Sequence record: OW849071.1
DNA: 64,000 bases
Direction: 5' to 3' (one strand)
Source: a plasmid
Part shown: positions 1-64,000 of the stretch, piece by piece
Layout of the letters: every line of letters begins with the position of its first letter
Position numbering within the stretch: the first letter of the stretch is position 1
Position numbers and translations under genes: made by a program
Notes under the pieces: generated by a model
Seen by the model: only the letters and a program-made list of their open reading frames with translations
The model's database searches: none
What the model was told of the DNA's origin: nothing

Positions 1-275
1 TTGCCGTAGAAGAACAGCAAGGCCGCCAATGCCTGACGATGCGTGGAGACCGAAACCTTGCGCTCGTTCGCCAGCCAGGACAGAAATGCCTCGACTTCGC
101 TGCTGCCCAAGGTTGCCGGGTGACGCACACCGTGGAAACGGATGAAGGCACGAACCCAGTGGACATAAGCCTGTTCGGTTCGTAAACTGTAATGCAAGTA
201 GCGTATGCGCTCACGCAACTGGTCCAGAACCTTGACCGAACGCAGCGGTGGTAACGGCGCAGTGGCGGTTTTCAT
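1..275 (-). CDS. intI1: Class 1 integron integrase IntI1, 5' (N-terminal) portion; gene continues beyond window start
   Basis: Revcomp of 231..275 encodes [26 protein letters not shown]..., the canonical IntI1 N-terminus; followed by the standard 5'-CS sequence. Confidence 0.9.
160..188 (+). promoter_or_regulatory. Integron cassette promoter Pc (weak variant: -35 TGGACA, 17-bp spacer, -10 TAAACT) inside intI1
   Basis: TGGACA at 160..165 and TAAACT at 183..188 with 17-bp spacing; canonical 5'-CS context. Confidence 0.7.
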
Positions 276-346
276 GGCTTGTTATGACTGTTTTTTTGTA
301 CAGTCTATGCCTCGGGCATCCAAGCAGCAAGCGCGTTACGCCGTGG

Positions 347-417
347 GTCGATGTTTGATGTTATGGAGCAGCAACGATGTTACGCAGCAGGGCAGTCGCC
401 CTAAAACAAAGTTAACC
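347..417 (+). other. attI1 recombination site; crossover at G411/T412 (GTTAACC core)
   Basis: 5'-CS sequence ...cgcagcagggcagtcgccctaaaacaaagtta... immediately preceding the first cassette. Confidence 0.6.
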
Positions 418-421
418 CAGG

Positions 422-904
422 ATGAGAACCTTGAAAGTATCATTGATGGCTGCGAAAGCGAAAAACGGCGTGATTGGTTGCGGTCCAGACATACCCTGGT
501 CCGCGAAAGGGGAGCAGCTACTTTTTAAAGCATTGACCTACAATCAGTGGCTTCTGGTGGGTCGCAAGACGTTTGAATCTATGGGCGCACTCCCCAATAG
601 GAAATACGCGGTCGTTACCCGCTCAGGTTGGACATCAAATGATGACAATGTAGTTGTATTTCAGTCAATCGAAGAGGCCATGGACAGGCTAGCTGAATTC
701 ACCGGTCACGTTATAGTGTCTGGTGGCGGAGAAATTTACCGAGAAACATTACCCATGGCCTCTACGCTCCACTTATCGACGATCGACATCGAGCCAGAGG
801 GGGATGTTTTCTTCCCGAGTATTCCAAATACCTTCGAAGTTGTTTTTGAGCAACACTTTACTTCAAACATTAACTATTGCTATCAAATTTGGAAAAAGGG
901 TTAA
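422..904 (+). CDS. dfrA14: Trimethoprim-resistant dihydrofolate reductase, dfrA5/dfrA14 family gene cassette (alternative TTG start at 431)
   Basis: Product ...[64 protein letters not shown]...NINYCYQIW matches my recollection of the DfrA14/DfrA5 sequence; sits at attI1. Confidence 0.85.
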
Positions 905-990
905 CAAAGCTATGCAATCGACGGCAAAAAGCTTCGTTCGCTTCGCGCACTACGCCTTTTCCGCGATTGATAGCGACGTTATGTGAATAT
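905..990 (+). other. attC (59-be) of the dfrA cassette; boundaries approximate
   Basis: Imperfect inverted repeats caatcgacgg ... ccgcgattg just after the dfrA stop; exact 1R core not resolved. Confidence 0.35.
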
Positions 991-1115
991 TGAAATGAGC
1001 ATTCCAAAGAAAGGAAGTAGAAAAATTATCGTGGGCGAAAATGAGTTTTTGTGGCTCATTAGGTCAAAACTCACATATTCGCAGGACTGTTTAGGTACAG
1101 AAATGACTGCGGTCG

Positions 1116-1391
1116 TTGAACCGGATGCCGGTCCTCACTGATGAAGAAGTGAACACCGTACGGGAATCGTGCCGGCAGCTTGGAGCTATCGGCCGGAACC
1201 TCAACCAGGTGGCCAGGGCCTTGAACATCGAGTTCAGGGAAAGTGACAAGCTCAAGCAAGAGGCCATCGAAAAACTGGCCGAACGGATCGACCAGCATTT
1301 GGACCATGTGTCTGAGCTGTTCGATAAGACCTGGAGCCGGTGGCACGATTGTCATTTTCAGAAGACGACTGCACCAGTTGATTGGGCGTAA
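1116..1391 (+). CDS. mobC: MobC-family relaxosome accessory protein (small-plasmid derived), replacing the integron 3'-CS
   Basis: 91-aa ORF with a MobC-like sequence; intI1-dfrA14-mobC-IS6100 arrangement recalled for In191-type integrons. Confidence 0.6.
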   Translation: MNRMPVLTDEEVNTVRESCRQLGAIGRNLNQVARALNIEFRESDKLKQEAIEKLAERIDQHLDHVSELFDKTWSRWHDCHFQKTTAPVDWA

Positions 1392-1473
1392 TGGCTGTTG
1401 TGCAGCCAGCTCCTGACAGTTCAATATCAGAAGTGATCTGCACCAATCTCGACTATGCTCAATACTCGTGTGG
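1358..1473 (+). repeat. Left arm of a ~116-bp perfect inverted duplication flanking IS6100 (3' end of mobC region); partner at 2383..2500
   Basis: Revcomp of 1358..1473 is identical to 2383..2500 (cacacgagtattgagcatagtcgagattggtgcagatcacttctgatattgaactgtcaggagctggctgcacaacagccattacgcccaatcaactggtgcagtcgtcttctgaaaatgaca). Confidence 0.85.
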
Positions 1474-2353
1474 GCTCTGTTGCAAAAATCGTGAAGCTTG
1501 AGCATGCTTGGCGGAGATTGGACGGACGGAACGATGACGGATTTCAAGTGGCGCCATTTCCAGGGTGATGTGATCCTGTGGGCGGTGCGCTGGTATTGTC
1601 GCTATCCGATCAGCTATCGCGACCTTGAGGAAATGCTGGCGGAACGCGGCATTTCGGTCGACCATACGACGATCTATCGCTGGGTCCAGTGCTACGCCCC
1701 GGAGATGGAGAAGCGGCTGCGCTGGTTCTGGCGGCGTGGCTTTGATCCGAGCTGGCGCCTGGATGAAACCTACGTCAAGGTGCGGGGCAAGTGGACCTAC
1801 CTGTACCGGGCAGTCGACAAGCGGGGCGACACGATCGATTTCTACCTGTCGCCGACCCGCAGCGCCAAGGCAGCGAAGCGGTTCCTGGGCAAGGCCCTGC
1901 GAGGCCTGAAGCACTGGGAAAAGCCTGCCACGCTCAATACCGACAAAGCGCCGAGCTATGGTGCAGCGATCACCGAATTGAAGCGCGAAGGAAAGCTGGA
2001 CCGGGAGACGGCCCACCGGCAGGTGAAGTATCTCAATAACGTGATCGAGGCCGATCACGGAAAGCTCAAGATACTGATCAAGCCGGTGCGCGGTTTCAAA
2101 TCGATCCCCACGGCCTATGCCACGATCAAGGGATTCGAAGTCATGCGAGCCCTGCGCAAAGGACAGGCTCGCCCCTGGTGCCTGCAGCCCGGCATCAGGG
2201 GCGAGGTGCGCCTTGTGGAGAGAGCTTTTGGCATTGGGCCCTCGGCGCTGACGGAGGCCATGGGCATGCTCAACCACCATTTCGCAGCAGCCGCCTGATC
2301 GGCGCAGAGCGACAGCCTACCTCTGACTGCCGCCAATCTTTGCAACAGAGCCT
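1474..2353 (+). mobile_element. IS6100 (IS6 family), complete 880 bp with 14-bp terminal IRs GGCTCTGTTGCAAA
   Basis: IR at 1474..1487 and inverted copy at 2340..2353; length exactly 880 bp; internal transposase. Confidence 0.95.
1534..2298 (+). CDS. tnpA: IS6100 transposase (ORF track gives an upstream alternative start at 1498)
   Basis: [66 protein letters not shown]... is the IS6100 Tnp. Confidence 0.95.
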   Translation: MTDFKWRHFQGDVILWAVRWYCRYPISYRDLEEMLAERGISVDHTTIYRWVQCYAPEMEKRLRWFWRRGFDPSWRLDETYVKVRGKWTYLYRAVDKRGDTIDFYLSPTRSAKAAKRFLGKALRGLKHWEKPATLNTDKAPSYGAAITELKREGKLDRETAHRQVKYLNNVIEADHGKLKILIKPVRGFKSIPTAYATIKGFEVMRALRKGQARPWCLQPGIRGEVRLVERAFGIGPSALTEAMGMLNHHFAAAA

Positions 2354-2382
2354 CCGTCGCCATGCTCACCTCGCTTTGGTGC

Positions 2383-2500
2383 ACACGAGTATTGAGCATA
2401 GTCGAGATTGGTGCAGATCACTTCTGATATTGAACTGTCAGGAGCTGGCTGCACAACAGCCATTACGCCCAATCAACTGGTGCAGTCGTCTTCTGAAAAT
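2383..2500 (+). repeat. Right arm of the 116-bp inverted duplication flanking IS6100 (29-bp spacer 2354..2382 between the IS and the repeat)
   Basis: Exact reverse complement of 1358..1473. Confidence 0.85.
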
Positions 2501-2558
2501 GACACTGTTTGTATATAATCATGAAAAAATGGTGAGTAGAGTTTCAGGGTAACAGGGG

Positions 2559-3773
2559 ATGCTTATGTCGGTTTTCCACAACTGGCTACTTGAGATCGCA
2601 TGTGAGAATTACTTCGTCTACATCAAACGCCTTTCCGCCAACGATACCGGCGCAACAGGTGGTCACCAGGTAGGGCTTTATATCCCTTCAGGTATCGTTG
2701 AAAAACTCTTTCCGTCTATCAACCATACCCGTGAACTGAACCCTTCGGTTTTTCTCACCGCACATGTGTCATCGCATGATTGCCCTGACAGCGAAGCCAG
2801 GGCAATTTATTATAACAGCCGTCATTTTGGTAAAACCCGGAATGAAAAAAGGATTACCCGCTGGGGTAGAGGCAGCCCACTTCAGGATCCTGAAAATACA
2901 GGGGCTCTGACGCTCCTGGCTTTCAAGCTTGATGAGCAAGGGGGGGACTGTAAGGAAGTAAATATTTGGGTATGCGCCAGCACTGATGAAGAGGACGTCA
3001 TTGAGACCGCTATTGGTGAAGTTATACCCGGAGCGCTTATATCCGGCCCCGCAGGACAGATTCTAGGCGGACTATCTCTACAGCAAGCGCCAGTAAATCA
3101 TAAATATATTCTACCTGAAGACTGGCACCTGCGCTTTCCGTCGGGAAGTGAAATTATTCAGTATGCAGCCAGCCATTATGTGAAAAATTCCCTTGATCCG
3201 GATGAGCAACTTCTTGACCGCCGGCGCGTGGAGTACGACATATTTCTATTGGTTGAGGAACTGCATGTTCTGGATATCATCCGGAAAGGATTTGGCTCTG
3301 TGGATGAATTTATTGCGCTGGCCAATTCTGTCAGCAATCGCCGTAAATCCAGAGCCGGGAAGTCGCTGGAACTGCACCTGGAGCATCTATTCATTGAGCA
3401 CGGCCTGCGACACTTTGCGACGCAGGCCATCACAGAAGGTAATAAAAAACCCGATTTCCTTTTCCCTTCCGCAGGGGCTTACCACGATACTGAGTTTCCC
3501 GTAGAAAATCTGCGCATGCTGGCAGTCAAGACTACCTGTAAGGATCGCTGGCGTCAGATACTGAATGAGGCCGATAAAATTCATCAGGTGCATCTGTTTA
3601 CACTCCAGGAGGGAGTTTCTCTGGCTCAATATCGGGAGATGCGGGAGTCGGGTGTCAGATTGGTCGTGCCATCATCTCTGCACAAAAAATACCCGGAGGC
3701 GGTGAGAGCTGAGCTAATGACGCTAGGTGCGTTTATTGCTGAGCTGACAGGGCTTTACGCAGATATTCCATAG
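2559..3773 (+). CDS. ecoRIIR: EcoRII restriction endonuclease (CCWGG, Type IIE)
   Basis: ...MSVFHNWLLEIACENYFVYIKRLSANDTGATGGHQVGLYIPSGIVEKLF... matches the EcoRII endonuclease as I recall it; convergent with the cognate methylase. Confidence 0.9.
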   Translation: MLMSVFHNWLLEIACENYFVYIKRLSANDTGATGGHQVGLYIPSGIVEKLFPSINHTRELNPSVFLTAHVSSHDCPDSEARAIYYNSRHFGKTRNEKRITRWGRGSPLQDPENTGALTLLAFKLDEQGGDCKEVNIWVCASTDEEDVIETAIGEVIPGALISGPAGQILGGLSLQQAPVNHKYILPEDWHLRFPSGSEIIQYAASHYVKNSLDPDEQLLDRRRVEYDIFLLVEELHVLDIIRKGFGSVDEFIALANSVSNRRKSRAGKSLELHLEHLFIEHGLRHFATQAITEGNKKPDFLFPSAGAYHDTEFPVENLRMLAVKTTCKDRWRQILNEADKIHQVHLFTLQEGVSLAQYREMRESGVRLVVPSSLHKKYPEAVRAELMTLGAFIAELTGLYADIP

Positions 3774-3778
3774 ATTAT

Positions 3779-3803
3779 CTCCCGGCATAAATACCGGGAG
3801 GAG
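3779..3803. terminator. Bidirectional hairpin between convergent ecoRIIR and ecoRIIM
   Basis: tctcccggcataaataccgggagg palindrome between the two stop codons. Confidence 0.5.
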
Positions 3804-3806
3804 CGA

Positions 3807-5240
3807 TCAGATTCGTTCAACCTTGCACGAATCGGCATTAACCGCTTTCAGGATATAAGGTTCAAGCAGTTTGGCTACGGCTTCAAACACGGGCACCACT
3901 ACGGAGTTACCGAACTGCCTGTACGACTGAGTGTCTGACACAGGAATGCGAAAAGGCCTGCCATCTACTTTTTCAAAACCCATAAGGCGCGCGCACTCTC
4001 GCGGAGTCAGCCTGCGGGGCCGATGCGCCTGATTTTCTTCGTTCGCGAAGTCTGTTTCACCTGTGGCCATATCCCAGCCACGGTCTATCAGAATTTCAGA
4101 CCCGTCTTTGTGATAGCGAGCAGAAAGCGTACGGGCAATGCTTTCTTTATTTTCAGGATTAACGAGGCCAAAACCGAATCCGTTACCCTTAGCTGCGTGC
4201 TTTTTGGCGTAGTTATAGAGATACTCCCAGAGTTTCGGCGTCAGTATATATTTGCTGTCAACCACGGGTTCCAGCAGTTCGCCAAATGACGGACGCTGTT
4301 CCGGATAAAAACGACTAATATCGCGCAGGGTAAAGCCCTGGTGAATGTTCAGATCACGGCGGAAACCGACCAAAACGATACGTTCTCGGTGCTGAGGTAA
4401 AAAGTGCTTTCCGTCGATAACTTTAGGATCGTTTTTGCCCATCTCAGCTGCATCCGCAACTTCATAGCCCAGTTCGTCGAGGGTATCCATGATGACTTTA
4501 AAGGTTTTACCCTTGTCATGGCTCTTCAGGTTTTTAACGTTTTCAAGAACAAAGATGGCAGGTTTTTTTGCGCGGATAATACGCGCCACATCGAAGAAAA
4601 GCGTTCCCTGAGCCTCACATTCGAAACCATGCGCGCGCCCGAGCGAGTTTTTCTTGCTTACGCCCGCAAGGCTAAACGGTTGACAGGGGAAACCTGCTAG
4701 AAGTACATCATGATCCGGCACATGCTCATTAATGTAAGCATAGGCATCGTTTTCAGGTACTTCAGGTTTATCACTGAGCGTGACTTCACGAATATCGAGA
4801 TTGAAAGTGTGTTCCTGAGCATCGTTAAACCAGTTAGCTTTATATGTGCGCACAGCCTCTTTATTCCATTCACTGGTAAAAACGCACTGGCCACCGATGG
4901 TTTCGAAGCCCTTCCGTATACCTCCAATCCCAGCAAACAGGTCAATAAACCGGAAGGCATAGTCAGGGTGATGTGCAGGCGCTTCCGGAAGCATTTTTCG
5001 TAGAAGTTCCTCTTCGGCTAACGTCAGCGTCTTAGGTGAGCACTTACCATTAATCCAGCGATTAAGAGTCTCGCGACTCCACTCATTTTTACCAACTTTT
5101 CTAAGCAGTTCAGCCACGTACTTCTGGTCATAGATTTCCAGCACCTGCCCGAGCAGCTTTTTATCATTTTCCTGTCGCAGTTGTTCTTCCGCTTCTGCTT
5201 TCTCAAGCAGATCCTGCGCCAGTAATTCAAATTCAGACAT
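3807..5240 (-). CDS. ecoRIIM: EcoRII C5-cytosine DNA methyltransferase (Dcm-like, 477 aa; ORF track extends 14 codons further upstream to 5282)
   Basis: [37 protein letters not shown]... plus the FAGIGG and PCQ m5C methyltransferase motifs. Confidence 0.9.
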
Positions 5241-5334
5241 ATTGCCTCCATTGGGTCTTATGGGTGAAACTGTATCACTCATTTGACCCAGATTGAATGT
5301 TTTTATCTGGATATTTAAACAGGTTTATTGTTAG

Positions 5335-5506
5335 GTAACGCACGTTGGCCACGCTGGAGCGTCTTCTGGGCCTGCTGTCGGCCTTTGAGGTCGTGGTATG
5401 GATGACGGATGGCTGGCCGCTGTATGAACCCCGCCTGAAGGGAAAGCTGCACGTTATCAGCAAGCGTTACACTCAGCGCATTGAGCGACATAACCTGAAT
5501 CTGAGA
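5335..5506 (+). pseudogene. insB: Internal fragment (~172 bp) of a divergent IS1 insB, truncated by IS26
   Basis: Encodes ...[37 protein letters not shown], the C-terminal region of IS1 InsB; ends abruptly at the IS26 IR. Confidence 0.7.
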
Positions 5507-6299
5507 GGCACTGTTGCAAAGTTAGCGATGAGGCAGCCTTTTGTCTTATTCAAAGGCCTTACATTTCAAAAACTCTGCTTACCAGGCGCATTTCGCCCAG
5601 GGGATCACCATAATAAAATGCTGAGGCCTGGCCTTTGCGTAGTGCACGCATCACCTCAATACCTTTGATGGTGGCGTAAGCCGTCTTCATGGATTTAAAT
5701 CCCAGCGTGGCGCCGATTATCCGTTTCAGTTTGCCATGATCGCATTCAATCACGTTGTTCCGGTACTTAATCTGTCGGTGTTCAACGTCAGACGGGCACC
5801 GGCCTTCGCGTTTGAGCAGAGCAAGCGCGCGACCATAGGCGGGCGCTTTATCCGTGTTGATGAATCGCGGGATCTGCCACTTCTTCACGTTGTTGAGGAT
5901 TTTACCCAGAAACCGGTATGCAGCTTTGCTGTTACGACGGGAGGAGAGATAAAAATCGACAGTGCGGCCCCGGCTGTCGACGGCCCGGTACAGATACGCC
6001 CAGCGGCCATTGACCTTCACGTAGGTTTCATCCATGTGCCACGGGCAAAGATCGGAAGGGTTACGCCAGTACCAGCGCAGCCGTTTTTCCATTTCAGGCG
6101 CATAACGCTGAACCCAGCGGTAAATCGTGGAGTGATCGACATTCACTCCGCGTTCAGCCAGCATCTCCTGCAGCTCACGGTAACTGATGCCGTATTTGCA
6201 GTACCAGCGTACGGCCCACAGAATGATGTCACGCTGAAAATGCCGGCCTTTGAATGGGTTCATGTACAGCTCCATCAGCAAAAGGGGATGATAAGTTTA
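5507..6299 (-). mobile_element. IS26 copy A, 793 bp: IRR intact (GGCACTGTTGCAAA 5507..5520) but the terminal 27 bp including the other IR are missing; fused directly to a Tn3-family IR
   Basis: Standard IS26 sequence through ...gatgataagttta at 6299, then ggggtctgacgctcag... where tcaccaccgactatttgcaacagtgcc would be expected. Confidence 0.9.
5559..6263 (-). CDS. tnp26: IS26 transposase Tnp26
   Basis: [58 protein letters not shown]... Confidence 0.95.
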
Positions 6300-6337
6300 G
6301 GGGTCTGACGCTCAGTGGAACGAAAACTCACGTTAAG
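6300..6337. repeat. 38-bp terminal inverted repeat of a Tn3-family transposon (Tn2/Tn3 type), tnpA-proximal end
   Basis: GGGGTCTGACGCTCAGTGGAACGAAAACTCACGTTAAG at 6300..6337. Confidence 0.85.
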
Positions 6338-8944
6338 CAACGTTTTCTGCCTCTGACGCCTCTTTTAATGGTCTCAGATGTCCTTTGGTCACCAGTTCTG
6401 CCAGCGTGAAGGAATAATGGCCGAGCATATTGATATGTCCGTGGCAAAGCGGGGAGAGGCGTGCGATATCTTCATCATTCAGTGTTTCACCCTGCGCCCG
6501 GAGATGATCCAGGGCTGCCTGCATATAAATAGTGTTCCATAACACGACGGCGTTAGTGACCAGCCCCAGTGTGCCCAGTTGATCTTCCTGACCGTCGGTA
6601 TATCGTTTTCTTATCTCACCTTTTTGACCGTGACAGATGGCTCTGGCAACGGCATGGCGACTTTCTCCCCGATTAAGCTGGGTCAGAATGCGCCGGCGGT
6701 AATCTTCATCATCAATATAATTAAGCAGATACAGCGTTTTGTTGATGCGCCCCACTTCAATGATTGCCTGAGTCAGTCCGGAAGGACGTTCACTTTTCAG
6801 CAATGAACGGACCAGCACTGAAACCTGTACTTTGCCCAGCTTCAGGGAGCCAGCGGTCCGGATCATTTCGTCCCACTGAAGGACTATTTTTCGGGGATCT
6901 GATTGCCCTCTGGCAATATCATTCAGCACGCCATAGTCGGCATCATGGTCCATTCGCCAGAAAACCGAAGCACCGGCATCAGCCAGGCGTGGAGAAAACT
7001 GGTATCCCAGCAGCCAGAAAAGGCCAAAGACAAGTTCGCTGGCACCTGCTGTATCGGTCATAATTTCGGTTGGATTCAGCCCGGTCTCCTGTTCCAGAAG
7101 ACCTTCCAGCACAAAGATAGAGTCCCTCAGCGTCCCCGGTATAACGATGCCATGAAAGCCGGAATACTGATCGGACACAAAGTTGTACCAGGTGATCCCT
7201 CTGTTATTACCAAAGTATTTGCGGTTCGGTCCGGCATTGATTGTTCTGACTGGCGTAACAAAGCGCATTCCATCTGCAGATGCCACTTCTCCTCCACCCC
7301 ATATCTGTGCCAGTGGCAGCGTTGCCTGAAAATCAACCAGTCTGGCATTAGCGCTGGTGATAGTTTCAGCCCGCAGATAGTTCGCTTTTGTCCAGTTCAG
7401 CCGGTGTCGGGTCAGTGCAGGAACATTTGATCTGATCAGTGGTTCCAGACCGATATTGCAGGCTTCAGCCATCAGCACGGCGCTGATGCTGACGGGCAGA
7501 TCATCAACTCTGGCACTGGCTTCACTAGCATGGAAAAACTCATCAGCAAATCCGGTATGGGCGTTAATTTCGAGCAGCAACTCCGTTAAATCCACCGGAG
7601 GGAGTAGATCACTGATCATTTTGCTCAGTCGTTTCAGACTGTCCGGCTCATCAAGACTGGCGAGGGGAGAAATTGTCAACCGGGGCTTCGGGCCAGAAAC
7701 ATCGAGTTCGACAGCCTCATTTTCGCAAAGACGTGCAGCAACCTGTCTGTAACGACTATCAAGCTGATGACCCAGAGATTTTATTGCTTCCTGCGGGTCT
7801 GTCGGGTGCCCCAAAGAACGATAAACCTTAATCCGGTTTGCCTGCCAGTCAGCACCCTGTAGTAATCTTGCACGAGGATCTCCCCACCGGTTACTGCCGG
7901 TAACGTAGACATCCCTCCGCCTCAGACTATCCTGCAGTTTACTGAGAAAGCAGAGCGTGTATCCCCTGCGGGTGATATGTTTTTCCTTGTTAATCACCAG
8001 CCGTTTCCATGACCGACTGATAATTTCCGTTGGTGCGTCGTCAAAAAACTGCCGCCGTGAGCTGAACTCCCGGCTGAGGTAGTCACAGGCATTCAGAGTG
8101 GTAACCCCGGCAGGTGCGGATGAAAATTTAACGGTATTCAGCAGATGGGGCAGGAAACGACGAACGCGCCCGTACTGCTCCACCATTTCTTCATGAAAAT
8201 TATCGTCTGAGGGCCGGGCAATTTCACGGACAAGCGTGATGATTTCAGCCAGCTTTTGCCTTGGGATGTAGCTGAACACCTCAGCACGAATCGATTCGTC
8301 CGGTGTTTCTTCTTTCAGCAGGTACGAACATGCGCTGGCGAGCGCCAATGCAGATTTATCCAGATCCTTCAGCGAGCGGAGCCGTTTTTTCTGCCCAATC
8401 TTTCTGGCGTCACGGATGATAACGGCCAGCATGGCGTCCAGAACGTCCAATGCATCATCCAGCGCCAGCGTTTCCCATGCAAGGACAAAGGCAACCAGAA
8501 CCGCCATCCTTTTCTGCGGTGACATCCTGGCAATATTGAACACCGAAGTCATACCAGCATAACGTGCGAGATTTTTCAGGCGCACAGCCGGGAGTGTACT
8601 CAGGTTTTCAGCATGCAGGCCAAAATCGTTCAGAGTTTTCCAGCGTTCAATTGCTTCATTAAACGCCGGACCACTGATGGTCACAGGGCCCTTTTTCAGT
8701 GATTCCAGTAAAGACAGGCGGCTGCAATCAGTTGGCCCCAGCAGCATCTCCAGCTGTGAACGCTGTTCGGCTGACGGTATCAGTGCCAGTTTGTTCCACA
8801 GGCGCAACGTCGCCTTTTCCCTTACCTCTGAAATCAACCGGGTCAGCGTAGTGGCTCCGGGGAGAATAATACGATGTTGCATAAGCCACCCTGTCGCCAG
8901 ATCGAAAAGCAGGCCAGGACGTTCGTTGCTTATCCAGCTCCGGG
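6333..8944 (-). pseudogene. tnpA: Tn2/Tn3 tnpA lacking roughly the first 130 codons (truncated by IS26 copy B); C-terminus intact and ends inside the IR
   Basis: ...SWISNERPGLLFDLATGWLMQHRIILPGATTLTRLISEVREKATLRLWNKLALIP... to the C-terminus matches Tn3-type TnpA; the ORF runs into IS26 at 8944/8945. Confidence 0.9.
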
Positions 8945-9764
8945 GGCACTGTTGCAAATAGTCGGTGGTGATAAACTTATCATCCCCTTTTGCTGATGGA
9001 GCTGCACATGAACCCATTCAAAGGCCGGCATTTTCAGCGTGACATCATTCTGTGGGCCGTACGCTGGTACTGCAAATACGGCATCAGTTACCGTGAGCTG
9101 CAGGAGATGCTGGCTGAACGCGGAGTGAATGTCGATCACTCCACGATTTACCGCTGGGTTCAGCGTTATGCGCCTGAAATGGAAAAACGGCTGCGCTGGT
9201 ACTGGCGTAACCCTTCCGATCTTTGCCCGTGGCACATGGATGAAACCTACGTGAAGGTCAATGGCCGCTGGGCGTATCTGTACCGGGCCGTCGACAGCCG
9301 GGGCCGCACTGTCGATTTTTATCTCTCCTCCCGTCGTAACAGCAAAGCTGCATACCGGTTTCTGGGTAAAATCCTCAACAACGTGAAGAAGTGGCAGATC
9401 CCGCGATTCATCAACACGGATAAAGCGCCCGCCTATGGTCGCGCGCTTGCTCTGCTCAAACGCGAAGGCCGGTGCCCGTCTGACGTTGAACACCGACAGA
9501 TTAAGTACCGGAACAACGTGATTGAATGCGATCATGGCAAACTGAAACGGATAATCGGCGCCACGCTGGGATTTAAATCCATGAAGACGGCTTACGCCAC
9601 CATCAAAGGTATTGAGGTGATGCGTGCACTACGCAAAGGCCAGGCCTCAGCATTTTATTATGGTGATCCCCTGGGCGAAATGCGCCTGGTAAGCAGAGTT
9701 TTTGAAATGTAAGGCCTTTGAATAAGACAAAAGGCTGCCTCATCGCTAACTTTGCAACAGTGCC
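8945..9764 (+). mobile_element. IS26 copy B, complete 820 bp
   Basis: GGCACTGTTGCAAA at 8945..8958 and TTTGCAACAGTGCC at 9751..9764; flanks unrelated to each other (no 8-bp TSD). Confidence 0.95.
9008..9712 (+). CDS. tnp26: IS26 transposase Tnp26
   Basis: Same sequence as the other copies. Confidence 0.95.
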   Translation: MNPFKGRHFQRDIILWAVRWYCKYGISYRELQEMLAERGVNVDHSTIYRWVQRYAPEMEKRLRWYWRNPSDLCPWHMDETYVKVNGRWAYLYRAVDSRGRTVDFYLSSRRNSKAAYRFLGKILNNVKKWQIPRFINTDKAPAYGRALALLKREGRCPSDVEHRQIKYRNNVIECDHGKLKRIIGATLGFKSMKTAYATIKGIEVMRALRKGQASAFYYGDPLGEMRLVSRVFEM

Positions 9765-10863
9765 CACCGTTGAACGTCACATCCGGGGCAAATGGGCCTG
9801 CGACAGCTGCGAGACGTTGATCCAGGCACCGGTGCCACCGCAGGTGATCGACAAAGGCATCCCCACCGCTGGCCTGCTGGCCCAGGTGCTGGTGGCCAAG
9901 TATGCCGACCATCTGCCGCTGTACCGTCAGGAACGCATGTTCGGCCGTGCCGGCCTGGAAATCCCGCGCTCCACCCTGGCCGAATGGGTGGGTGCCTGTG
10001 GTGTGCAGTTGCAGCCGCTGGTGGATGCGTTGAGAAATACTCTGCTGGAACACAGTGTTCTGCATGCCGATGAAACCCCGGTCAGCATGCTGGCCCCGGG
10101 CAAGAAGAAAACCCACAAGGCCTACGTCTGGGCCTACTGCACCACACCGTTTGCCGACCTGAAGGCAGCTATTTACGACTTCGCACCCAGCCGTGCAGGC
10201 GAACACGCCCGAACCTTCCTGGGTGACTGGCGGGGCAAGCTGGTCTGTGATGATTACGCTGGCTACAAGGCCGGGTTCGGCAACGGCATTACCGAAATCG
10301 GCTGTATGGCCCACGCCCGGCGCAAGTTCTATGACCTGCACGAGGCCAACAAGAGCGAATTGGCGGCCAAGGCCTTGGAATACATCGGTGGACTCTACGA
10401 GATCGAGCGGGAAACCAAAGATCTGCCACCGGATATGCGGCGGGAAATCCGGCAAACCAAAGCCAAACCCCTTGCCGATGCGCTGCATCAGTGGATGCTG
10501 GCCCATCGCCAGAAAGTGCCGGATGGCTCCGGCACGGCCAAAGCCCTGGATTACAGCCTCAAACGTTGGGAAGCGCTGACGCGCTACCTGGACGATGGCG
10601 CTGTGCCCATCGACAACAACTGGGTGGAAAACCAGATCCGACCCTGGGCGCTGGGGCGCAGCAATTGGCTGTTTGCGGGTTCACTGCGCAGTGGTCAACG
10701 TGCGGCTGCGGTCATGACCCTAATACAGTCAGCGAAGCTGAATCGGCATGATCCCTATGCCTACCTGAAGGATGTGCTGACTCGCCTGCCGACACAGAAG
10801 AACAACGCCATCGACGAGCTATTGCCCCACAACTGGAAACCGGCCATACCTAACAAGGTGTAG
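9765..10863 (+). pseudogene. IS66-family transposase (TnpC-like), N-terminally truncated by IS26
   Basis: ...CDSCETLIQAPVPPQVIDKGIPTAGLLAQVLVAKYADHLPLYRQERMF...HADETP...DNNWVENQIRPWALGRSNWLFAGS are typical IS66 TnpC motifs; the ORF begins exactly at the IS26 boundary. Confidence 0.75.
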
Positions 10864-11113
10864 GCCGGACGTGTATGGAGAGCCTTCTTCGAAAGCTGGA
10901 CAAGGTGCCAACTCTAGACGGCAGGATATGCCCTGGGAGATCGATGAGAGAAAGAGGAGGCCATAAGTAGAAAATTTCCCAAGCGACTGGTGGCTCGCTA
11001 GGCATACGTGTCGTGTTACTCCTAAGTTATTAGACACACTAGATTTTCCGGGCTTTGCTGGGCTGCGGGTGTCGCAGGTGTATGCCGCACGGAGATCGCA
11101 GTTAAACCTGATA

Positions 11114-11677
11114 CTAGGCCGGCTCATGCACTAGCCGGATGTCGATTTCTCTGTCGACATACTTCCACTCCACCGAGGCCCGGAGTTCGGCCAAAAGCCT
11201 GTTAAAGCCCGGCTCATCAGACGGGGAATATTCGAACCACGTCAAGAAGTCGAAGGGTTCGCTCTCGCCCAGGTCCCGACAATGGTGGAGACGACGGGCC
11301 ACAGCAGGGAGATATTGGAGCCCAATGTGAATGTGACGGGACTGCTCCTCAAAAATCTTCCGGCGTTCGTCTTGAGCCAGTCCCCACCATGAGGGGTTTT
11401 TCCGGATAGGGATCAGGGCGGCACAGGTGGCCTCTGCTCGACCCAAACTTGGCTGCTTCGCCACGAGACGATCCTTCTCTTCACGCACGACATAACGCTC
11501 GTTACTCGTTATCCCGCGAAGAAGCCATTTGGTGCCCAAAGGCTGCGGCGAAACAGAGCCAGCGGCTACGTCGAGCCGGGGGATTCCAGGGAGAGGGGCT
11601 CCCGCCACGGCATCCATCCGAACAACGCGCCAAACACCCGTTTCTCCACCAGCGAACGTAAATAATCGTGTATTCAT
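11114..11677 (-). CDS. cld: Chlorite dismutase, lineage II (short, dimeric Cld type)
   Basis: ...ALIPIRKNPSWWGLAQDERRKIFEEQSRHIHIGLQYLPAVARRLHHCRDLGESEPFDFLTWFEY... aligns with short Clds as I recall them (NwCld/KpCld-like; proximal His, distal Arg region). Confidence 0.75.
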   Translation of the reverse strand: MNTRLFTFAGGETGVWRVVRMDAVAGAPLPGIPRLDVAAGSVSPQPLGTKWLLRGITSNERYVVREEKDRLVAKQPSLGRAEATCAALIPIRKNPSWWGLAQDERRKIFEEQSRHIHIGLQYLPAVARRLHHCRDLGESEPFDFLTWFEYSPSDEPGFNRLLAELRASVEWKYVDREIDIRLVHEPA

Positions 11678-11700
11678 CAGTTTCCTCTCAGGCCTTTCGC

Positions 11701-12075
11701 CTATTTCTCAGCCAACGCAAAACCGGCATTGCCCGGCGCAACCACTGAAACAAATATAAAAGGTTCGGGGCCAGAGTTCATTGCACCATGTACCTGCCCA
11801 GGTTTTGCGATCGCAATATCTCCAGCTTTAAGATGAGTGACTATGCCGTTACCTTGATGATATTCGGCTTCACCTGAGATAACCGTCCAAGTATCTTGGC
11901 CGTGAGGATGTACATGGGAAGCTATTTCCTGCCCAGGGTGGGCGTGCCAAACAACGACGACAGAGTCATTGGTTTCCAGAACAACCGAACGAATCGGTTC
12001 GCCGTTAGACGGACGAACATATTCATCCACCGAAAAAATCCGCGATTCAGTTTCTGCTCTCATGTTCACACCCAT
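11701..12075 (-). CDS. Cupin-fold protein, co-oriented immediately upstream of cld
   Basis: 124-aa ORF with a two-His cupin core (HAHPGQEIASHVHPHGQDTW); 24-bp gap to cld. Confidence 0.65.
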   Translation of the reverse strand: MGVNMRAETESRIFSVDEYVRPSNGEPIRSVVLETNDSVVVVWHAHPGQEIASHVHPHGQDTWTVISGEAEYHQGNGIVTHLKAGDIAIAKPGQVHGAMNSGPEPFIFVSVVAPGNAGFALAEK

Positions 12076-12085
12076 TTAAAACTGA

Positions 12086-12780
12086 TTGGACACGTACTCT
12101 AAACGCAACTGCGCCTGGACAGCACATGAAGATATGTACCTAAGCGCCCTTCGGGAAAACTATGCTCTGGCGCACAGAGACCGTCAATACTCCGTCGTGG
12201 GTAGGCATGACATAACGGGAGGAGACGGGCGACGCTTTGGTCATATGTACATGAGAAGGTGGCTCGCCCGCTCGGCAGGGTTGTTGTCGATGGGCAGGTG
12301 TCCCCCTTTCGATGTAGCGGATCAGCTTTAACCAGTTGCTCGCAAGGCAATTGATTGCTTGCCCAAGGCACTTTGACGACGTGACCTGGGGAGGGGTTTT
12401 GTCCAGCCTAGCTTTCAGTTGCTCCAGGAAAGCCTGGCTTTGCGACTGGCGCGTCTGGTATCGCTGGGCATCGCCCGCCTCTTCCATGTCGCGCTCGATG
12501 CCGTAGAGCTTGTTGATAAGAGTCAGTGCCATCTCCGCTCGGCCGATCTTGCCCTTGGATTGAGTTTTCTGATGAACTTGCGCCGCGCATGCCCAGCAAC
12601 CTATACGCTCGACGCCTTTCTGCCTCCAGGAGGCGCTGCGGCACCTCCTGGGTACGGCTAGCGGTGTAATTGAACAGGATGACCGGAAGATTTGGTGGGC
12701 CACCGCGATCTCCTCAGTAGCTATAGCCAAACAGGTTGGGTATGAGAAGTTCAAGGGGGGGCGAGCAAAGCCCCCGTTCC
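12086..12780 (-). pseudogene. Second IS66-family transposase remnant, frameshifted, inverted relative to the 9765..10863 remnant
   Basis: ORF 12140..12754 contains ...ALTLINKLYGIERDMEEAGDAQRYQTRQSQSQAFLEQLKARLDK...LIRYIERG, the same protein region as in the first remnant; downstream frames are broken. Confidence 0.55.
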
Positions 12781-12823
12781 AATTGATTCTCTATTCCACA
12801 CAAATGGCGATATAAGCCGGCGG

Positions 12824-12920
12824 GTGATGACGACCCTGGAAGCTCTGGCATCGAGAGTGGATGTCTACTCCATCGACGAGGCGTTTCTGGATCTGACCGG
12901 AATCGACCGGGTGGTAAGCT
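12824..12920 (+). pseudogene. ~30-codon internal fragment of a umuC/mucB-like Y-family polymerase gene
   Basis: MTTLEALASRVDVYSIDEAFLDLTGI resembles UmuC residues ~75-100 (MSTLEELSPRVEIYSIDEAFCDLTGV). Confidence 0.45.
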
Positions 12921-12945
12921 TCGAGCCTTTTGGTCGGCAGGCGAT

Positions 12946-13281
12946 TTGGCTCAAGGTGGAATCACCGGACGGTTACGATACAACGGTCAACGCTTGCGCC
13001 TGCTGTCGATTGACACCCCGGAAACCTACAAGCCCAGGTGCGACGCCGAGCTGACGAAGGGCCGCGAGGCAACCGCACGCCTCCGCGAACTGGTTGCCAA
13101 CGCTCAGCGCATCGAGGTTGTCGATTCCGGCCAAGCCGACAAGTACGACCGCCGCCTTGTTCACCTGCTGATCGACGGGCGGGACGTGGGGCAAACCCTC
13201 ATGGCCGAGGGGTTAGCCGTTGAGTGGAGGCCCGGCCCGAATGCGTGGAGGGAACGCCGTCGCCACTGGTGCGGATACTGA
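12946..13281 (+). pseudogene. nuc: Staphylococcal-nuclease-like thermonuclease gene, apparently N-terminally truncated (TTG start; reading frame opens at 12898)
   Basis: ...RLRLLSIDTPETYKPRCDAELTKGREATARLRELVANAQRIEVVD...RRLVHLLIDGRDVGQTLMAEGLAVEW carries the SNase GIDAPE-type motif but lacks the upstream DGDT strands. Confidence 0.5.
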
Positions 13282-13440
13282 TCGCTTTTCAGCTTGAGCC
13301 AGGAGCGCCCCGCCGCAGTGATCGGCACTTGTGTCGATCCGAGGAGGCGCAAGAGCCACAAGCCCCTGATAGGACCACGTAACGCGGCCATGCCACTAGA
13401 GCACGGCCGCTTTTTTCTTTTAAAAACAAAAATATAAAAA

Positions 13441-13610
13441 AATCCTGTTGCTTGAGCCGGTGGTATTGTGGGCAACTGCCGACCTGTTGGCAGGGTGGGG
13501 GCAACCGCTCGCGGTTGTCCCTGGCCTGTCAATGGGGAACCGCGAAGCGGTTAGGCAGGTATCCGGCTTGCCGGATTGTCCATAATTCCACGGGCTGTTT
13601 TCCCCAGGGC
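13441..13610. other. GC-rich multi-hairpin core flanked by imperfect AT-rich inverted repeats (13405..13440 and 13611..13650); possible origin or ssi-type element
   Basis: Several short palindromes (ctgccgacctgttggcag, caaccgctcgcggttg, ccggcttgccgg) between cttttaaaaacaaaaatataaaaaaa and tatatgttttttttgttttaaagag. Confidence 0.3.
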
Positions 13611-13704
13611 TACACGTTTTATATATGTTTTTTTTGTTTTAAAGAGTTTTAGGGAATCAGAAGGCAAAATTTACCTTCATTATCAGTTGCTTATAGAACC
13701 CCTC

Positions 13705-13783
13705 GGTGGGTAATAGACGGTTTCCGGTGGGTAATAGACGGGGTTGGGTGGGTAAACGACGGAACCGGGTGGGTAATAGACGG
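13705..13783 (+). repeat. Iteron array: four direct copies of GGTGGGTAATAGACGG (one variant GGTGGGTAAACGACGG) at exactly 21-bp spacing
   Basis: Copies at 13705, 13726, 13747 and 13768; a DnaA-box-like ctatccaca lies at 13785..13793. Confidence 0.75.
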
Positions 13784-13818
13784 ACTATCCACAGGCTGGA
13801 TCGCCGGATCGATCCCCT

Positions 13819-13889
13819 CCCGTCTATTACACACCCGCCTTGCGCAAACCCTGACCAGTAGTCGCCTCGCGCTCCGTCTATTACACACC
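13819..13889 (-). repeat. Two inverted iteron copies (CCGTCTATTACACACC) 55 bp apart
   Basis: 13819..13834 and 13874..13889; revcomp GGTGTGTAATAGACGG differs by 1 nt from the direct iterons. Confidence 0.7.
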
Positions 13890-13896
13890 GCCGCGC

Positions 13897-14091
13897 TTAG
13901 TATTCGCCTGGGTCCAGTGGGGGGAGAACCCCGGAGCTGCTGACGACTTCCCCGCGTTGCGGACGCTCGACCGTCTCGCCGGGTTTCAGCGGATAGCGCC
14001 GCAGCACTCGCCCGTATTCTTCGCTCGCCCGCTTTGCTTCCACGCGCACGCGGCCAGACTCCGAGTTGACGCAGTTCAGGTAATTTTCTGT
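13897..14091 (-). pseudogene. C-terminal ~65 codons of an unidentified (possibly rep) gene adjacent to the iterons, truncated by the IS26 fragment
   Basis: Minus-strand frame ...NYLNCVNSESGRVRVEAKRASEEYGRVLRRYPLKPGETVERPQRGEVVSS... stays open from the IS26 boundary to a stop at 13897. Confidence 0.3.
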
Positions 14092-14354
14092 GGCACTGTT
14101 GCAAATAGTCGGTGGTGATAAACTTATCATCCCCTTTTGCTGATGGAGTTGCACATGAACCCATTCAAAGGCCGGCATTTTCAGCGTGACATCATTCTGT
14201 GGGCCGTACGCTGGTACTGCAAATACGGCATCAGTTACCGTGAGCTGCAGGAGATGCTGGCTGAACGCGGAGTGAATGTCGATCACTCCACGATTTACCG
14301 CTGGGTTCAGCGTTATGCGCCTGAAATGGAAAAACGGCTGCGCTGGTACTGGCG
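14092..14354 (+). mobile_element. IS26 fragment (left 263 bp: IR plus first ~70 codons of tnp26), interrupted by IS26 copy C
   Basis: GGCACTGTTGCAAATAGTCGG... at 14092; ends at ...ctgcgctggtactggc where copy C's IR begins. Confidence 0.9.
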
Positions 14355-15174
14355 GGCACTGTTGCAAAGTTAGCGATGAGGCAGCCTTTTGTCTTATTCA
14401 AAGGCCTTACATTTCAAAAACTCTGCTTACCAGGCGCATTTCGCCCAGGGGATCACCATAATAAAATGCTGAGGCCTGGCCTTTGCGTAGTGCACGCATC
14501 ACCTCAATACCTTTGATGGTGGCGTAAGCCGTCTTCATGGATTTAAATCCCAGCGTGGCGCCGATTATCCGTTTCAGTTTGCCATGATCGCATTCAATCA
14601 CGTTGTTCCGGTACTTAATCTGTCGGTGTTCAACGTCAGACGGGCACCGGCCTTCGCGTTTGAGCAGAGCAAGCGCGCGACCATAGGCGGGCGCTTTATC
14701 CGTGTTGATGAATCGCGGGATCTGCCACTTCTTCACGTTGTTGAGGATTTTACCCAGAAACCGGTATGCAGCTTTGCTGTTACGACGGGAGGAGAGATAA
14801 AAATCGACAGTGCGGCCCCGGCTGTCGACGGCCCGGTACAGATACGCCCAGCGGCCATTGACCTTCACGTAGGTTTCATCCATGTGCCACGGGCAAAGAT
14901 CGGAAGGGTTACGCCAGTACCAGCGCAGCCGTTTTTCCATTTCAGGCGCATAACGCTGAACCCAGCGGTAAATCGTGGAGTGATCGACATTCACTCCGCG
15001 TTCAGCCAGCATCTCCTGCAGCTCACGGTAACTGATGCCGTATTTGCAGTACCAGCGTACGGCCCACAGAATGATGTCACGCTGAAAATGCCGGCCTTTG
15101 AATGGGTTCATGTACAGCTCCATCAGCAAAAGGGGATGATAAGTTTATCACCACCGACTATTTGCAACAGTGCC
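14355..15174 (-). mobile_element. IS26 copy C, complete 820 bp, inserted into another IS26
   Basis: IR at 14355..14368 and 15161..15174. Confidence 0.95.
14407..15111 (-). CDS. tnp26: IS26 transposase Tnp26
   Basis: Same sequence as copy A. Confidence 0.95.
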   Translation of the reverse strand: MNPFKGRHFQRDIILWAVRWYCKYGISYRELQEMLAERGVNVDHSTIYRWVQRYAPEMEKRLRWYWRNPSDLCPWHMDETYVKVNGRWAYLYRAVDSRGRTVDFYLSSRRNSKAAYRFLGKILNNVKKWQIPRFINTDKAPAYGRALALLKREGRCPSDVEHRQIKYRNNVIECDHGKLKRIIGATLGFKSMKTAYATIKGIEVMRALRKGQASAFYYGDPLGEMRLVSRVFEM

Positions 15175-15198
15175 GAAAAAATAGCTAAATGATATCCG

Positions 15199-16218
15199 TC
15201 AGGACGGCGGAGCCAGGGCCAGCTCCAGCTGATACAGGTTCTGAATGGCCAGCTGCTGCAGCCGCTCCGTTGTACACCAGTAAGCCTCGTCTGCCGGCAT
15301 TGTCTTCAGGATATGAAGCGACATTTCGTGAATCTGGCGCTCACGAGAATATCTGGCCAGGCGGTTAGCTCGTTTACGTTCGGCGCCACGCTGCCGACGG
15401 AACCTCAGTGCATCGAGAGTTTTTTGACGGTACCAGCGCTCACGTGCTGCACACGGGGAGATCTCCTCATCTTCACGCAGAATCCCCTCCTCGATAAGAC
15501 GACGACGCTCTTCGCTTTGCCGGAGCTTTTTTTGTTGTTCCGCATCAAGTTTTTCCAGATCCACTCCCAGCATCTGAAACCCTAACGCGGTGATATAGAC
15601 GTATTTAGGAAGCCAGGTACGGGATTCCCTGTCCCAGCTATTTTCTTCAGATACAGCCAGGACACCAAAACGAACCTGTTCGTCAATCAACCGGGACAGA
15701 CGTGAGACTGTTACCTCTGTTTCCGGAATAACTTTTCCATGACTGTCTTTCTGGCTGAGTTCTTTTGCCAGACGAGAAATACACATACCGACCGTCAGCT
15801 TGCCGGCATCACAGAAGCTGATCAGCACTGGCCAGATAGCATCCAGCAGACGTTGCTTTTCCGGCCGGAAGCCATACCGGCGGCCAGCCCGACGACGTTC
15901 CCTGACGTACAGCGGATGAAGCGATACGTGCATACGCAGTCGCACCTCACCAGTGGTGCGATCTTTTTGAACAAGACGGTTATAGGCGTGCCCCAGCTGG
16001 CCACCCAGTTTTTTGTAATGCTCCGGTCGAAACCAGGTCGGGTTTTCACATTTGGGTTTTGTGGAGTGCTCGCCGCGCCGGCGACGGGTAGATTTCTTCT
16101 CCGGGGAAACCAGAAAAGATGCCACATGGCCGTCCTCTACCCCCTGCCAGAAACGGATCTGTTCATCCATATCCAGCTGACTCCAGTGTTGCGGATTGTG
16201 CGCATTACTCATCTGCAC
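15199..16218 (-). CDS. repA: Full-length, divergent RepA1-family (IncFII-type) replication initiator, 339 aa, GTG start overlapping the upstream ORF
   Basis: By-eye collinear similarity to R100 RepA1 over N- and C-terminal halves (RPEKQRLLDAIWPVLISFCD vs PPVLRRRAIDALLQGLCFHYD; C-terminal RARARRDADRERQ-like basic tail). Confidence 0.6.
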   Translation of the reverse strand: MQMSNAHNPQHWSQLDMDEQIRFWQGVEDGHVASFLVSPEKKSTRRRRGEHSTKPKCENPTWFRPEHYKKLGGQLGHAYNRLVQKDRTTGEVRLRMHVSLHPLYVRERRRAGRRYGFRPEKQRLLDAIWPVLISFCDAGKLTVGMCISRLAKELSQKDSHGKVIPETEVTVSRLSRLIDEQVRFGVLAVSEENSWDRESRTWLPKYVYITALGFQMLGVDLEKLDAEQQKKLRQSEERRRLIEEGILREDEEISPCAARERWYRQKTLDALRFRRQRGAERKRANRLARYSRERQIHEMSLHILKTMPADEAYWCTTERLQQLAIQNLYQLELALAPPS

Positions 16219-16756
16219 TCTCCCTGCCGCTGTTTTTGGCGGCCAGACACTTCAGTCTGGCTTCGCTCAGAGAGAGTGGAAATACGCCAAGAAATTCGAA
16301 CAGCTTAGGGGTGAAAAAAATCTCAGCAGTTGAATAGCAATCCGATGAGCAGGCAACAAATTCAAAATCTTTTTCCAGCGATTCCAGTGCCCTGATTGCT
16401 CGTGTAATGGACACTTCGCCAGAAAGAGATTTAGTTGCAAGTCCGCACTCCAGGGCAATCTCCCTGAGTGAGCGCAGAACTTTATTTGACAGGGGATCGT
16501 AATAAAAACACATCGCCATGAGCAACGCATTCATCGCTCTGCGGCGCAAAAATGGGGGTTTACGTTTTCGTATTCCGTCCCTACGCGACATCGCTGATGC
16601 GATATCGAAACTGAAGCTTTCAGTGAAACCATTGGCTTTTACCATAAGTTTCAGCGAGAAAGGCCAGGGAGTGTAGTCCTGGGGAACCGTGAAAACAGGT
16701 TCAGGATTGTTTACCTGAACATACTTGCATGAGCTTTGTTGGTTATGATCAGTCAC
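16205..16756 (-). CDS. RepA1-like N-terminal ORF (183 aa), closer to R100 RepA1 than the downstream gene; ends 14 nt inside the 339-aa ORF
   Basis: MTDHNQQ...NPEPVFT...KPPFLRRRAMNALLMAMCFYYDPLSNKV...ECGLATKSLSGEVSITRAIRAL aligns with R100 RepA1 residues 1..~175. Confidence 0.6.
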   Translation of the reverse strand: MTDHNQQSSCKYVQVNNPEPVFTVPQDYTPWPFSLKLMVKANGFTESFSFDIASAMSRRDGIRKRKPPFLRRRAMNALLMAMCFYYDPLSNKVLRSLREIALECGLATKSLSGEVSITRAIRALESLEKDFEFVACSSDCYSTAEIFFTPKLFEFLGVFPLSLSEARLKCLAAKNSGRESADE

Positions 16757-16837
16757 CGCTTCCTGCGCTTATGTTGCACAGAAGGAGCGAATGACACAGA
16801 AACTGAGCTTGAAGTTTTCTGAGCATGTACATATACT

Positions 16838-16928
16838 CCCTGCATAGAGCAACAGCTTCTATGCAGTTTATGAGGGCCCCGTTAATCTTTTCCTTCCGCC
16901 AAGATTGAAGAAGATTATCGGGGTTTTT
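16838..16928 (+). ncRNA. copA: Candidate CopA-type antisense RNA (copy-number control) ending in a hairpin followed by a T-run
   Basis: Stem ccccgttaatctt (16877..16889) / aagattatcgggg (16911..16923) followed by ttttt, antisense to the repA leader between copB and repA. Confidence 0.35.
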
Positions 16929-17037
16929 ACTTTCTGGTTCCGGGTAAACATCCACAAAACCAGCTCCCTGCCACCTTATGGTGTGGCCAGCCAAGAATTC
17001 TAAACGTTCAGTAATCTAGCACTCATAGCAGGCATGA

Positions 17038-17307
17038 TCAAGAATGTGACGTCGTTACGTCGATTCCTAGTTTCGCAGATTCCCTTTCAATCAGCCTCTC
17101 AATCATTGCTGCCTGAGTAATTCCTTCATTCTCACACATGATTTGAAGCTGGTTTTTAAGCTTGTCCCGCACAAATACTCTCACCTCTTTGTGCGTCGCT
17201 TTTTTTCGGGCAACAGCTTTCTGCTGACGTTCTGCCGCAGAAACAGGGTTGCCCTTCCTATAGGGACGTTTAGATGAGGAAGTAACTCCGTTAACGACCT
17301 GTGACAT
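17038..17307 (-). CDS. copB: CopB/RepA2 transcriptional repressor of repA (ORF track starts 6 codons earlier at 17325)
   Basis: MSQVVNGVTSSSKRPYRKGNPVSAAERQQKAVARKKATHKEVRVFVRDKLKNQLQIMCENEGITQAAMIERLI resembles R100 CopB. Confidence 0.8.
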   Translation of the reverse strand: MSQVVNGVTSSSKRPYRKGNPVSAAERQQKAVARKKATHKEVRVFVRDKLKNQLQIMCENEGITQAAMIERLIERESAKLGIDVTTSHS

Positions 17308-17442
17308 CTCTGCCTCCTCAAGCATATAACTGAATACTTGAACAAAGATACTACACGTCGCTGGATGCAGCGAGAGTTACGTTATTTTTTGTTATATAAC
17401 CTGCCCTTGTTGGCGCAATGAGCAGGCTATTGAGCGAGGAGG

Positions 17443-18003
17443 TTAATACGAGGAACTCCAGTCTTTTCCCATCTCCCACCGAGTTTGCCAGTGCTGGAGA
17501 TAGCGTTGAGCAACGACTGGTTCATCCCACACGACTAGCACGTTCTCTGAATTGAACCGATCAGCGGCTCGAGTGTAGTTAAAAGACCCCACTTCAACAT
17601 TACGGCCGTCAGCAATAATGACTTTATCGTGCATGATTTTGTACTGCGACACTGTGCGAACCGGGATACCGGCATTGACCAGAAGATTCATGGCCGCCAG
17701 ACTCGCCTTGTTTTGCCTGCCTGTATTGGCTTTCCAGTCCAGAACCACTTTCACATCGAGACCACGCTGTTTTGCCCTGACAAGCGCGCCGGCGACTTCG
17801 GGTGAGGTGAAGGAATAGCCCATCAGCCGGATTTCCTGCTGTGCAGAATTAATAGTCTTCAGGACCAGCTGCAGAGCCGTTCCTTCCGGCGAATACCCCG
17901 TCTCGATGCTGGCGGCATACACGGCCGGAACTGGTGCAAACAAAGACAGGCTGATAAGCCCGGACAGACAACATCTGCGGAGCGTACGGTTCATTTTTTT
18001 CAC
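17443..18003 (-). CDS. nuc: Secreted phospholipase-D-family endonuclease (Nuc-like)
   Basis: Signal peptide plus HDKVIIAD (HxK...D) PLD motif; similar in size and motif to the pKM101 Nuc-type plasmid nuclease. Confidence 0.75.
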   Translation of the reverse strand: MKKMNRTLRRCCLSGLISLSLFAPVPAVYAASIETGYSPEGTALQLVLKTINSAQQEIRLMGYSFTSPEVAGALVRAKQRGLDVKVVLDWKANTGRQNKASLAAMNLLVNAGIPVRTVSQYKIMHDKVIIADGRNVEVGSFNYTRAADRFNSENVLVVWDEPVVAQRYLQHWQTRWEMGKDWSSSY

Positions 18004-18097
18004 AGTATTTCCTTAACGGGTGTTTAAGAAACGCCGGGAGCGGGGAAACTGGCTTTTCCCCGTTCCCGAGGTTGGACAACGACGCGATGCGGAGGCG

Positions 18098-18406
18098 TCA
18101 GGATTTTGTGGTATGACGAAACCAGTAGCAGACGGGTCCGTCGCCGGTATCGTGGACAGATCCCAGAAACCAGCCATCATCATCCGGTGGCTCCGGTATC
18201 CAGCCACGGGCATTCGGGGCTTCATCCGTAAATCCGGCAGCGAAAGCTTCAGGCGCTTCATCGCGCATTGTTATCACAAAGCACTGGAGTTTATGGGTTC
18301 TGAGCCAGTAACTTAATTCTGCGGAAGTTTCACAGCCACTTCGTACCAGCGCAGGATGTGTCCAGTACCCCTGTTCATCACGTTTCACTTCGGCGGCGAT
18401 AATCAT
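18098..18406 (-). CDS. Hypothetical 102-aa protein
   Basis: Intact ORF co-oriented with neighbours, 4-bp overlap with the upstream gene. Confidence 0.4.
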   Translation of the reverse strand: MIIAAEVKRDEQGYWTHPALVRSGCETSAELSYWLRTHKLQCFVITMRDEAPEAFAAGFTDEAPNARGWIPEPPDDDGWFLGSVHDTGDGPVCYWFRHTTKS

Positions 18407-19053
18407 TTTTCATTCTCCTTGCGTTCAGTATGCTCTGTCGTTGAATTCATACCGGTTATGGATTTTTCGGCTGCATCGGCTCCGCGGTATTTCAGAAACT
18501 CTCCGACCTTTCTTACCAGACTCTCCGAATCCCGATCGCGTAGTAGTGGAATGCCGGCCTGCCTCAGAACCTCTTCCAGCAGAATATCGCGCCGGATACG
18601 GTGTTTTTTCTGGTGTGAGGCATCATCCAGTTCAACTGCGCCGATGATAGCGAAGGTATGGATGTCAACGATGACCACATCGCAGTGCCACTGTGATGCC
18701 ATCCGGAAGAGTTGCCACCAGGTCCGGGATCGTGGCCGGATATGGGGAGAGAGTGTGGCAATATCTGCCACCCGGACCTGAGGACACAACAGCCAGCGTG
18801 TTCGGCTGGTATGCCTCAGCAATGCCCGGAAAAAATGTTGTTCCCGTGGCGTCATCAGTGTGTCATTACCCACCCAGACCCGCTGGCGACACAACCGTTG
18901 CTCAGCCTCTGAGGGGCGAATACCCAGGGCTTTCAGTGACCTCAGAACCGGGGAAGTCTTCGTTACTGCGCGTCCTTTCAGAAGCAGCACCAGAAATCCC
19001 AGCAAACTCAGCACAACAACGGTACTGCCCGCCATCATTAATATCTTTGCCAT
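18403..19053 (-). CDS. Membrane-anchored DUF2726-type (restriction-endonuclease-fold) protein; start placed at MAKILMM
   Basis: N-terminal TM (MAKILMMAGSTVVVLSLLGFLVLLL) plus a C-terminal region with D...E..K-like residues (VVIVDIH...ELDDASHQKK). Confidence 0.5.
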   Translation of the reverse strand: MAKILMMAGSTVVVLSLLGFLVLLLKGRAVTKTSPVLRSLKALGIRPSEAEQRLCRQRVWVGNDTLMTPREQHFFRALLRHTSRTRWLLCPQVRVADIATLSPHIRPRSRTWWQLFRMASQWHCDVVIVDIHTFAIIGAVELDDASHQKKHRIRRDILLEEVLRQAGIPLLRDRDSESLVRKVGEFLKYRGADAAEKSITGMNSTTEHTERKENEK

Positions 19054-19108
19054 GTATTTTATTCCCTGATGTTCCTTTCTTTCCCGATGCGTTTTCCTGT
19101 CGTCTTCC

Positions 19109-19753
19109 TCATCTTTCTGTCCCTCTTCTGATAAGGCAGAACTCTGCCGGCAGCCTGTCGAGCAACGCGCGGCGAAATACATTCGGCAGTCCTCTCCCGG
19201 CTACAACATCAGCAATCAGAACTGATATGACGCTAATCTGCAGGAAGTGGCACAGGACAAAACCAATCTGATGCACCAGTTCCGCAGCAGGCATATTACG
19301 AAGAGCATTAATCAGCCGGATGGCATCCTGTGGGGAACCCCAGGCGAGAATACCGATACCGACCAGCATCACCGCCGGCGTATACAACAGCCCCCGGCTG
19401 ATAACCCGTCCGGTCAGGCCTGTAAGCTCACACCTTTGCTGGCGAAACACCTCATCATCCCGGAGGATTTCCCATTCCAGCCGGGCCTTTTCATGGCGCG
19501 GCACCTCGGCCACCACCTGAATACCGTCGCGAATACTGACCAGCGGTGAGACCTCTGGCTTTCTCATCCGGTCGATGTGCCGGGTGTACAGGGCAAGGCC
19601 TGCCCAGAACAGCGCGACAGATAACGCAACCAGATAAAATCCGCTTGCCCGGGATACAGGAGAAAATAAAACCATCTGAACCAGTGCCAGCGCGCAGCCG
19701 TATAAATAACAGAATAACTGCTGCTCAGGGCGCAGAATGAAATATCTGAACAT
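19109..19753 (-). CDS. Hypothetical polytopic membrane protein (about 4 TM)
   Basis: 214-aa hydrophobic ORF directly upstream of the DUF2726 gene. Confidence 0.45.
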   Translation of the reverse strand: MFRYFILRPEQQLFCYLYGCALALVQMVLFSPVSRASGFYLVALSVALFWAGLALYTRHIDRMRKPEVSPLVSIRDGIQVVAEVPRHEKARLEWEILRDDEVFRQQRCELTGLTGRVISRGLLYTPAVMLVGIGILAWGSPQDAIRLINALRNMPAAELVHQIGFVLCHFLQISVISVLIADVVAGRGLPNVFRRALLDRLPAEFCLIRRGTER

Positions 19754-19802
19754 ATTGATTCCTTTTTAGATAAAAATAACATTCACAGCCGTCTTAATTT
19801 CA

Positions 19803-20405
19803 TTATCGCCAGACCACTGTTTTCTCATACACCGCAATCACACCACGCCTGATTAATTCCTCTTTAACGCGACCATAAAGCGCCATGCCTTTTGTATTAC
19901 CGGACAGGGATTTAATATAATTCATCAGGGATGAAGTATTCGCCGGGCGGTTCCCTGCAGATTTTTTACTTAATGACTGGACTTTATCGGTCAGGTGCAG
20001 CACTTCATCGTTACTGATTACCATAGGTGCCGCCTTCGGTTTCTCTGCAGAGCAAGGCGATGATATACGGCAACATCGTCTCCCCGCCCTGCATAGCTCG
20101 GCAATGACGCCATCATAGCCTTTATCATTCGAGATAATATGAAATATCATCTCTTCCGGTGCAGTCGCGCTAAGTCTTCCCAGCTCAAACACCAGATGGA
20201 AGTCCACATTATTTTTTGACACATTCGCAACCTGGAATACGCTTACCGATATATCACCTGCATACGTTACAGCTGGAAAACGTATAAACTCCTGCTGAGG
20301 CCCGGTAAATAAAATAAGGCGTTCATAACGGGACAGACGGACACTTTCAAGTGTACCAATATTTTCATAATCTACGAGAGCAATAATTTTTTCAGTCATC
20401 GTCAT
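19803..20405 (-). CDS. NYN/PIN-like nuclease domain protein with a C-terminal OST-HTH/LOTUS-like domain
   Basis: N-terminus IALVDYENIGTLESV...LILFTG...FHIISNDKGYD typical of NYN (LabA-like) domains; ~70-aa C-terminal helical domain. Confidence 0.5.
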   Translation of the reverse strand: MTMTEKIIALVDYENIGTLESVRLSRYERLILFTGPQQEFIRFPAVTYAGDISVSVFQVANVSKNNVDFHLVFELGRLSATAPEEMIFHIISNDKGYDGVIAELCRAGRRCCRISSPCSAEKPKAAPMVISNDEVLHLTDKVQSLSKKSAGNRPANTSSLMNYIKSLSGNTKGMALYGRVKEELIRRGVIAVYEKTVVWR

Positions 20406-20565
20406 CCAGAATCTGTCTGCACGGACAGTTATGATGCCGCAGCCTGTAATGCGGCAAATATAAAATGAATACCTGTTGCTATTTCAGGCATACCCTCAGC
20501 TAATTTTCGTTACATCTATTAGCTGAGGATTCCCAGGTATAATTATCAGGAATGGGTAAATATAA

Positions 20566-21174
20566 TTAAAGGGTCTGACTCATCTTTCGTTCAGCCCGCA
20601 GCAGCTCCTTCATCATGCGCTCACTGGCGTACTGCGCTTCCTCTGCAGTGACGGTCGCGACGGCATTCCCCTGCAGATCATAGCGGGAGGCCCCCACCTT
20701 CATCCGGGACAGATAGCCCGCAGACCGGGTCAGACTCTTCAGGCACTTAATGACCTGTTTATGCGACAGCGGCAGGTCGCGGTTCACAATGTCGGCGAAC
20801 AGCTGTTCGCGCATACCCGTTGCCAGCAGACGGGGTGAGTTTCCGTCGAACAGCTGTGGCCAGAATGCCTTCAGGGTCATGATGGCCTGTTCCGGCGGCA
20901 GCAGGCGAAGATAATGCACCGGAGGTGGCGTCTTTACCGCTTTAACCGGCACCGGCGCAGCGTTGCGCGCGGCGGCTTCGGCCGCTTGTTTAACCTTCTC
21001 AAGTTTCTCTTTTTTTGCCTTCCAGGCCGGCGGGGACGAGACCACCACGACCTTCTTTCGGCGCACCACACCAGGAGCAGGGGTCGCCTCTGCGGAGGTC
21101 GTACTGTTCTCCGCCGGTTTTCGTTTCAGGCTCAGTACAGGGCGTTTTTCTTCACTCATAAGGGGCCATATCAA
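20566..21174 (-). CDS. finO: Fertility inhibition protein FinO (RNA chaperone for FinP)
   Basis: ...EKRPVLSLKRKPAE...TLKAFWPQLFDGNSPRLLATGMREQLFADIVNRDLPLSHKQVIKCLKSLTRSAGYLSRMKVGASRYDLQG... resembles F FinO. Confidence 0.85.
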   Translation of the reverse strand: MIWPLMSEEKRPVLSLKRKPAENSTTSAEATPAPGVVRRKKVVVVSSPPAWKAKKEKLEKVKQAAEAAARNAAPVPVKAVKTPPPVHYLRLLPPEQAIMTLKAFWPQLFDGNSPRLLATGMREQLFADIVNRDLPLSHKQVIKCLKSLTRSAGYLSRMKVGASRYDLQGNAVATVTAEEAQYASERMMKELLRAERKMSQTL

Positions 21175-21314
21175 TAAAAGCTACAGGTCTGAGGTATACG
21201 ATACGCTAACGGTATCATCGTTTCACCTCGCAATGCAGTGGACACAACGATGATGTCCCCTTTGTCACGTTTACGGGCAATGTGCCCGCCCCCGGACCTG
21301 TGTCCGGTTTTTTT

Positions 21315-22040
21315 TTACATCGAGACGACAATACCGAGTACCGCCAGGTGCACGGCATAGAACATCACGAAGAACTGCCGCGGCCAGAAGCGTTTCACAC
21401 GTTCTCCGGCAGATGAGCACACCATCAGCGTCAGCAGCGCAATCGCCAGCCCGGCCACTGATTCACTCACGTCATGCATATTCATCAGCAACACCATGAG
21501 GGCCCACAGCACCCCGTATCCCAGCCGTTCCGGTGCATGCTGTGCGCGACAAAGCAGCCAGCTGGCGGTGAGCATGCCCACTCCGGCCATGCCGTAGCTG
21601 CCGGTTGACAGGGGTATCCAGGTGACCAGCAGTCCAGCCGCCGGGAGGGTGTAATACCAGGACGGCTGGCTGACCCACCGCAGGACCTGGCCCGTAACGG
21701 CAAAGGCAAACAGAATATTCCCGGTATACCACGGGTATCCAATAAGCATAAACGACACCTGGGCGACCAGCGCCCAGCCCCACAGGCTGTTCAGTTGAGA
21801 CTGGCGTATTTCCGCGTGCCGGGCCAGATTCATTCCCCATGCCAGACCGAACAGCGGAAAACAACCACGTCCCAGCAGGCGCATCACTTCATTGTTTCCG
21901 GCCAGCAGTAAGCCGGTGTGGTCAGTCACCATCAGTACCAGTGCGACCGTTTTAATCATATCCGTTTGTCCCGGTGTCCAGGTCAGCAGGCGCTGAAGCC
22001 AGCTGTCTGTCGCGCCTGGAAATGTGTATTGTGCTCTCAT
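21315..22040 (-). CDS. traX: TraX, F-pilin N-acetylase
   Basis: Polytopic membrane protein in the canonical position after traI. Confidence 0.8.
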   Translation of the reverse strand: MRAQYTFPGATDSWLQRLLTWTPGQTDMIKTVALVLMVTDHTGLLLAGNNEVMRLLGRGCFPLFGLAWGMNLARHAEIRQSQLNSLWGWALVAQVSFMLIGYPWYTGNILFAFAVTGQVLRWVSQPSWYYTLPAAGLLVTWIPLSTGSYGMAGVGMLTASWLLCRAQHAPERLGYGVLWALMVLLMNMHDVSESVAGLAIALLTLMVCSSAGERVKRFWPRQFFVMFYAVHLAVLGIVVSM

Positions 22041-22119
22041 ATTTTTTTCCTTTTAGCGCACCGGCAGACTGCCCGATTTTAATCGGGGAGGCTGCCGGTG
22101 CAGACAAGCCGCAGGCGCG

Positions 22120-25100
22120 TCAGTCGCCCCCGAGTGTTTTCTCGCGGTTAAGGTCACGAACCATGTCACGCTCCACAGCCTGCAGACGCTCACGCTGCAG
22201 ACGTTCTGAGGCCACCTGCTGAATCGCCGCCTCCTGGCGCCGGAACTGAGGATCATCCGGTAGCGTCGTTTTCTCCGTACCCGGCCGGTCACGCTCCAGT
22301 CCGCGAATGACGTCCCCGATAACCTCTTTCACCCGGTCCGCCGGCTCGCCGGCTTTACGCGCCTCCCCGGCCACTTCCCGGGCAGTCTGTTCCGCCTGTT
22401 TTTCCATTTCCCGGCGCTGCTGTTCTTCAGCCGCCCGCTGTGCCAGTACCTCTGGCGGGAGGATAATGTCAGCCCCGGCCTGCGGTACCGGAGCCACCGG
22501 CGCAGGTTCAGCCCATACCCGCCCACCGGTCATGGCCCCGGGGTTCCAGGGGCGGTCATCACCGGCCAGCCGCACCACCACCCCCGTATCGGGATTGTCG
22601 CGGGCCATTCTGACGCCCTCCCCCATATTCCCGGCCAGCAGGCTTTCTCCGTTGCGGCTGTTCTGCAGCGCCACGAACCGGGCGTCTTCATTGCCCATAA
22701 TTCGTCCCCCTCCGCCGATAGCCTCCAGCCGTCCGTCCCGATCGGTCAGCGGGCTGAGCCAGATACCGGCGGCTTTCCCGTTTTTATCAAATGCCGGCAG
22801 CGCCACATGCGGCTGAGGGTACTTTTTCCCCGGAGAAATGAATTTTCCCGGTGAACTTCCCTGTGCCAGACCGGACTGCTGCAGGGCTGCCCGGCCCGCG
22901 GCGGTTTCATCCAGTGGCCTTGCCCGCCCGAACAGCAGATCGGCGGTTTTCACCGCCCGGTCGTTACGGGGTTCAAGAATATCGTGCGCCGTCGCTTTCT
23001 CAGGTGAATGCTTGATGGCCTTTATCCAGCCCTCACGGCTGTCGGTGTAGACCTGAACATGCTGTTTCATGCGGGATAAAGCCACATAGGCAGACTCAAA
23101 GCTGGCCATCTGTTCCCGGCCACCGGCCACCCCTTCCAGCGCGATGGCATACGGCTCGCTGGCCCCCTGGGCGCCGTGGGCGGTGATGGCGTAGGCGAGG
23201 TCGATATGCTGCTGTGCCTGCTCCGCCTTCGGGGTCAGCGTACGGGTGAGTTTGCCATCAGACAGCGTGACACTGTCACCCGAAACAGACTGCACTTCCC
23301 AGATACTGTTGGCCACATAGCCGCGCTCCGGGTCACTTTTGCTGAAGCGCATTCGGTCCCCCTGAGACACGGTGATCTTTTCCTGACGATAGAGCGTGAC
23401 GCCTTCTGCCGATGCCTCCCGGGGTGAGATAAATCGCTCCTTTCCTTCACTGTCTGTCAGGGTGATCAGCTGATTATCCTTATCCACTTTGCTGATACGG
23501 TGGTATACGTTATCAACCAGCGCCACCGCCTCCTTGTGAGCCGTCCAGGTCGACAGTTTGCGCAGTTCACCGTCACGGATGTTACTCGTGACCAGCACCG
23601 GCAGGGTGATTTCCTCTTTGCCGGTTTCCCCGTTCTCCCGCCGTGCGTCATGGATCAGACTGTTCAGCGCCCGCCGGTCCTTATTCAGATGGGTGATCAC
23701 CAGCGTCTGCGACTGTGCCTCCGGGGTCCGTCCGGTATAGTCCTTCACCAGCGCCTCGTAGAGTGTCGCGGGCTGACCTTCCGGCAGGGTTTTCCCCTCG
23801 CTCAGCGCCTTTTCTATCGCCTTTTCCTGCTTTGGCGTGAATTCCACCACAGAACTGCCCGGCGCCCATGCGCCTTCTTTTCTCGGCACCTGCTCCGGCG
23901 TGACCTGCTCGATGGTGGTCAGGGCGCGGTGCACATCCCGCTCAATCAGGCTGTAGACCGCCGGTCGCAGCTCAGGCATCTGGCGTACAATCTCTTTCAT
24001 GATGGCAACGTCGGCGGCGCTGCGCTGCTGCGTCAGCCTGAACGGCTGGCCCGACGCGATGGGCGGCAGCTGGTCGGTATCCCCGCTGGGCACCGCCCGT
24101 CCACCGCCGGCGGCGATGAGGGAGTGGGCTTTTGCCATATCGGCCAGCCCCACCATCGAGCTCTCGTCGAGCAGGAACAGGGTGTTGCTGAAATCGGGTG
24201 TCTGCCCATTGCGCTGCAGCAGCTGCGTGTCGTGGAGGAACGACGCCGTCGTGCGCGCATCCACGCCAGCACTCTGCATTTCCCCGACCGCGCGATGCGT
24301 CGGCGCCAGACCGATGACGCGCGGGCGGGTCTCTTCCGGCAGCAGACTGATGGCACTCATGACTGCCCGGAACTGGGTGGTTTTCCCCACCCCGGCATAC
24401 CCCTGAACCACCGTGAACCGGTCCGTGCTCTCCAGAATCATCCGGGTCGCCGCCCGCTGTCCGGCGGTCAGGTCCGTCATCAGACTGGCCGGCACGCGGT
24501 CCATCAGGGGGGCCACCGCGCCTTTACCTTCCAGCACGTGGGTCAGGATGCTTTTTTCGGCGTCCCAGGTCTGACGGGAAATCAGCAGGTCATTGCCGTA
24601 GCCGTGCGCCACCGGTACATTCAGCAACTGCCCCGACCTGATTTGTGCCTGGATGGTCGTGTCGATGTCCGCCATCGAAACCTTCCCGCCCCCGGTTTCC
24701 ATTGCCGTCGCCAGCAGCTGGGGCCGGGAGAAGGTCAGGTCCTGGCTCTCAAGCAGCGGGATGGCCAGGTGAATGGCCTGTTCTGCCGGGGTATGCAGCC
24801 CGGCCTTCTGCTGCGCAATGGCCGTATCCAGGTCCGTCTCGCCGGATCGGGACTTCAGCTGCTCTGAGACCACGCTGAACGCGGTATGCCGCGACAGCTT
24901 CTCCGTCGTGCGCGCCGCATCCTGCGCCGAGTACAGCCGGAGGTGACTTCCGCTCTGTGCCAGCTGGTTGAGGGTGGCGTTATCCAGCTCACGCTGCGTC
25001 ACCGACGCAAAGACCGTTGCCGTCTCGCTAACCGACCTGCCGGGACTTTCCACCCAGCCGTGGCCGACTTTAATACCGTCAAACACGCCCGCGCCCGCGG

Positions 25101-27378
25101 CCAGGGTCTGCGTGGTTTTCTGCCCCGGCCGCTGTACCGTCAGCTGCCCCTCCTCCACTTTCATCACCGTGATGCTTTCCCCGCCTTTCAGGCGTGTGTC
25201 CGGTATCTTCCCAAGCACCGCCAGACGTTCCCCCTCTGCCACCGGCAGTGTATCTGCCCGGAACAGCGTCCACTGGCTGTCGACCGCGGAAACCTTCAGA
25301 TCCAGACGACCCCCTTCCCGGTCTTTCAGGGTCAGCATATTGCTGCTCGCGGTCACCCGGTCAATGACAAAGCGATCGTGCGTCCGGTTCTCCGGATCCC
25401 AGCGTTCCATCACCATCCCCTCCCGGTAATAATCCCGCACGCCCCGGCTTTTGCTGTCCAGCCACACCGGCGTCAGGGCTGTAATGGTCGTGTCTTTCTC
25501 ACCCAGCACCCCCTCCTGTCTGAGGGAGTCACGGATGAGGCCGTTGAGTACGCTCTGTTCACGGGTCCCGCTGATTTGGGCCACGCTTTCCTGCCCTTCA
25601 CGCACGCTGACGGCAAACTCCTGTGCCAGCCGGCTGTAGCGTGCTCCTTTATCCGGTTCACTGATGATGTCGGCTGTGGTCTGATGGCCACCCTGCCAGC
25701 GATACGTATTCACGCCGCTGTCCTTCAGCACCGCCAGCGCGCTGCCGGTCCCGCTGCGCTTCCCGCTGTCGGAGAGCAGGACCTGCACGTTATGGCGCAT
25801 CGCGCCATCGAGCAGGGAAATCGTTTCCTTCAGGCTCAGCTTCTCCGCCTGATCCACGATGAGTGTTCCGCCCGGAATAAACGCCGTCCCGTCCTGCAGG
25901 GCGGATTTACCGGTCACCGTTTCCCCGGCCAGACGCACATCACCGGCGAGAAAATCACGTGAGCGGTTATCGGCCGCCAGGATATGGACATCACGCCCCT
26001 GCTCCCGGGACATCAGGGTTAACTCGGCCACCCGCTCCCGCTGGCCGGTGGCACCGCCCTGACCGGAAACGATACCCATTACCGGGCGATCCTGCGCCAG
26101 CACGCTGACGGCATCGCTGAAAGGAACCTGGCGCACCACAGACGCATCGGGCGTGACGGAGACATGATTCTGGCGCTGCACCTCCTGACTCAGGGCTTTG
26201 ACGGCGAGTTCATCGAGAACGTGGATGTTTGAGGTGAACAGCCCTTTCTCGCGATCGAGAGGGATAAGCTGCTCCCGTTCAATGGCGGCATCGATGCCCT
26301 TTCTCGCCAGCTCAAACACACCGTCCTTCGCCTCCAGCTGGCCGACCGTGCGTGCCAGCAGGTCGGCATACGTGAACTGCACCTTGCGGTCGCTGAGACC
26401 GGCAATCGCTTTCGTCACCACATCCGTGATATCCGGACCGTCAGTGTTCACCGGCGCGGCAGGTGCACGGGCCAGCTCTGCGGCTCGCGCATCGGCGGCC
26501 TCACGGTACCCCCGGATGTCAAACCCGGTCTCCTTCAGCGTGTTCATCCACTCCACCATCTTCTCTGCCGGATCGATGGCTTCTTTCGACTTGCGGGTAT
26601 CGAGCGCGGCCACATCCCGTGACTTCAGGGAGGCATCGGGTCCTGCAGCCTCCCGGAGTTCCTGACTGCGCGTGGAAAACGACTCAACCGGCACGCCCTC
26701 CATCTCCCACATGCCATTCCGACCCGCATCGACTGTCTTGTAACCCATAGACTCAACATCGGCCCTGAGAGAGTTCTGGTATATCTTTCCGAAAGCGATG
26801 CGGTTGGCCAGTATGGTTTCGGAGAACCCGGTTTTACCGACGGTATCGCTGGCCAGCGTCTGCCATTTATCGCCGTTCTGTGTCGCGTTGATAACCACGC
26901 TGTGTGTGTGTATCTGTGGATCCTGAGCGCGCGATGTATCATGGTTAAAGCGGGCAATAATCAGATTCCCGGTCAGGACTGTTTCAGACACGCCATCTTT
27001 CTTTACCCGTGTGGAAGCAAGGGACTCCACCTGGTTAAGAGCCACTGTTACCGCGCGATTATGAGCATCGATGAGACGCTTATCGCCGCCCAACATAGCC
27101 AGCATCGATACACTTTTCGGTGCCGAGAACGTCAGGTCATAACCGGGCCGGTGCTTATTCACGCCATCCTGTATCCGGGTCAGGTCGCTGCCATCAGGTA
27201 GTTTTCCCTGCAGAAGCTCCGTGAAGACCTGCTTGTCTACCTTTCCTTCAAGTCCCAGCAATTCTGCGCCTTTACCCTGCCAGCGCTCCTCCATGCTCCC
27301 GATGACGTAGTAATTGTCTTTCTCTGTGTAGTAGTTACCGGCACTGCCCGCCGATTTAACCTGGCTGAAACTGAGCAT
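22120..27378 (-). CDS. traI: TraI relaxase/helicase (1752 aa)
   Basis: [43 protein letters not shown]...; collinear with F TraI to the ...MVRDLNREKTLGGD C-terminus. Confidence 0.95.
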   Translation of the reverse strand: MLSFSQVKSAGSAGNYYTEKDNYYVIGSMEERWQGKGAELLGLEGKVDKQVFTELLQGKLPDGSDLTRIQDGVNKHRPGYDLTFSAPKSVSMLAMLGGDKRLIDAHNRAVTVALNQVESLASTRVKKDGVSETVLTGNLIIARFNHDTSRAQDPQIHTHSVVINATQNGDKWQTLASDTVGKTGFSETILANRIAFGKIYQNSLRADVESMGYKTVDAGRNGMWEMEGVPVESFSTRSQELREAAGPDASLKSRDVAALDTRKSKEAIDPAEKMVEWMNTLKETGFDIRGYREAADARAAELARAPAAPVNTDGPDITDVVTKAIAGLSDRKVQFTYADLLARTVGQLEAKDGVFELARKGIDAAIEREQLIPLDREKGLFTSNIHVLDELAVKALSQEVQRQNHVSVTPDASVVRQVPFSDAVSVLAQDRPVMGIVSGQGGATGQRERVAELTLMSREQGRDVHILAADNRSRDFLAGDVRLAGETVTGKSALQDGTAFIPGGTLIVDQAEKLSLKETISLLDGAMRHNVQVLLSDSGKRSGTGSALAVLKDSGVNTYRWQGGHQTTADIISEPDKGARYSRLAQEFAVSVREGQESVAQISGTREQSVLNGLIRDSLRQEGVLGEKDTTITALTPVWLDSKSRGVRDYYREGMVMERWDPENRTHDRFVIDRVTASSNMLTLKDREGGRLDLKVSAVDSQWTLFRADTLPVAEGERLAVLGKIPDTRLKGGESITVMKVEEGQLTVQRPGQKTTQTLAAGAGVFDGIKVGHGWVESPGRSVSETATVFASVTQRELDNATLNQLAQSGSHLRLYSAQDAARTTEKLSRHTAFSVVSEQLKSRSGETDLDTAIAQQKAGLHTPAEQAIHLAIPLLESQDLTFSRPQLLATAMETGGGKVSMADIDTTIQAQIRSGQLLNVPVAHGYGNDLLISRQTWDAEKSILTHVLEGKGAVAPLMDRVPASLMTDLTAGQRAATRMILESTDRFTVVQGYAGVGKTTQFRAVMSAISLLPEETRPRVIGLAPTHRAVGEMQSAGVDARTTASFLHDTQLLQRNGQTPDFSNTLFLLDESSMVGLADMAKAHSLIAAGGGRAVPSGDTDQLPPIASGQPFRLTQQRSAADVAIMKEIVRQMPELRPAVYSLIERDVHRALTTIEQVTPEQVPRKEGAWAPGSSVVEFTPKQEKAIEKALSEGKTLPEGQPATLYEALVKDYTGRTPEAQSQTLVITHLNKDRRALNSLIHDARRENGETGKEEITLPVLVTSNIRDGELRKLSTWTAHKEAVALVDNVYHRISKVDKDNQLITLTDSEGKERFISPREASAEGVTLYRQEKITVSQGDRMRFSKSDPERGYVANSIWEVQSVSGDSVTLSDGKLTRTLTPKAEQAQQHIDLAYAITAHGAQGASEPYAIALEGVAGGREQMASFESAYVALSRMKQHVQVYTDSREGWIKAIKHSPEKATAHDILEPRNDRAVKTADLLFGRARPLDETAAGRAALQQSGLAQGSSPGKFISPGKKYPQPHVALPAFDKNGKAAGIWLSPLTDRDGRLEAIGGGGRIMGNEDARFVALQNSRNGESLLAGNMGEGVRMARDNPDTGVVVRLAGDDRPWNPGAMTGGRVWAEPAPVAPVPQAGADIILPPEVLAQRAAEEQQRREMEKQAEQTAREVAGEARKAGEPADRVKEVIGDVIRGLERDRPGTEKTTLPDDPQFRRQEAAIQQVASERLQRERLQAVERDMVRDLNREKTLGGD

Positions 27379-29690
27379 CAGAAATTCCCTCCAATCTCGA
27401 CATCATCCTGCTCATCGTGACGGTGGCTGTGGTTGATATTGACTTCCTCACGCCGCTGCATATCCCGCTGTGTCTGCTCATCTGCCAGCCAGGCGTCATA
27501 CGCCTGCATGTCCTCGATGACGCCGTCCTCGTTCATGCCGGCCGGCAGCATGTCCTGTCCCTGTTCCGCTGACTGCTGCGCCAGTTCCTGTTGTGTCCCG
27601 CCTGCAGCTGTTGCAGGGGCACCGGAAGAGGATGCTGTTGAGGCAGCAGCGGCCGCTGCGGCTGCTTTTGGTTTGATCAACGGTACGGTCGTGACCCGCA
27701 GGACGGAAGGCTCCGTTGTTCTGACGGAAGGTTCCGCTGCCGGACGCTTTATTGTCGGCGGCGCTTTTACCGGTTCCGGAGATACTGTCATGTCTGCTGG
27801 CGCAGGCTGACTGACCGGCTCAGGTTGTTCACCGGCGTGACTGTTTGTATCAGCGGGCCCGGATGCCGGCGCATCCGGAGTGAAAAGCGCCCTGGCAAGG
27901 CTGCCTTCAGCTTCCCGCGCTTCAAGCAACGCACTGAGCCGCGCATCCACCCGCGCATCGAGAGTGCGAGGAATAAATCCCTCGGCAATTTTCGGACGCG
28001 GCTTGTATTTGAGGGCCAGCTTCACGGCCGGATATGGCCCGGGCAGCGTGACGTAACAGGACAGGTCAGGCAGCGTCTGAATATCGGAGTAACTGACCAG
28101 CGTTTCCCGCTCTTTTTCTTTCCCGGTCGATACACCATCACGCACCGGGTCAGCACCGTAAGAGTACTGCTCGCTGGCTTTGAGGATTTCCTTCTCGCCA
28201 ATTTCACCGGCAGCAAACTCCGCGATCTCCCTGCTGGGTGAACGGAAGAAGGCCCGGGTGTTCATTACGTCAAAGAGCGTGGCGGCAGGCTTAACGCCAT
28301 AGATGTCTTCCAGCTGGGCATAGGACTGAATACCGAAAACATAACAACCACCAAATTTACGCGCCTCAGGGAGGATTTCGACCAGGTCAGGCAGCTTGTG
28401 CAGCGTGGGGAGCTCGTCGGCGAATATCCACACGCGCCGGTTACGGTTCTCCCCCATCGCCAGCAGGCCGCGGATGGCAATTGACAGCCACATCGAGATA
28501 ACCGGCTTCAGGGAAGCATGGGTGTCGGCGTTGGAGGAGATAAACAGCCAGCCATTGGGTCTGTCCTCACGGACACCGCGCATCCAGTCCCGGATAGTGA
28601 ACGGCTCCCCGTTCTTCTCGATGCCCTGCAGGTAGCGAATAGCCTTGACGTAGTTGGTCAGCACGGCACGAATGGAGATGGCCGTTTTCTCAATTTTCTC
28701 TTCAACCAGGTTCGCTGCCGGCGTGTTCTGCAGATAAGCGCGCAGCTTGTCGATTTTAATGGACAGCATGGTATCGACCAGCTTCTCGTAGCTGCGATCG
28801 TCGTCTTCGCGCATCAGATACGCGCCTTCGGCAAAGATAGTGCGACCGGAGCCCTGCCAGAACGGGTCTTCTTTGGTACCCATCGGGATAAGGGTGTTGG
28901 AGATGTTGTCGAAGTCCGGCAGCGTCAGGCACTCTTTCCACAAATCCCAGGCAGCGCAGCGCGAATCCAGCGGGTTGAGGATTTTATCCAGTGACGGGTC
29001 GTAATAGCTTTTGACGAACTCACAGGAGCGATCGTAAATGATGGCCATATCGCCACGTGCACGCACGTAGTTCAGTAGCCGGCGGATCACTTCTGATTTA
29101 CCGGAACCTACGGTACCGTGGAGGCAAAAGTTCTGGATTTCGGAGTTTTTAAGAATAGGCAGATCGCCAATTTTAATATCGGAGGCCATACCATCACGCT
29201 TCATCTGACGGGCCACTTCTTTGGGCTTATCGGAAAGCTGGCGCCCGCCGGTATTCTCATCCTCACTCTGCTGTTTCCCCTGGCGGCCCAGCACCCAGCT
29301 GGCGATGAAGAACGTCACGATACAGATAACAAGAGAAACCACGGCTGCAAAGACGAAACTGGTCCACAGCTGCTCTCCGCACCAGATAGTATATTTATCG
29401 GCCAGGATTTGTTCTGAGGTATATTCCAGCGACTGGCCGTAATACTGAATGGTGTATACCGGCTGGGAACGAATAATATCGCGCATCGGACCCAGCGTCG
29501 TACACCACCAGTATACGCAGCCGTTCACAAAGGTTTGCCAGCTGAGCCGGTACATCAGCATCAGCCCGCACAGCACCCAGAATAAAATAAACAGCACGTA
29601 GAAAATAATATTGGCAATCTGACCAAACATGCGAAAGCGCATATTGGCGATCTGACCACCCTGCGTCATATCTTTGGCATTAAAACTCAT
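27378..29690 (-). CDS. traD: TraD type IV coupling protein (Ala/Pro-rich C-terminal extension, acidic tail)
   Basis: Walker A GTVGSGKS plus TM N-terminus; C-terminus ...[12 protein letters not shown]. Confidence 0.95.
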
Positions 29691-29818
29691 GGCACTAATC
29701 CGTCAGTAAAGTATTAGGGTCGGAAGGACAAATTAATCAGCGGAAATACACCGGCACAGAAAACAGGATTACAGTCATGCCCGGATCCATAGATGACCAG
29801 GCCGGATACTTATTGCTA

Positions 29819-30340
29819 TTAAGAGGTTATGCAGAAGGAATAGCCCTCTGAGCCAGGGCAGTGCCCGCCTTTAATATACGACTTCGCCACTTGCCGTCCG
29901 GCCTCATCGACCAGGGCATGCAGTGTGGATGGCAATGTTTCAGCCGTGTACTGCAGGCAGACGCAGTAGCATTTCACCGGAGGTTTAATCATATCCGGAC
30001 GTTCAAACCAGCCGGTCGACGGGAAAATCCGTGTGCCGAAGAGCCTGTCAGAAGGAAACTGAGTCTGCACGGACCAGGCAAACACGTCGTCAGCGCTGTC
30101 GCGGCGATTGACGCCGGGGATATACAGATTTTCTGCTTCGCGGACAACACGGGAGGCAAGAGAGGACAAGGCGGAGTCATCCGTGCTGGCCGGGCCTTCC
30201 ACACATATGGAAAGATGGAAGTATTCCGGTTTGCTCTGTGCTTCTGGCTTTGTATCGGGAATAACTGACGCCGTGTCTCGCTTACGTCCCGTGGAAGACG
30301 TCATTAACTTTTGGAAAAAGACACCTGCGATGAAAACAAG
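29819..30340 (-). CDS. Hypothetical membrane protein between traT and traD (ORF track extends to 30565)
   Basis: N-terminal TM MYICSALVILLLVFIAGVFFQ; not present in classical F. Confidence 0.35.
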   Translation of the reverse strand, partial: LVFIAGVFFQKLMTSSTGRKRDTASVIPDTKPEAQSKPEYFHLSICVEGPASTDDSALSSLASRVVREAENLYIPGVNRRDSADDVFAWSVQTQFPSDRLFGTRIFPSTGWFERPDMIKPPVKCYCVCLQYTAETLPSTLHALVDEAGRQVAKSYIKGGHCPGSEGYSFCITS

Positions 30341-30535
30341 CAGAAGAATAACTAACGCGCTGCAGATATACATGATGTGGTCACTGAAGAGAGAACAGAC
30401 CTCGCAATGTGACAGGGAATAACTTCCCCCCACTGCAGGATGTGGGTAAATATCGCCAGGCATCAGTTCATGTGTATTAAGAGACCTGACAGGCTCAGAT
30501 ATTGTCATAAATAACCTCTGTTCAAATAAAGACGA

Positions 30536-30606
30536 AAGACTCCGCCGAAGGCGGCAACGCCTCACAGATGCACAAATAAATTGCGCAACTGTTCACCGTT
30601 TAGATG
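30536..30606 (-). repeat. ~70-bp repeat R2 (hairpin plus T-run terminator) downstream of traT; ~93% identical to R1 at 31683..31753
   Basis: aagactccgccgaaggcggcaacgcctcacagatgcacaaataaattgcgcaactgttcaccgtt...; stem ccgcc/ggcgg. Confidence 0.8.
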
Positions 30607-30699
30607 TGGAATTAACTGATTATTTGACGAATGAATTCTGACACGCCAGAAAGGTGATGCCAGTCTGGCCCGGAGTACCCGGGCCGTGGAATAGAACGC

Positions 30700-31431
30700 T
30701 TACAGAATATTAGCGATCGATTTTGCCAGCTGGTCTTCAAGAACAGGCTGGGCTTCAGGGAACTTGAGGTTAACTTTATTAGCGTTAGAGACGATGCGAG
30801 TCTGGTATTTATGTTGATTACCCGTTTCAGTACTTGTCTGCACTTTTGCGCCAGATGTTCCCTGACGTAATACGGCCACGTTATCAGTCTGAACCTGTGT
30901 TTTGGTTCTTTCCGCGATCTGAACATCGGTGATCATGGTGTAGTTCACATCTTCCACCATCGCGTCAGCCGCCATTCCGACCAGACCGGCTGCAAGCCCT
31001 ACTCCCAGGGTTGCTCCCGCGGAACTGGAGTTGTAAGCGGTAATCCCCGCCCCAAGAGCGGCGCCAGTCACAGCGCCCTCATAACCCCGGCTTAACCAGC
31101 CCTGAGACTCACGAAGGTCCATTTTATCGGCCTTGAGCACATTCGCCTGGATCCAGTAGCCCGCCGTATCGGGGTTACTGACGACCTGATATCCCTTTGA
31201 AGTGACAGCGCTGGCAATTTTTGCCTGCAGGCCACTCATATCCTTATCGGAGGTATTTTTGATTTGCAGATAAACCGTCTTATTATTTGAAGGTTCCAGC
31301 CAGATTGTTTCGCTCATCTGGGTTTTTACTTCCAGATTTCTCTTTTTAATAGCGGTTCCCATTGCACTACATCCAGACAACACCAGAGCAGAGCTGACGA
31401 CCATCACAGCCATGACTTTATTAAGCTTCAT
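30700..31431 (-). CDS. traT: TraT surface-exclusion lipoprotein
   Basis: [47 protein letters not shown]... closely matches F TraT. Confidence 0.9.
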
Positions 31432-31682
31432 CCTGAATCCTTGTGACATAATCAATACGAGTGAATACACATTCTCTTATGATTTCGGAATGCGCATTCA
31501 CTATATACGAATTTTAAACGAGATGTGAAAACTAATTACAGTCTAAGAAACCAATAATAACAAAGGAAACTTTTAGCCTGTTAACAAACCACCATAATTG
31601 ATAGGTTGAGTATGGATGACCAACTCCCAACTTTGACAGATTCATAAATTCCCATAATTAACCCTGACTTAATGTAAATCAA

Positions 31683-31753
31683 AAGACTCCACCGAAGGCG
31701 GCAACACCTCACAGGCGCACAAGTAAACTGCGCACCTGTTCACCGTTCATGAT
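31683..31753 (-). repeat. ~70-bp repeat R1 overlapping the last codons of traS; hairpin carries compensatory substitutions (ccacc/ggtgg) relative to R2
   Basis: aagactccaccgaaggcggcaacacctcacaggcgcacaagtaaactgcgcacctgttcaccgtt... Confidence 0.8.
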
Positions 31754-32264
31754 TTCTAACCGATTCAATAACAGACGTCAGGGTCGCCAACTGATAACGA
31801 CTAAGGTCAATATTCATAACCATAAGTGTTAATAAAAGACTGAAACCGGTAACAACAATAAAAACAACCGCATTAATTCCGTTATATGCAGAAAAAAACG
31901 CCAGGCATGGGAATATAGTAAAAATAACTGCTCCATAAGTTCTGCATTTCTTTGCTAAAAAACCAAAGAACAACGACTTTTTCCTGAAAGACTCAGGTAA
32001 AGAAAGGAAGAGTGAGCGGGTATTCGCGGTTGCAATGATAGAAAAAATGCCCACAACTGCCGCAAAAACCATTGATGAAATTCTATCAAGACCCGTAGAA
32101 AAATCACTTATCCCATATGAAAAATATGATGAAAGTAAAAACCAAAACATAAAAGTCAAGCCAGGCCAGATACAACTCCAGAATGAGGGGATCGTTAAAT
32201 CCTTCTCAGTCAGAACTAGTTTTAACTCGTCAATTTCACCTTGTATTATTTGATGGGTTAACAT
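31740..32264 (-). CDS. traS: TraS-like entry-exclusion inner-membrane protein (highly variable family)
   Basis: Hydrophobic 174-aa ORF in the traG-traS-traT position. Confidence 0.5.
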   Translation of the reverse strand: MLTHQIIQGEIDELKLVLTEKDLTIPSFWSCIWPGLTFMFWFLLSSYFSYGISDFSTGLDRISSMVFAAVVGIFSIIATANTRSLFLSLPESFRKKSLFFGFLAKKCRTYGAVIFTIFPCLAFFSAYNGINAVVFIVVTGFSLLLTLMVMNIDLSRYQLATLTSVIESVRNHER

Positions 32265-32274
32265 TCTTTCCTCC

Positions 32275-35118
32275 CTATCCCTTTGGTTTCTCGTTTTCTA
32301 ATTTTGTTGCCTTATCCAGTAGTTCTTTGGTTGAATCCGCGCCAGGCAGTCTGGTTTGATGCTCTTTCTTATCATTATAAGAATTTTTGAAATCATTTCC
32401 TTTTGTTTTGTGGTCATTTTCCAGTTCAGCATTCTCTTTTTTCACTTCAACGCCTTGCTGTTGTATGTTTTCACGGGTTTCCTGATGCTGTTGTTTATTC
32501 TCTGCAATCATCCCATCCACTTTCTGACCCACATTATCCTTAATACCAGCGTCTTGCGTCATGGCATCGATACGACCAGAATTTTGTCCGTAGTCAGCCA
32601 TTACCGAACCATTGTCCCCACCACCTGACACCCCAGCCATATTCTGTCCGATGCTTTCACGCCCCTGTTGATACGCGGCATCAACCCTGGGTTCAACCTG
32701 CTCTTTGACGAATTCACGCGCCAGTGCTTCACGCTGCGCCGCAATTTCAGGAGAACTGGTATTGGTCAGAATAGCCTCGGCATCCTGTGGAGCGCGACGC
32801 TGAACAAAGTTAGCAAACTGCTGAGAGAGATTCTCGCTCATCTGGCCAGTCATGCTCTCTGTGCGTGACGCCATCTCACTGTACTCATGGCTGCGTGTCC
32901 GGCTGGTTGTATACTGGTCGTAGCTGTTTTTGGCACTGGAGAGTGACGCGGCAAACTGGTCAACACGCGAGCTGGCATTATTATCGGTGATATTACCCGA
33001 TGTGGTGGTTTTGCGGCTGGTGAAGTAATCGGATGCTTCCTTAAAGTCTTTCGCCGCCTGGCTGCTGGTATCGTGCCTACTGTCATGAGATTCCCTTCCA
33101 GATTCGGTTGTCGAGTCAGTAGAGCCACTTGATGCATTCGCTCCAGCACTAATTTTAGCCCCCCCTTCAGCAGTGAGTCCTGTAGCCCATTTACCCAGTT
33201 TCCCGACCAATTGGTCGCCACTACTCCATTTAGCATTACCATACATCTCACCTGATACCGTTCCCTTCCTAGACTCATCCATCAACTGCTGGAAAGACTC
33301 CTCATTACTGATGTTGTTGGCTTTCGCATTAGCAACAACCGCATTCCACATCTTGCTTCTGGCCATCGAATCCTGCGAAGACTCAGTAGTATCGGCCCCG
33401 GTCGTTGTTGAGGCGCTGTTCCCTTTATTGGTGCCAAATTGCTGCAGACTATTCCAGGCACTTGTCACGCTGCTGTTATAGCCATGCAGCGCGCTTTCGG
33501 CCTGGACATCAGCCTCACGGGCCATCTGTTGCTGCGCACTGGCTATCTGACGACCGACGTTGATATCCACCGGCAGTTTTGACATTGCACCACCACTGTC
33601 CCAGACCATCGAACCATCCCGCGTCTGCGTGCTCATGCCCCCATTCGCCAGCTGCCGCGACATCTGTCCGAAACTGGTTGTGCTGTTGGTACCCCAGCTG
33701 TAGCCGCTGACGTTCTCCATCTGCATGTTGGCGAAAGAGTAATTCCCGTCCACCACGCCGGAGGCAGCCTGCGATGTTGCACTGAGCCCCGATGAAGAAA
33801 AATGGCTGTAGGCACTGGAGAAAGCGGCCCCCATGCTCTTCACGATCCCCCACGACAAGGGCGGTATCATCACGGCAATATAACCCGCGGTGGTCGCAAT
33901 ATCCGAGTTTTTGAGCTGAACCTGCGACAACTCAGAGAGAACGACCGGGACGCCATTTTGCTTCGCATAGTAGGCCATTGCGCTGTTCAGGATGGCGAAC
34001 AGTAATGGCCACGTCTGCAGCCAGATAAGCGCAAACACATACCCCTTTAGCACCTGCAGCGTCATCATGTTAAACATGGCGGCCATCACCATGATCGGGA
34101 ACATCCCAATCATTATCCCCATGATAACGGTCTGCATCAGCGGAAGTGTGCGAAGCGCCTGGTGCCCCATTGTGGCCTGTGCCAGCCGCTGCTTTTCAAG
34201 GGATGATGTGTTAGCCATATTGACCAGACTGGCAGTGTCCCCGCTGCGGGCCGCATAACTCTGGATCCCACTGCGCAGGGCGTTCATCGTGACGTTCTGG
34301 CGGATAATCTGCCCGGCGCTCTGTCCCGAGCTGTAGAAGTAATTGTAGCTGTCGCCAATCATCTGGCTGAAAAGCAGATCGGGATTAGGTTTGCCGCCAA
34401 ACAGCTGACGAACATAGTAGTTCCAGGTTTTACCGCCTGTCTGAGTATCCAGCGCGAGAGCCGATTTCAGATCCCGTGAGGCCTCCTCGCATGTCTGGAA
34501 CTGGTTGTTTTTGTCAAACACGCCACGCAGTGGACTCGGGTTTGCAAAAATCAGGGTATACGGATCAGGTGAATTCAGTAATTCCTCAAAAGAGTACTTA
34601 TGATTGAGGAAAATATCGCCCATCACACAGTTTTGTACGTAATCGGAAAACAGCGTCGTAATCTGAGGATTTTGTGACAAAAAATCCGTACTTTTCGCGA
34701 CCAGATTACTGCCAAATAACATCCCCGTTTTACTGTACGTGACACTGTCCGGCAGCGCGAAGACCATCTCATAACTCTGGATAAGCGCGTTTCCTACCCG
34801 CGTTGTCAGCGACGCCGGAATGGCCAGACCAATAGGTACATTATCGACTTCATAGACCTGCGCAACGTTACTGTAATCGATGATCTGCACAGGGGTGCGA
34901 ATGACAACCAGCATAGAGACCAGGGTGAGGGAAAAGACCCAGCCCAAAAGGTCCATCACGTTGTGTTTTTTTACCCAGTTCCCCGCCACAATGAGTACCG
35001 AGATGGCGATACACATCTTTTCTATGGTCGACCATGTGCCGGTCTCCATAAACGCCGCAATCGCGTTCAGGTTGCCCCGTAACCAGTCACCGCCTGCAAT
35101 GGCATATACCTCAAGCAT
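32275..35118 (-). CDS. traG: TraG (pilus assembly / mating-pair stabilisation / entry exclusion)
   Basis: 947-aa polytopic protein with a Ser/Thr-rich C-terminal region, collinear with F TraG. Confidence 0.9.
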   Translation of the reverse strand: MLEVYAIAGGDWLRGNLNAIAAFMETGTWSTIEKMCIAISVLIVAGNWVKKHNVMDLLGWVFSLTLVSMLVVIRTPVQIIDYSNVAQVYEVDNVPIGLAIPASLTTRVGNALIQSYEMVFALPDSVTYSKTGMLFGSNLVAKSTDFLSQNPQITTLFSDYVQNCVMGDIFLNHKYSFEELLNSPDPYTLIFANPSPLRGVFDKNNQFQTCEEASRDLKSALALDTQTGGKTWNYYVRQLFGGKPNPDLLFSQMIGDSYNYFYSSGQSAGQIIRQNVTMNALRSGIQSYAARSGDTASLVNMANTSSLEKQRLAQATMGHQALRTLPLMQTVIMGIMIGMFPIMVMAAMFNMMTLQVLKGYVFALIWLQTWPLLFAILNSAMAYYAKQNGVPVVLSELSQVQLKNSDIATTAGYIAVMIPPLSWGIVKSMGAAFSSAYSHFSSSGLSATSQAASGVVDGNYSFANMQMENVSGYSWGTNSTTSFGQMSRQLANGGMSTQTRDGSMVWDSGGAMSKLPVDINVGRQIASAQQQMAREADVQAESALHGYNSSVTSAWNSLQQFGTNKGNSASTTTGADTTESSQDSMARSKMWNAVVANAKANNISNEESFQQLMDESRKGTVSGEMYGNAKWSSGDQLVGKLGKWATGLTAEGGAKISAGANASSGSTDSTTESGRESHDSRHDTSSQAAKDFKEASDYFTSRKTTTSGNITDNNASSRVDQFAASLSSAKNSYDQYTTSRTRSHEYSEMASRTESMTGQMSENLSQQFANFVQRRAPQDAEAILTNTSSPEIAAQREALAREFVKEQVEPRVDAAYQQGRESIGQNMAGVSGGGDNGSVMADYGQNSGRIDAMTQDAGIKDNVGQKVDGMIAENKQQHQETRENIQQQGVEVKKENAELENDHKTKGNDFKNSYNDKKEHQTRLPGADSTKELLDKATKLENEKPKG

Positions 35119-36527
35119 TACTGATTCCCCCCAAAATGATAGTTATTCTGGTAGCGGGTCATCATGCGGGCAGAGACCTGCTGGCGCATGTAACTCATTT
35201 GTCTGTCCACCACGAGCAAGGCGTCCTGCTGAACCTGAACGCGGGACTGGAAAGCGGCAATCTGGACACTCGCCTGGTTGAGGTTTTCCATGATCATATC
35301 CATTGTCGACTGGGGATAATTACCGGTTGAGATCATCGCCCGGGCCTGCTGGATAAGTTCCTGAATGTACTGCAGCAGGATGTCGTAGCCGATATAGTCC
35401 GTCAGCTGGTAAATAAGTGAGTTAGACACACCGAGCATCTGCGGGTCGACCAGGTATTTGAACACCGGAATGGTGGTGCTGGAGATAAACCCTTTCTCCT
35501 GATCCGTCAGTTTTTCATCAGCCACCGCTTTATTCTGGATACTGCTTAACAAAGCGGAAATCTGGCTTTTCAGCGCCTTACTGGAGGTGATGGTCACGGT
35601 GGCATCAGCAACGACCTTAAGACACTTATCCGAATCATTGCAGTGATAGATTTTAGCCGTGCCGCCCTCCATCATGGCTTTAATCAGATCCTGGTCAGTG
35701 GTGCGTGCCGGCAACGGGGTGATCTCACTGTTCTCACCAAAAATCAGCGTCCCGGTCAGGGTCATCACAAACTCTTTCAGCTCCTTATTGCCGTCAAAGA
35801 GCCGGTTTTTGGACAGGGCATCCCACATAATGTTGATGTTCTTCATTACACGCTCCTTGTCCTTATCGCTGGCTTTATCCTGCACTTTGTCCATCTGCCC
35901 CCCCACCGAACAGCCCTGACGGGAAGCCGCCCAGTCCGCAAAAATGTTGCTCTCACCGGCGATGTCCTGGCAGACCTTTTGCTGCGCCACCTGGTTGCGG
36001 GGGAACAGACCGCCCACAATGCCCTGAGCGGCCTGGCAGGAGCTGAGGTTCATGCTGTTGATGTCGCTGGCCATCTTCTGCAGGAAGTCTTTGGCAGTTT
36101 TGATCTCCGGAACCGTGGTCTGCAGGGCAAGGTCAAAGAAGTAGCCCGCGGCGTTGGACATAATTTGTTTGCCGAAGCGCTGCAGCTGCTCGCTGTTGAT
36201 AAATGAGAACGACCCCAGGTACGCATCGATGCCGCCGCAGCCGGCGTTAATATCCGGCAGGGTCATGCTGACCAGCTGGATCGTTTTCACCTGCGTTCTG
36301 GCATACAGCGAACCGCCGGAGGCGTAACCCGCAGCCTGTCCCTGCCAGACCTGCGGCTGGCTGGTATTGGACGCAAAGCCCAGCTTATTGAAGAAGTTGT
36401 TCATATCGCCATTCACGTCGGCGGCGGCGCTAAATGACAGGCCAAGCACGGCACCGCAGAAGAGTGACAGAAGTTTAATTCGCATCCAGTCCTCCATTAC
36501 GCACAGCATTCTTTTTAACTCTGTCAT
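35118..36527 (-). CDS. traH: TraH pilus assembly protein
   Basis: Signal peptide plus conserved TraH core; ATGA-style overlap with traG. Confidence 0.9.
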   Translation of the reverse strand: MTELKRMLCVMEDWMRIKLLSLFCGAVLGLSFSAAADVNGDMNNFFNKLGFASNTSQPQVWQGQAAGYASGGSLYARTQVKTIQLVSMTLPDINAGCGGIDAYLGSFSFINSEQLQRFGKQIMSNAAGYFFDLALQTTVPEIKTAKDFLQKMASDINSMNLSSCQAAQGIVGGLFPRNQVAQQKVCQDIAGESNIFADWAASRQGCSVGGQMDKVQDKASDKDKERVMKNINIMWDALSKNRLFDGNKELKEFVMTLTGTLIFGENSEITPLPARTTDQDLIKAMMEGGTAKIYHCNDSDKCLKVVADATVTITSSKALKSQISALLSSIQNKAVADEKLTDQEKGFISSTTIPVFKYLVDPQMLGVSNSLIYQLTDYIGYDILLQYIQELIQQARAMISTGNYPQSTMDMIMENLNQASVQIAAFQSRVQVQQDALLVVDRQMSYMRQQVSARMMTRYQNNYHFGGNQ

Positions 36528-36918
36528 TTCTCAGAATAAAAAGGGTCTTAAGGTGATAACTGAAAAAATTGCGGATTGCTAATGTCACTCCGGCAACAAA
36601 GAACCCCACCCCAACAGCGATCAGCGCATAAGGGATGGCGTACATCATAATATTCCACAGGTCTTTTACTCGCAGGTCACCGCTGGCTATCCAGTCATCC
36701 ACGCAGAGATTAAATAAAAATCTCATTATCCATAACAGCAGAGCACCTGCAGTGAGAAACACAATGAATAATTCCAGATAGATTTCCAGACGCCTTTCCC
36801 GGTGGATAAATTCCGGCTTCAGTTGTTCTATTTTTTCTGCTGCTGTCTGCCCGGAGTCCTTTAAACTGGCTGGAAATAAAAACGCATACAGTCCCGTCGA
36901 ACGTATATATTTGTTCAT
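36475..36918 (-). CDS. Small membrane protein in the TrbF/TrbJ position
   Basis: 147-aa ORF with 3 predicted TM helices between trbB and traH. Confidence 0.3.
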   Translation of the reverse strand: MNKYIRSTGLYAFLFPASLKDSGQTAAEKIEQLKPEFIHRERRLEIYLELFIVFLTAGALLLWIMRFLFNLCVDDWIASGDLRVKDLWNIMMYAIPYALIAVGVGFFVAGVTLAIRNFFSYHLKTLFILRNDRVKKNAVRNGGLDAN

Positions 36919-36963
36919 GGCTATTTTCCTTAATCACTTGCTAAGACCGGATATAACAGAGAC

Positions 36964-37551
36964 TCAGTGCATCATCTGAAATACCGTATCCACTCTGGCC
37001 ATAAAGCCCTGTGCATCCGTGGCGCCCTGCAGGATTGGGTACGCTGCCAGCGTGTTTACGTTCACCAGAAACGTAGTCGGCGTGGCCACCGGGATATTGG
37101 GGAAAAAGGTCTGCATCACGTCAGGAGGCGCCGGCAGCGCTTCCGGAAACGCGTCATCACCCTGTCCGTCAATGGTGTAAGAGAACACGGAGAAGCCATA
37201 CTGTCCGGCCAGCTGCTTCAGCACCGGGTCAAACTTATGACAGTAGGGACAGTGTCCCTGCATGAACAGCACCACTTTCCAGTCGCGCAGGTCCACCTGC
37301 TTTCCGTTGCTGAGTCGTAACCAGCGTGGCTGAGATGCCCCGCTCACCGCCTGGGGAGTGTCGCTCTGCGGGGAGGCCGTTTCAGTACCGGAGATTCCCC
37401 GCGGATCCCAGAGCGACTTCACCTCATCGAGCGTTCCCGCATGTGCCATCCCGGCCAGAGCAAGGGAAAGAGCCAGTGCCGCCAGCGGCGTCTTAGCGAG
37501 GTTCATCAGGCTGTTTTTCACAGGCTTTCTCCTCTTTTTCGGCTTCAGCAA
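36964..37551 (-). CDS. trbB: TrbB thioredoxin-fold disulfide isomerase
   Basis: Signal peptide plus a CPYC active site. Confidence 0.7.
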   Translation of the reverse strand: MLKPKKRRKPVKNSLMNLAKTPLAALALSLALAGMAHAGTLDEVKSLWDPRGISGTETASPQSDTPQAVSGASQPRWLRLSNGKQVDLRDWKVVLFMQGHCPYCHKFDPVLKQLAGQYGFSVFSYTIDGQGDDAFPEALPAPPDVMQTFFPNIPVATPTTFLVNVNTLAAYPILQGATDAQGFMARVDTVFQMMH

Positions 37552-37774
37552 TCAGGGCGTTTAGAATGCGGTATCCCCCGAACACCACCATACCCAGCCC
37601 GAAGATTTCCCCGGCCTGGACGGCCAGCTCAGGCTGTTTTCTGACAAGCCGGGCTATCAGGTGGAAAAACACGCCCACGGCCAGCACCCACATCCCGGTG
37701 ATATCTAAATCCGGAAAACGAATATTTCGCATGACACACTCCTTAGAAATTCGGTTTAAAGTCGCTGGAGACAT
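37493..37774 (-). CDS. traQ: TraQ pilin chaperone
   Basis: 93-aa membrane protein between traF and trbB, as in F. Confidence 0.65.
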   Translation of the reverse strand: MSPATLNRISKECVMRNIRFPDLDITGMWVLAVGVFFHLIARLVRKQPELAVQAGEIFGLGMVVFGGYRILNALIAEAEKEEKACEKQPDEPR

Positions 37775-38495
37775 AGAGGAACTGTTTCGCCAGGTCGTCC
37801 TGACTGATAAAGCCGTAACTGAGAGGCTTCACCTGGCCACTTTTCGGGTTAACCAGCATCATCGCGGGGAAGAACTTCACGCCAAGCTGCTCTGCCTGGC
37901 CCTGGTCCGTCCGGCTGTCGGGCAGCATGGGGTTAATCACTCCGTCAACCGACACCGGTATCACGCTCAGGCCATAGGTTTCGCGAAAATTTTTAATCAC
38001 CTGGACCAGCTGGCCATCGATCGCTTCCCGGCCCCGGTAGAAGAACATCACGCCGTAGTGCTGTGCGAGGGTGGAGATAGCCTGTCGCTGTTCGGCATAG
38101 TCGGCAGCGAGCTGGTTTTTTACCGTGCCGTTGTAGTGGCTGTACTGCAGGTTGTAATCGAGTTCGGGGTTTTCCAGCATGGCTTTCTTCGCACTCATCG
38201 AGAACAAACCTGCCTGCTGCGTCCAGTAGTTCTGCAGCCGGAAATACTTCACGAAGTTTTCAGACGATGGATACAGAATGGCTTCGTACAACGACCGTTT
38301 GGTGGCCGCCTGGAGTGTGGCGAGTTTCTCCAGAATATCCATTTGCGGCGGTGGTGCCGCTGGTACGGCTTTCCTGTCCTCATCACGGGGCTTCAGTTTC
38401 TCGTTGTACCACTGCCAGCCCGCGTCTTTGGCGAAAGCCGGCATCAGGGCGCAGCAAAGGCACCCCGCCAGCATGGCGGCATGTATTGTTCGCAT
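37743..38495 (-). CDS. traF: TraF thioredoxin-like pilus assembly protein
   Basis: 250-aa periplasmic protein homologous to F TraF. Confidence 0.85.
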   Translation of the reverse strand: MRTIHAAMLAGCLCCALMPAFAKDAGWQWYNEKLKPRDEDRKAVPAAPPPQMDILEKLATLQAATKRSLYEAILYPSSENFVKYFRLQNYWTQQAGLFSMSAKKAMLENPELDYNLQYSHYNGTVKNQLAADYAEQRQAISTLAQHYGVMFFYRGREAIDGQLVQVIKNFRETYGLSVIPVSVDGVINPMLPDSRTDQGQAEQLGVKFFPAMMLVNPKSGQVKPLSYGFISQDDLAKQFLYVSSDFKPNF

Positions 38496-38515
38496 GGCAA
38501 ATACCCTTTTATGAA

Positions 38516-38842
38516 TTAATGCGACTGGCGTGACAGATGCTGATAGACACTGTATTTATCGAGCTGGCGCTGTACCTTTCCTGCATCATCACGGGCTTCA
38601 AAGCGATAACCGCTGCAGTACAGAGGCAGATAATTTATCTGAAGGTCCACCCGCTCCCCGTCCCTGATCACCCACGCGGCCTGAGAAACAGTGTCGCACT
38701 GGATCCCCCAGGCCCGGTTGGTTGTCATAAATGCGTTAACCTGCCTGTCCCGCCACAGGCTGTACGACATAATGCTGACCAGGAGAAAGACAAACACCCC
38801 GACAAACACCATGACCAGCCCGTATGCTTTTTTCTCTTCCAT
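38516..38842 (-). CDS. Hypothetical membrane-anchored protein (TrbE/TrbA position)
   Basis: 108-aa ORF with an N-terminal TM. Confidence 0.3.
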   Translation of the reverse strand: MEEKKAYGLVMVFVGVFVFLLVSIMSYSLWRDRQVNAFMTTNRAWGIQCDTVSQAAWVIRDGERVDLQINYLPLYCSGYRFEARDDAGKVQRQLDKYSVYQHLSRQSH

Positions 38843-38854
38843 TGACTCTCCTGG

Positions 38855-39121
38855 TCACATAATAAGGAATAGCGGCATGCTCAGTACTGAAGATATAAAA
38901 GCCTGCCGGTCCGCTGGCAGTTTCTGGAAAGCAGGTGAGTACTGAGCGGCCATCTGAACCAGTTCGGACGAGTTAATCAGGAACCTGTCTGTATGCAGAG
39001 AGATATCCGCAAGAACAGCCAGCACCATAACATGATGCTCCTGGGGTAAATTCTCTTCATTCAGAATGTCTATAAATTTCTCAATCGTGATATATCGATT
39101 CATCTTTGCTTTTCCTTGCAT
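38855..39121 (-). CDS. Hypothetical 88-aa protein
   Basis: Small ORF between traN and traF. Confidence 0.25.
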   Translation of the reverse strand: MQGKAKMNRYITIEKFIDILNEENLPQEHHVMVLAVLADISLHTDRFLINSSELVQMAAQYSPAFQKLPADRQAFISSVLSMPLFLIM

Positions 39122-39335
39122 TTATAACTTTCTCCAGGACTGAGAAAAACAAATAACACACAGACATGGCAAACCCAGCCATAAGAATAAAGACCACACT
39201 TTCGACATAATCACTTCCCGACGTCCCTTTGACGGCATCCCAGGAGAAATAAATCACCGGAGAAATAATGATTATTGTTAGCGTTAATCTCAGGACAAAA
39301 TCAATAACAGGCTTTTTGTGAAAACTCATTTTCAT
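39081..39335 (-). CDS. Hypothetical 84-aa membrane protein (TrbE-like?)
   Basis: Two predicted TM helices; similar in size to F TrbE. Confidence 0.3.
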   Translation of the reverse strand: MKMSFHKKPVIDFVLRLTLTIIIISPVIYFSWDAVKGTSGSDYVESVVFILMAGFAMSVCYLFFSVLEKVINARKSKDESIYHD

Positions 39336-39366
39336 GATTATCGGTCTCTTTATTAGGCAGCATGGT

Positions 39367-41322
39367 TTATTGCGCGGATTGCTGACTCATGATTTCCTTA
39401 ATTCGTTCTCTGGTCTTATTGGTGAGCACATCGTTTTCCGGTATTTTTTGATTTTTCATCAGGTCGTCCATAAAGTTGGTGAAATCCAGCTTGTTAAAAT
39501 CAATCCCCTGGAGTTCCGCGACGGTAATGCCCCGACAGTCAGGACTGCTGGCGCCGCCAAAACCGATATGCAGCTGACCGTTTCTTCCCTGCTGCTGAAC
39601 GATCTGCGCCAGTTTTGAGTCGAACTGGCAATAGCTCCTTTTTTTCTCCAGGCAAATCCCCAGAACCTTTTTAGAGCAGAATTCCCCTATACTGACCGTC
39701 AGCTTGTCTTTTTTCGCTTTGGCCAGCGCCTTTTCCTCGCTGCTGCAGCGTGCCAGCCCCACATCCTGGCCCCAGCCGCTGTCTTTGCAGCAGTTACTGA
39801 AGCCGGCAGCAAACTTCTTACAGAACTTCGCTTTTCCGGTGAATGCCCGGACATCCACCCCGTTCAGTGCCGCGACGTCCTTCCCCGCGGCAGCCAGTGC
39901 CGCCAGCTCAGACACCGCCTGCCCAAAGTCGTTGCTCTTCCCGGACGTGGCTTTGTCACATTCACCATCAAGGCAGAAGACATCACCGCCGCAGATCATT
40001 TGCTTGCCACTCGTCCTGGTTTCGCAGGAATACGTTGCATATTCATGCAGGCACGTGCCTTCCTCGCTGGAGAAGGCGCACTGGCGGGATGACAGAGTAC
40101 AGGCCGTATTTTTCATCAGGCTTTCACAGGAGCCGTTGTCCGCCGGCTGCGTGAGCCAGGTATCCTTATATTTCCAGCAGGCCTCCGTGAACGAGTAATC
40201 CCTGCCTCCGAGGGTGATGGTTCGCGTTCCTCCCGGACTGATACATTCCTCGCCCGTTTTTTTTCCTTCATCCTTACTGAACGGACAGCTTTCAACCCAG
40301 ACGACTTCAGGTGCATAGACGGTTTCGGTTTCTTCCATCACCAGGGTGACCGTGACCTGTACGGGTTTCTGGCTGGCCGATGATACGGTCCGTGATGTTT
40401 TGCTTACTGAAAAGTTCTGCCCAGCAGTGACCGCTTTGTCCACACCAAACGACTGATGAATCTTCCCCTTCCCGTCATAGGTATATTTCGTACAATGCGT
40501 GTTCTGACCGCCTGAACACATCGATTCTGAACGTGGCCAGTTGATCACATCAATGGGGAACGTTCGTTCAAAGAGGGTCAGGCTTTCACTCACTGCACTC
40601 TTGCAGCTATCCCGCACCTTCCCTTCGGAATCGCATTCTTCAATCCAGGGGATCACCAGAGGCTCACCATCCACCGAGGCATTCAGCAGACGACCGTTGG
40701 TCGGGATCGTCAGGTTGCCACTCCATTGCCGGGTACTCCGGGCATAATTCAGCGTCACCACCTGCTGATAGGTTCGGTTAACTTTCTGTGTGGTGGCGTT
40801 ATCCTTCAGGGTCGCTTCCCGTGTGCAAAAATTTTCCACCTGCAGATCACGTTCGCAGGTATGGTTTGTGAACTCACTGCGGTTCACAACCTGGGCGGTA
40901 CAGGACTGTCCGGTATCGCCGACAATGCTGTCGGCACGGGATTCTGTATCCTTTGCGGCCTGAATAAACGGCGCATCCTGAGATATCTGATCCGGTGGCC
41001 GGTTCGTGAACGACTCCGTAATCGCTTTGCCGGTATCTCCCTGGCTGAACTCCAGGGCTGAATCGCTTTTCAGAGAGCTGTCTCCGCTGGCAGTGACGCC
41101 GCCATAGTATTTTGTCTGATCAGGGCTGTCGGTATACCCCGGCAGGTTTTGCTCACCACTGAAATTTTTCAGTGAGTTCAGACCATTGCCCTGCACCTGT
41201 TTCGCAAAATCCGAACCAGCTTTATAGTCGCTTCCTCTGTCAGCACAGGCTGGGGATGCCAGCCAGATAAAGGCGCTCAGGACAAAAAAATGCGCAGTCA
41301 GCACGGAAATAACCGTCTTCAT
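39367..41322 (-). CDS. traN: TraN outer-membrane mating-pair stabilisation protein
   Basis: 651-aa Cys-rich secreted protein, collinear with F TraN. Confidence 0.9.
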   Translation of the reverse strand: MKTVISVLTAHFFVLSAFIWLASPACADRGSDYKAGSDFAKQVQGNGLNSLKNFSGEQNLPGYTDSPDQTKYYGGVTASGDSSLKSDSALEFSQGDTGKAITESFTNRPPDQISQDAPFIQAAKDTESRADSIVGDTGQSCTAQVVNRSEFTNHTCERDLQVENFCTREATLKDNATTQKVNRTYQQVVTLNYARSTRQWSGNLTIPTNGRLLNASVDGEPLVIPWIEECDSEGKVRDSCKSAVSESLTLFERTFPIDVINWPRSESMCSGGQNTHCTKYTYDGKGKIHQSFGVDKAVTAGQNFSVSKTSRTVSSASQKPVQVTVTLVMEETETVYAPEVVWVESCPFSKDEGKKTGEECISPGGTRTITLGGRDYSFTEACWKYKDTWLTQPADNGSCESLMKNTACTLSSRQCAFSSEEGTCLHEYATYSCETRTSGKQMICGGDVFCLDGECDKATSGKSNDFGQAVSELAALAAAGKDVAALNGVDVRAFTGKAKFCKKFAAGFSNCCKDSGWGQDVGLARCSSEEKALAKAKKDKLTVSIGEFCSKKVLGICLEKKRSYCQFDSKLAQIVQQQGRNGQLHIGFGGASSPDCRGITVAELQGIDFNKLDFTNFMDDLMKNQKIPENDVLTNKTRERIKEIMSQQSAQ

Positions 41323-41380
41323 TTCTGCCCTCCCTCATCCCTCACCATTTCCGGTAACGCTATGAAGTACGGTCTGTCTT

Positions 41381-42028
41381 TCATGGCTGGCTCCCGGCGG
41401 CATTCGAGGGCGCATCAAGCATCTGCCGGGCCACCTGTGCGCAGTCACCGGTTTGTGCCACTTTCTCCAGCGCCTGTTTGACGTGAATGTTACCGCGTAC
41501 CACGTCATATCCGGCCTGACACCGTACCACCAGAGACGGCACACTCCGGATGCTGTACTGCGTGTACAGTGTCGGGTCGATCTGCACGCCGTCGGTCACG
41601 CCATCCTTCACCAGCTGCAGCACCGCGTCAGTGGTGGTCTTCATGTCGTTATTGACGAGCCCACGCAGTGTCGCCGGAATGCCGTACTGCCGGGTTTCGT
41701 GCAGCATCCGCTTCAGCCCCTCTTCAGGTATCGAGAAGGAGACAAAGTACAGCGCCCCTTCTGCCGGCTTTTCCTGATTCGCCGCTTTCTGCTGGCTGAC
41801 CAGATTATCGATAAACTGGCGGTCTGATTTGGGCAGAGGATTGCGGCTGATTTGCGCCTCAAGCTCCTGCTGCAGCTGTTTATCCGGATGCTGGCGCAGC
41901 TGTTCGCTGAGGTTCTCCTGCTGTTTCAGCCACTGCTGGTCCCCGGGAGTATTAATATTGTCAGCGGCTGACGCCGTAGTGCAGAGCAGACTCAGCCCCC
42001 AGGCCAGCCCGGTGATTCCTTTATTCAT
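41381..42028 (-). CDS. trbC: TrbC pilus assembly protein
   Basis: 215-aa periplasmic protein in the conserved position. Confidence 0.8.
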   Translation of the reverse strand: MNKGITGLAWGLSLLCTTASAADNINTPGDQQWLKQQENLSEQLRQHPDKQLQQELEAQISRNPLPKSDRQFIDNLVSQQKAANQEKPAEGALYFVSFSIPEEGLKRMLHETRQYGIPATLRGLVNNDMKTTTDAVLQLVKDGVTDGVQIDPTLYTQYSIRSVPSLVVRCQAGYDVVRGNIHVKQALEKVAQTGDCAQVARQMLDAPSNAAGSQP

Positions 42029-42303
42029 AATTACCTCAATTAGAGAGAGTTATGTGCCTGGCTATTGCTACAGGTCATGACAAATGCATAGCCCTGCATC
42101 ACATATTCAGTTATTCGACTGCATTTTTTCTCTGAGGGTTGCGCCAATGTATTGCCAGTCTCTGTATTGCTCTGCCGTTAGTACCTTTTTATCCGTGCTG
42201 AAAGTGACCCGGGATGTAGTGGGAGATACATCCTGATGCAGGAGGGGTTGCTGGCAACATTGATTCTGTTCTTTTTCCATCATTTATCCTTTTCCTGTCT
42301 GAC

Positions 42304-43293
42304 TTACAAAAATACGCAGTTACGTTTACGCCACATCAGGTAGCCATAGTTCTTGCGGGTGTTGGGCGGATTTTTGCCGGCCTCCCAGCGCATCACGCTG
42401 CGTCCAAGCGGATGGCACTGACCACTGTCCGGATACATGTTCACCATCTGATAGCGCCAGCGTTCTTTCGGGATGATCGGGGAGGGATATTCGTAACAGA
42501 CTGCCTTGTCCTTCCCGATACTCTCCATAATTTGTCCCTGCCGGTGGAGCTTGAAGGCCATACGCTCACTGACCAGTACCGACGACTGCAGCGGGCTGGA
42601 CTCATTACTGACCTGGCCGTTAAACGGGTAAAGTGAGCCATGGCTTCCACCACACCAGAAGAGGACATCCAGAGGCATATGGAATGCACTGGCCAGCGCA
42701 TCCGCTGCGCAGGCGCCCTGCGCGATGGGGTTGGCAAACAGGATCGCTTCCGGATTCAGAATGGTGGTGAGGCTGCTGTCCACCCAGGTCGGGTCAATCT
42801 CGGACAGATAGGCTATATCCATGTCTCCGCCTTCCAGACAGCCTGCCGAAGTGATGATGTTCAGCCAGTACGTCAGCGGGTACTTGTACCAATGAACGTG
42901 ATAGAAGGCGCCGTTCACCTGCTTGTCGTCCTTTCTCGCGGTCCCCATGCCGGTCTTGCCGAGATTGATACTGAAGCCCCCCAGATTGACCATACAGCCA
43001 GGCGAACGGCTAACGTCCGTCATGGCCATCGGCTCCCAGTACCCGATGGCCAGTCCGGGACGAACAAAAAGCGGTGGCGGAGCCGGACACAGCTGCAGGG
43101 GACTGCCGGGATTGCTGGTATCAGGCAGGTCGCCTTTACCAACCTGCACGCTGCCGAGCGACAGAGGGAAGATGCAGCGCCAGCACACATCGGTGATCGG
43201 GTTAACAAACCGGCCCTCACAGGAGGGGTCTGCGGCGGCGCGGCCACTGAACGTTGAGAACGCGATGCAGATTAAAAAAAACATGGCTTTCAT
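42304..43293 (-). CDS. traU: TraU pilus assembly/DNA transfer protein
   Basis: 329-aa Cys-rich periplasmic protein homologous to F TraU. Confidence 0.9.
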   Translation of the reverse strand: MKAMFFLICIAFSTFSGRAAADPSCEGRFVNPITDVCWRCIFPLSLGSVQVGKGDLPDTSNPGSPLQLCPAPPPLFVRPGLAIGYWEPMAMTDVSRSPGCMVNLGGFSINLGKTGMGTARKDDKQVNGAFYHVHWYKYPLTYWLNIITSAGCLEGGDMDIAYLSEIDPTWVDSSLTTILNPEAILFANPIAQGACAADALASAFHMPLDVLFWCGGSHGSLYPFNGQVSNESSPLQSSVLVSERMAFKLHRQGQIMESIGKDKAVCYEYPSPIIPKERWRYQMVNMYPDSGQCHPLGRSVMRWEAGKNPPNTRKNYGYLMWRKRNCVFL

Positions 43294-43691
43294 TCGTCAG
43301 TTTTCTCCCTGAGAACAAGACGGAGGGCATCGATTTTATTGCGGACCTTTTCCCGTGTAGAGTCTTCGGCGCCCTCCATCCCGGCCCACACCATCAGGGA
43401 CAGGCAGTCGAAGAGGTAAAGCTGGCGACGGTATGAATCCCTGTTCGTCTGGCGAACGGCGGACAGTGCATCGAGTTCACAAGTCATTTCATCGATAACC
43501 TTTTCACTGTTGTATCTCAGCCAGCGGTACAGCTTCTCGTTATCGGTCCTGAGACGCTCAACCTCTCTCTCCAGCCAGCTTTCTCTTGTACTGAGTTCCC
43601 GTATGACATTCTCCTGCTTACGGATGGTGGACCACATTAGCGTCAGCAAGAGCATCGTGAGCAGGATTATTAAGGCCAGTATCATCGGCAT
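43290..43691 (-). CDS. Hypothetical TM plus coiled-coil protein inserted between traW and traU (4-bp overlap with traU start)
   Basis: MPMILALIILLTMLLLTLMWSTI then heptad-rich ...ESWLEREVERLRTDNEKLYRWL...; no counterpart in F. Confidence 0.45.
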   Translation of the reverse strand: MPMILALIILLTMLLLTLMWSTIRKQENVIRELSTRESWLEREVERLRTDNEKLYRWLRYNSEKVIDEMTCELDALSAVRQTNRDSYRRQLYLFDCLSLMVWAGMEGAEDSTREKVRNKIDALRLVLREKTDE

Positions 43692-43725
43692 CGGTTACCT
43701 CTTTTGAATAAAACGCAGCCCCAGA

Positions 43726-44361
43726 TCAGGGGTGCGGGACGGGCGGGAAGGTCTCAATATTCAGCCGTTCACCGGAGGGCGCCGGCGTGATCCGCGCCGG
43801 GACCGCCGTCAGGCCAAATCGCTTGCTCAGTACACCGTTCTGGTCGAAATAGATCCGGCTGTCCAGCGCTGCGGAGGTGTCCGGGATACTGCCACGCACC
43901 AGGATAATTTTGCTCATCAGGGTTTCCGGCACCTGACGCTTCATCCAGGCCAGCTGGTCGGCATCGTCACCATTGATGAAGTACAGGGTCTGGACAAACG
44001 GTACGGTTTTAAGCGGGTTTACCACTTCGCCCTTGCGGGCAAACACCCGCCCCTCATTGTCCTTCAGGTCTTCGGTCAGTCGGATGCTGGGATCAAACCA
44101 GCGCTGCTCGTATTTCTCCGCACGCTTAATGCCTTCCACCGGCGCCGGACGCTGACTGTTCTCGATAACCCGCTGCTTAAACGCGTCCATCGTCTGGTCC
44201 CACTGGCCAGAGGATTGCAGCGACTGCAGACGCTGCGTGATGAGCTGCAGCATGTCCTGCTCACGGAGGGGCCATAAATCCCCCCAGGTACCGAGATCAG
44301 CCGCCTGAGTCAGCGGCGATAACAGGCAGGCGGCGAGCAGACAGTCTTTCAGTCGTATCAT
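43726..44361 (-). CDS. traW: TraW pilus assembly protein
   Basis: 211 aa with signal peptide. Confidence 0.85.
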   Translation of the reverse strand: MIRLKDCLLAACLLSPLTQAADLGTWGDLWPLREQDMLQLITQRLQSLQSSGQWDQTMDAFKQRVIENSQRPAPVEGIKRAEKYEQRWFDPSIRLTEDLKDNEGRVFARKGEVVNPLKTVPFVQTLYFINGDDADQLAWMKRQVPETLMSKIILVRGSIPDTSAALDSRIYFDQNGVLSKRFGLTAVPARITPAPSGERLNIETFPPVPHP

Positions 44362-44753
44362 TACTGTTCTCCTTTCATCCGGCGGGCAATGTCGTGCTGG
44401 ATGTTGCGGGTCACATCAGGCGCGCCCTGAACCACGGCAGGTGAAACCAGAATGACCACATGATGCTGCTGCTGATACTCCGCCAGACTCTTCTCCAGCG
44501 CGTCGTTAAACCGATCAGAGAGCGCTTTGGACTGCGCCTCTGTCAGCTGCTTCTGACTCACACTGTCCATAAAGCTGTCGAGCGTCTTCTTCATATCAAA
44601 AGCCACCACCCGCGGCGTGGAGTACTCCAGAACCACGCGTGAGAGAAACGCGCTGGTTGCCAGGGCGAAAAGCACGAGAGCAACGATGACAGGTATCCGG
44701 CGAAAGGTATGAGAGGTCGTACTGACCGGTTGTTCGGTGTTGTTTTTCATCAC
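44361..44753 (-). CDS. trbI: TrbI
   Basis: 130-aa membrane-anchored protein between traC and traW. Confidence 0.7.
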   Translation of the reverse strand: MMKNNTEQPVSTTSHTFRRIPVIVALVLFALATSAFLSRVVLEYSTPRVVAFDMKKTLDSFMDSVSQKQLTEAQSKALSDRFNDALEKSLAEYQQQHHVVILVSPAVVQGAPDVTRNIQHDIARRMKGEQ

Positions 44754-47389
44754 TGTTTATCCTCCATGTCATTCACCGGTATTCGGGATTCAAGCTCTGC
44801 CATTTCGTCTTTAAAGTTGCGGCACGCCAGTCCGTATACCGCATCGTGGATATCGACCCCCTCCTGCCGGCGCGCTTGCATGTACTCAAAATCCGGGCCT
44901 TTGGAGGAGTACATCGCCCGGCTGAGCGGGTCAACGAACAGGCGGTGCCAGGAGCAGTTCGCTTCCACCTGCAGCATAAAGGAGGAGAACCACTGCTCTT
45001 TTGCCGAGCCGAAGCCGTTAATCATGTCTTTCTCCAGCTTGCTGAACTGATCCGGGTACAGCTGGTTATACTTGGCAAATTCCTTCGCTGACTGTTTCAG
45101 AATGGCCTTGTACGATGAGTTCCCCCACGCTGCACGTGCGGCGCTGGAGGCGGTCGGGGAGTCGAAGTCGACGATATTTTGCGTGATGGTGATGTATGCG
45201 CCGGTATGTCGACGCGCGGTACGGTAGCCTTTCTCGATAAACTGCCCCACTTTTCCATTCTTGAAATCAAGGAGCTTCCAGCCCTCATCGATGACGTTCA
45301 GTTTTTTCAGGCCACGCGGTGACTGATACATCCTGTTCTCGATGTAAATAATCAATGAGAACATCACCGCGATAAGCAGAGAGGGCCTCGACTCCAGACC
45401 ACCGAGCTCCAGTACCACCATCCGGGCGTCATCGTGAAGTGTTGGTTTATCTGAGTTGAAATAGTCCCCGTAGATCCCATTCACCGTGTACTGATCGAGC
45501 AGGATTATCATCTCGTCCAGACGGCCCCGGATTGTCGGGGAATCAGCATATTCATCGCTGTCCTTCGCGTCCTGTAAAAACTGCACTACGTCATCAACGC
45601 GTGCATGATTACGCTTGCTTAACCAGGCCGCCTGAACTGCCTGCAGAAGCAGACCTTCATGGACTTCATCGAGGTTGCCGTTCGGACTGGCCATCACCGA
45701 CATCTGATCGCGTATACGTTCTGCTGACATGTCAAAGTGAGCATCATCCAGCACGTTGGCGAACGGGTTAAACTTGAGGGTATCGCCATTGAGGTATACG
45801 CCCCCCATGTTTTCACACAGGGACTTATAGCCATCGCCCATGTCGAACACCCAGGCAAACCCGCCGGAGTCGAGCACACTGCGAATGAGGGGCTGAATCA
45901 GACCGGTTTTACCCGCCCCGGACGTCCCGCAGACTGCCATGTTGAAATTGGTATTGTTCATTCCCTCGTAGAACAGGTCGATGAACGCCAGCTGATTTCG
46001 GTAGGTGGGGGCCAGGAGTCCCGCCGGCGCCAGCGGGCTGTCAGCGACGATCGGCAGGAGGTTGGCCACCTGGAACGTCTCAGCCCGCTTCACCACGCCT
46101 GCCGCCTGCAGCTCTTTGAACAGGCCTTCGCCGCATTTGAACGGCATCATGGCCAGAAAATTACGCAGGTGATGGTAGCGGGCCGGGATAAGCTGGAAGC
46201 CACCCTTACGGTAACTGTTGAGCACCTGCTGCTCGGTAGCGAGAGAGGCCTCTGCGTTATCGGCGGTATACGTGGTGATATTAAAGAAGTAGGACACCAG
46301 GGAGGTCTGGTTGGTCGCCAGTCGCTGGCGGATATCGCCCCACTCCTGCATTTCCTTTATCACGTTCGGAAAGTACTTCGCGTAGGAGGTTTTGCTTTTC
46401 TTCTCCACGTCCATGAATTTCAGGTTGGCTTCGTTCTGGGTCTTCACCTGGTCCTCCACCATCAGCGTCAGCGTGATGACAAAGGGGCAGGAGATGGAGA
46501 GCTCCGGGTTCAGCAGGTTGGCGTAGTTGTCCGCATTGGACCAGAGGAAGGCCATTTCCGGATCTTTCTCCAGATGGTAGCTCGTCACCCGGGTCACGCA
46601 CTCTTTCCCGTCGCGCCCCAGGCGGCCAATTTTCAGATGACCGGCCGTGACCTTCATATCAAAGCTGTCATCGACACACTGATAGTTCAGATCCTGATAG
46701 GGGTCCAGCTTATACGGTACGCGGTACATCTCGTGCGGGTCCGGGTTAATCAGCTCACGCATCAGTTCGACCAGCCCGGCCGCATCAAGGATACGCGTCG
46801 GAATGTAAGCCCCGCCCAGTGACGCCCGCAGGATTTTTATCTGGTTCTCCATCTCCACAATTTGCGTGGCGGAGTTCTTCTTCCGGGGCACGCAGCAGGA
46901 GATGTACACGCGGTAGTTACGCAGCGTCAGGGGCAAATCCAGATTGTCCGGCAGGGGAAATTGTGTTTCCGCCGCCCGGAGATAGTAGGCGCGGGTAATG
47001 GCGTTAAACTTTTTAGCCTGTTTACCACTCCAGCGGAATTCACGCAGACCGTAGTCGATATCATTGCCGACCAGTTTGCTGGAGACCAGATGAAAACTGA
47101 CCGGGACGCCCCGGGGAAGTTTGCTGCGCAGTAAATGCTCCAGTGTGGCGACGATACTTTTATCCGCACCGGGTAAAGGACGCGCCTCAAACATAAAACC
47201 GACGGTTTTGTTATTAATAAACAGACCGGTCGCGGAATCATAATCCTTATAGGGCAGAATACGGCTGAACTGGGGGAAATTCATGCTGCCCAGCGTGTCA
47301 TTGGCTTTTGCAGATTCGTCGGGCAGCTTCAGTGCTGATACCAGTGAATTCACAGTCTGGGTGACGGCATCGATGATGTTATTACTCAT
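44750..47389 (-). CDS. traC: TraC (VirB4-like) pilus assembly ATPase
   Basis: 879 aa; Walker A GTSGAGKT. Confidence 0.95.
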   Translation of the reverse strand: MSNNIIDAVTQTVNSLVSALKLPDESAKANDTLGSMNFPQFSRILPYKDYDSATGLFINNKTVGFMFEARPLPGADKSIVATLEHLLRSKLPRGVPVSFHLVSSKLVGNDIDYGLREFRWSGKQAKKFNAITRAYYLRAAETQFPLPDNLDLPLTLRNYRVYISCCVPRKKNSATQIVEMENQIKILRASLGGAYIPTRILDAAGLVELMRELINPDPHEMYRVPYKLDPYQDLNYQCVDDSFDMKVTAGHLKIGRLGRDGKECVTRVTSYHLEKDPEMAFLWSNADNYANLLNPELSISCPFVITLTLMVEDQVKTQNEANLKFMDVEKKSKTSYAKYFPNVIKEMQEWGDIRQRLATNQTSLVSYFFNITTYTADNAEASLATEQQVLNSYRKGGFQLIPARYHHLRNFLAMMPFKCGEGLFKELQAAGVVKRAETFQVANLLPIVADSPLAPAGLLAPTYRNQLAFIDLFYEGMNNTNFNMAVCGTSGAGKTGLIQPLIRSVLDSGGFAWVFDMGDGYKSLCENMGGVYLNGDTLKFNPFANVLDDAHFDMSAERIRDQMSVMASPNGNLDEVHEGLLLQAVQAAWLSKRNHARVDDVVQFLQDAKDSDEYADSPTIRGRLDEMIILLDQYTVNGIYGDYFNSDKPTLHDDARMVVLELGGLESRPSLLIAVMFSLIIYIENRMYQSPRGLKKLNVIDEGWKLLDFKNGKVGQFIEKGYRTARRHTGAYITITQNIVDFDSPTASSAARAAWGNSSYKAILKQSAKEFAKYNQLYPDQFSKLEKDMINGFGSAKEQWFSSFMLQVEANCSWHRLFVDPLSRAMYSSKGPDFEYMQARRQEGVDIHDAVYGLACRNFKDEMAELESRIPVNDMEDKQ

Positions 47390-47460
47390 GCAGGCGTTCC
47401 TTTAAGAGCATTTCAAAATAACAAGGGTAATAAATGGCAAGAAGAATATTCACAGCCGCA

Positions 47461-47859
47461 CTAGAAACTCCTCCTTATAATGGAAAGCACAGGAATGAAA
47501 AACAATAAACACATGGAGGCGATAATCTGACCCATAAAGATCGAATCCAACAACACCTCCCCTTGCCACAAACAAATAAGCAGAGTGATAAATAATAAAA
47601 CCACATGAAAGAAAACAATCAGGAACAGAATGTTCGCTGAGAATTCGCCATCACCAACTTCCACCTCTAAGCAGAAAAAATAAAATACACACAAACTACA
47701 GATAATATAGACGCCTTCATGTCGAATACCCTGAAGGAAATCAGCAGAAAAGTCTCCTGCCAGTCCATTGTAAGTCAGTCTGGCTCCCAGATAGATGAGC
47801 CAGTAGACTGGAGGGGTAAACAAAAATCCATACTTTCGAAGAAACAGCATCATATCCAT
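47461..47859 (-). CDS. Island ORF 1: hypothetical polytopic membrane protein (132 aa)
   Basis: AT-rich; 4 predicted TM helices. Confidence 0.35.
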   Translation of the reverse strand: MDMMLFLRKYGFLFTPPVYWLIYLGARLTYNGLAGDFSADFLQGIRHEGVYIICSLCVFYFFCLEVEVGDGEFSANILFLIVFFHVVLLFITLLICLWQGEVLLDSIFMGQIIASMCLLFFIPVLSIIRRSF

Positions 47860-47866
47860 CCCCTGA

Positions 47867-48277
47867 TTATTTGCTCATATCGTTCAGTGCGTTAAGTTGT
47901 TTTTCACGTACTGCTTTAATCTCTTTTTTATCCTTGCATTCTGATGCCATCTTTTTTGCGTCACCAAAAGTTAATGTCGCTGACGAAGTCACATTATTAG
48001 TTTGAAGAGCCATCCGAAAAGCCTCACCCGCACAAGGCGCATCATGAATAATACTTTGCAGTTGTTCTGGAGTGGCGGGCTGCATATCGCGAAAATCTTC
48101 ATACTGAACAAAAAAACATCCAGCTGAAGCAAAAAAAAGAAGAACCCAAAAAATACCATATAGCAGATCAAAACGTTTCAATTCTTGCCTTTCTTTTTCA
48201 TCGGCCTTTCTTATTAAATCCCGAGAGCGCTCTTCAATTTCTTGTTGTCTTTCCATTGTTCCATCCCTACCGGTCAA
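47867..48277 (-). CDS. Island ORF 2: hypothetical membrane-anchored protein (136 aa) with a charged/coiled N-terminus
   Basis: ERQQEIEERSRDLIRKADEKERQELKRF then a TM helix. Confidence 0.35.
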   Translation of the reverse strand: MTGRDGTMERQQEIEERSRDLIRKADEKERQELKRFDLLYGIFWVLLFFASAGCFFVQYEDFRDMQPATPEQLQSIIHDAPCAGEAFRMALQTNNVTSSATLTFGDAKKMASECKDKKEIKAVREKQLNALNDMSK

Positions 48278-48298
48278 TCCAGTTTATTAATCAGCATT

Positions 48299-48754
48299 TC
48301 ATTTTGAGTTAGCTTTATATAATTCCCACTGATGGATATAGGAATAATACTGCCCACCAGGCACATTAATGATGATGCCATCACAGTCCAGTTTATTAAC
48401 AGGGCTGGTAAAAGCGCCTGTCGGCATGTTTACCTCAAGTGTCCGGCAGTCATCTTTCCAGTGTCTACCTGCTTCAAGTTCATCCATCGAAAATGAGTGA
48501 ATGGAGATAACGAACATCCCGGAAAACCCAACCACCGCTATAAGCGCACAGTATATGAATGTATCGCCTCTGTTAACTCGAAGATTGAATTTTTCAGGGA
48601 TGGCAACCATTGCCAGCGCACCGACCAAACCAATAACAAAAAGAATCAGGCATATACCGTTAAGCCATGCAACGTTATGTCCAAGTATATAGTACGCTTT
48701 CACTTTCTTATTCCTTATGCTGCATACTTTCAAATAACGTGAGATTGTTAACAC
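48299..48754 (-). CDS. Island ORF 3: hypothetical membrane protein (151 aa) with a C-terminal HWKDDCRTLE-containing domain
   Basis: Paralogous to ORF 6 (RHWKDDCRTLEVNMPTGAF vs HHWKNDCRLLETNIDKGF). Confidence 0.4.
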   Translation of the reverse strand: MLTISRYLKVCSIRNKKVKAYYILGHNVAWLNGICLILFVIGLVGALAMVAIPEKFNLRVNRGDTFIYCALIAVVGFSGMFVISIHSFSMDELEAGRHWKDDCRTLEVNMPTGAFTSPVNKLDCDGIIINVPGGQYYSYIHQWELYKANSK

Positions 48755-48769
48755 TGACCACCGGTCTTA

Positions 48770-49081
48770 CTATTCACCCGCCCCCATCCGATCAAAGTAA
48801 TAAATCAAGACATAAAACATATAAAAGATCACTGTGGCTGAAAAAAATCCCGTTATTACTGATAGCGTCAAATCAGGAGAACCGGCCCACATATTTTTAT
48901 CCATGAATACCATTAAAGAAAATAAAGCACTGAGACCTGTAAGCCCAAACAACATTAAAATATAGGCAAGCGCATCTCTTATAAAAACACCAATAATTAC
49001 ATAGCCGTAACCGCAGATAATGATTGCCATTGCAAAAAAAAGTCGAACAAAACCATCAAAACTTAACTGGTATTCAGCCAT
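48770..49081 (-). CDS. Island ORF 4: hypothetical 3-TM membrane protein (103 aa)
   Basis: Hydrophobic ORF. Confidence 0.35.
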   Translation of the reverse strand: MAEYQLSFDGFVRLFFAMAIIICGYGYVIIGVFIRDALAYILMLFGLTGLSALFSLMVFMDKNMWAGSPDLTLSVITGFFSATVIFYMFYVLIYYFDRMGAGE

Positions 49082-49300
49082 TTACCCACCCTCACTCAAT
49101 GTTTCTATCACGCTGCTCAAAGGCTCGCGGGTTTTAATTTCAATGCACTCTCCTGTATTACTTCCGTAACCTCTGCCACCACGTGCTTCGAGTACCCGTA
49201 GCATTTTTATGCAGACATCTGTATTAGGCATGGGAGTAATATCCCAAATTCCACCACCACTACTCGGCGTCATCAGCACCAGAAAAATAAAGGCATGCAT
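49082..49300 (-). CDS. Island ORF 5: small secreted protein (72 aa)
   Basis: N-terminal signal-like MHAFIFLVLMTPSSGG; two Cys. Confidence 0.3.
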   Translation of the reverse strand: MHAFIFLVLMTPSSGGGIWDITPMPNTDVCIKMLRVLEARGGRGYGSNTGECIEIKTREPLSSVIETLSEGG

Positions 49301-49379
49301 ACTTTATTGCCTCTGTTTATATATTAACGAATGAATATTTCTTTCATTGCCTCTGCGATAGTTGTTTGCTTATCGCCCC

Positions 49380-49613
49380 TTATCGCTCTGTCATAATCAG
49401 CCTTGCTGACATTTTCAATAACATCACCACACTGAAGTCTATTTTGCGCTGGAGAGAAAACCCTTTATCAATATTAGTCTCAAGCAACCGGCAGTCATTT
49501 TTCCAGTGATGAGAAAGAACTTCGGGCACTGTATTACTGTCACTAGAAAAAAGCAGGCGATAACCTGTCAATAAAAACACCAGCGCCATCGTCCATTTGA
49601 ATAATTCATCCAT
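49380..49613 (-). CDS. Island ORF 6: truncated paralog of ORF 3 (77 aa)
   Basis: Shares the HWK(N/D)DCR(L/T)LE motif and C-terminal KIDFSVV / KLDCDGII similarity. Confidence 0.35.
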   Translation of the reverse strand: MDELFKWTMALVFLLTGYRLLFSSDSNTVPEVLSHHWKNDCRLLETNIDKGFSLQRKIDFSVVMLLKMSARLIMTER

Positions 49614-49617
49614 AACG

Positions 49618-50028
49618 TTACTTACCTTCCGTACTAAGTTTATTAATCTCTGCCTTATCTCTGTATCTCACATCCATATACCGTGTTACGCCATCCGGGC
49701 AAGACCAGGCATCTTTTGCTTTAGCCAGAAACCCTGCCTGCTGCGCTTCAAATGCGGAGACTCTGCAATTTCTAAGCGTATAAATGATATTTTCTTTCCT
49801 GTTTATAATTTGTTTATATGTTGACTCAGGATCAAGAACTCCTGTTGCTGTAGTAATCATACTCACCATACACAGTATCACACTGAGGGTTTTACCCCAC
49901 CAGGATGTGATTACTCTCTGAAAAAAGGAAGACACGATTACGGCAGAACCAACAATAAGAATCAACATAAAAATATATGACGAATCTTCGCGCAAAAGCA
50001 GCCATAGATATTTCATTGAGTCAGTCAT
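49618..50028 (-). CDS. Island ORF 7: hypothetical 2-TM membrane protein with a soluble C-terminal domain (136 aa)
   Basis: AT-rich ORF immediately downstream of traV. Confidence 0.35.
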   Translation of the reverse strand: MTDSMKYLWLLLREDSSYIFMLILIVGSAVIVSSFFQRVITSWWGKTLSVILCMVSMITTATGVLDPESTYKQIINRKENIIYTLRNCRVSAFEAQQAGFLAKAKDAWSCPDGVTRYMDVRYRDKAEINKLSTEGK

Positions 50029-50159
50029 TTTTCAAATTCTTTCATTTTTCGTTATCGACGTTCATTTCACACGCTACCGCCCATCCCTTTCAACGCAGAG
50101 GGCACTCGTTATAATTCAGAAATGGAACACTACTGCAGCGCCAGCAATGGCGCTGTGAA

Positions 50160-50744
50160 TCAATTAAGGCGAGGCTGTCCCCACGCCGATGGTTTTACGA
50201 CAAAAAGAACCGTTGCCGGCTGGTGATATACATCATCTGAATCCACATACGGCGCTATCCACAATGACGTTGTCTCCTCCCCTTTTCTTAATGGCCGGGG
50301 ATAATTACCTGGCGGTGTTGACGGTGACGTAAACGTTGACGCCACTACTGGTAAAGACATTTTCACTACCGGCAAAGACTGGAGCCTTTTCTCGGTTTCG
50401 AAATATATTGCCTCATTCTTTGCCGTTGGATTATTTAGGTACACTGCACGTGCTCGTTCTCTCTCCGCTGCCACTCTGGCCCGGTTCAGGTTGGGTTGAG
50501 GCGGCAACGGGAACGAATTAACTGACGTGGTTCTGAAATTACCCTCAGCCAGTTGTGGCAACCCGGCCGCAGCCGGCTTTGCATCACTGCGTACCTCCTT
50601 CAGCTTCGCTTTTTCATTTGCCTGCTCCATCGTCATACAGGTATCCGACGTCGTGGCATTACATTGAAATTCGGTCTCTGTGCCCGCACACCCGGTTAAG
50701 AGCAAAGCGCTGCCCAGAGGAATTAACAGCATTAATTCCTTCAT
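50160..50744 (-). CDS. traV: TraV outer-membrane lipoprotein
   Basis: Lipobox LLTGC; Pro-rich; conserved position. Confidence 0.8.
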   Translation of the reverse strand: MKELMLLIPLGSALLLTGCAGTETEFQCNATTSDTCMTMEQANEKAKLKEVRSDAKPAAAGLPQLAEGNFRTTSVNSFPLPPQPNLNRARVAAERERARAVYLNNPTAKNEAIYFETEKRLQSLPVVKMSLPVVASTFTSPSTPPGNYPRPLRKGEETTSLWIAPYVDSDDVYHQPATVLFVVKPSAWGQPRLN

Positions 50745-50766
50745 GATATTTCTCGCTATTTATCGG

Positions 50767-51132
50767 TTATTTCTTCAGGTTCATCCTGATTTGGGTATTT
50801 TCCTTAATCGCCCGAACAAATTTATCCCCTTCATCCGGACTCATTTCATAGTAAACACGCTTAATCTGGCTGACATCAGATCGGGCTAGAATCAGCCCTG
50901 AAGAACCCGAACCAGCCTCTCCGACGACAACACCGTTTTTCCGTATGATCACCCTGCGGACAGGAGTCCGACGGAAAACCACAGCGATCCCGGTAAACAC
51001 CACCGCCATCAGCAGCCAGAGCCAGAGAATATTATGCGTATAGCTCTGGTCGATATATGCTGCATACCCTGCCGCATCCGTACTGACGGTGGTGCAGTCT
51101 TCCTGTAAAACCGGAGGCAGTGGAGCGTTCAC
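50767..51132 (-). CDS. Hypothetical membrane protein in the TraP/TrbG position
   Basis: 121-aa ORF with one TM. Confidence 0.3.
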   Translation of the reverse strand: MNAPLPPVLQEDCTTVSTDAAGYAAYIDQSYTHNILWLWLLMAVVFTGIAVVFRRTPVRRVIIRKNGVVVGEAGSGSSGLILARSDVSQIKRVYYEMSPDEGDKFVRAIKENTQIRMNLKK

Positions 51133-51183
51133 CGCATCACCATTAAGTTCTTTCGGCCCCGTGCAGTCCTGAATGACATATCC

Positions 51184-51411
51184 CTACTGCTGCACAGACT
51201 CTACGGTTTTCACCAGCGTCTGGCCGAACGTGTACGGTCCCGTCAGGAACACCAGAACAACCAGTAACATCATCATGGCCAGCGGATACACCACCGCACA
51301 CTTAACCAGCCAGTGAGCCCAGCGCAGTGCTGACAGAACAGCAGTAATGAGAGACTTAGCCATTATTTTCCCCCTGCGGCGCTGCGCCCGGAGAGAACTC
51401 ACGCGGATCAA
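51184..51411 (-). CDS. TrbD-like small membrane protein
   Basis: 75-aa hydrophobic ORF overlapping the traB start. Confidence 0.3.
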   Translation of the reverse strand: MIRVSSLRAQRRRGKIMAKSLITAVLSALRWAHWLVKCAVVYPLAMMMLLVVLVFLTGPYTFGQTLVKTVESVQQ

Positions 51412-52780
51412 GTTTGCCCAGCTTCTTCAGCATCTCGTCAGTATTGAATCCGTTCATACCGCCGCCTGACTGATGATGTGCATCAGCCTGCGGTGCCGGC
51501 TCCGCCTCCTGATTCTGAGCCTGCTGTTGCCCGTTCTTTTCCGCTTCCAGTTCTTCAATCGTTTTCAGCTGGAATCCATCCTGGAACACGACGGTCACTT
51601 CGTTGCCGGCACCAATCGGAATGATCGGGTGATACTGCTCGGCCCTTTTGATGTAGTACTCGCTCAGCGTCTGCGCAGCTTTAGATGCACCACCGCCGAC
51701 CCCCATTTTCAGAACGTCACCGGCGCCAACAGTTGCGGTTGCCCCCAGGCCAACAGCCGGCTGTGAAGCCCGTTCCATGCCCTGACCAATCCCGTCAACA
51801 AAACCGGCCCCCCATGCCCAGCCGAGGATTTTTCCGTTACGCATCACCACCTCTCCCTTAACCCCGTTTTTCCCCATAAAGGAAACGTGGCCGTTAATGG
51901 GCTGATCGATGGTTTTATCACCTTTGATACAGCTGATATTGCGGGTACGGACAATGGCGCGTTCGCTGGAGACATCTCCCCAGGCCTCAAGGCCCACAAA
52001 ACACCCTGTCAGGTCGTAGGTTTTGCTGTTTGGCATTTCCACGCGACCGGTGATACGCAACTGCATCGGTACAGTTGATTCATTCCCGGTAACAGACGCG
52101 TTGGCATCTGCCCCCTCGATAAGCATACTTTTTGCAAAGCTCCCCGACGGAATGTACGGCAATGACTTCGTTTTTTTTCCTTTGTCGTAACTGAACGTTT
52201 TACGCTGTATCTGGTTTGGTACCGGTACAGACTGGTAGCTGACCTGCGGCGGCGGTGTCATACCATTCCCCGGATAGAATGCCGTCGGAGGCGGTACCGC
52301 GGCGCCGGTTTGCGGCGGATAACTGGCTGGCTGCGGCTCCCCTTCCGGACCGGGTGGCGGTGACGGAGGAGTCGGCGCGGGCTCGCCACCAGAGACAGCC
52401 GGTTTCACGCCCAGCGCCTTCAGCTGATTCTGCATGGCTTCATTGTCACTGCTGAGCTTGTCGATACGTATCTGGTCAGCGGTTCGCGCCTTACTCAGTA
52501 GGTCCACTTCCCCCTGCAGGGAGTCAAAACGCTTGTTGAGATCAGCGGCAGTCGCCTGCATTTCTGTTGTCGCGTGCTGCTCCACCTTACTGTTGAAGCT
52601 GCTGTCGACCACCCCGGTCATATCCGGTGCGGGTTCGCCCTGAGCCGGGGCTTCCTCATCAGAGCTCATGTTCAGATCTGACAGATACAGCCCGCCTCCG
52701 ACGGCTGCCGCGCCGCCCGCCAGAATGAGTCCCAGCCAGATATATTGCTTACGTTTGATCAGCGTGTTGAAGTTGGCCAT
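51356..52780 (-). CDS. traB: TraB (VirB10-like)
   Basis: 474 aa; Pro-rich linker; conserved C-terminal domain. Confidence 0.9.
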   Translation of the reverse strand: MANFNTLIKRKQYIWLGLILAGGAAAVGGGLYLSDLNMSSDEEAPAQGEPAPDMTGVVDSSFNSKVEQHATTEMQATAADLNKRFDSLQGEVDLLSKARTADQIRIDKLSSDNEAMQNQLKALGVKPAVSGGEPAPTPPSPPPGPEGEPQPASYPPQTGAAVPPPTAFYPGNGMTPPPQVSYQSVPVPNQIQRKTFSYDKGKKTKSLPYIPSGSFAKSMLIEGADANASVTGNESTVPMQLRITGRVEMPNSKTYDLTGCFVGLEAWGDVSSERAIVRTRNISCIKGDKTIDQPINGHVSFMGKNGVKGEVVMRNGKILGWAWGAGFVDGIGQGMERASQPAVGLGATATVGAGDVLKMGVGGGASKAAQTLSEYYIKRAEQYHPIIPIGAGNEVTVVFQDGFQLKTIEELEAEKNGQQQAQNQEAEPAPQADAHHQSGGGMNGFNTDEMLKKLGKLDPREFSPGAAPQGENNG

Positions 52781-53520
52781 CAGCGCTTCACTCCTTCATC
52801 TGACGTCGTGACCCAGATCTGCATGCGACCACCGGCAGTCAGCAGGCCCGCCGGGGTACTGAACATGACGGCACGTGTTCCGGGCTGCCAGAAATCGCTT
52901 TCACGCACCATACGGGCCGACAGGGAGACATTGTCCAGACTGTAACGGACAACTTTCAGGTGATGACCGACCCAGACCCGATCGGCAGTGGCGCGCAGAC
53001 CAGCCGGCACCTGCAGTACTTCAGAAGTGACGGGGACAGACTGATACTCACCGGGTACGCTGCCCTGACGCACGGCGCGATTCAGCGAAACCAGTAACGA
53101 TTCATAGGGGTTCGACTCTTCCCAGGCTTTTGCCGGACCGGGGGTACCCGCCAGCTCGCTGACCAGCTGAATTGTCCGGCCTGAGCCCGCACGGGGCACG
53201 GCACGAATGGAGAAGTTCAGCCCGCGTTCGGTTTCCACAATGAAGGTGAATGGTTTTTTACTGACGGTCGCCAGAATGGCGCCGCCGCTGTCGGTCTGCT
53301 CCTGATTTGTCAGGCCGCCGTCCAGGCTGTTTATCGCCGTGATGCGATCGCCAGGTACTGTGAACAGATTCGGATCGGTGTTACTCACGGCAATATTTGC
53401 CTGACCGCCATTGGTCAGGGGAACCACTGTCGGCTCCAGCGTACCGCTGAGGGTCGCGGACATCGCAGGGGCGACCAACAGCAGACAGCCTGAAATAAAT
53501 AACGGGTTAATTTTTTTCAT
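52780..53520 (-). CDS. traK: TraK (secretin-like/VirB9-like)
   Basis: 246 aa with signal peptide. Confidence 0.85.
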
Positions 53521-54073
53521 TATTTATTTCTCCAAAACGCGCCAGCCAGCTGACACCATCGACACGACTGAACTGAATGACATAACTTTTAATTTCACTG
53601 TAGGGTTTGGAATCCCCAATCCACGTTTTCAGCTCACCCCGGATATCCACGCGGTTCTCTGCCGGCCAGGCACGCATCGACGTCATATAAAAGGTGGAAT
53701 TAACGTTATTGTCTTTAATGCGTTTCGCATCTTCAGCCAGATGGACCTTGAGGCTGTTCTGCGAGGCAGGTAATACATACCGGAGTAGCTGCTGATGCTG
53801 GGCATCAACCGTTTCCGGCGTGACATTCAGACGCAGGGCAACAAAGGACAGGCCCAGCTGCTCAATATAAGAGGCGTCAGCCTGGTTCTGAGACACCGCA
53901 AAGGGTGCACGGAATAACATCGGTGTCACCGCCACTTTCTGTTCCGTCTGCAGACGGTAATTATTTATGCCTTGGATAATATTGGTTGCAAGACTGAGGG
54001 TCAGGAGTGTCCCCAGACTGATAAATCCCACAGCGATAACGCGGGTGGTATTTTGTCTGGCACCATGTTCCAT
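53507..54073 (-). CDS. traE: TraE
   Basis: 188 aa, N-terminal TM, same size as F TraE. Confidence 0.85.
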
Positions 54074-54092
54074 ATGTTATTTCCCCGTTGAT

Positions 54093-54401
54093 TTATTTAA
54101 TCCACTGCCGGAAACAGGAGTCCGGAACATCATGAAAGAAACCTTTAAGAAGGGAGGTTGGCAGATACCAGTAAATCAGGTCGCGTAGCCAGGAACTGCC
54201 CCGCCCTTTTTTCAGTTTCTTGATACCCCAGAAAACCAGTACCGCTGAAGCTATGCCAAAAATGAACTTGCTGGTCCAGAAACCCCAGCCGAGACAAATC
54301 ACGGCCGGGATAAGTTCATCGAGATATAAGCCAAACCAGCGGGACTGGTTAGTCAGTGTTTCCGGGAAACGGTATCGCTTTAATTCGTCTCCCGTCATCA
54401 C
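54093..54401 (-). CDS. traL: TraL
   Basis: Small membrane protein following traA. Confidence 0.8.
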
Positions 54402-54411
54402 GTGCTTCCTG

Positions 54412-54780
54412 TCAGTAACCGGCGACCGACATACCGATGGTTATAAAGGTGGAAATAATCGCGAAGCCAAACAGGAACTTCACGTTTTTGGTCATCATGT
54501 ACATGATGCCACCGGCGACGACTTCTGCCAGAACAACCCATTTGACTACGCTGGATTGCTTACCAAACGTGCCTTTAACGGTCGCATCCCCGGACTTCAT
54601 CAGGTCGGTTGCCGTGGTGGTGGCCATCGCAGCATCCGGGAAGAACGCCGCCACAGCAGCAACCGGCAGCGCAACTTTAGCGACTTTCAGGGCTTTCTTT
54701 TTATTGAAAACGCGGGACATAAAAGACGGTTTGGTTTTTTCAGAGACAGCAGAGCCCTGAACACTTAATACAGCATTCAT
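54412..54780 (-). CDS. traA: TraA propilin
   Basis: [20 protein letters not shown]...[36 protein letters not shown] matches F-type propilin. Confidence 0.9.
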
Positions 54781-54841
54781 ATTTATTTCCTTTAAAAAGA
54801 ATGGTTGATATATAAAACAGATTTTTGACTATGATGTTAAA

Positions 54842-55060
54842 TCACTCTTCCTTTTCACCTCCTGGTACGGCTAGTTCCGAGTTATAAAAGTCCGGAAAAC
54901 GTTCTAGATGATCTTTCAGTCTCAAATAAGCTTCAGCTGTTTTACTTCTTCTGCTTCTGTCTTTTGCTTTGATGAGTCGACGATTAGTTTCTTCATCTAA
55001 TTTTAAAAGCACATTTTTTCCAGGCGCAGGTCGTGCGTTGCTCCTAATCGCTCTTTCCAA
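54842..55060 (-). CDS. traY: TraY ribbon-helix-helix relaxosome/regulatory protein
   Basis: NVLLKLDEETNRRLIKAKDRSRRSKTAEAYLRLKDHLERFPDFY is an RHH signature. Confidence 0.8.
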   Translation of the reverse strand: MERAIRSNARPAPGKNVLLKLDEETNRRLIKAKDRSRRSKTAEAYLRLKDHLERFPDFYNSELAVPGGEKEE

Positions 55061-55180
55061 TCGACCTCCAAAGTAAGATTACCAACCTTTAATAAATCTT
55101 ACATTGGAGGATTTAAAAGTAAACAAACTAAGGAGAAATCTTGAGTAAATTATTTTCACAAATCAAAAGTACCGACGGTA

Positions 55181-55900
55181 CTATTGATTTAACAAAAAAT
55201 TAACACCATCGTTTAATATCGAAACCACATTCGATATAAACTTTCCATAACTTAGAGTATAGATCGATGACATTATGATATAGTCACGATTATCAAAGCT
55301 CAGTTCCTTTTTTATTTTACTAACTGTATTTTTTGAGGTTTGCACCCCAACACCTGTAATCTTCGAAATAGATGCATGAGAAAACCCAACCGCATACAGA
55401 TTAAAGATAGCCCAGTCAGACTTTGCTGAACGCTGAATTCTTTCGATATATCTTTGCATCTTTATAGAAAAGTCATTGTATTCCATTGAAGGATGAGGCA
55501 TCGGTTCATCTTCATTTATAAAAACCCATTTACTGTATGTATCTTCATTAATCGAGAACGTTTCAATAAAAACAGTCCAAAGTGAACCTGCCAACCAAAT
55601 ATTTTTAACAAGTACAGCAGAACCTTCTGAAAACGATTTCAGTTCTGACTGCATCAGTTCCAGTTTGATCTCCAGGGAGAGATCCAGAAACCAGCTTCCA
55701 GGTGCTCTGGGTGTATCAAATGCTCCAGTTCCACCAGATGTTAAGAAAATTTTGTCAAAGGTTGGGCTGGTGTGAATTACTTCGCCCCGGGAATCACGAA
55801 TAAAAGCAGGGCAAGATGAAATATTAAGCATCTCGCGCATAGAATGAATGGAATCTGTTTGACTGCGCACAGCAATATGACTACGATCCTTCGCACACAT
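55181..55900 (-). CDS. traJ: TraJ transfer activator
   Basis: 239-aa ORF between traM and traY with a C-terminal HTH-like region. Confidence 0.65.
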   Translation of the reverse strand: MCAKDRSHIAVRSQTDSIHSMREMLNISSCPAFIRDSRGEVIHTSPTFDKIFLTSGGTGAFDTPRAPGSWFLDLSLEIKLELMQSELKSFSEGSAVLVKNIWLAGSLWTVFIETFSINEDTYSKWVFINEDEPMPHPSMEYNDFSIKMQRYIERIQRSAKSDWAIFNLYAVGFSHASISKITGVGVQTSKNTVSKIKKELSFDNRDYIIMSSIYTLSYGKFISNVVSILNDGVNFLLNQ

Positions 55901-55904
55901 AGGC

Positions 55905-55990
55905 GCCTCCTGGAAAGGACACTATGGATAGTTGACGTTCGGGGGGACTAGCCCCGGACGTCAACGCTTCAACAAATTTTATTACAACCC
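55905..55990 (+). ncRNA. finP: Candidate FinP antisense RNA (antisense to the traJ leader)
   Basis: Strong hairpin ttgacgttcggggggactagccccggacgtcaa in the traJ 5'-UTR region. Confidence 0.35.
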
Positions 55991-56099
55991 TGTAAGTATT
56001 CTATATTCCTTATTCTTCCATGTCACTTTTTAAAGCTAGATCATTATTCTTTTTTTACTACTGAATTAATTACAAACCACCATAAACACACACCAGTTC

Positions 56100-56483
56100 T
56101 TACTCTTCTTCCTGCTCGGGGAAGAAGTGAGAAATAACATCTTTTGCATCTTCTCGAATGTTACTCACCATGCTGCGGAACTCGAATCGTTCATCACCTG
56201 TAACATGAGGGCTTAGAGAGCCAATAGCCAAAAGTTTGGATACGGTAAACTGAGTCTTCATGACATTCTCAAGCAAAATCTTATTAAACTCAGTTTGGTT
56301 AAACCCTGAATCTTTTCTTTCCATTTGAGCCTCATAAACCCTAAGCCCTAATTCAAGGAGCATCGAAGCGACACTTGAAAAACTGACATCCTTTTCCTTT
56401 GCCCCTTCAGCCCTTCGCTTTTCCACTATTGCATTAATTTTCTCTGCAACTTCATCACTAGCATAAGCTTGTACCCTGGCCAT
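56100..56483 (-). CDS. traM: TraM relaxosome protein
   Basis: MARVQAYASDEVAEKINAIVEKRRAEGAKEKDVSFSSVASMLLELGLRVYEAQMERK... closely resembles F TraM. Confidence 0.85.
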   Translation of the reverse strand: MARVQAYASDEVAEKINAIVEKRRAEGAKEKDVSFSSVASMLLELGLRVYEAQMERKDSGFNQTEFNKILLENVMKTQFTVSKLLAIGSLSPHVTGDERFEFRSMVSNIREDAKDVISHFFPEQEEE

Positions 56484-56519
56484 ATCGGTTCCTTTATTAA
56501 AAACAGCATCAAGCAAGTT

Positions 56520-56880
56520 ATTATGGCGAGAAGATAACGCGAGTTTACCTTCTTTACAACTCTAAACTTAAGTCTAGAGTCTAAGAAAGTTGCATTACGA
56601 GTCACATGGCGACTTAAGTCTAGAGTTAAGTCGCTTTAAATATATGATTATAAAAGAGTGAGTCATAAACGAGTCGCTATAGACTTACCGACGACTTACT
56701 ACTGACTCGCCGGCAACTCACATATATATAAAGAAAAATAACATAATGTAATATAACTACAGTTAAGCCACTGAAGCTAAAGTGAAATCTGCAAAATTTT
56801 AATTTTGCGTAGTGTGTGGTCATTTTGTGGTGAGGAGTGCATATATGTTGAGTCTCGGTCTTGGATGGGTTAAGGTTATT
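56520..56880 (+). promoter_or_regulatory. oriT: oriT: TraM-binding repeats (taagtctagagt...), AT-rich IHF-like region, inverted repeat gcaaaattttaattttgc and F-like nic motif ...tgcgtagtgtgt|ggtcatttt (nick predicted near 56817/56818; plus strand is the T-strand)
   Basis: Similarity to the F nic region TTTGCGTGGGGTGT|GGTGCTTTTGGTGGTGAG; location between traM and gene X. Confidence 0.7.
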
Positions 56881-56906
56881 CCGGGATTTGGCACGGAGGG
56901 GAATTC

Positions 56907-57392
56907 ATGAAGGGAGCAGCGTTTGGTATCATCCTGTCTTTAATACCATTGTCATCAATGGCAGCAGACTGCTTTGATATGGCTGGCAGGGATTACAAAA
57001 TTGATCCGGATCTCCTGCGTGCTATATCATGGCAAGAATCACGATTTAAAATTGATGCGATTGGTCGTAATCCTGTTACGGGTTATGGATCAGGCTTGAT
57101 GCAAATTGACTCGCAGCATTTCAACGAACTGTCGCGATATGGAATAAAACCGGATCATCTTCTTAGCGATGCTTGTCTTAACATCTACACCGGAGCCTAT
57201 TATCTGGCTCAGGCGTTTAAAAAGTGGGGCGTTTCGTGGGATGCAGTCGGGGCATACAATGCAGGCTTCAAAAAGACCCCGCGCCAGGCAGCAAGACGTT
57301 ACGAGTATGCGAAGAAGATCCATTACTACTACACGGCTATCAAAGCAAGCAAACGAACTTCTTCTAAAGATCAGAAAATCGCCATGAACTAA
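56907..57392 (+). CDS. Gene X / orf169 (P19-like) lytic transglycosylase
   Basis: ...[52 protein letters not shown]...GAYNAG matches F Orf169 and the SLT-domain catalytic-Glu context. Confidence 0.85.
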
Positions 57393-57424
57393 AAAACCTT
57401 CTGATATAAGAAGGCTTGAATTTC

Positions 57425-57757
57425 TTAAAAATCTACGGCATCTATACCTGGATAATAATCGGCATCACTATCAAAATGAAAAAGCAGATACCCGCCCTCC
57501 CGGTGCATTAGTATGAGATTTTTGCGTAAAAATTTTGACACCCCACCTCTTTTTAGCGCCAGAAGATGGCGTTTGAAATCATACATCCTTATAACACAAC
57601 CATAAGGTGTATCATGTATCCACTCTAAGTAACTATCGCAAGTTAGATAATTGGTTGTTGATGAAAGCACCTGAAGAACTCTGATATCACCTTCTTCCAT
57701 ATGTGAAATACTGATACAGACAGCTTTAAATTCAAACATAAGTATTCCCACCATCAA
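57425..57757 (-). CDS. Hypothetical 110-aa leading-region protein
   Basis: Intact ORF co-oriented with the leading-region genes. Confidence 0.35.
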   Translation of the reverse strand: MMVGILMFEFKAVCISISHMEEGDIRVLQVLSSTTNYLTCDSYLEWIHDTPYGCVIRMYDFKRHLLALKRGGVSKFLRKNLILMHREGGYLLFHFDSDADYYPGIDAVDF

Positions 57758-57786
57758 AACGCCGGACAGCTGCCCGGCGCTTATAA

Positions 57787-58623
57787 TTAGCCTTTAAGAG
57801 TGCGGAATTTCTCCGCAATTAACCACAATGCCTTATTGAGTTTAACATCACCATCGATTGCTTTTACTGGCCGGGTTGTTGTTCTTTTCCCTTTTTCAGT
57901 TCGGCCAGGCAAACCGCCTTTAATCAGATTTTCCTGGACCCTTTGATATGTAGTCCAGATGTCATCTTTTTTATCTTCATAACGGCGCGGATGAATTATC
58001 TGTTCAATACTGACCGGAGATTTATTTTCATCTTCATATCGGTAGGTTAATGCAGCTTGTCCAAACAGACGCTGTTCTTCCTTGGTTAAGGTAATAGACT
58101 TCATGACATCAACGCCTTCAGTTATTTTATCGAAAATTCCCAAAACTTCGTAAGCACCTTCGATAACCCTTCCCACAATATCACCTTTATGAGGTACACG
58201 AATCTCACCAAACGACGTACCGCACACAAGGCCATTTGTGCATACAAAACGGAACATACCCGGGATCATTTGATAACTGGACGATCCATCATGCGAGTTA
58301 AGAAGAATGATTTCGGGTACTTCTGTTCCTTTATTGGCCCCTTCACGGCGAAGTCTTACCATATGCTTAGTATGCCCCCGTTTATCCTCATCCCTTACTC
58401 GTGACTGACAGGCAAAAAATGGCTGGAAACCTTCTTCACGTAATTTATCCAGCAGTGTAATGGTTGGAATATAGGTATAGCGATCACTACGTGAATTATG
58501 CTTTTCTTCTGAAAACACAGAAGGTACAACCTTGACCAATTCATCGTTAGTCAGTGGGCGTTCCTGACGAATGGAATGAGTAAGTCCAAATCGGGATGCT
58601 AAACGCATATTATTCTCCTTCAC
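57787..58623 (-). CDS. DUF932-family protein (common in plasmid leading regions and ICEs)
   Basis: 278 aa; by-eye resemblance to DUF932/YfjQ-like proteins. Confidence 0.5.
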   Translation of the reverse strand: MKENNMRLASRFGLTHSIRQERPLTNDELVKVVPSVFSEEKHNSRSDRYTYIPTITLLDKLREEGFQPFFACQSRVRDEDKRGHTKHMVRLRREGANKGTEVPEIILLNSHDGSSSYQMIPGMFRFVCTNGLVCGTSFGEIRVPHKGDIVGRVIEGAYEVLGIFDKITEGVDVMKSITLTKEEQRLFGQAALTYRYEDENKSPVSIEQIIHPRRYEDKKDDIWTTYQRVQENLIKGGLPGRTEKGKRTTTRPVKAIDGDVKLNKALWLIAEKFRTLKG

Positions 58624-58632
58624 CTGTTTAAT

Positions 58633-59330
58633 TTTTTAACCATCACCCGTTGAGTTGCCGGGGCCGCGGTTTTGACTTTGTGCGGGGACCTGCTGAACCT
58701 GCCCCTGGATATAACCTTCACCCGTTTGAGAGCCGTTCGCCGCAAGGGCGTAAACGAGCACGGCCCGGTGCAGATGTCCGGGGGTGAGCGGGAAATTTTT
58801 TTCGGTCTAATGAAGCGCAGCGGAATGGCCGGGAAAAATTTATTGCGAAAGGCTCTGCCGTCCCCTGGACAGCAAGACGGGTTGTGCTTGTCTCAGCCCC
58901 GGCGAATGGACTCAAACGGGTGATACGGGTACCAGGGGAAAGGAGCAGGCACCCGCCGCAACGACGAAGAGCGCGGGCGCGAAACGGCGTTGCCCCGCAG
59001 AGTGCCGGCAGTCCTTCGCCGGCACGGTGAAAGCGGCGCGGCCGGAACGGCCGCAGCAAGCGCTGCCGTTGACTTTGACCTCAGACATCAGACACTAGCC
59101 GTCAGGCCCGAAAGCGCGTAGCGGGTTCGGCGGAGCCCGGCGGGTGCGAAGCAGCTGCCCTGGCGGAGTGTGGCTCGACGACCGGACAGCGCAGCTGGCC
59201 GGGAGCCGAAGGTGTCCAGTGTGGGTATGCTTTTAAAGCCTTTAAGGTTTAAAAAGAGGCATCACAGCAGGGAGAAGGAGAGGAAGCAGGCAAACAGCAG
59301 GCAGCAAACAGGGAAGACGCGGAAAGGAAA
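58633..59330 (+). promoter_or_regulatory. GC-rich structured repeat A (Frpo-like candidate ssDNA promoter), between the methylase and DUF932 genes
   Basis: ~90% identical over ~560 bp to 62027..62650; long-range inverted repeats (cacccgtttgagagcc / ggactcaaacgggtg) predict an extended hairpin on the T-strand; no credible ORF. Confidence 0.5.
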
Positions 59331-59435
59331 TGCGGGCGGCGCGTCAGCGCGGCCCGGTTTTCCCGGCGCCGCAGGCGCGCGGTCTTTCGAGGCGCGGCCA
59401 GACGGGGACAGGTGCCCCGCCGGCTTAACGTGTCA

Positions 59436-60026
59436 TCAGACGGTTATTCTGAGAATGGCGGTCGCTACCTGGGTATACGTGAATGTTCCCCGTGGCAACG
59501 GCTCCCAGACGTCCGCCAGGGACTCCAGCGCCTTTTGCTGACGCGGCCCGTCCAGACATATGCCCGTCAGAATCCCGCCAGGTTCAAGCAGAGTTAATGC
59601 CCGCCGGATATGCCGGATATCATCACCGCGATTAAACGGCGGATTCATGATAATTCGTGTATACCGGCGCTCCGGATGATATTCGAGAAAATCTCCGCAC
59701 CAGATCCGGACCTCCGGGAAATGAGCCTGCAGGTGACGGGCTAACCCGGCGTGCAGCTCCACGGCGTCACACTTCGCCCGGGGGACTGCATCCCTGATCG
59801 CCTGCAGTATGGCGCCCGTTCCGGCACTGGGTTCCAGAATGCGATCGGTTTCCCGGACATCAGCCAGCTCAACTAACCGGCGACATTCCGGGGAGGGGGT
59901 GACAAAAAGTTGCGAGCTACCCCGAATTTCAGCGACAGGGGCGCGCCCTTCCAGTTTGACCCGCATCGCCTGAATACGGTGTTTAAGGTCATGATGCATG
60001 AATGTACTCCCTGACCTCCCCGGCAA
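59436..60026 (-). CDS. Orphan N6-adenine DNA methyltransferase
   Basis: SAM-binding EPSAGTGAIL and catalytic NPPF motifs; no adjacent endonuclease. Confidence 0.75.
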   Translation of the reverse strand: MPGRSGSTFMHHDLKHRIQAMRVKLEGRAPVAEIRGSSQLFVTPSPECRRLVELADVRETDRILEPSAGTGAILQAIRDAVPRAKCDAVELHAGLARHLQAHFPEVRIWCGDFLEYHPERRYTRIIMNPPFNRGDDIRHIRRALTLLEPGGILTGICLDGPRQQKALESLADVWEPLPRGTFTYTQVATAILRITV

Positions 60027-60046
60027 GATGCCGGGGAGCCTTCCTG

Positions 60047-61402
60047 CTATTTTTTCGGAATTTCAACGGTTTTCATGTCTGTGATATACACATTCACGAG
60101 CGTACAACCGTGCGTCATGCACCGGCGGAAGCGGTAGGCGCCGTGTGTTTCGGTTTCTGCAGCACCCCGCACGCCTTTATAATCAGCGGGTAATTTCGCC
60201 CACTCGGCTTTTGTCATTTCCCGGAACCCTTCCCCCGGATAATTGACGATCGGTGGGCGCTTCGCCGCTTTCTTCGCGTCGCTGGCTTCCTCCGCTGTCG
60301 GGGCTTTGTAGTCCGTGATACGGTCGGGCGTGAGTTTCATCGTGCCGCTGTAGCCCAGAAAGCGATAACCGGGCGTTTCGACTGAACTCACCTCCCCCTT
60401 ACTCCGGTTAACCCGGAGAATGGTTAACCATTCTCCCCGGCTCAGTACCTGCCCGCCTGGTTCAAATTCCTGTGTTCGGGTGACAACGCCACCGTTTTCA
60501 TTGAGCATCGCGCGTTCGTAGGCCAGGCGGTTCTGGTAATGATTAACCCAGCGCTGTTGGTGGTTAATCGTGCGCTCATGACAGCGGATCGCAATATCAC
60601 GCGCCTGTTCAAAAGTAATGATCTCCTCCGACAGGGCAGAATGGAGAGACATCGAGCCCTCATACTGGCTTTTCTCTGCCGGGCGGGGGTATTTGTCGAG
60701 CGTGAAGCAGGCATGAATATGATCATAATTACTGACCAGTAACGCCATTTTCAGATCGAGCGTCTGCGCACGCCACATCGTCATATACTTTTCAGACCGG
60801 GCAATGTGCTTTTGGGACTTGCGTAATTCCGCCTCGATTTTTTTGATACGGCGGTAACGCACATCCGGACGCTCCTTGTATTTTGCGTGCCGCAGAGAGG
60901 CCTGCGCGCGCTGTTCCCAGTATTCCGCACGCTCGAACAGCATCACGGCACGTTTCATGCCGCTCTCAATTTTCTGCGCATGCCGGCGCGCGCGGCGCTC
61001 GCTGTGGTGGCCTACCAGGATCGGCTGTCCCAGCGGGACAGCCGATGCCAGCGAATCAACATGCGCAAGCGCCTGCTCCGATTCAACCGCCCGCCGGTCA
61101 CTGTAGTCACTGAACCGCCCGGCGCGCTGCTCCTGGCGATCAAACAGGGTGCTGTCCTCGTCCTCGATATCACCGGCGAGCGAAAGCAGGACATCCTCCC
61201 GCCCCGGCGTCCAGGCTGGCGCCACAAAGAGTTTCTGTTTGGGCGCCCAGCGAAAGCCTGCTTTGTTGATCAGGGAATACGTTTCTTCATCGAGCCGTAA
61301 TGATGCGTAAAGTCGCAATTTATTATCATCGGGTGAATAGGTTGCCCGGTAAGTCTGGCTGACGGTATTTTCCGTCATGATCTGTGCGGTAGTCGGTGTC
61401 AT
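60047..61402 (-). CDS. DUF3560-like leading-region protein (451 aa)
   Basis: Large conserved hypothetical typical of IncF leading regions, by recollection. Confidence 0.45.
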   Translation of the reverse strand: MTPTTAQIMTENTVSQTYRATYSPDDNKLRLYASLRLDEETYSLINKAGFRWAPKQKLFVAPAWTPGREDVLLSLAGDIEDEDSTLFDRQEQRAGRFSDYSDRRAVESEQALAHVDSLASAVPLGQPILVGHHSERRARRHAQKIESGMKRAVMLFERAEYWEQRAQASLRHAKYKERPDVRYRRIKKIEAELRKSQKHIARSEKYMTMWRAQTLDLKMALLVSNYDHIHACFTLDKYPRPAEKSQYEGSMSLHSALSEEIITFEQARDIAIRCHERTINHQQRWVNHYQNRLAYERAMLNENGGVVTRTQEFEPGGQVLSRGEWLTILRVNRSKGEVSSVETPGYRFLGYSGTMKLTPDRITDYKAPTAEEASDAKKAAKRPPIVNYPGEGFREMTKAEWAKLPADYKGVRGAAETETHGAYRFRRCMTHGCTLVNVYITDMKTVEIPKK

Positions 61403-61453
61403 TGTGTTTTCTCCTTCCTGCAGTTGCCGCCCCTCGCGGGGCGGCTCACCTCA

Positions 61454-61684
61454 TCAGTTAAATGCGCGTTTCAGTTCCAGCGTGCGGAGTACCTGCCCGA
61501 GGGCGGTATTTTTCATCGCGGGGATGTGGACACCGCGCCCTTTGCGGTGACTTCTGGCGATATGACGCCCGAAAGCTCTGAGAGCGGGATCAATCTCCGG
61601 TGCGGTGATATCTGCGCGCAGAATGCGCGAATGACGACGGGGCTTTACAGCGCCTGCGGAAGGTGAAAAAATAGAAACGATCAT
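61454..61684 (-). CDS. Hypothetical 76-aa protein
   Basis: Small basic ORF. Confidence 0.3.
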   Translation of the reverse strand: MIVSIFSPSAGAVKPRRHSRILRADITAPEIDPALRAFGRHIARSHRKGRGVHIPAMKNTALGQVLRTLELKRAFN

Positions 61685-61775
61685 AAAGTTGACTCCTTAT
61701 GGTAGTTAACGAAGCCGGAAAAACCGTTCGTGCGATTTTTACGGCGTGGGAGAAGCAGGGTTTACCCTGCTTTTT

Positions 61776-62003
61776 TCATACCTGCGGTTTGCTTCCCGCC
61801 TCTTCTTCCTCCTTCTGAACCTGATCGGTAATGTCTTCCGGTGCGCCCAGAAACCAGCCTTTGACGGGTTCACAGCGTTCAATAAACGCTTTTATCGCCC
61901 GTTTTCCGGTCGTGGCCTGCACCCGGGTAAACATCGGCAGATTGCCGCTGGCATTGCTTCCCAGAAATGCGATCCGATACGTTCGCAATGAAGGATCCTG
62001 CAT
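61776..62003 (-). CDS. Hypothetical 75-aa protein
   Basis: Small ORF immediately downstream of repeat B. Confidence 0.3.
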   Translation of the reverse strand: MQDPSLRTYRIAFLGSNASGNLPMFTRVQATTGKRAIKAFIERCEPVKGWFLGAPEDITDQVQKEEEEAGSKPQV

Positions 62004-62026
62004 TTTTCTTTTTCCCGATTTTTAAA

Positions 62027-62650
62027 GAACATCACCCGTTGAGTTGCCGGGGCCGCGGTTTTGACTTTGTGCGGGGACCTGCTGAACCTGCCCCCTGGTA
62101 TTAACTTCACCCGTTTGAGAGCCGTTCGCCGCAAGGGCGTAAACGAGCACGGGCGACGGCAGCTGTCCAGGGCGCGGTTTACCGCGTGCCATTTACCCTG
62201 GACGGATGATGGCGACTGTGCTTGTCTCAGCCCCGGCGAATGGACTCAAACGGGTGATACGGCGCCAGGGGGAAGGAGCAGGCACCCGCCGCAACGACGA
62301 AGAGCGCGGGCGCGAAACGGCGTTGCCCTGCAGAGTGCCGGCAGCTTTATCGCCGGCACGGTGAAAGCGGCGCGGCCGGAACGGTCGCAGCAAGCGCTGC
62401 CGTTGACCTTGACTTCAGACATCAGACACTAGCCGCCAGGCCCGAAACCGCGTAGCGGGTTCGGCGGAGTTTACCGCGTCTTTTCGCGGTTAGCGGAGTG
62501 TGGCTCGACGACTGGACAGCGCAGCTGGCCGGGAGCCGAAGGTGTCCAGTGCGGGTGTGCTTTTAAAGCCTTTAAGGGTTAAAAAGAGACATCACAGCAG
62601 GAAGAAGAAGAGAAAGCAGACAGACAGCAGGGAGCAAGCCGGAAACGTAA
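62027..62650 (+). promoter_or_regulatory. GC-rich structured repeat B (Frpo-like candidate ssDNA promoter)
   Basis: Second copy of repeat A with an internal variable segment; located upstream of a co-directional gene block. Confidence 0.5.
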
Positions 62651-62729
62651 AGATGCAGGCTGGAGAGAATATGTTTTTCATGCCGCCGGAAAGAAGCCAT
62701 GATAAACCGGCGGCATACCAGACGGGGCG

Positions 62730-63047
62730 TCAGGAACGGAGCTTATTTTCCTTCCTGAACTGCGCAACGCTATACCAGATTGAAGCCAGGAAAGCGAAAA
62801 CGGTGATCAGGACACGAAATTCGTCACCCGGCTCTTTCCCCTTCAGCATCAGCGTTATGATGATGCCGGCAACGATAATCCACGCAATACCACTCCAGAG
62901 GCGCAGCTTATCCGCCACGACATTAATCAGAACAAAAGCAACGGCCAGGATAGCCCCCCACAGAGCCGGAACAGGCTGAAACGGAATAAAAAACAGGTTA
63001 ATACCGGTTAAAAGCGTCACGGCAGCAAACATCAGAGACATACGCAC
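62730..63047 (-). CDS. Hypothetical small membrane protein (105 aa, 3 TM)
   Basis: Hydrophobic ORF. Confidence 0.4.
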   Translation of the reverse strand: MRMSLMFAAVTLLTGINLFFIPFQPVPALWGAILAVAFVLINVVADKLRLWSGIAWIIVAGIIITLMLKGKEPGDEFRVLITVFAFLASIWYSVAQFRKENKLRS

Positions 63048-63081
63048 AGATTACCCTCCCTGGACACACTGAGTAAGAAAA

Positions 63082-63351
63082 TCAATTCTGCTGATCATCG
63101 CCCGGTTTATTATATTCGGGTGCATTTGCGCGCGGCAGCTGCTGACTGTTCAGTCGATGTACGCGGAACCGTTCATGGAAATATTCGCGCAGGTGTTCAG
63201 GCTGTTCCCGTTCAACAAGTTCCGGCATGACGGGCTTGTTCATGCGCTCCTGCCAGGCAACATCAGCAGCCACCCTATCGACGGCAACTTTGTCCTGCTC
63301 CTCCTTTGAAAAAGAGGCAATATTCCACTGCGACATACGCAAAATCAGCAA
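63082..63351 (-). CDS. Hypothetical 89-aa acidic protein
   Basis: Intact ORF; GC-rich palindromic region upstream (63352..63570). Confidence 0.35.
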   Translation of the reverse strand: MLILRMSQWNIASFSKEEQDKVAVDRVAADVAWQERMNKPVMPELVEREQPEHLREYFHERFRVHRLNSQQLPRANAPEYNKPGDDQQN

Positions 63352-63572
63352 AAGAAGAAAAGGTACGCAGATATTACGCTCTTAATCCTTAACTGGCGAC
63401 CTGTTGAGGTGAGGCCAGTACGCAGCGCCGCAGGTGTGGCGAACCGCCTCACTGGCAGGCGAAGCCTGCCAGGATTTTCGCGCGGCCGCACCGATCTGCG
63501 AAGCCGGGTAAGCTCCTCACAGATCGTGCCGTCTCTGACCTTAAACGGGGCGTCGGGCGCCCCGATATAGTA

Positions 63573-63998
63573 TCAGTCCAGAGCCGCGTAAATAGCAGCG
63601 CATTCGTCATGAGAGTCAATGAAATTCCACAGCTGCGATTCCCGCAGCATCAGGTGGCGTGTCAGGGCAGCATCACCGCGTTCATGGTGCAGCCAGATAC
63701 GGCGGTTGATCGCCAGCGCCGTAATGATAACTCCGGCCGCATCCGCGCTGACGGACCGATCAAACCAGTTATCCGGGTTAGTCAGATGGAAACGGTCACC
63801 GTCAGGCATCATGTAGCCGCCGCCCTCCGGAATACGGATGAAATGCCAGAAGCCTCCGCAGTAATCGGTGATGTGTTTCTCAGCGAGCGCATAGACCTGC
63901 ATCTCTCCGGCCAGAAAATCGTTACCAAACAGATCCGGCAGGAACGAGAGACGGTCGGACTCCTCTACATTCAGCATGGTTTGACGGGCATGATACAT
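63573..63998 (-). CDS. klcA: KlcA/ArdB-family antirestriction protein
   Basis: 141 aa; ...LFGNDFLAGEMQVYALAEKHITDYCGGFWHF... resembles KlcA/ArdB. Confidence 0.65.
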   Translation of the reverse strand: MYHARQTMLNVEESDRLSFLPDLFGNDFLAGEMQVYALAEKHITDYCGGFWHFIRIPEGGGYMMPDGDRFHLTNPDNWFDRSVSADAAGVIITALAINRRIWLHHERGDAALTRHLMLRESQLWNFIDSHDECAAIYAALD

Positions 63999-64000
63999 AG

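Follow-up and report, generated by a model that had tools for sequence, protein, structure and literature searches.

Among the proteins encoded by F, TraP, TraR, TrbA, TrbD, TrbE, TrbG, TrbH, TrbJ, and ArtA are non-essential; they are small, mostly membrane or periplasmic proteins whose genes lie among the essential pilus-assembly genes, they are variably present in F-like plasmids, and their loss barely affects transfer in the laboratory. TraR of F is a DksA-like protein that binds RNA polymerase and is reported to tune transcription toward envelope-stress tolerance during assembly of the type IV secretion system (T4SS). Maneewannakul and Ippen-Ihler (1993, cited in PMC5102898) reportedly gave one account of the non-essential small Tra and Trb proteins.

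F tra belongs, with hly, rfa/waa, and kps, to the long, horizontally acquired operons that are subject to ops/JUMPStart-RfaH anti-termination. In F, the ops element is located downstream of traV and the operon is RfaH-dependent (PMC13596475); deletion of rfaH reduces distal tra expression 4-8 fold and conjugation ~28,000-fold (PMC13596475). After traV and ops and before traC, the R100/R1-type plasmids (E. coli IncFII) carry an AT-rich traR-traC interval with small ORFs, and it is this interval that the locus described here resembles in both position and composition. The locus lies in a window of 64 kb (the whole 64,000-nucleotide stretch of plasmid record OW849071.1 that was analysed), and we refer to its seven small ORFs, in the order of transcription, as A to G. 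ORF C is a homologue of YfiB/OrfH of the R100/R1-type interval and ORF F of its 115-aa ORF. However, in the E. coli version traR and YfhA come first and the small ORFs number three, whereas in the Klebsiella version both traR and YfhA are missing and the interval is centred on the related ORFs E and B together with G. ORFs A, B, D, E, and G are missing from the R100-type plasmid pC15-1a, although D and a remnant of E do occur in E. coli pHNEP28_cfr.

Results

An AT-rich interval with seven co-oriented small ORFs

The interval (47390-50159) is bordered upstream by traV (50160..50744, minus strand), which encodes the T4SS outer-membrane lipoprotein (Pfam TraV, E=1.8e-14; RefSeq annotation of the identical record), and downstream by traC (44750..47389, minus strand), which encodes the T4SS ATPase according to the same RefSeq annotation. 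Its GC content is 0.404, compared to 0.546 for traC, 0.508 for traV, 0.571 for traB, and 0.526 for the entire window. The preliminary description of this DNA had proposed a GC calculation as a check on its claim of an AT-rich segment, and the depression is borne out (0.40 against 0.51-0.57 in the flanks); it is also present at synonymous sites, where the pooled island ORFs have a GC3 of 0.39 and 13 core tra genes one of 0.67. The seven co-oriented ORFs for small envelope-type proteins reported there are likewise present between traV and traC, all on the minus strand. Six of these genes are intact and one is frameshifted. Five of the ORFs had been credited with 2 to 4 transmembrane (TM) helices. 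By Kyte-Doolittle analysis this holds for four, with two hydrophobic spans in A, three in D, two in E, and 3-4 in G. F has one such span; B and C show just a short N-terminal hydrophobic stretch, C being the putative signal-peptide protein of the preliminary description.

ORF A (49618-50028, minus strand; 136 aa) is the first to be transcribed and encodes two variable TM helices followed by a nearly invariant C-terminal domain of ~65 aa with two cysteines (CRVSAFEAQQAG..WSCPDGVTRY). Its homologues form 88 clusters, found on Klebsiella-group plasmids only, all named 'hypothetical' and none with a Pfam domain. ORF C (49082-49300, minus strand; 72 aa) has two conserved cysteines after its hydrophobic stretch and is 69% identical to a 72-aa ORF between traR and traC of pC15-1a (E=4e-37); UniRef names for its homologues are YfiB and OrfH. 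The ATG of ORF D (48770-49081, minus strand; 103 aa) immediately follows the last base of the C stop codon (TAAATG), and a homologue with 76% identity is carried by pHNEP28_cfr. ORF F (47867-48277, minus strand, 136 aa when called mechanically; 47867..48256, 129 aa in RefSeq) combines a charged N-terminus and its single TM helix with a C-terminal domain that contains two cysteines (ATPEQL..PCAGEAF..ASEC); it is 35-38% identical to the ORF of 115 aa that immediately precedes traC in pC15-1a (E=1e-19 to 7e-19). ORF G (47461-47859, minus strand; 132 aa) was, wherever carried among the intervals compared, the final gene directly preceding traC.

ORFs E and B belong to one uncurated domain family

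A pair of ORFs sharing the motif HWK(D/N)DCR(T/L)LE had been taken for paralogues, the shorter apparently truncated, and both points hold. E and B are true paralogues (BLASTP E=1e-6; E=1e-10 to 1e-14 when full-length homologues of B are compared with E), and the shorter member, B, is defective. ORF B spans 49324..49613 on the minus strand, of which 49380-49613 (77 aa) is now open; the frame was broken by the loss of one nucleotide from a run of T (49457-49460). Restoring one T yields a 96-aa protein that is collinear, second cysteine included, with the intact homologue of another lineage (L006). B is thus a pseudogene of a single-anchor member of the family; RefSeq calls no CDS at its position in the identical record, and the gene is mostly deleted in pKpQIL. 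The wider notion of a 'paralog array' applies to B and E but does not extend to the other island families, for which profile-profile comparison found no relation outside this pair.

ORF E is 151 aa when called mechanically (48299-48754, minus strand) and 134 aa in RefSeq (48299..48703), where it begins at a GTG (48703) that has AAGGA before it. A C-terminal domain of ~60 aa (G-R-H-W-x2-D-C..L-D-C..N-V..Y) comes after its two TM helices. The loop between TM1 and TM2 averages 3.0 K+R and 1.1 D+E and both termini are net acidic, a positive-inside charge bias from which the conserved cysteine-pair domain is predicted to lie in the periplasm. The family defined in this analysis, 'HW-x3-C...C', is uncurated, and Pfam has no model that covers the domain. 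Its members have one or two TM helices and then G-x-[HY]-[WY]-x3-C-x-L-x-E-x-N-I-x2-G-x-F-x4-N-[KR]-L-x-C-x2-[VI]-x2-N-V with both cysteines; E conforms fully, and B only once its frameshift is repaired. The domain profile detects 90 clusters at 50% identity (E<=1e-3), carried by plasmids and other mobile elements, with up to three paralogues per plasmid. E is the core resident of the traV-traC position in the Klebsiella clade, and in a distant F-like operon (L028) a family member lies between traB and traV. More distant members are mostly found outside T4SS operons, where their neighbours are genes for ParA, resolvase, relaxase/NikA, Hha, SprT-like proteins, and toxin-antitoxin systems; these neighbourhoods are as compatible with plasmid cargo or conflict genes in general as they are with a role in the T4SS.

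A predicted RfaH loading site precedes the island

Directly after the traV stop codon the sequence reads as a stem-loop (CAGCGCC-ATTGCT-GGCGCTG; 50136..50155, minus strand), which may act in RNA stabilisation, as a pause, or as a weak terminator; a pattern scan placed a terminator-like site at 50128-50149, overlapping it. Other lineages have different palindromes at the same place (GGGTGTGATTAATCACACCC and GCCGGCAATGCCGGC), so that the structure is preserved despite a changing sequence. Further downstream lies a conserved 42-nt block, AACGAGTGCCCTCTGCGTTGAAAGGGATGGGCGGTAGCGTGT (50069..50110, minus strand), which ends in an ops element, GGCGGTAGCGTG (50070-50081), on the minus strand and thus on the sense strand of the operon. 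This predicted RfaH loading site is an exact match to the 12-nt consensus GGCGGTAGnnTG, placed and oriented as in F, and GGCGGTAGNNTG is matched nowhere else in the window. Since 15 of 100 shuffled sequences also give one match, the motif by itself is weak evidence. The 42-nt block is found in all 25 intervals listed, F included, and in the same 25 the ops motif (GGCGGTAGCGTA, ending in GTA, in three lineages) lies 77-97 nt after the traV stop. The element is a known one and formed no part of the preliminary description; the site here is a prediction with no Rfam match around it, as cmscan of 47300-50800 matched no family at E<=1, the JUMPstart motif included.

The island starts 41 nt downstream of ops and is therefore probably expressed, by analogy with F and along with the distal part of tra, by an RNA polymerase that RfaH has modified; RfaH would act on this plasmid in Klebsiella as it does on F. 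That the ORFs are co-expressed with the T4SS, as had been proposed, is supported by RNA-seq of pBIC1a, a pKpQIL-like plasmid, in which the ORFs between traV and traC score 7-14, at the level of traC (11), and traV scores 22 (PMC6286996).

The island is the common filling of a variable slot

The block had been described as an unusual, horizontally acquired island, which would be of lower interest if FII(K) plasmids ordinarily carried these ORFs, in conserved form, between traV and traC. This is largely the case. The traV-traC segment is present in 2270 PLSDB plasmids, pKpQIL included, 254 of them at an identity of at least 99%; pKpQIL and pKPN3-like plasmids, proposed for comparison, carry variants of the same gene set. 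Counted singly, E is found on 2462 plasmids, C on 3483 (947 of them from Escherichia), and G on 2272, and ~97% of the carrier plasmids are typed as conjugative. Thousands of F-like resistance plasmids from Klebsiella have this block, with its uncharacterised proteins, as the standard filling between traV and traC.

Eighteen non-redundant F-like intervals range from 512 to 3503 nt and all have a GC content of 0.38-0.46, even where a short interval contains little besides traR. Since every F-like traV-traC interval examined is AT-rich, the low GC content is an old property of the slot and does not mark the block as a recent arrival in this plasmid. The 18 intervals are mosaics of E/B, G, F, C, A, D, X67, an 81-aa ORF, YfhA, and TraR. 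Mosaic gain and loss and a low GC3 are typical of cargo genes as well. Plasmid pS1-KPC2 lacks A and B and has a truncated F, and some plasmids with IS903B or IS1 inside the interval are still typed as conjugative.

The reading frames are open across plasmids whose proteins differ at more than 50% of their sequence, cysteine pairs are invariant, and dN/dS is below 1 in all seven families (0.07-0.55). The most constrained gene is C (0.07-0.20, at dS up to 1.2); values are 0.38-0.46 for A, 0.26-0.50 for D, 0.19-0.55 for F, and 0.09-0.39 for G, compared to 0.10 for traC (against three related plasmids) and 0.25-0.47 for traV.

TraR is absent but was not replaced

The absence of TraR from this plasmid segment, noted in the preliminary description, was confirmed. 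TraR of F and of pC15-1a gave no tblastn match in the whole window at E<=0.1, no island ORF matched Pfam zf-dskA_traR, and a six-frame scan for CxxC-(15-24)-CxxC found none in 47300-50200, the sole CxxC..CxxC motif of the window lying in an unrelated 99-codon frame (9993-10067). TrbD and TrbG of F, used as queries alongside TraR, also found nothing in the window. The further suggestion that the island replaced traR does not stand, since homologues of C and F adjoin traR in E. coli IncFII plasmids; in pHNEP28_cfr, traR, C, D, and an E/F remnant share one interval. Minimal slots hold either TraR alone (L023) or a protein of the E/B family alone (L017 and L022, the latter with E as its sole gene).

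Searches for function

Searches of Pfam, NCBIfam, PHROGs, and PDB with the seven proteins gave nothing at or above curated cut-offs, and none of their Pfam or NCBIfam matches is to an exclusion-protein family; the RefSeq plasmid that carries the identical traV-traC segment has TraS and TraT annotated at other positions. PADLOC found no significant model match for the seven, the one weak match being that of ORF A to '2TM' (E=0.0075). ORF A scored 14.2 bits against Pfam DUF4231 (cut-off 24.7) and 12.5 against NCBIfam SLATT_4 (cut-off 55), with E-values of 0.0075-0.1 in three libraries. It shares a two-TM hairpin with the SLATT/2TM effectors but differs from them in that its TM helices are variable and its C-terminal soluble domain is invariant; all scores are far under the cut-offs, and we treat these matches as compositional. 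AlphaFold gave low-confidence models (pLDDT 62 and 69), and a Foldseek search of PDB returned nothing at E<0.5. No family, structure, or paper yielded a function for any of the seven proteins, and none of homology, fold, or literature assigns any of them to T4SS assembly.

Discussion

We propose, at a level of confidence that we would call evenly poised, that the interval is a lineage-typical variable slot for accessory genes in the F-like tra operon, here in its IncFII(K) version, and that its products are accessory proteins of the envelope, dispensable and produced along with the T4SS. Starting at the tra promoter, transcription would pass traV and the conserved hairpin and then ops, where RfaH of the host would load onto RNA polymerase. 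The modified polymerase would run through the small AT-rich ORFs and continue to traC and the distal tra genes, and AT-rich genes may be tolerated here without polarity on traC because such a polymerase resists both Rho termination and H-NS silencing. The contents of the slot would come from a limited, shared pool of families, through deletion, fusion, and recombination. A, D, E, F, and G would be small inner-membrane proteins, and B and C small cysteine-pair proteins, that modulate the assembly or stability of the T4SS or the tolerance of the envelope to it, and they would be grouped with the non-essential small Tra and Trb proteins of F. We found no sequence relation between those proteins and the island ORFs, and the dispensability of the latter is inferred from natural variants only: B is frameshifted here and deleted in pKpQIL, pS1-KPC2 has suffered losses, and IS insertions occur in plasmids typed as conjugative. 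Hydrophobic spans, invariant cysteine pairs, and the charge bias of E point to an envelope location; that the proteins serve as dispensable inner-membrane or periplasmic accessories is our best guess.

The same genes may instead be cargo or conflict genes, for plasmid exclusion, immunity, anti-defence, or defence, that use an RfaH-protected slot for tra-linked expression only. We regard this as possible, though on the unlikely side. It would account for the low GC3, for families gained and lost in a mosaic pattern with fusion events, for multiple E/B paralogues on one plasmid, for the fast evolution of the membrane anchors of A and its weak matches to 2TM/SLATT-type models in three libraries, and for distant E/B members that adjoin toxin-antitoxin, Hha, SprT-like, and partition genes and not T4SS genes. 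However, PADLOC, Pfam, and NCBIfam gave no match at a curated cut-off, the known exclusion proteins TraS and TraT are placed elsewhere by the RefSeq annotation, and selection is purifying and not diversifying. In A it is the soluble domain and not the TM hairpin that is invariant, the opposite of what is expected of a pore-forming 2TM effector, and within F-like plasmids the genes are strictly confined to the traB-traC block. A further and, in our judgement, doubtful proposal is that E/B is a widespread uncurated family with an unrecognised role in conjugation-linked envelope biology, such as protection of the donor envelope or discrimination of mating partners or competing plasmids, and that the ops block serves as a recombination anchor for a hot spot of cassette exchange just downstream. 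In the lineages L008, L009, and L019, the X67 cassette lies between duplicates of ops and of the 3' end of traV, which points to such an anchor.

That the membrane proteins substitute for TraR, buffering envelope stress directly from the same position, strikes us as improbable. The window lacks TraR as well as TrbD and TrbG, and a minimal slot may hold TraR or an E/B protein, but position is the sole basis for this idea. The island proteins have no likeness to TraR in sequence or architecture, and traR is found alongside C, D, F, and a remnant of E in E. coli plasmids, so that traR and the island are not alternatives. We give still less credence to the view that the interval is non-functional filler, a decaying AT-rich spacer whose frames are kept by chance or by constraints on the mRNA. 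The pseudogene B, the deletions or IS insertions in several plasmids, and the lack of a known protein function would agree with decay; nevertheless, it is contradicted by the selection analysis, with dN/dS below 1 in every family and ~0.1 for C even at high dS, and by frames that stay open despite the divergence of their products, by invariant cysteines and motifs, and by an E/B domain that is still recognisable across all of its clusters.

For the accessory slot that we favour, the value of the analysis is mostly negative: the block is backbone and not an unusual acquisition, one of its seven genes (B) is dead in this plasmid, and the known plasticity of F-like tra operons together with the known control by ops and RfaH would suffice to explain it. 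In particular, an interval that starts right after ops would explain how AT-rich genes are tolerated in the middle of an essential operon. The E/B domain defines a coherent family of ~90 clusters that has yet to receive a Pfam entry. IncFII(K) plasmids such as pKpQIL are among the main carriers of carbapenem resistance, and ~2.7 kb of their transfer operon is devoted to these uncharacterised proteins.

Composition of the traV-traC interval

The segment between traV (50160-50744) and traC (44750-47389), both on the minus strand, is 2770 nt long and has a GC content of 0.404, against 0.546 for traC, 0.508 for traV, 0.571 for traB and 0.526 for the whole window. Since pooled GC3 differs too (0.39 in the ORFs of this island versus 0.67 in 13 core tra genes), the contrast is not merely an effect of hydrophobic amino acids. 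The preliminary description of an AT-rich segment carrying seven co-oriented small ORFs therefore holds: all seven, lettered A to G in transcription order, lie on the minus strand between traV and traC. A hydropathy scan gave two hydrophobic spans for ORF A (49618-50028), only a short N-terminal hydrophobic stretch for ORF B (49380-49613) and for ORF C (49082-49300), three spans for ORF D (48770-49081), two for ORF E (48299-48703, from the RefSeq start), one for ORF F (47867-48256) and three to four for ORF G (47461-47859). These spans agree with small proteins of envelope type, but not with the number of multi-span proteins first counted, as two or more spans are present in A, D, E and G only; the signal-peptide protein of that description is a putative one. 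Exactly two conserved cysteines, outside the membrane part, are found in each of A, B (once repaired, see below), C, E and F. The RefSeq annotation of the identical record places six hypothetical proteins in the interval and leaves out B.

Two other small hypothetical ORFs, one of 133 aa between traW and traU (43290-43691, minus strand, GC 0.52) and one of 58 aa between traU and trbC (42107-42283, minus strand, GC 0.46), have near-normal GC, unlike those between traV and traC. A 239-aa ORF between traY and traM (55181-55900, minus strand; 13882-14601 of the compared locus L001), to which RefSeq gives the name 'conjugal transfer protein TrbJ', occupies the traJ position of F-like plasmids, and the region around it, 54.8-57.8 kb, is also AT-rich (GC 0.34-0.45). 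In traP (50767-51363, minus strand), codon 60 is an in-frame TAG (51184-51186) where intact homologues have GAG (Glu). Since this stop breaks TraP (198 aa) into a fragment of 59 aa, counted from the RefSeq ATG at 51363 (75 aa as the mechanical ORF 51184-51411), and a 121-aa ORF, and since the RefSeq annotation of the identical record lacks a traP CDS, the traP of this plasmid is a pseudogene.

Selection, expression and prevalence

The island ORFs are genes. By the Nei-Gojobori method, dN/dS was below 1 in all seven families, with ranges of 0.07-0.20 for C, 0.09-0.39 for G, 0.24-0.57 for E, 0.26-0.50 for D, 0.26-0.30 for B (intact copies), 0.19-0.55 for F and 0.38-0.46 for A; the comparators traC and traV gave 0.10 and 0.25-0.47, respectively. 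Transcription of the ORFs in a pKpQIL-like plasmid is on a par with that of traC (table values of 7-14 versus 11; PMC6286996), which bears out the suggestion of co-expression with the type IV secretion system (T4SS).

Matches to the segment occur in 2270 PLSDB plasmids. Klebsiella accounts for 2133 of these, and 2203 are typed as conjugative; in 254 of the 2270 the identity is at least 99%, and often 100%. Variants of the same ORF set are carried by pKpQIL, pKPN3-like and other FII(K) plasmids, so that what had been taken for an unusual acquired island is an ordinary FII(K) block. By tblastn, E was found in 2462 plasmids, G in 2272 and C in 3483, the last including 947 from Escherichia, 94 from Salmonella and 93 from Shigella. 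A word-indexed search of 5.8 billion proteins returned matches to A and E from plasmids of the Klebsiella group only, all of them hypothetical proteins and none with a Pfam domain. The block is thus already known, as a familiar kind of feature present in thousands of annotated records; the modestly new points are only an uncurated domain family, defined from E and B, and the placement of the slot directly downstream of the RfaH loading site, ops.

An accessory slot shared with traR

In the F plasmid, traR alone lies between traV and traC, as we saw on inspecting that locus and as had been stated. TraR was likewise correctly reported to be missing here: with the TraR proteins of F and pC15-1a as queries there was no match at E≤0.1 within the window, and the traV-traC interval contains no C4 motif. 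Nor was similarity to TrbD or TrbG found that would indicate their transfer into the island. In E. coli IncFII plasmids, pC15-1a among them, traV is followed by traR, a 158-aa ORF named YfhA in R100 (PMC2762410), a 72-aa ORF, a 115-aa ORF and then traC; the 72-aa product is a homologue of C (69% identity; YfiB or OrfH in UniRef) and the 115-aa product a homologue of F. Plasmid pHNEP28_cfr carries C and D beside traR, as well as a fused remnant of E and F. Given that traR coexists with homologues of C, D and F in E. coli IncFII plasmids, it has not been replaced by the island.

Intervals from 24 loci (18 non-redundant), for which PLSDB and, by scanning, the GTDB species-representative genomes were the sources, ranged from 512 to 3503 nt, with a GC content of 0.38-0.46 throughout. 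Their content is a mosaic from a small pool of families: E/B (as many as three paralogous forms in one plasmid), G, F, C, A, D, the soluble family X67 (62-83 aa) and an 81-aa ORF, to which the E. coli clade adds TraR and YfhA. Minimal slots hold E only (L022), a 92-aa E/B protein only (L017), or only TraR and a truncated YfhA remnant (L023). The C-terminal tail of C (EPLxxxMxTLxGG) terminates both an X67 protein (interval positions 611-862 of L018) and the E/B-family protein P0349; such fusions are footprints of deletions that joined adjacent genes in frame. In three loci (L008, L009 and L019) the ops block is present twice, at interval positions 81 and 563, on either side of an X67 ORF, and a duplicated traV 3' end precedes the second copy. 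This arrangement resembles cassette insertion through recombination at the conserved ops block.

The E/B family

The paralogous pair noticed at the outset is real: B and E share a domain of ~60 aa. In the window, a T5 run of B (49457-49460) is shortened by one T; with the T restored, B is a 96-aa protein collinear with intact homologues, second cysteine included. In pKpQIL, B is mostly deleted. From C-x3-[FL]-E...C patterns we had suspected by eye that A, B, C, E and F share one periplasmic cysteine-pair module, but this was rejected, as hhalign gave A versus E a probability of 0.4% and all 21 pairwise family comparisons 3% or less; profile-profile comparison of the families found no related pair beyond B and E.

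An exhaustive search with the E/B domain profile recovered, at E≤1e-3, 90 clusters at 50% identity, of which 47 reach E≤1e-10. In all of them one or two TM helices precede the pattern G-x-[HY]-[WY]-x3-C-x-L-x-E-x-N-I-x2-G-x-F-x4-N-[KR]-L-x-C...N-V...Y, and no Pfam family covers the domain. In E, the loop between TM1 and TM2 carries a net positive charge (K+R 3.0, D+E 1.1) and each terminus a net negative one, from which the cysteine domain of E would be periplasmic by the positive-inside rule. One distant member lies between traB and traV in a divergent F-like operon (L028). Another (L035, 18-893) directly follows the gene of a plasmid NusG paralogue, an adjacency that echoes the place of E/B genes in F-like plasmids, right behind the site where RfaH loads. 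The remaining distant genes adjoin ParA, resolvase, NikA/relaxase, Hha, SprT-like, PemK/MazE or HigBA-like genes. Given these varied contexts, the family belongs to plasmids and other mobile elements, with no tie to one position.

The hairpin and ops element upstream of the island

A hairpin (50136-50155) directly follows the traV stop. Different palindromes occupy this position in other lineages. Across the window, L021, L022, L003 and F the structure is thereby retained with quite different sequences, in the forms CAGCGCC/GGCGCTG, GGGTGTGAT/ATCACACCC and GCCGGC/GCCGGC. Lying just ahead of ops, the hairpin may stabilise the RNA or serve as an attenuator; in the published table, values fall from 22 for traV to 7-14 past it (PMC6286996). 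Next comes a 42-nt block (50069-50110) whose conservation extends to the E. coli plasmid F and to R100-type plasmids. At its end stands GGCGGTAGCGTG, which matches the ops sequence (GGCGGTAG; 50070-50081) exactly and is the sole match within the window. An Rfam search of the interval, ops block included, matched no RNA family. In F, ops is reported to lie downstream of traV and the tra operon to be RfaH-dependent: on deletion of rfaH, which encodes a host anti-termination factor, expression of the distal tra genes falls 4-8 fold, a loss that Rho inhibition reverses, and conjugation falls ~28,000-fold (PMC13596475).

The first start codon of the island lies 41 nt downstream of ops. RNA polymerase would reach the AT-rich ORFs already loaded with RfaH, and for this reason AT-rich sequence would be tolerated inside an operon that is essential, with neither Rho nor H-NS causing polarity on traC.

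What the island products may do

Pfam, NCBIfam, PHROGs and PADLOC returned no match to the island ORFs at or above curated cut-offs; below them, the best match in the last three was PADLOC 2TM for A (E=0.0075). PDB sequence and profile searches (profiles of A and E; C and F) found nothing. AF2 predictions for E (pLDDT 62) and for A (pLDDT 69) were of too low a quality for use, and Foldseek against the PDB gave only helical-hairpin noise (best E=0.5). Full-text literature searches turned up no functional study of the ORFs, only the YfhA name, the expression values and the ops position.

We rejected ORF A as a SLATT/2TM effector, given that its three weak matches score far below the cut-offs and that variation falls in its TM helices and not in the soluble domain, which is invariant. 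The RefSeq label 'lipase chaperone' on the pKPN3-like variant of A (WP_004152597.1; L006, 3542-3952) is without support; ORF A of the window, 76% identical to that variant, gave no lipase-chaperone match in Pfam or NCBIfam, and the name looks like an annotation artefact spread over many records.

Natural variants argue that at least A, B and F are dispensable for persistence as a predicted conjugative element. B carries a frameshift in this plasmid and has been deleted from pKpQIL, pS1-KPC2 lacks A, retains only a remnant of B and has a truncated F, and IS elements lie inside the interval in some plasmids. The main rival explanation, that the ORFs encode cargo or conflict proteins for which the slot is a protected site of expression, we consider rather unlikely. 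Of the preliminary reading, we retain the envelope proteins, their co-expression with the T4SS, the paralogous pair and the lack of TraR, but not the unusual acquired island that replaced traR. We tentatively propose that the island products are accessory proteins of the inner membrane or periplasm, produced along with the T4SS but dispensable, to be classed with the other non-essential small Tra and Trb products of F. Our confidence in the whole account, with slot, expression and function taken together, is evenly balanced. Loading of RfaH may also account for the gathering of accessory genes at exactly the point that follows ops.
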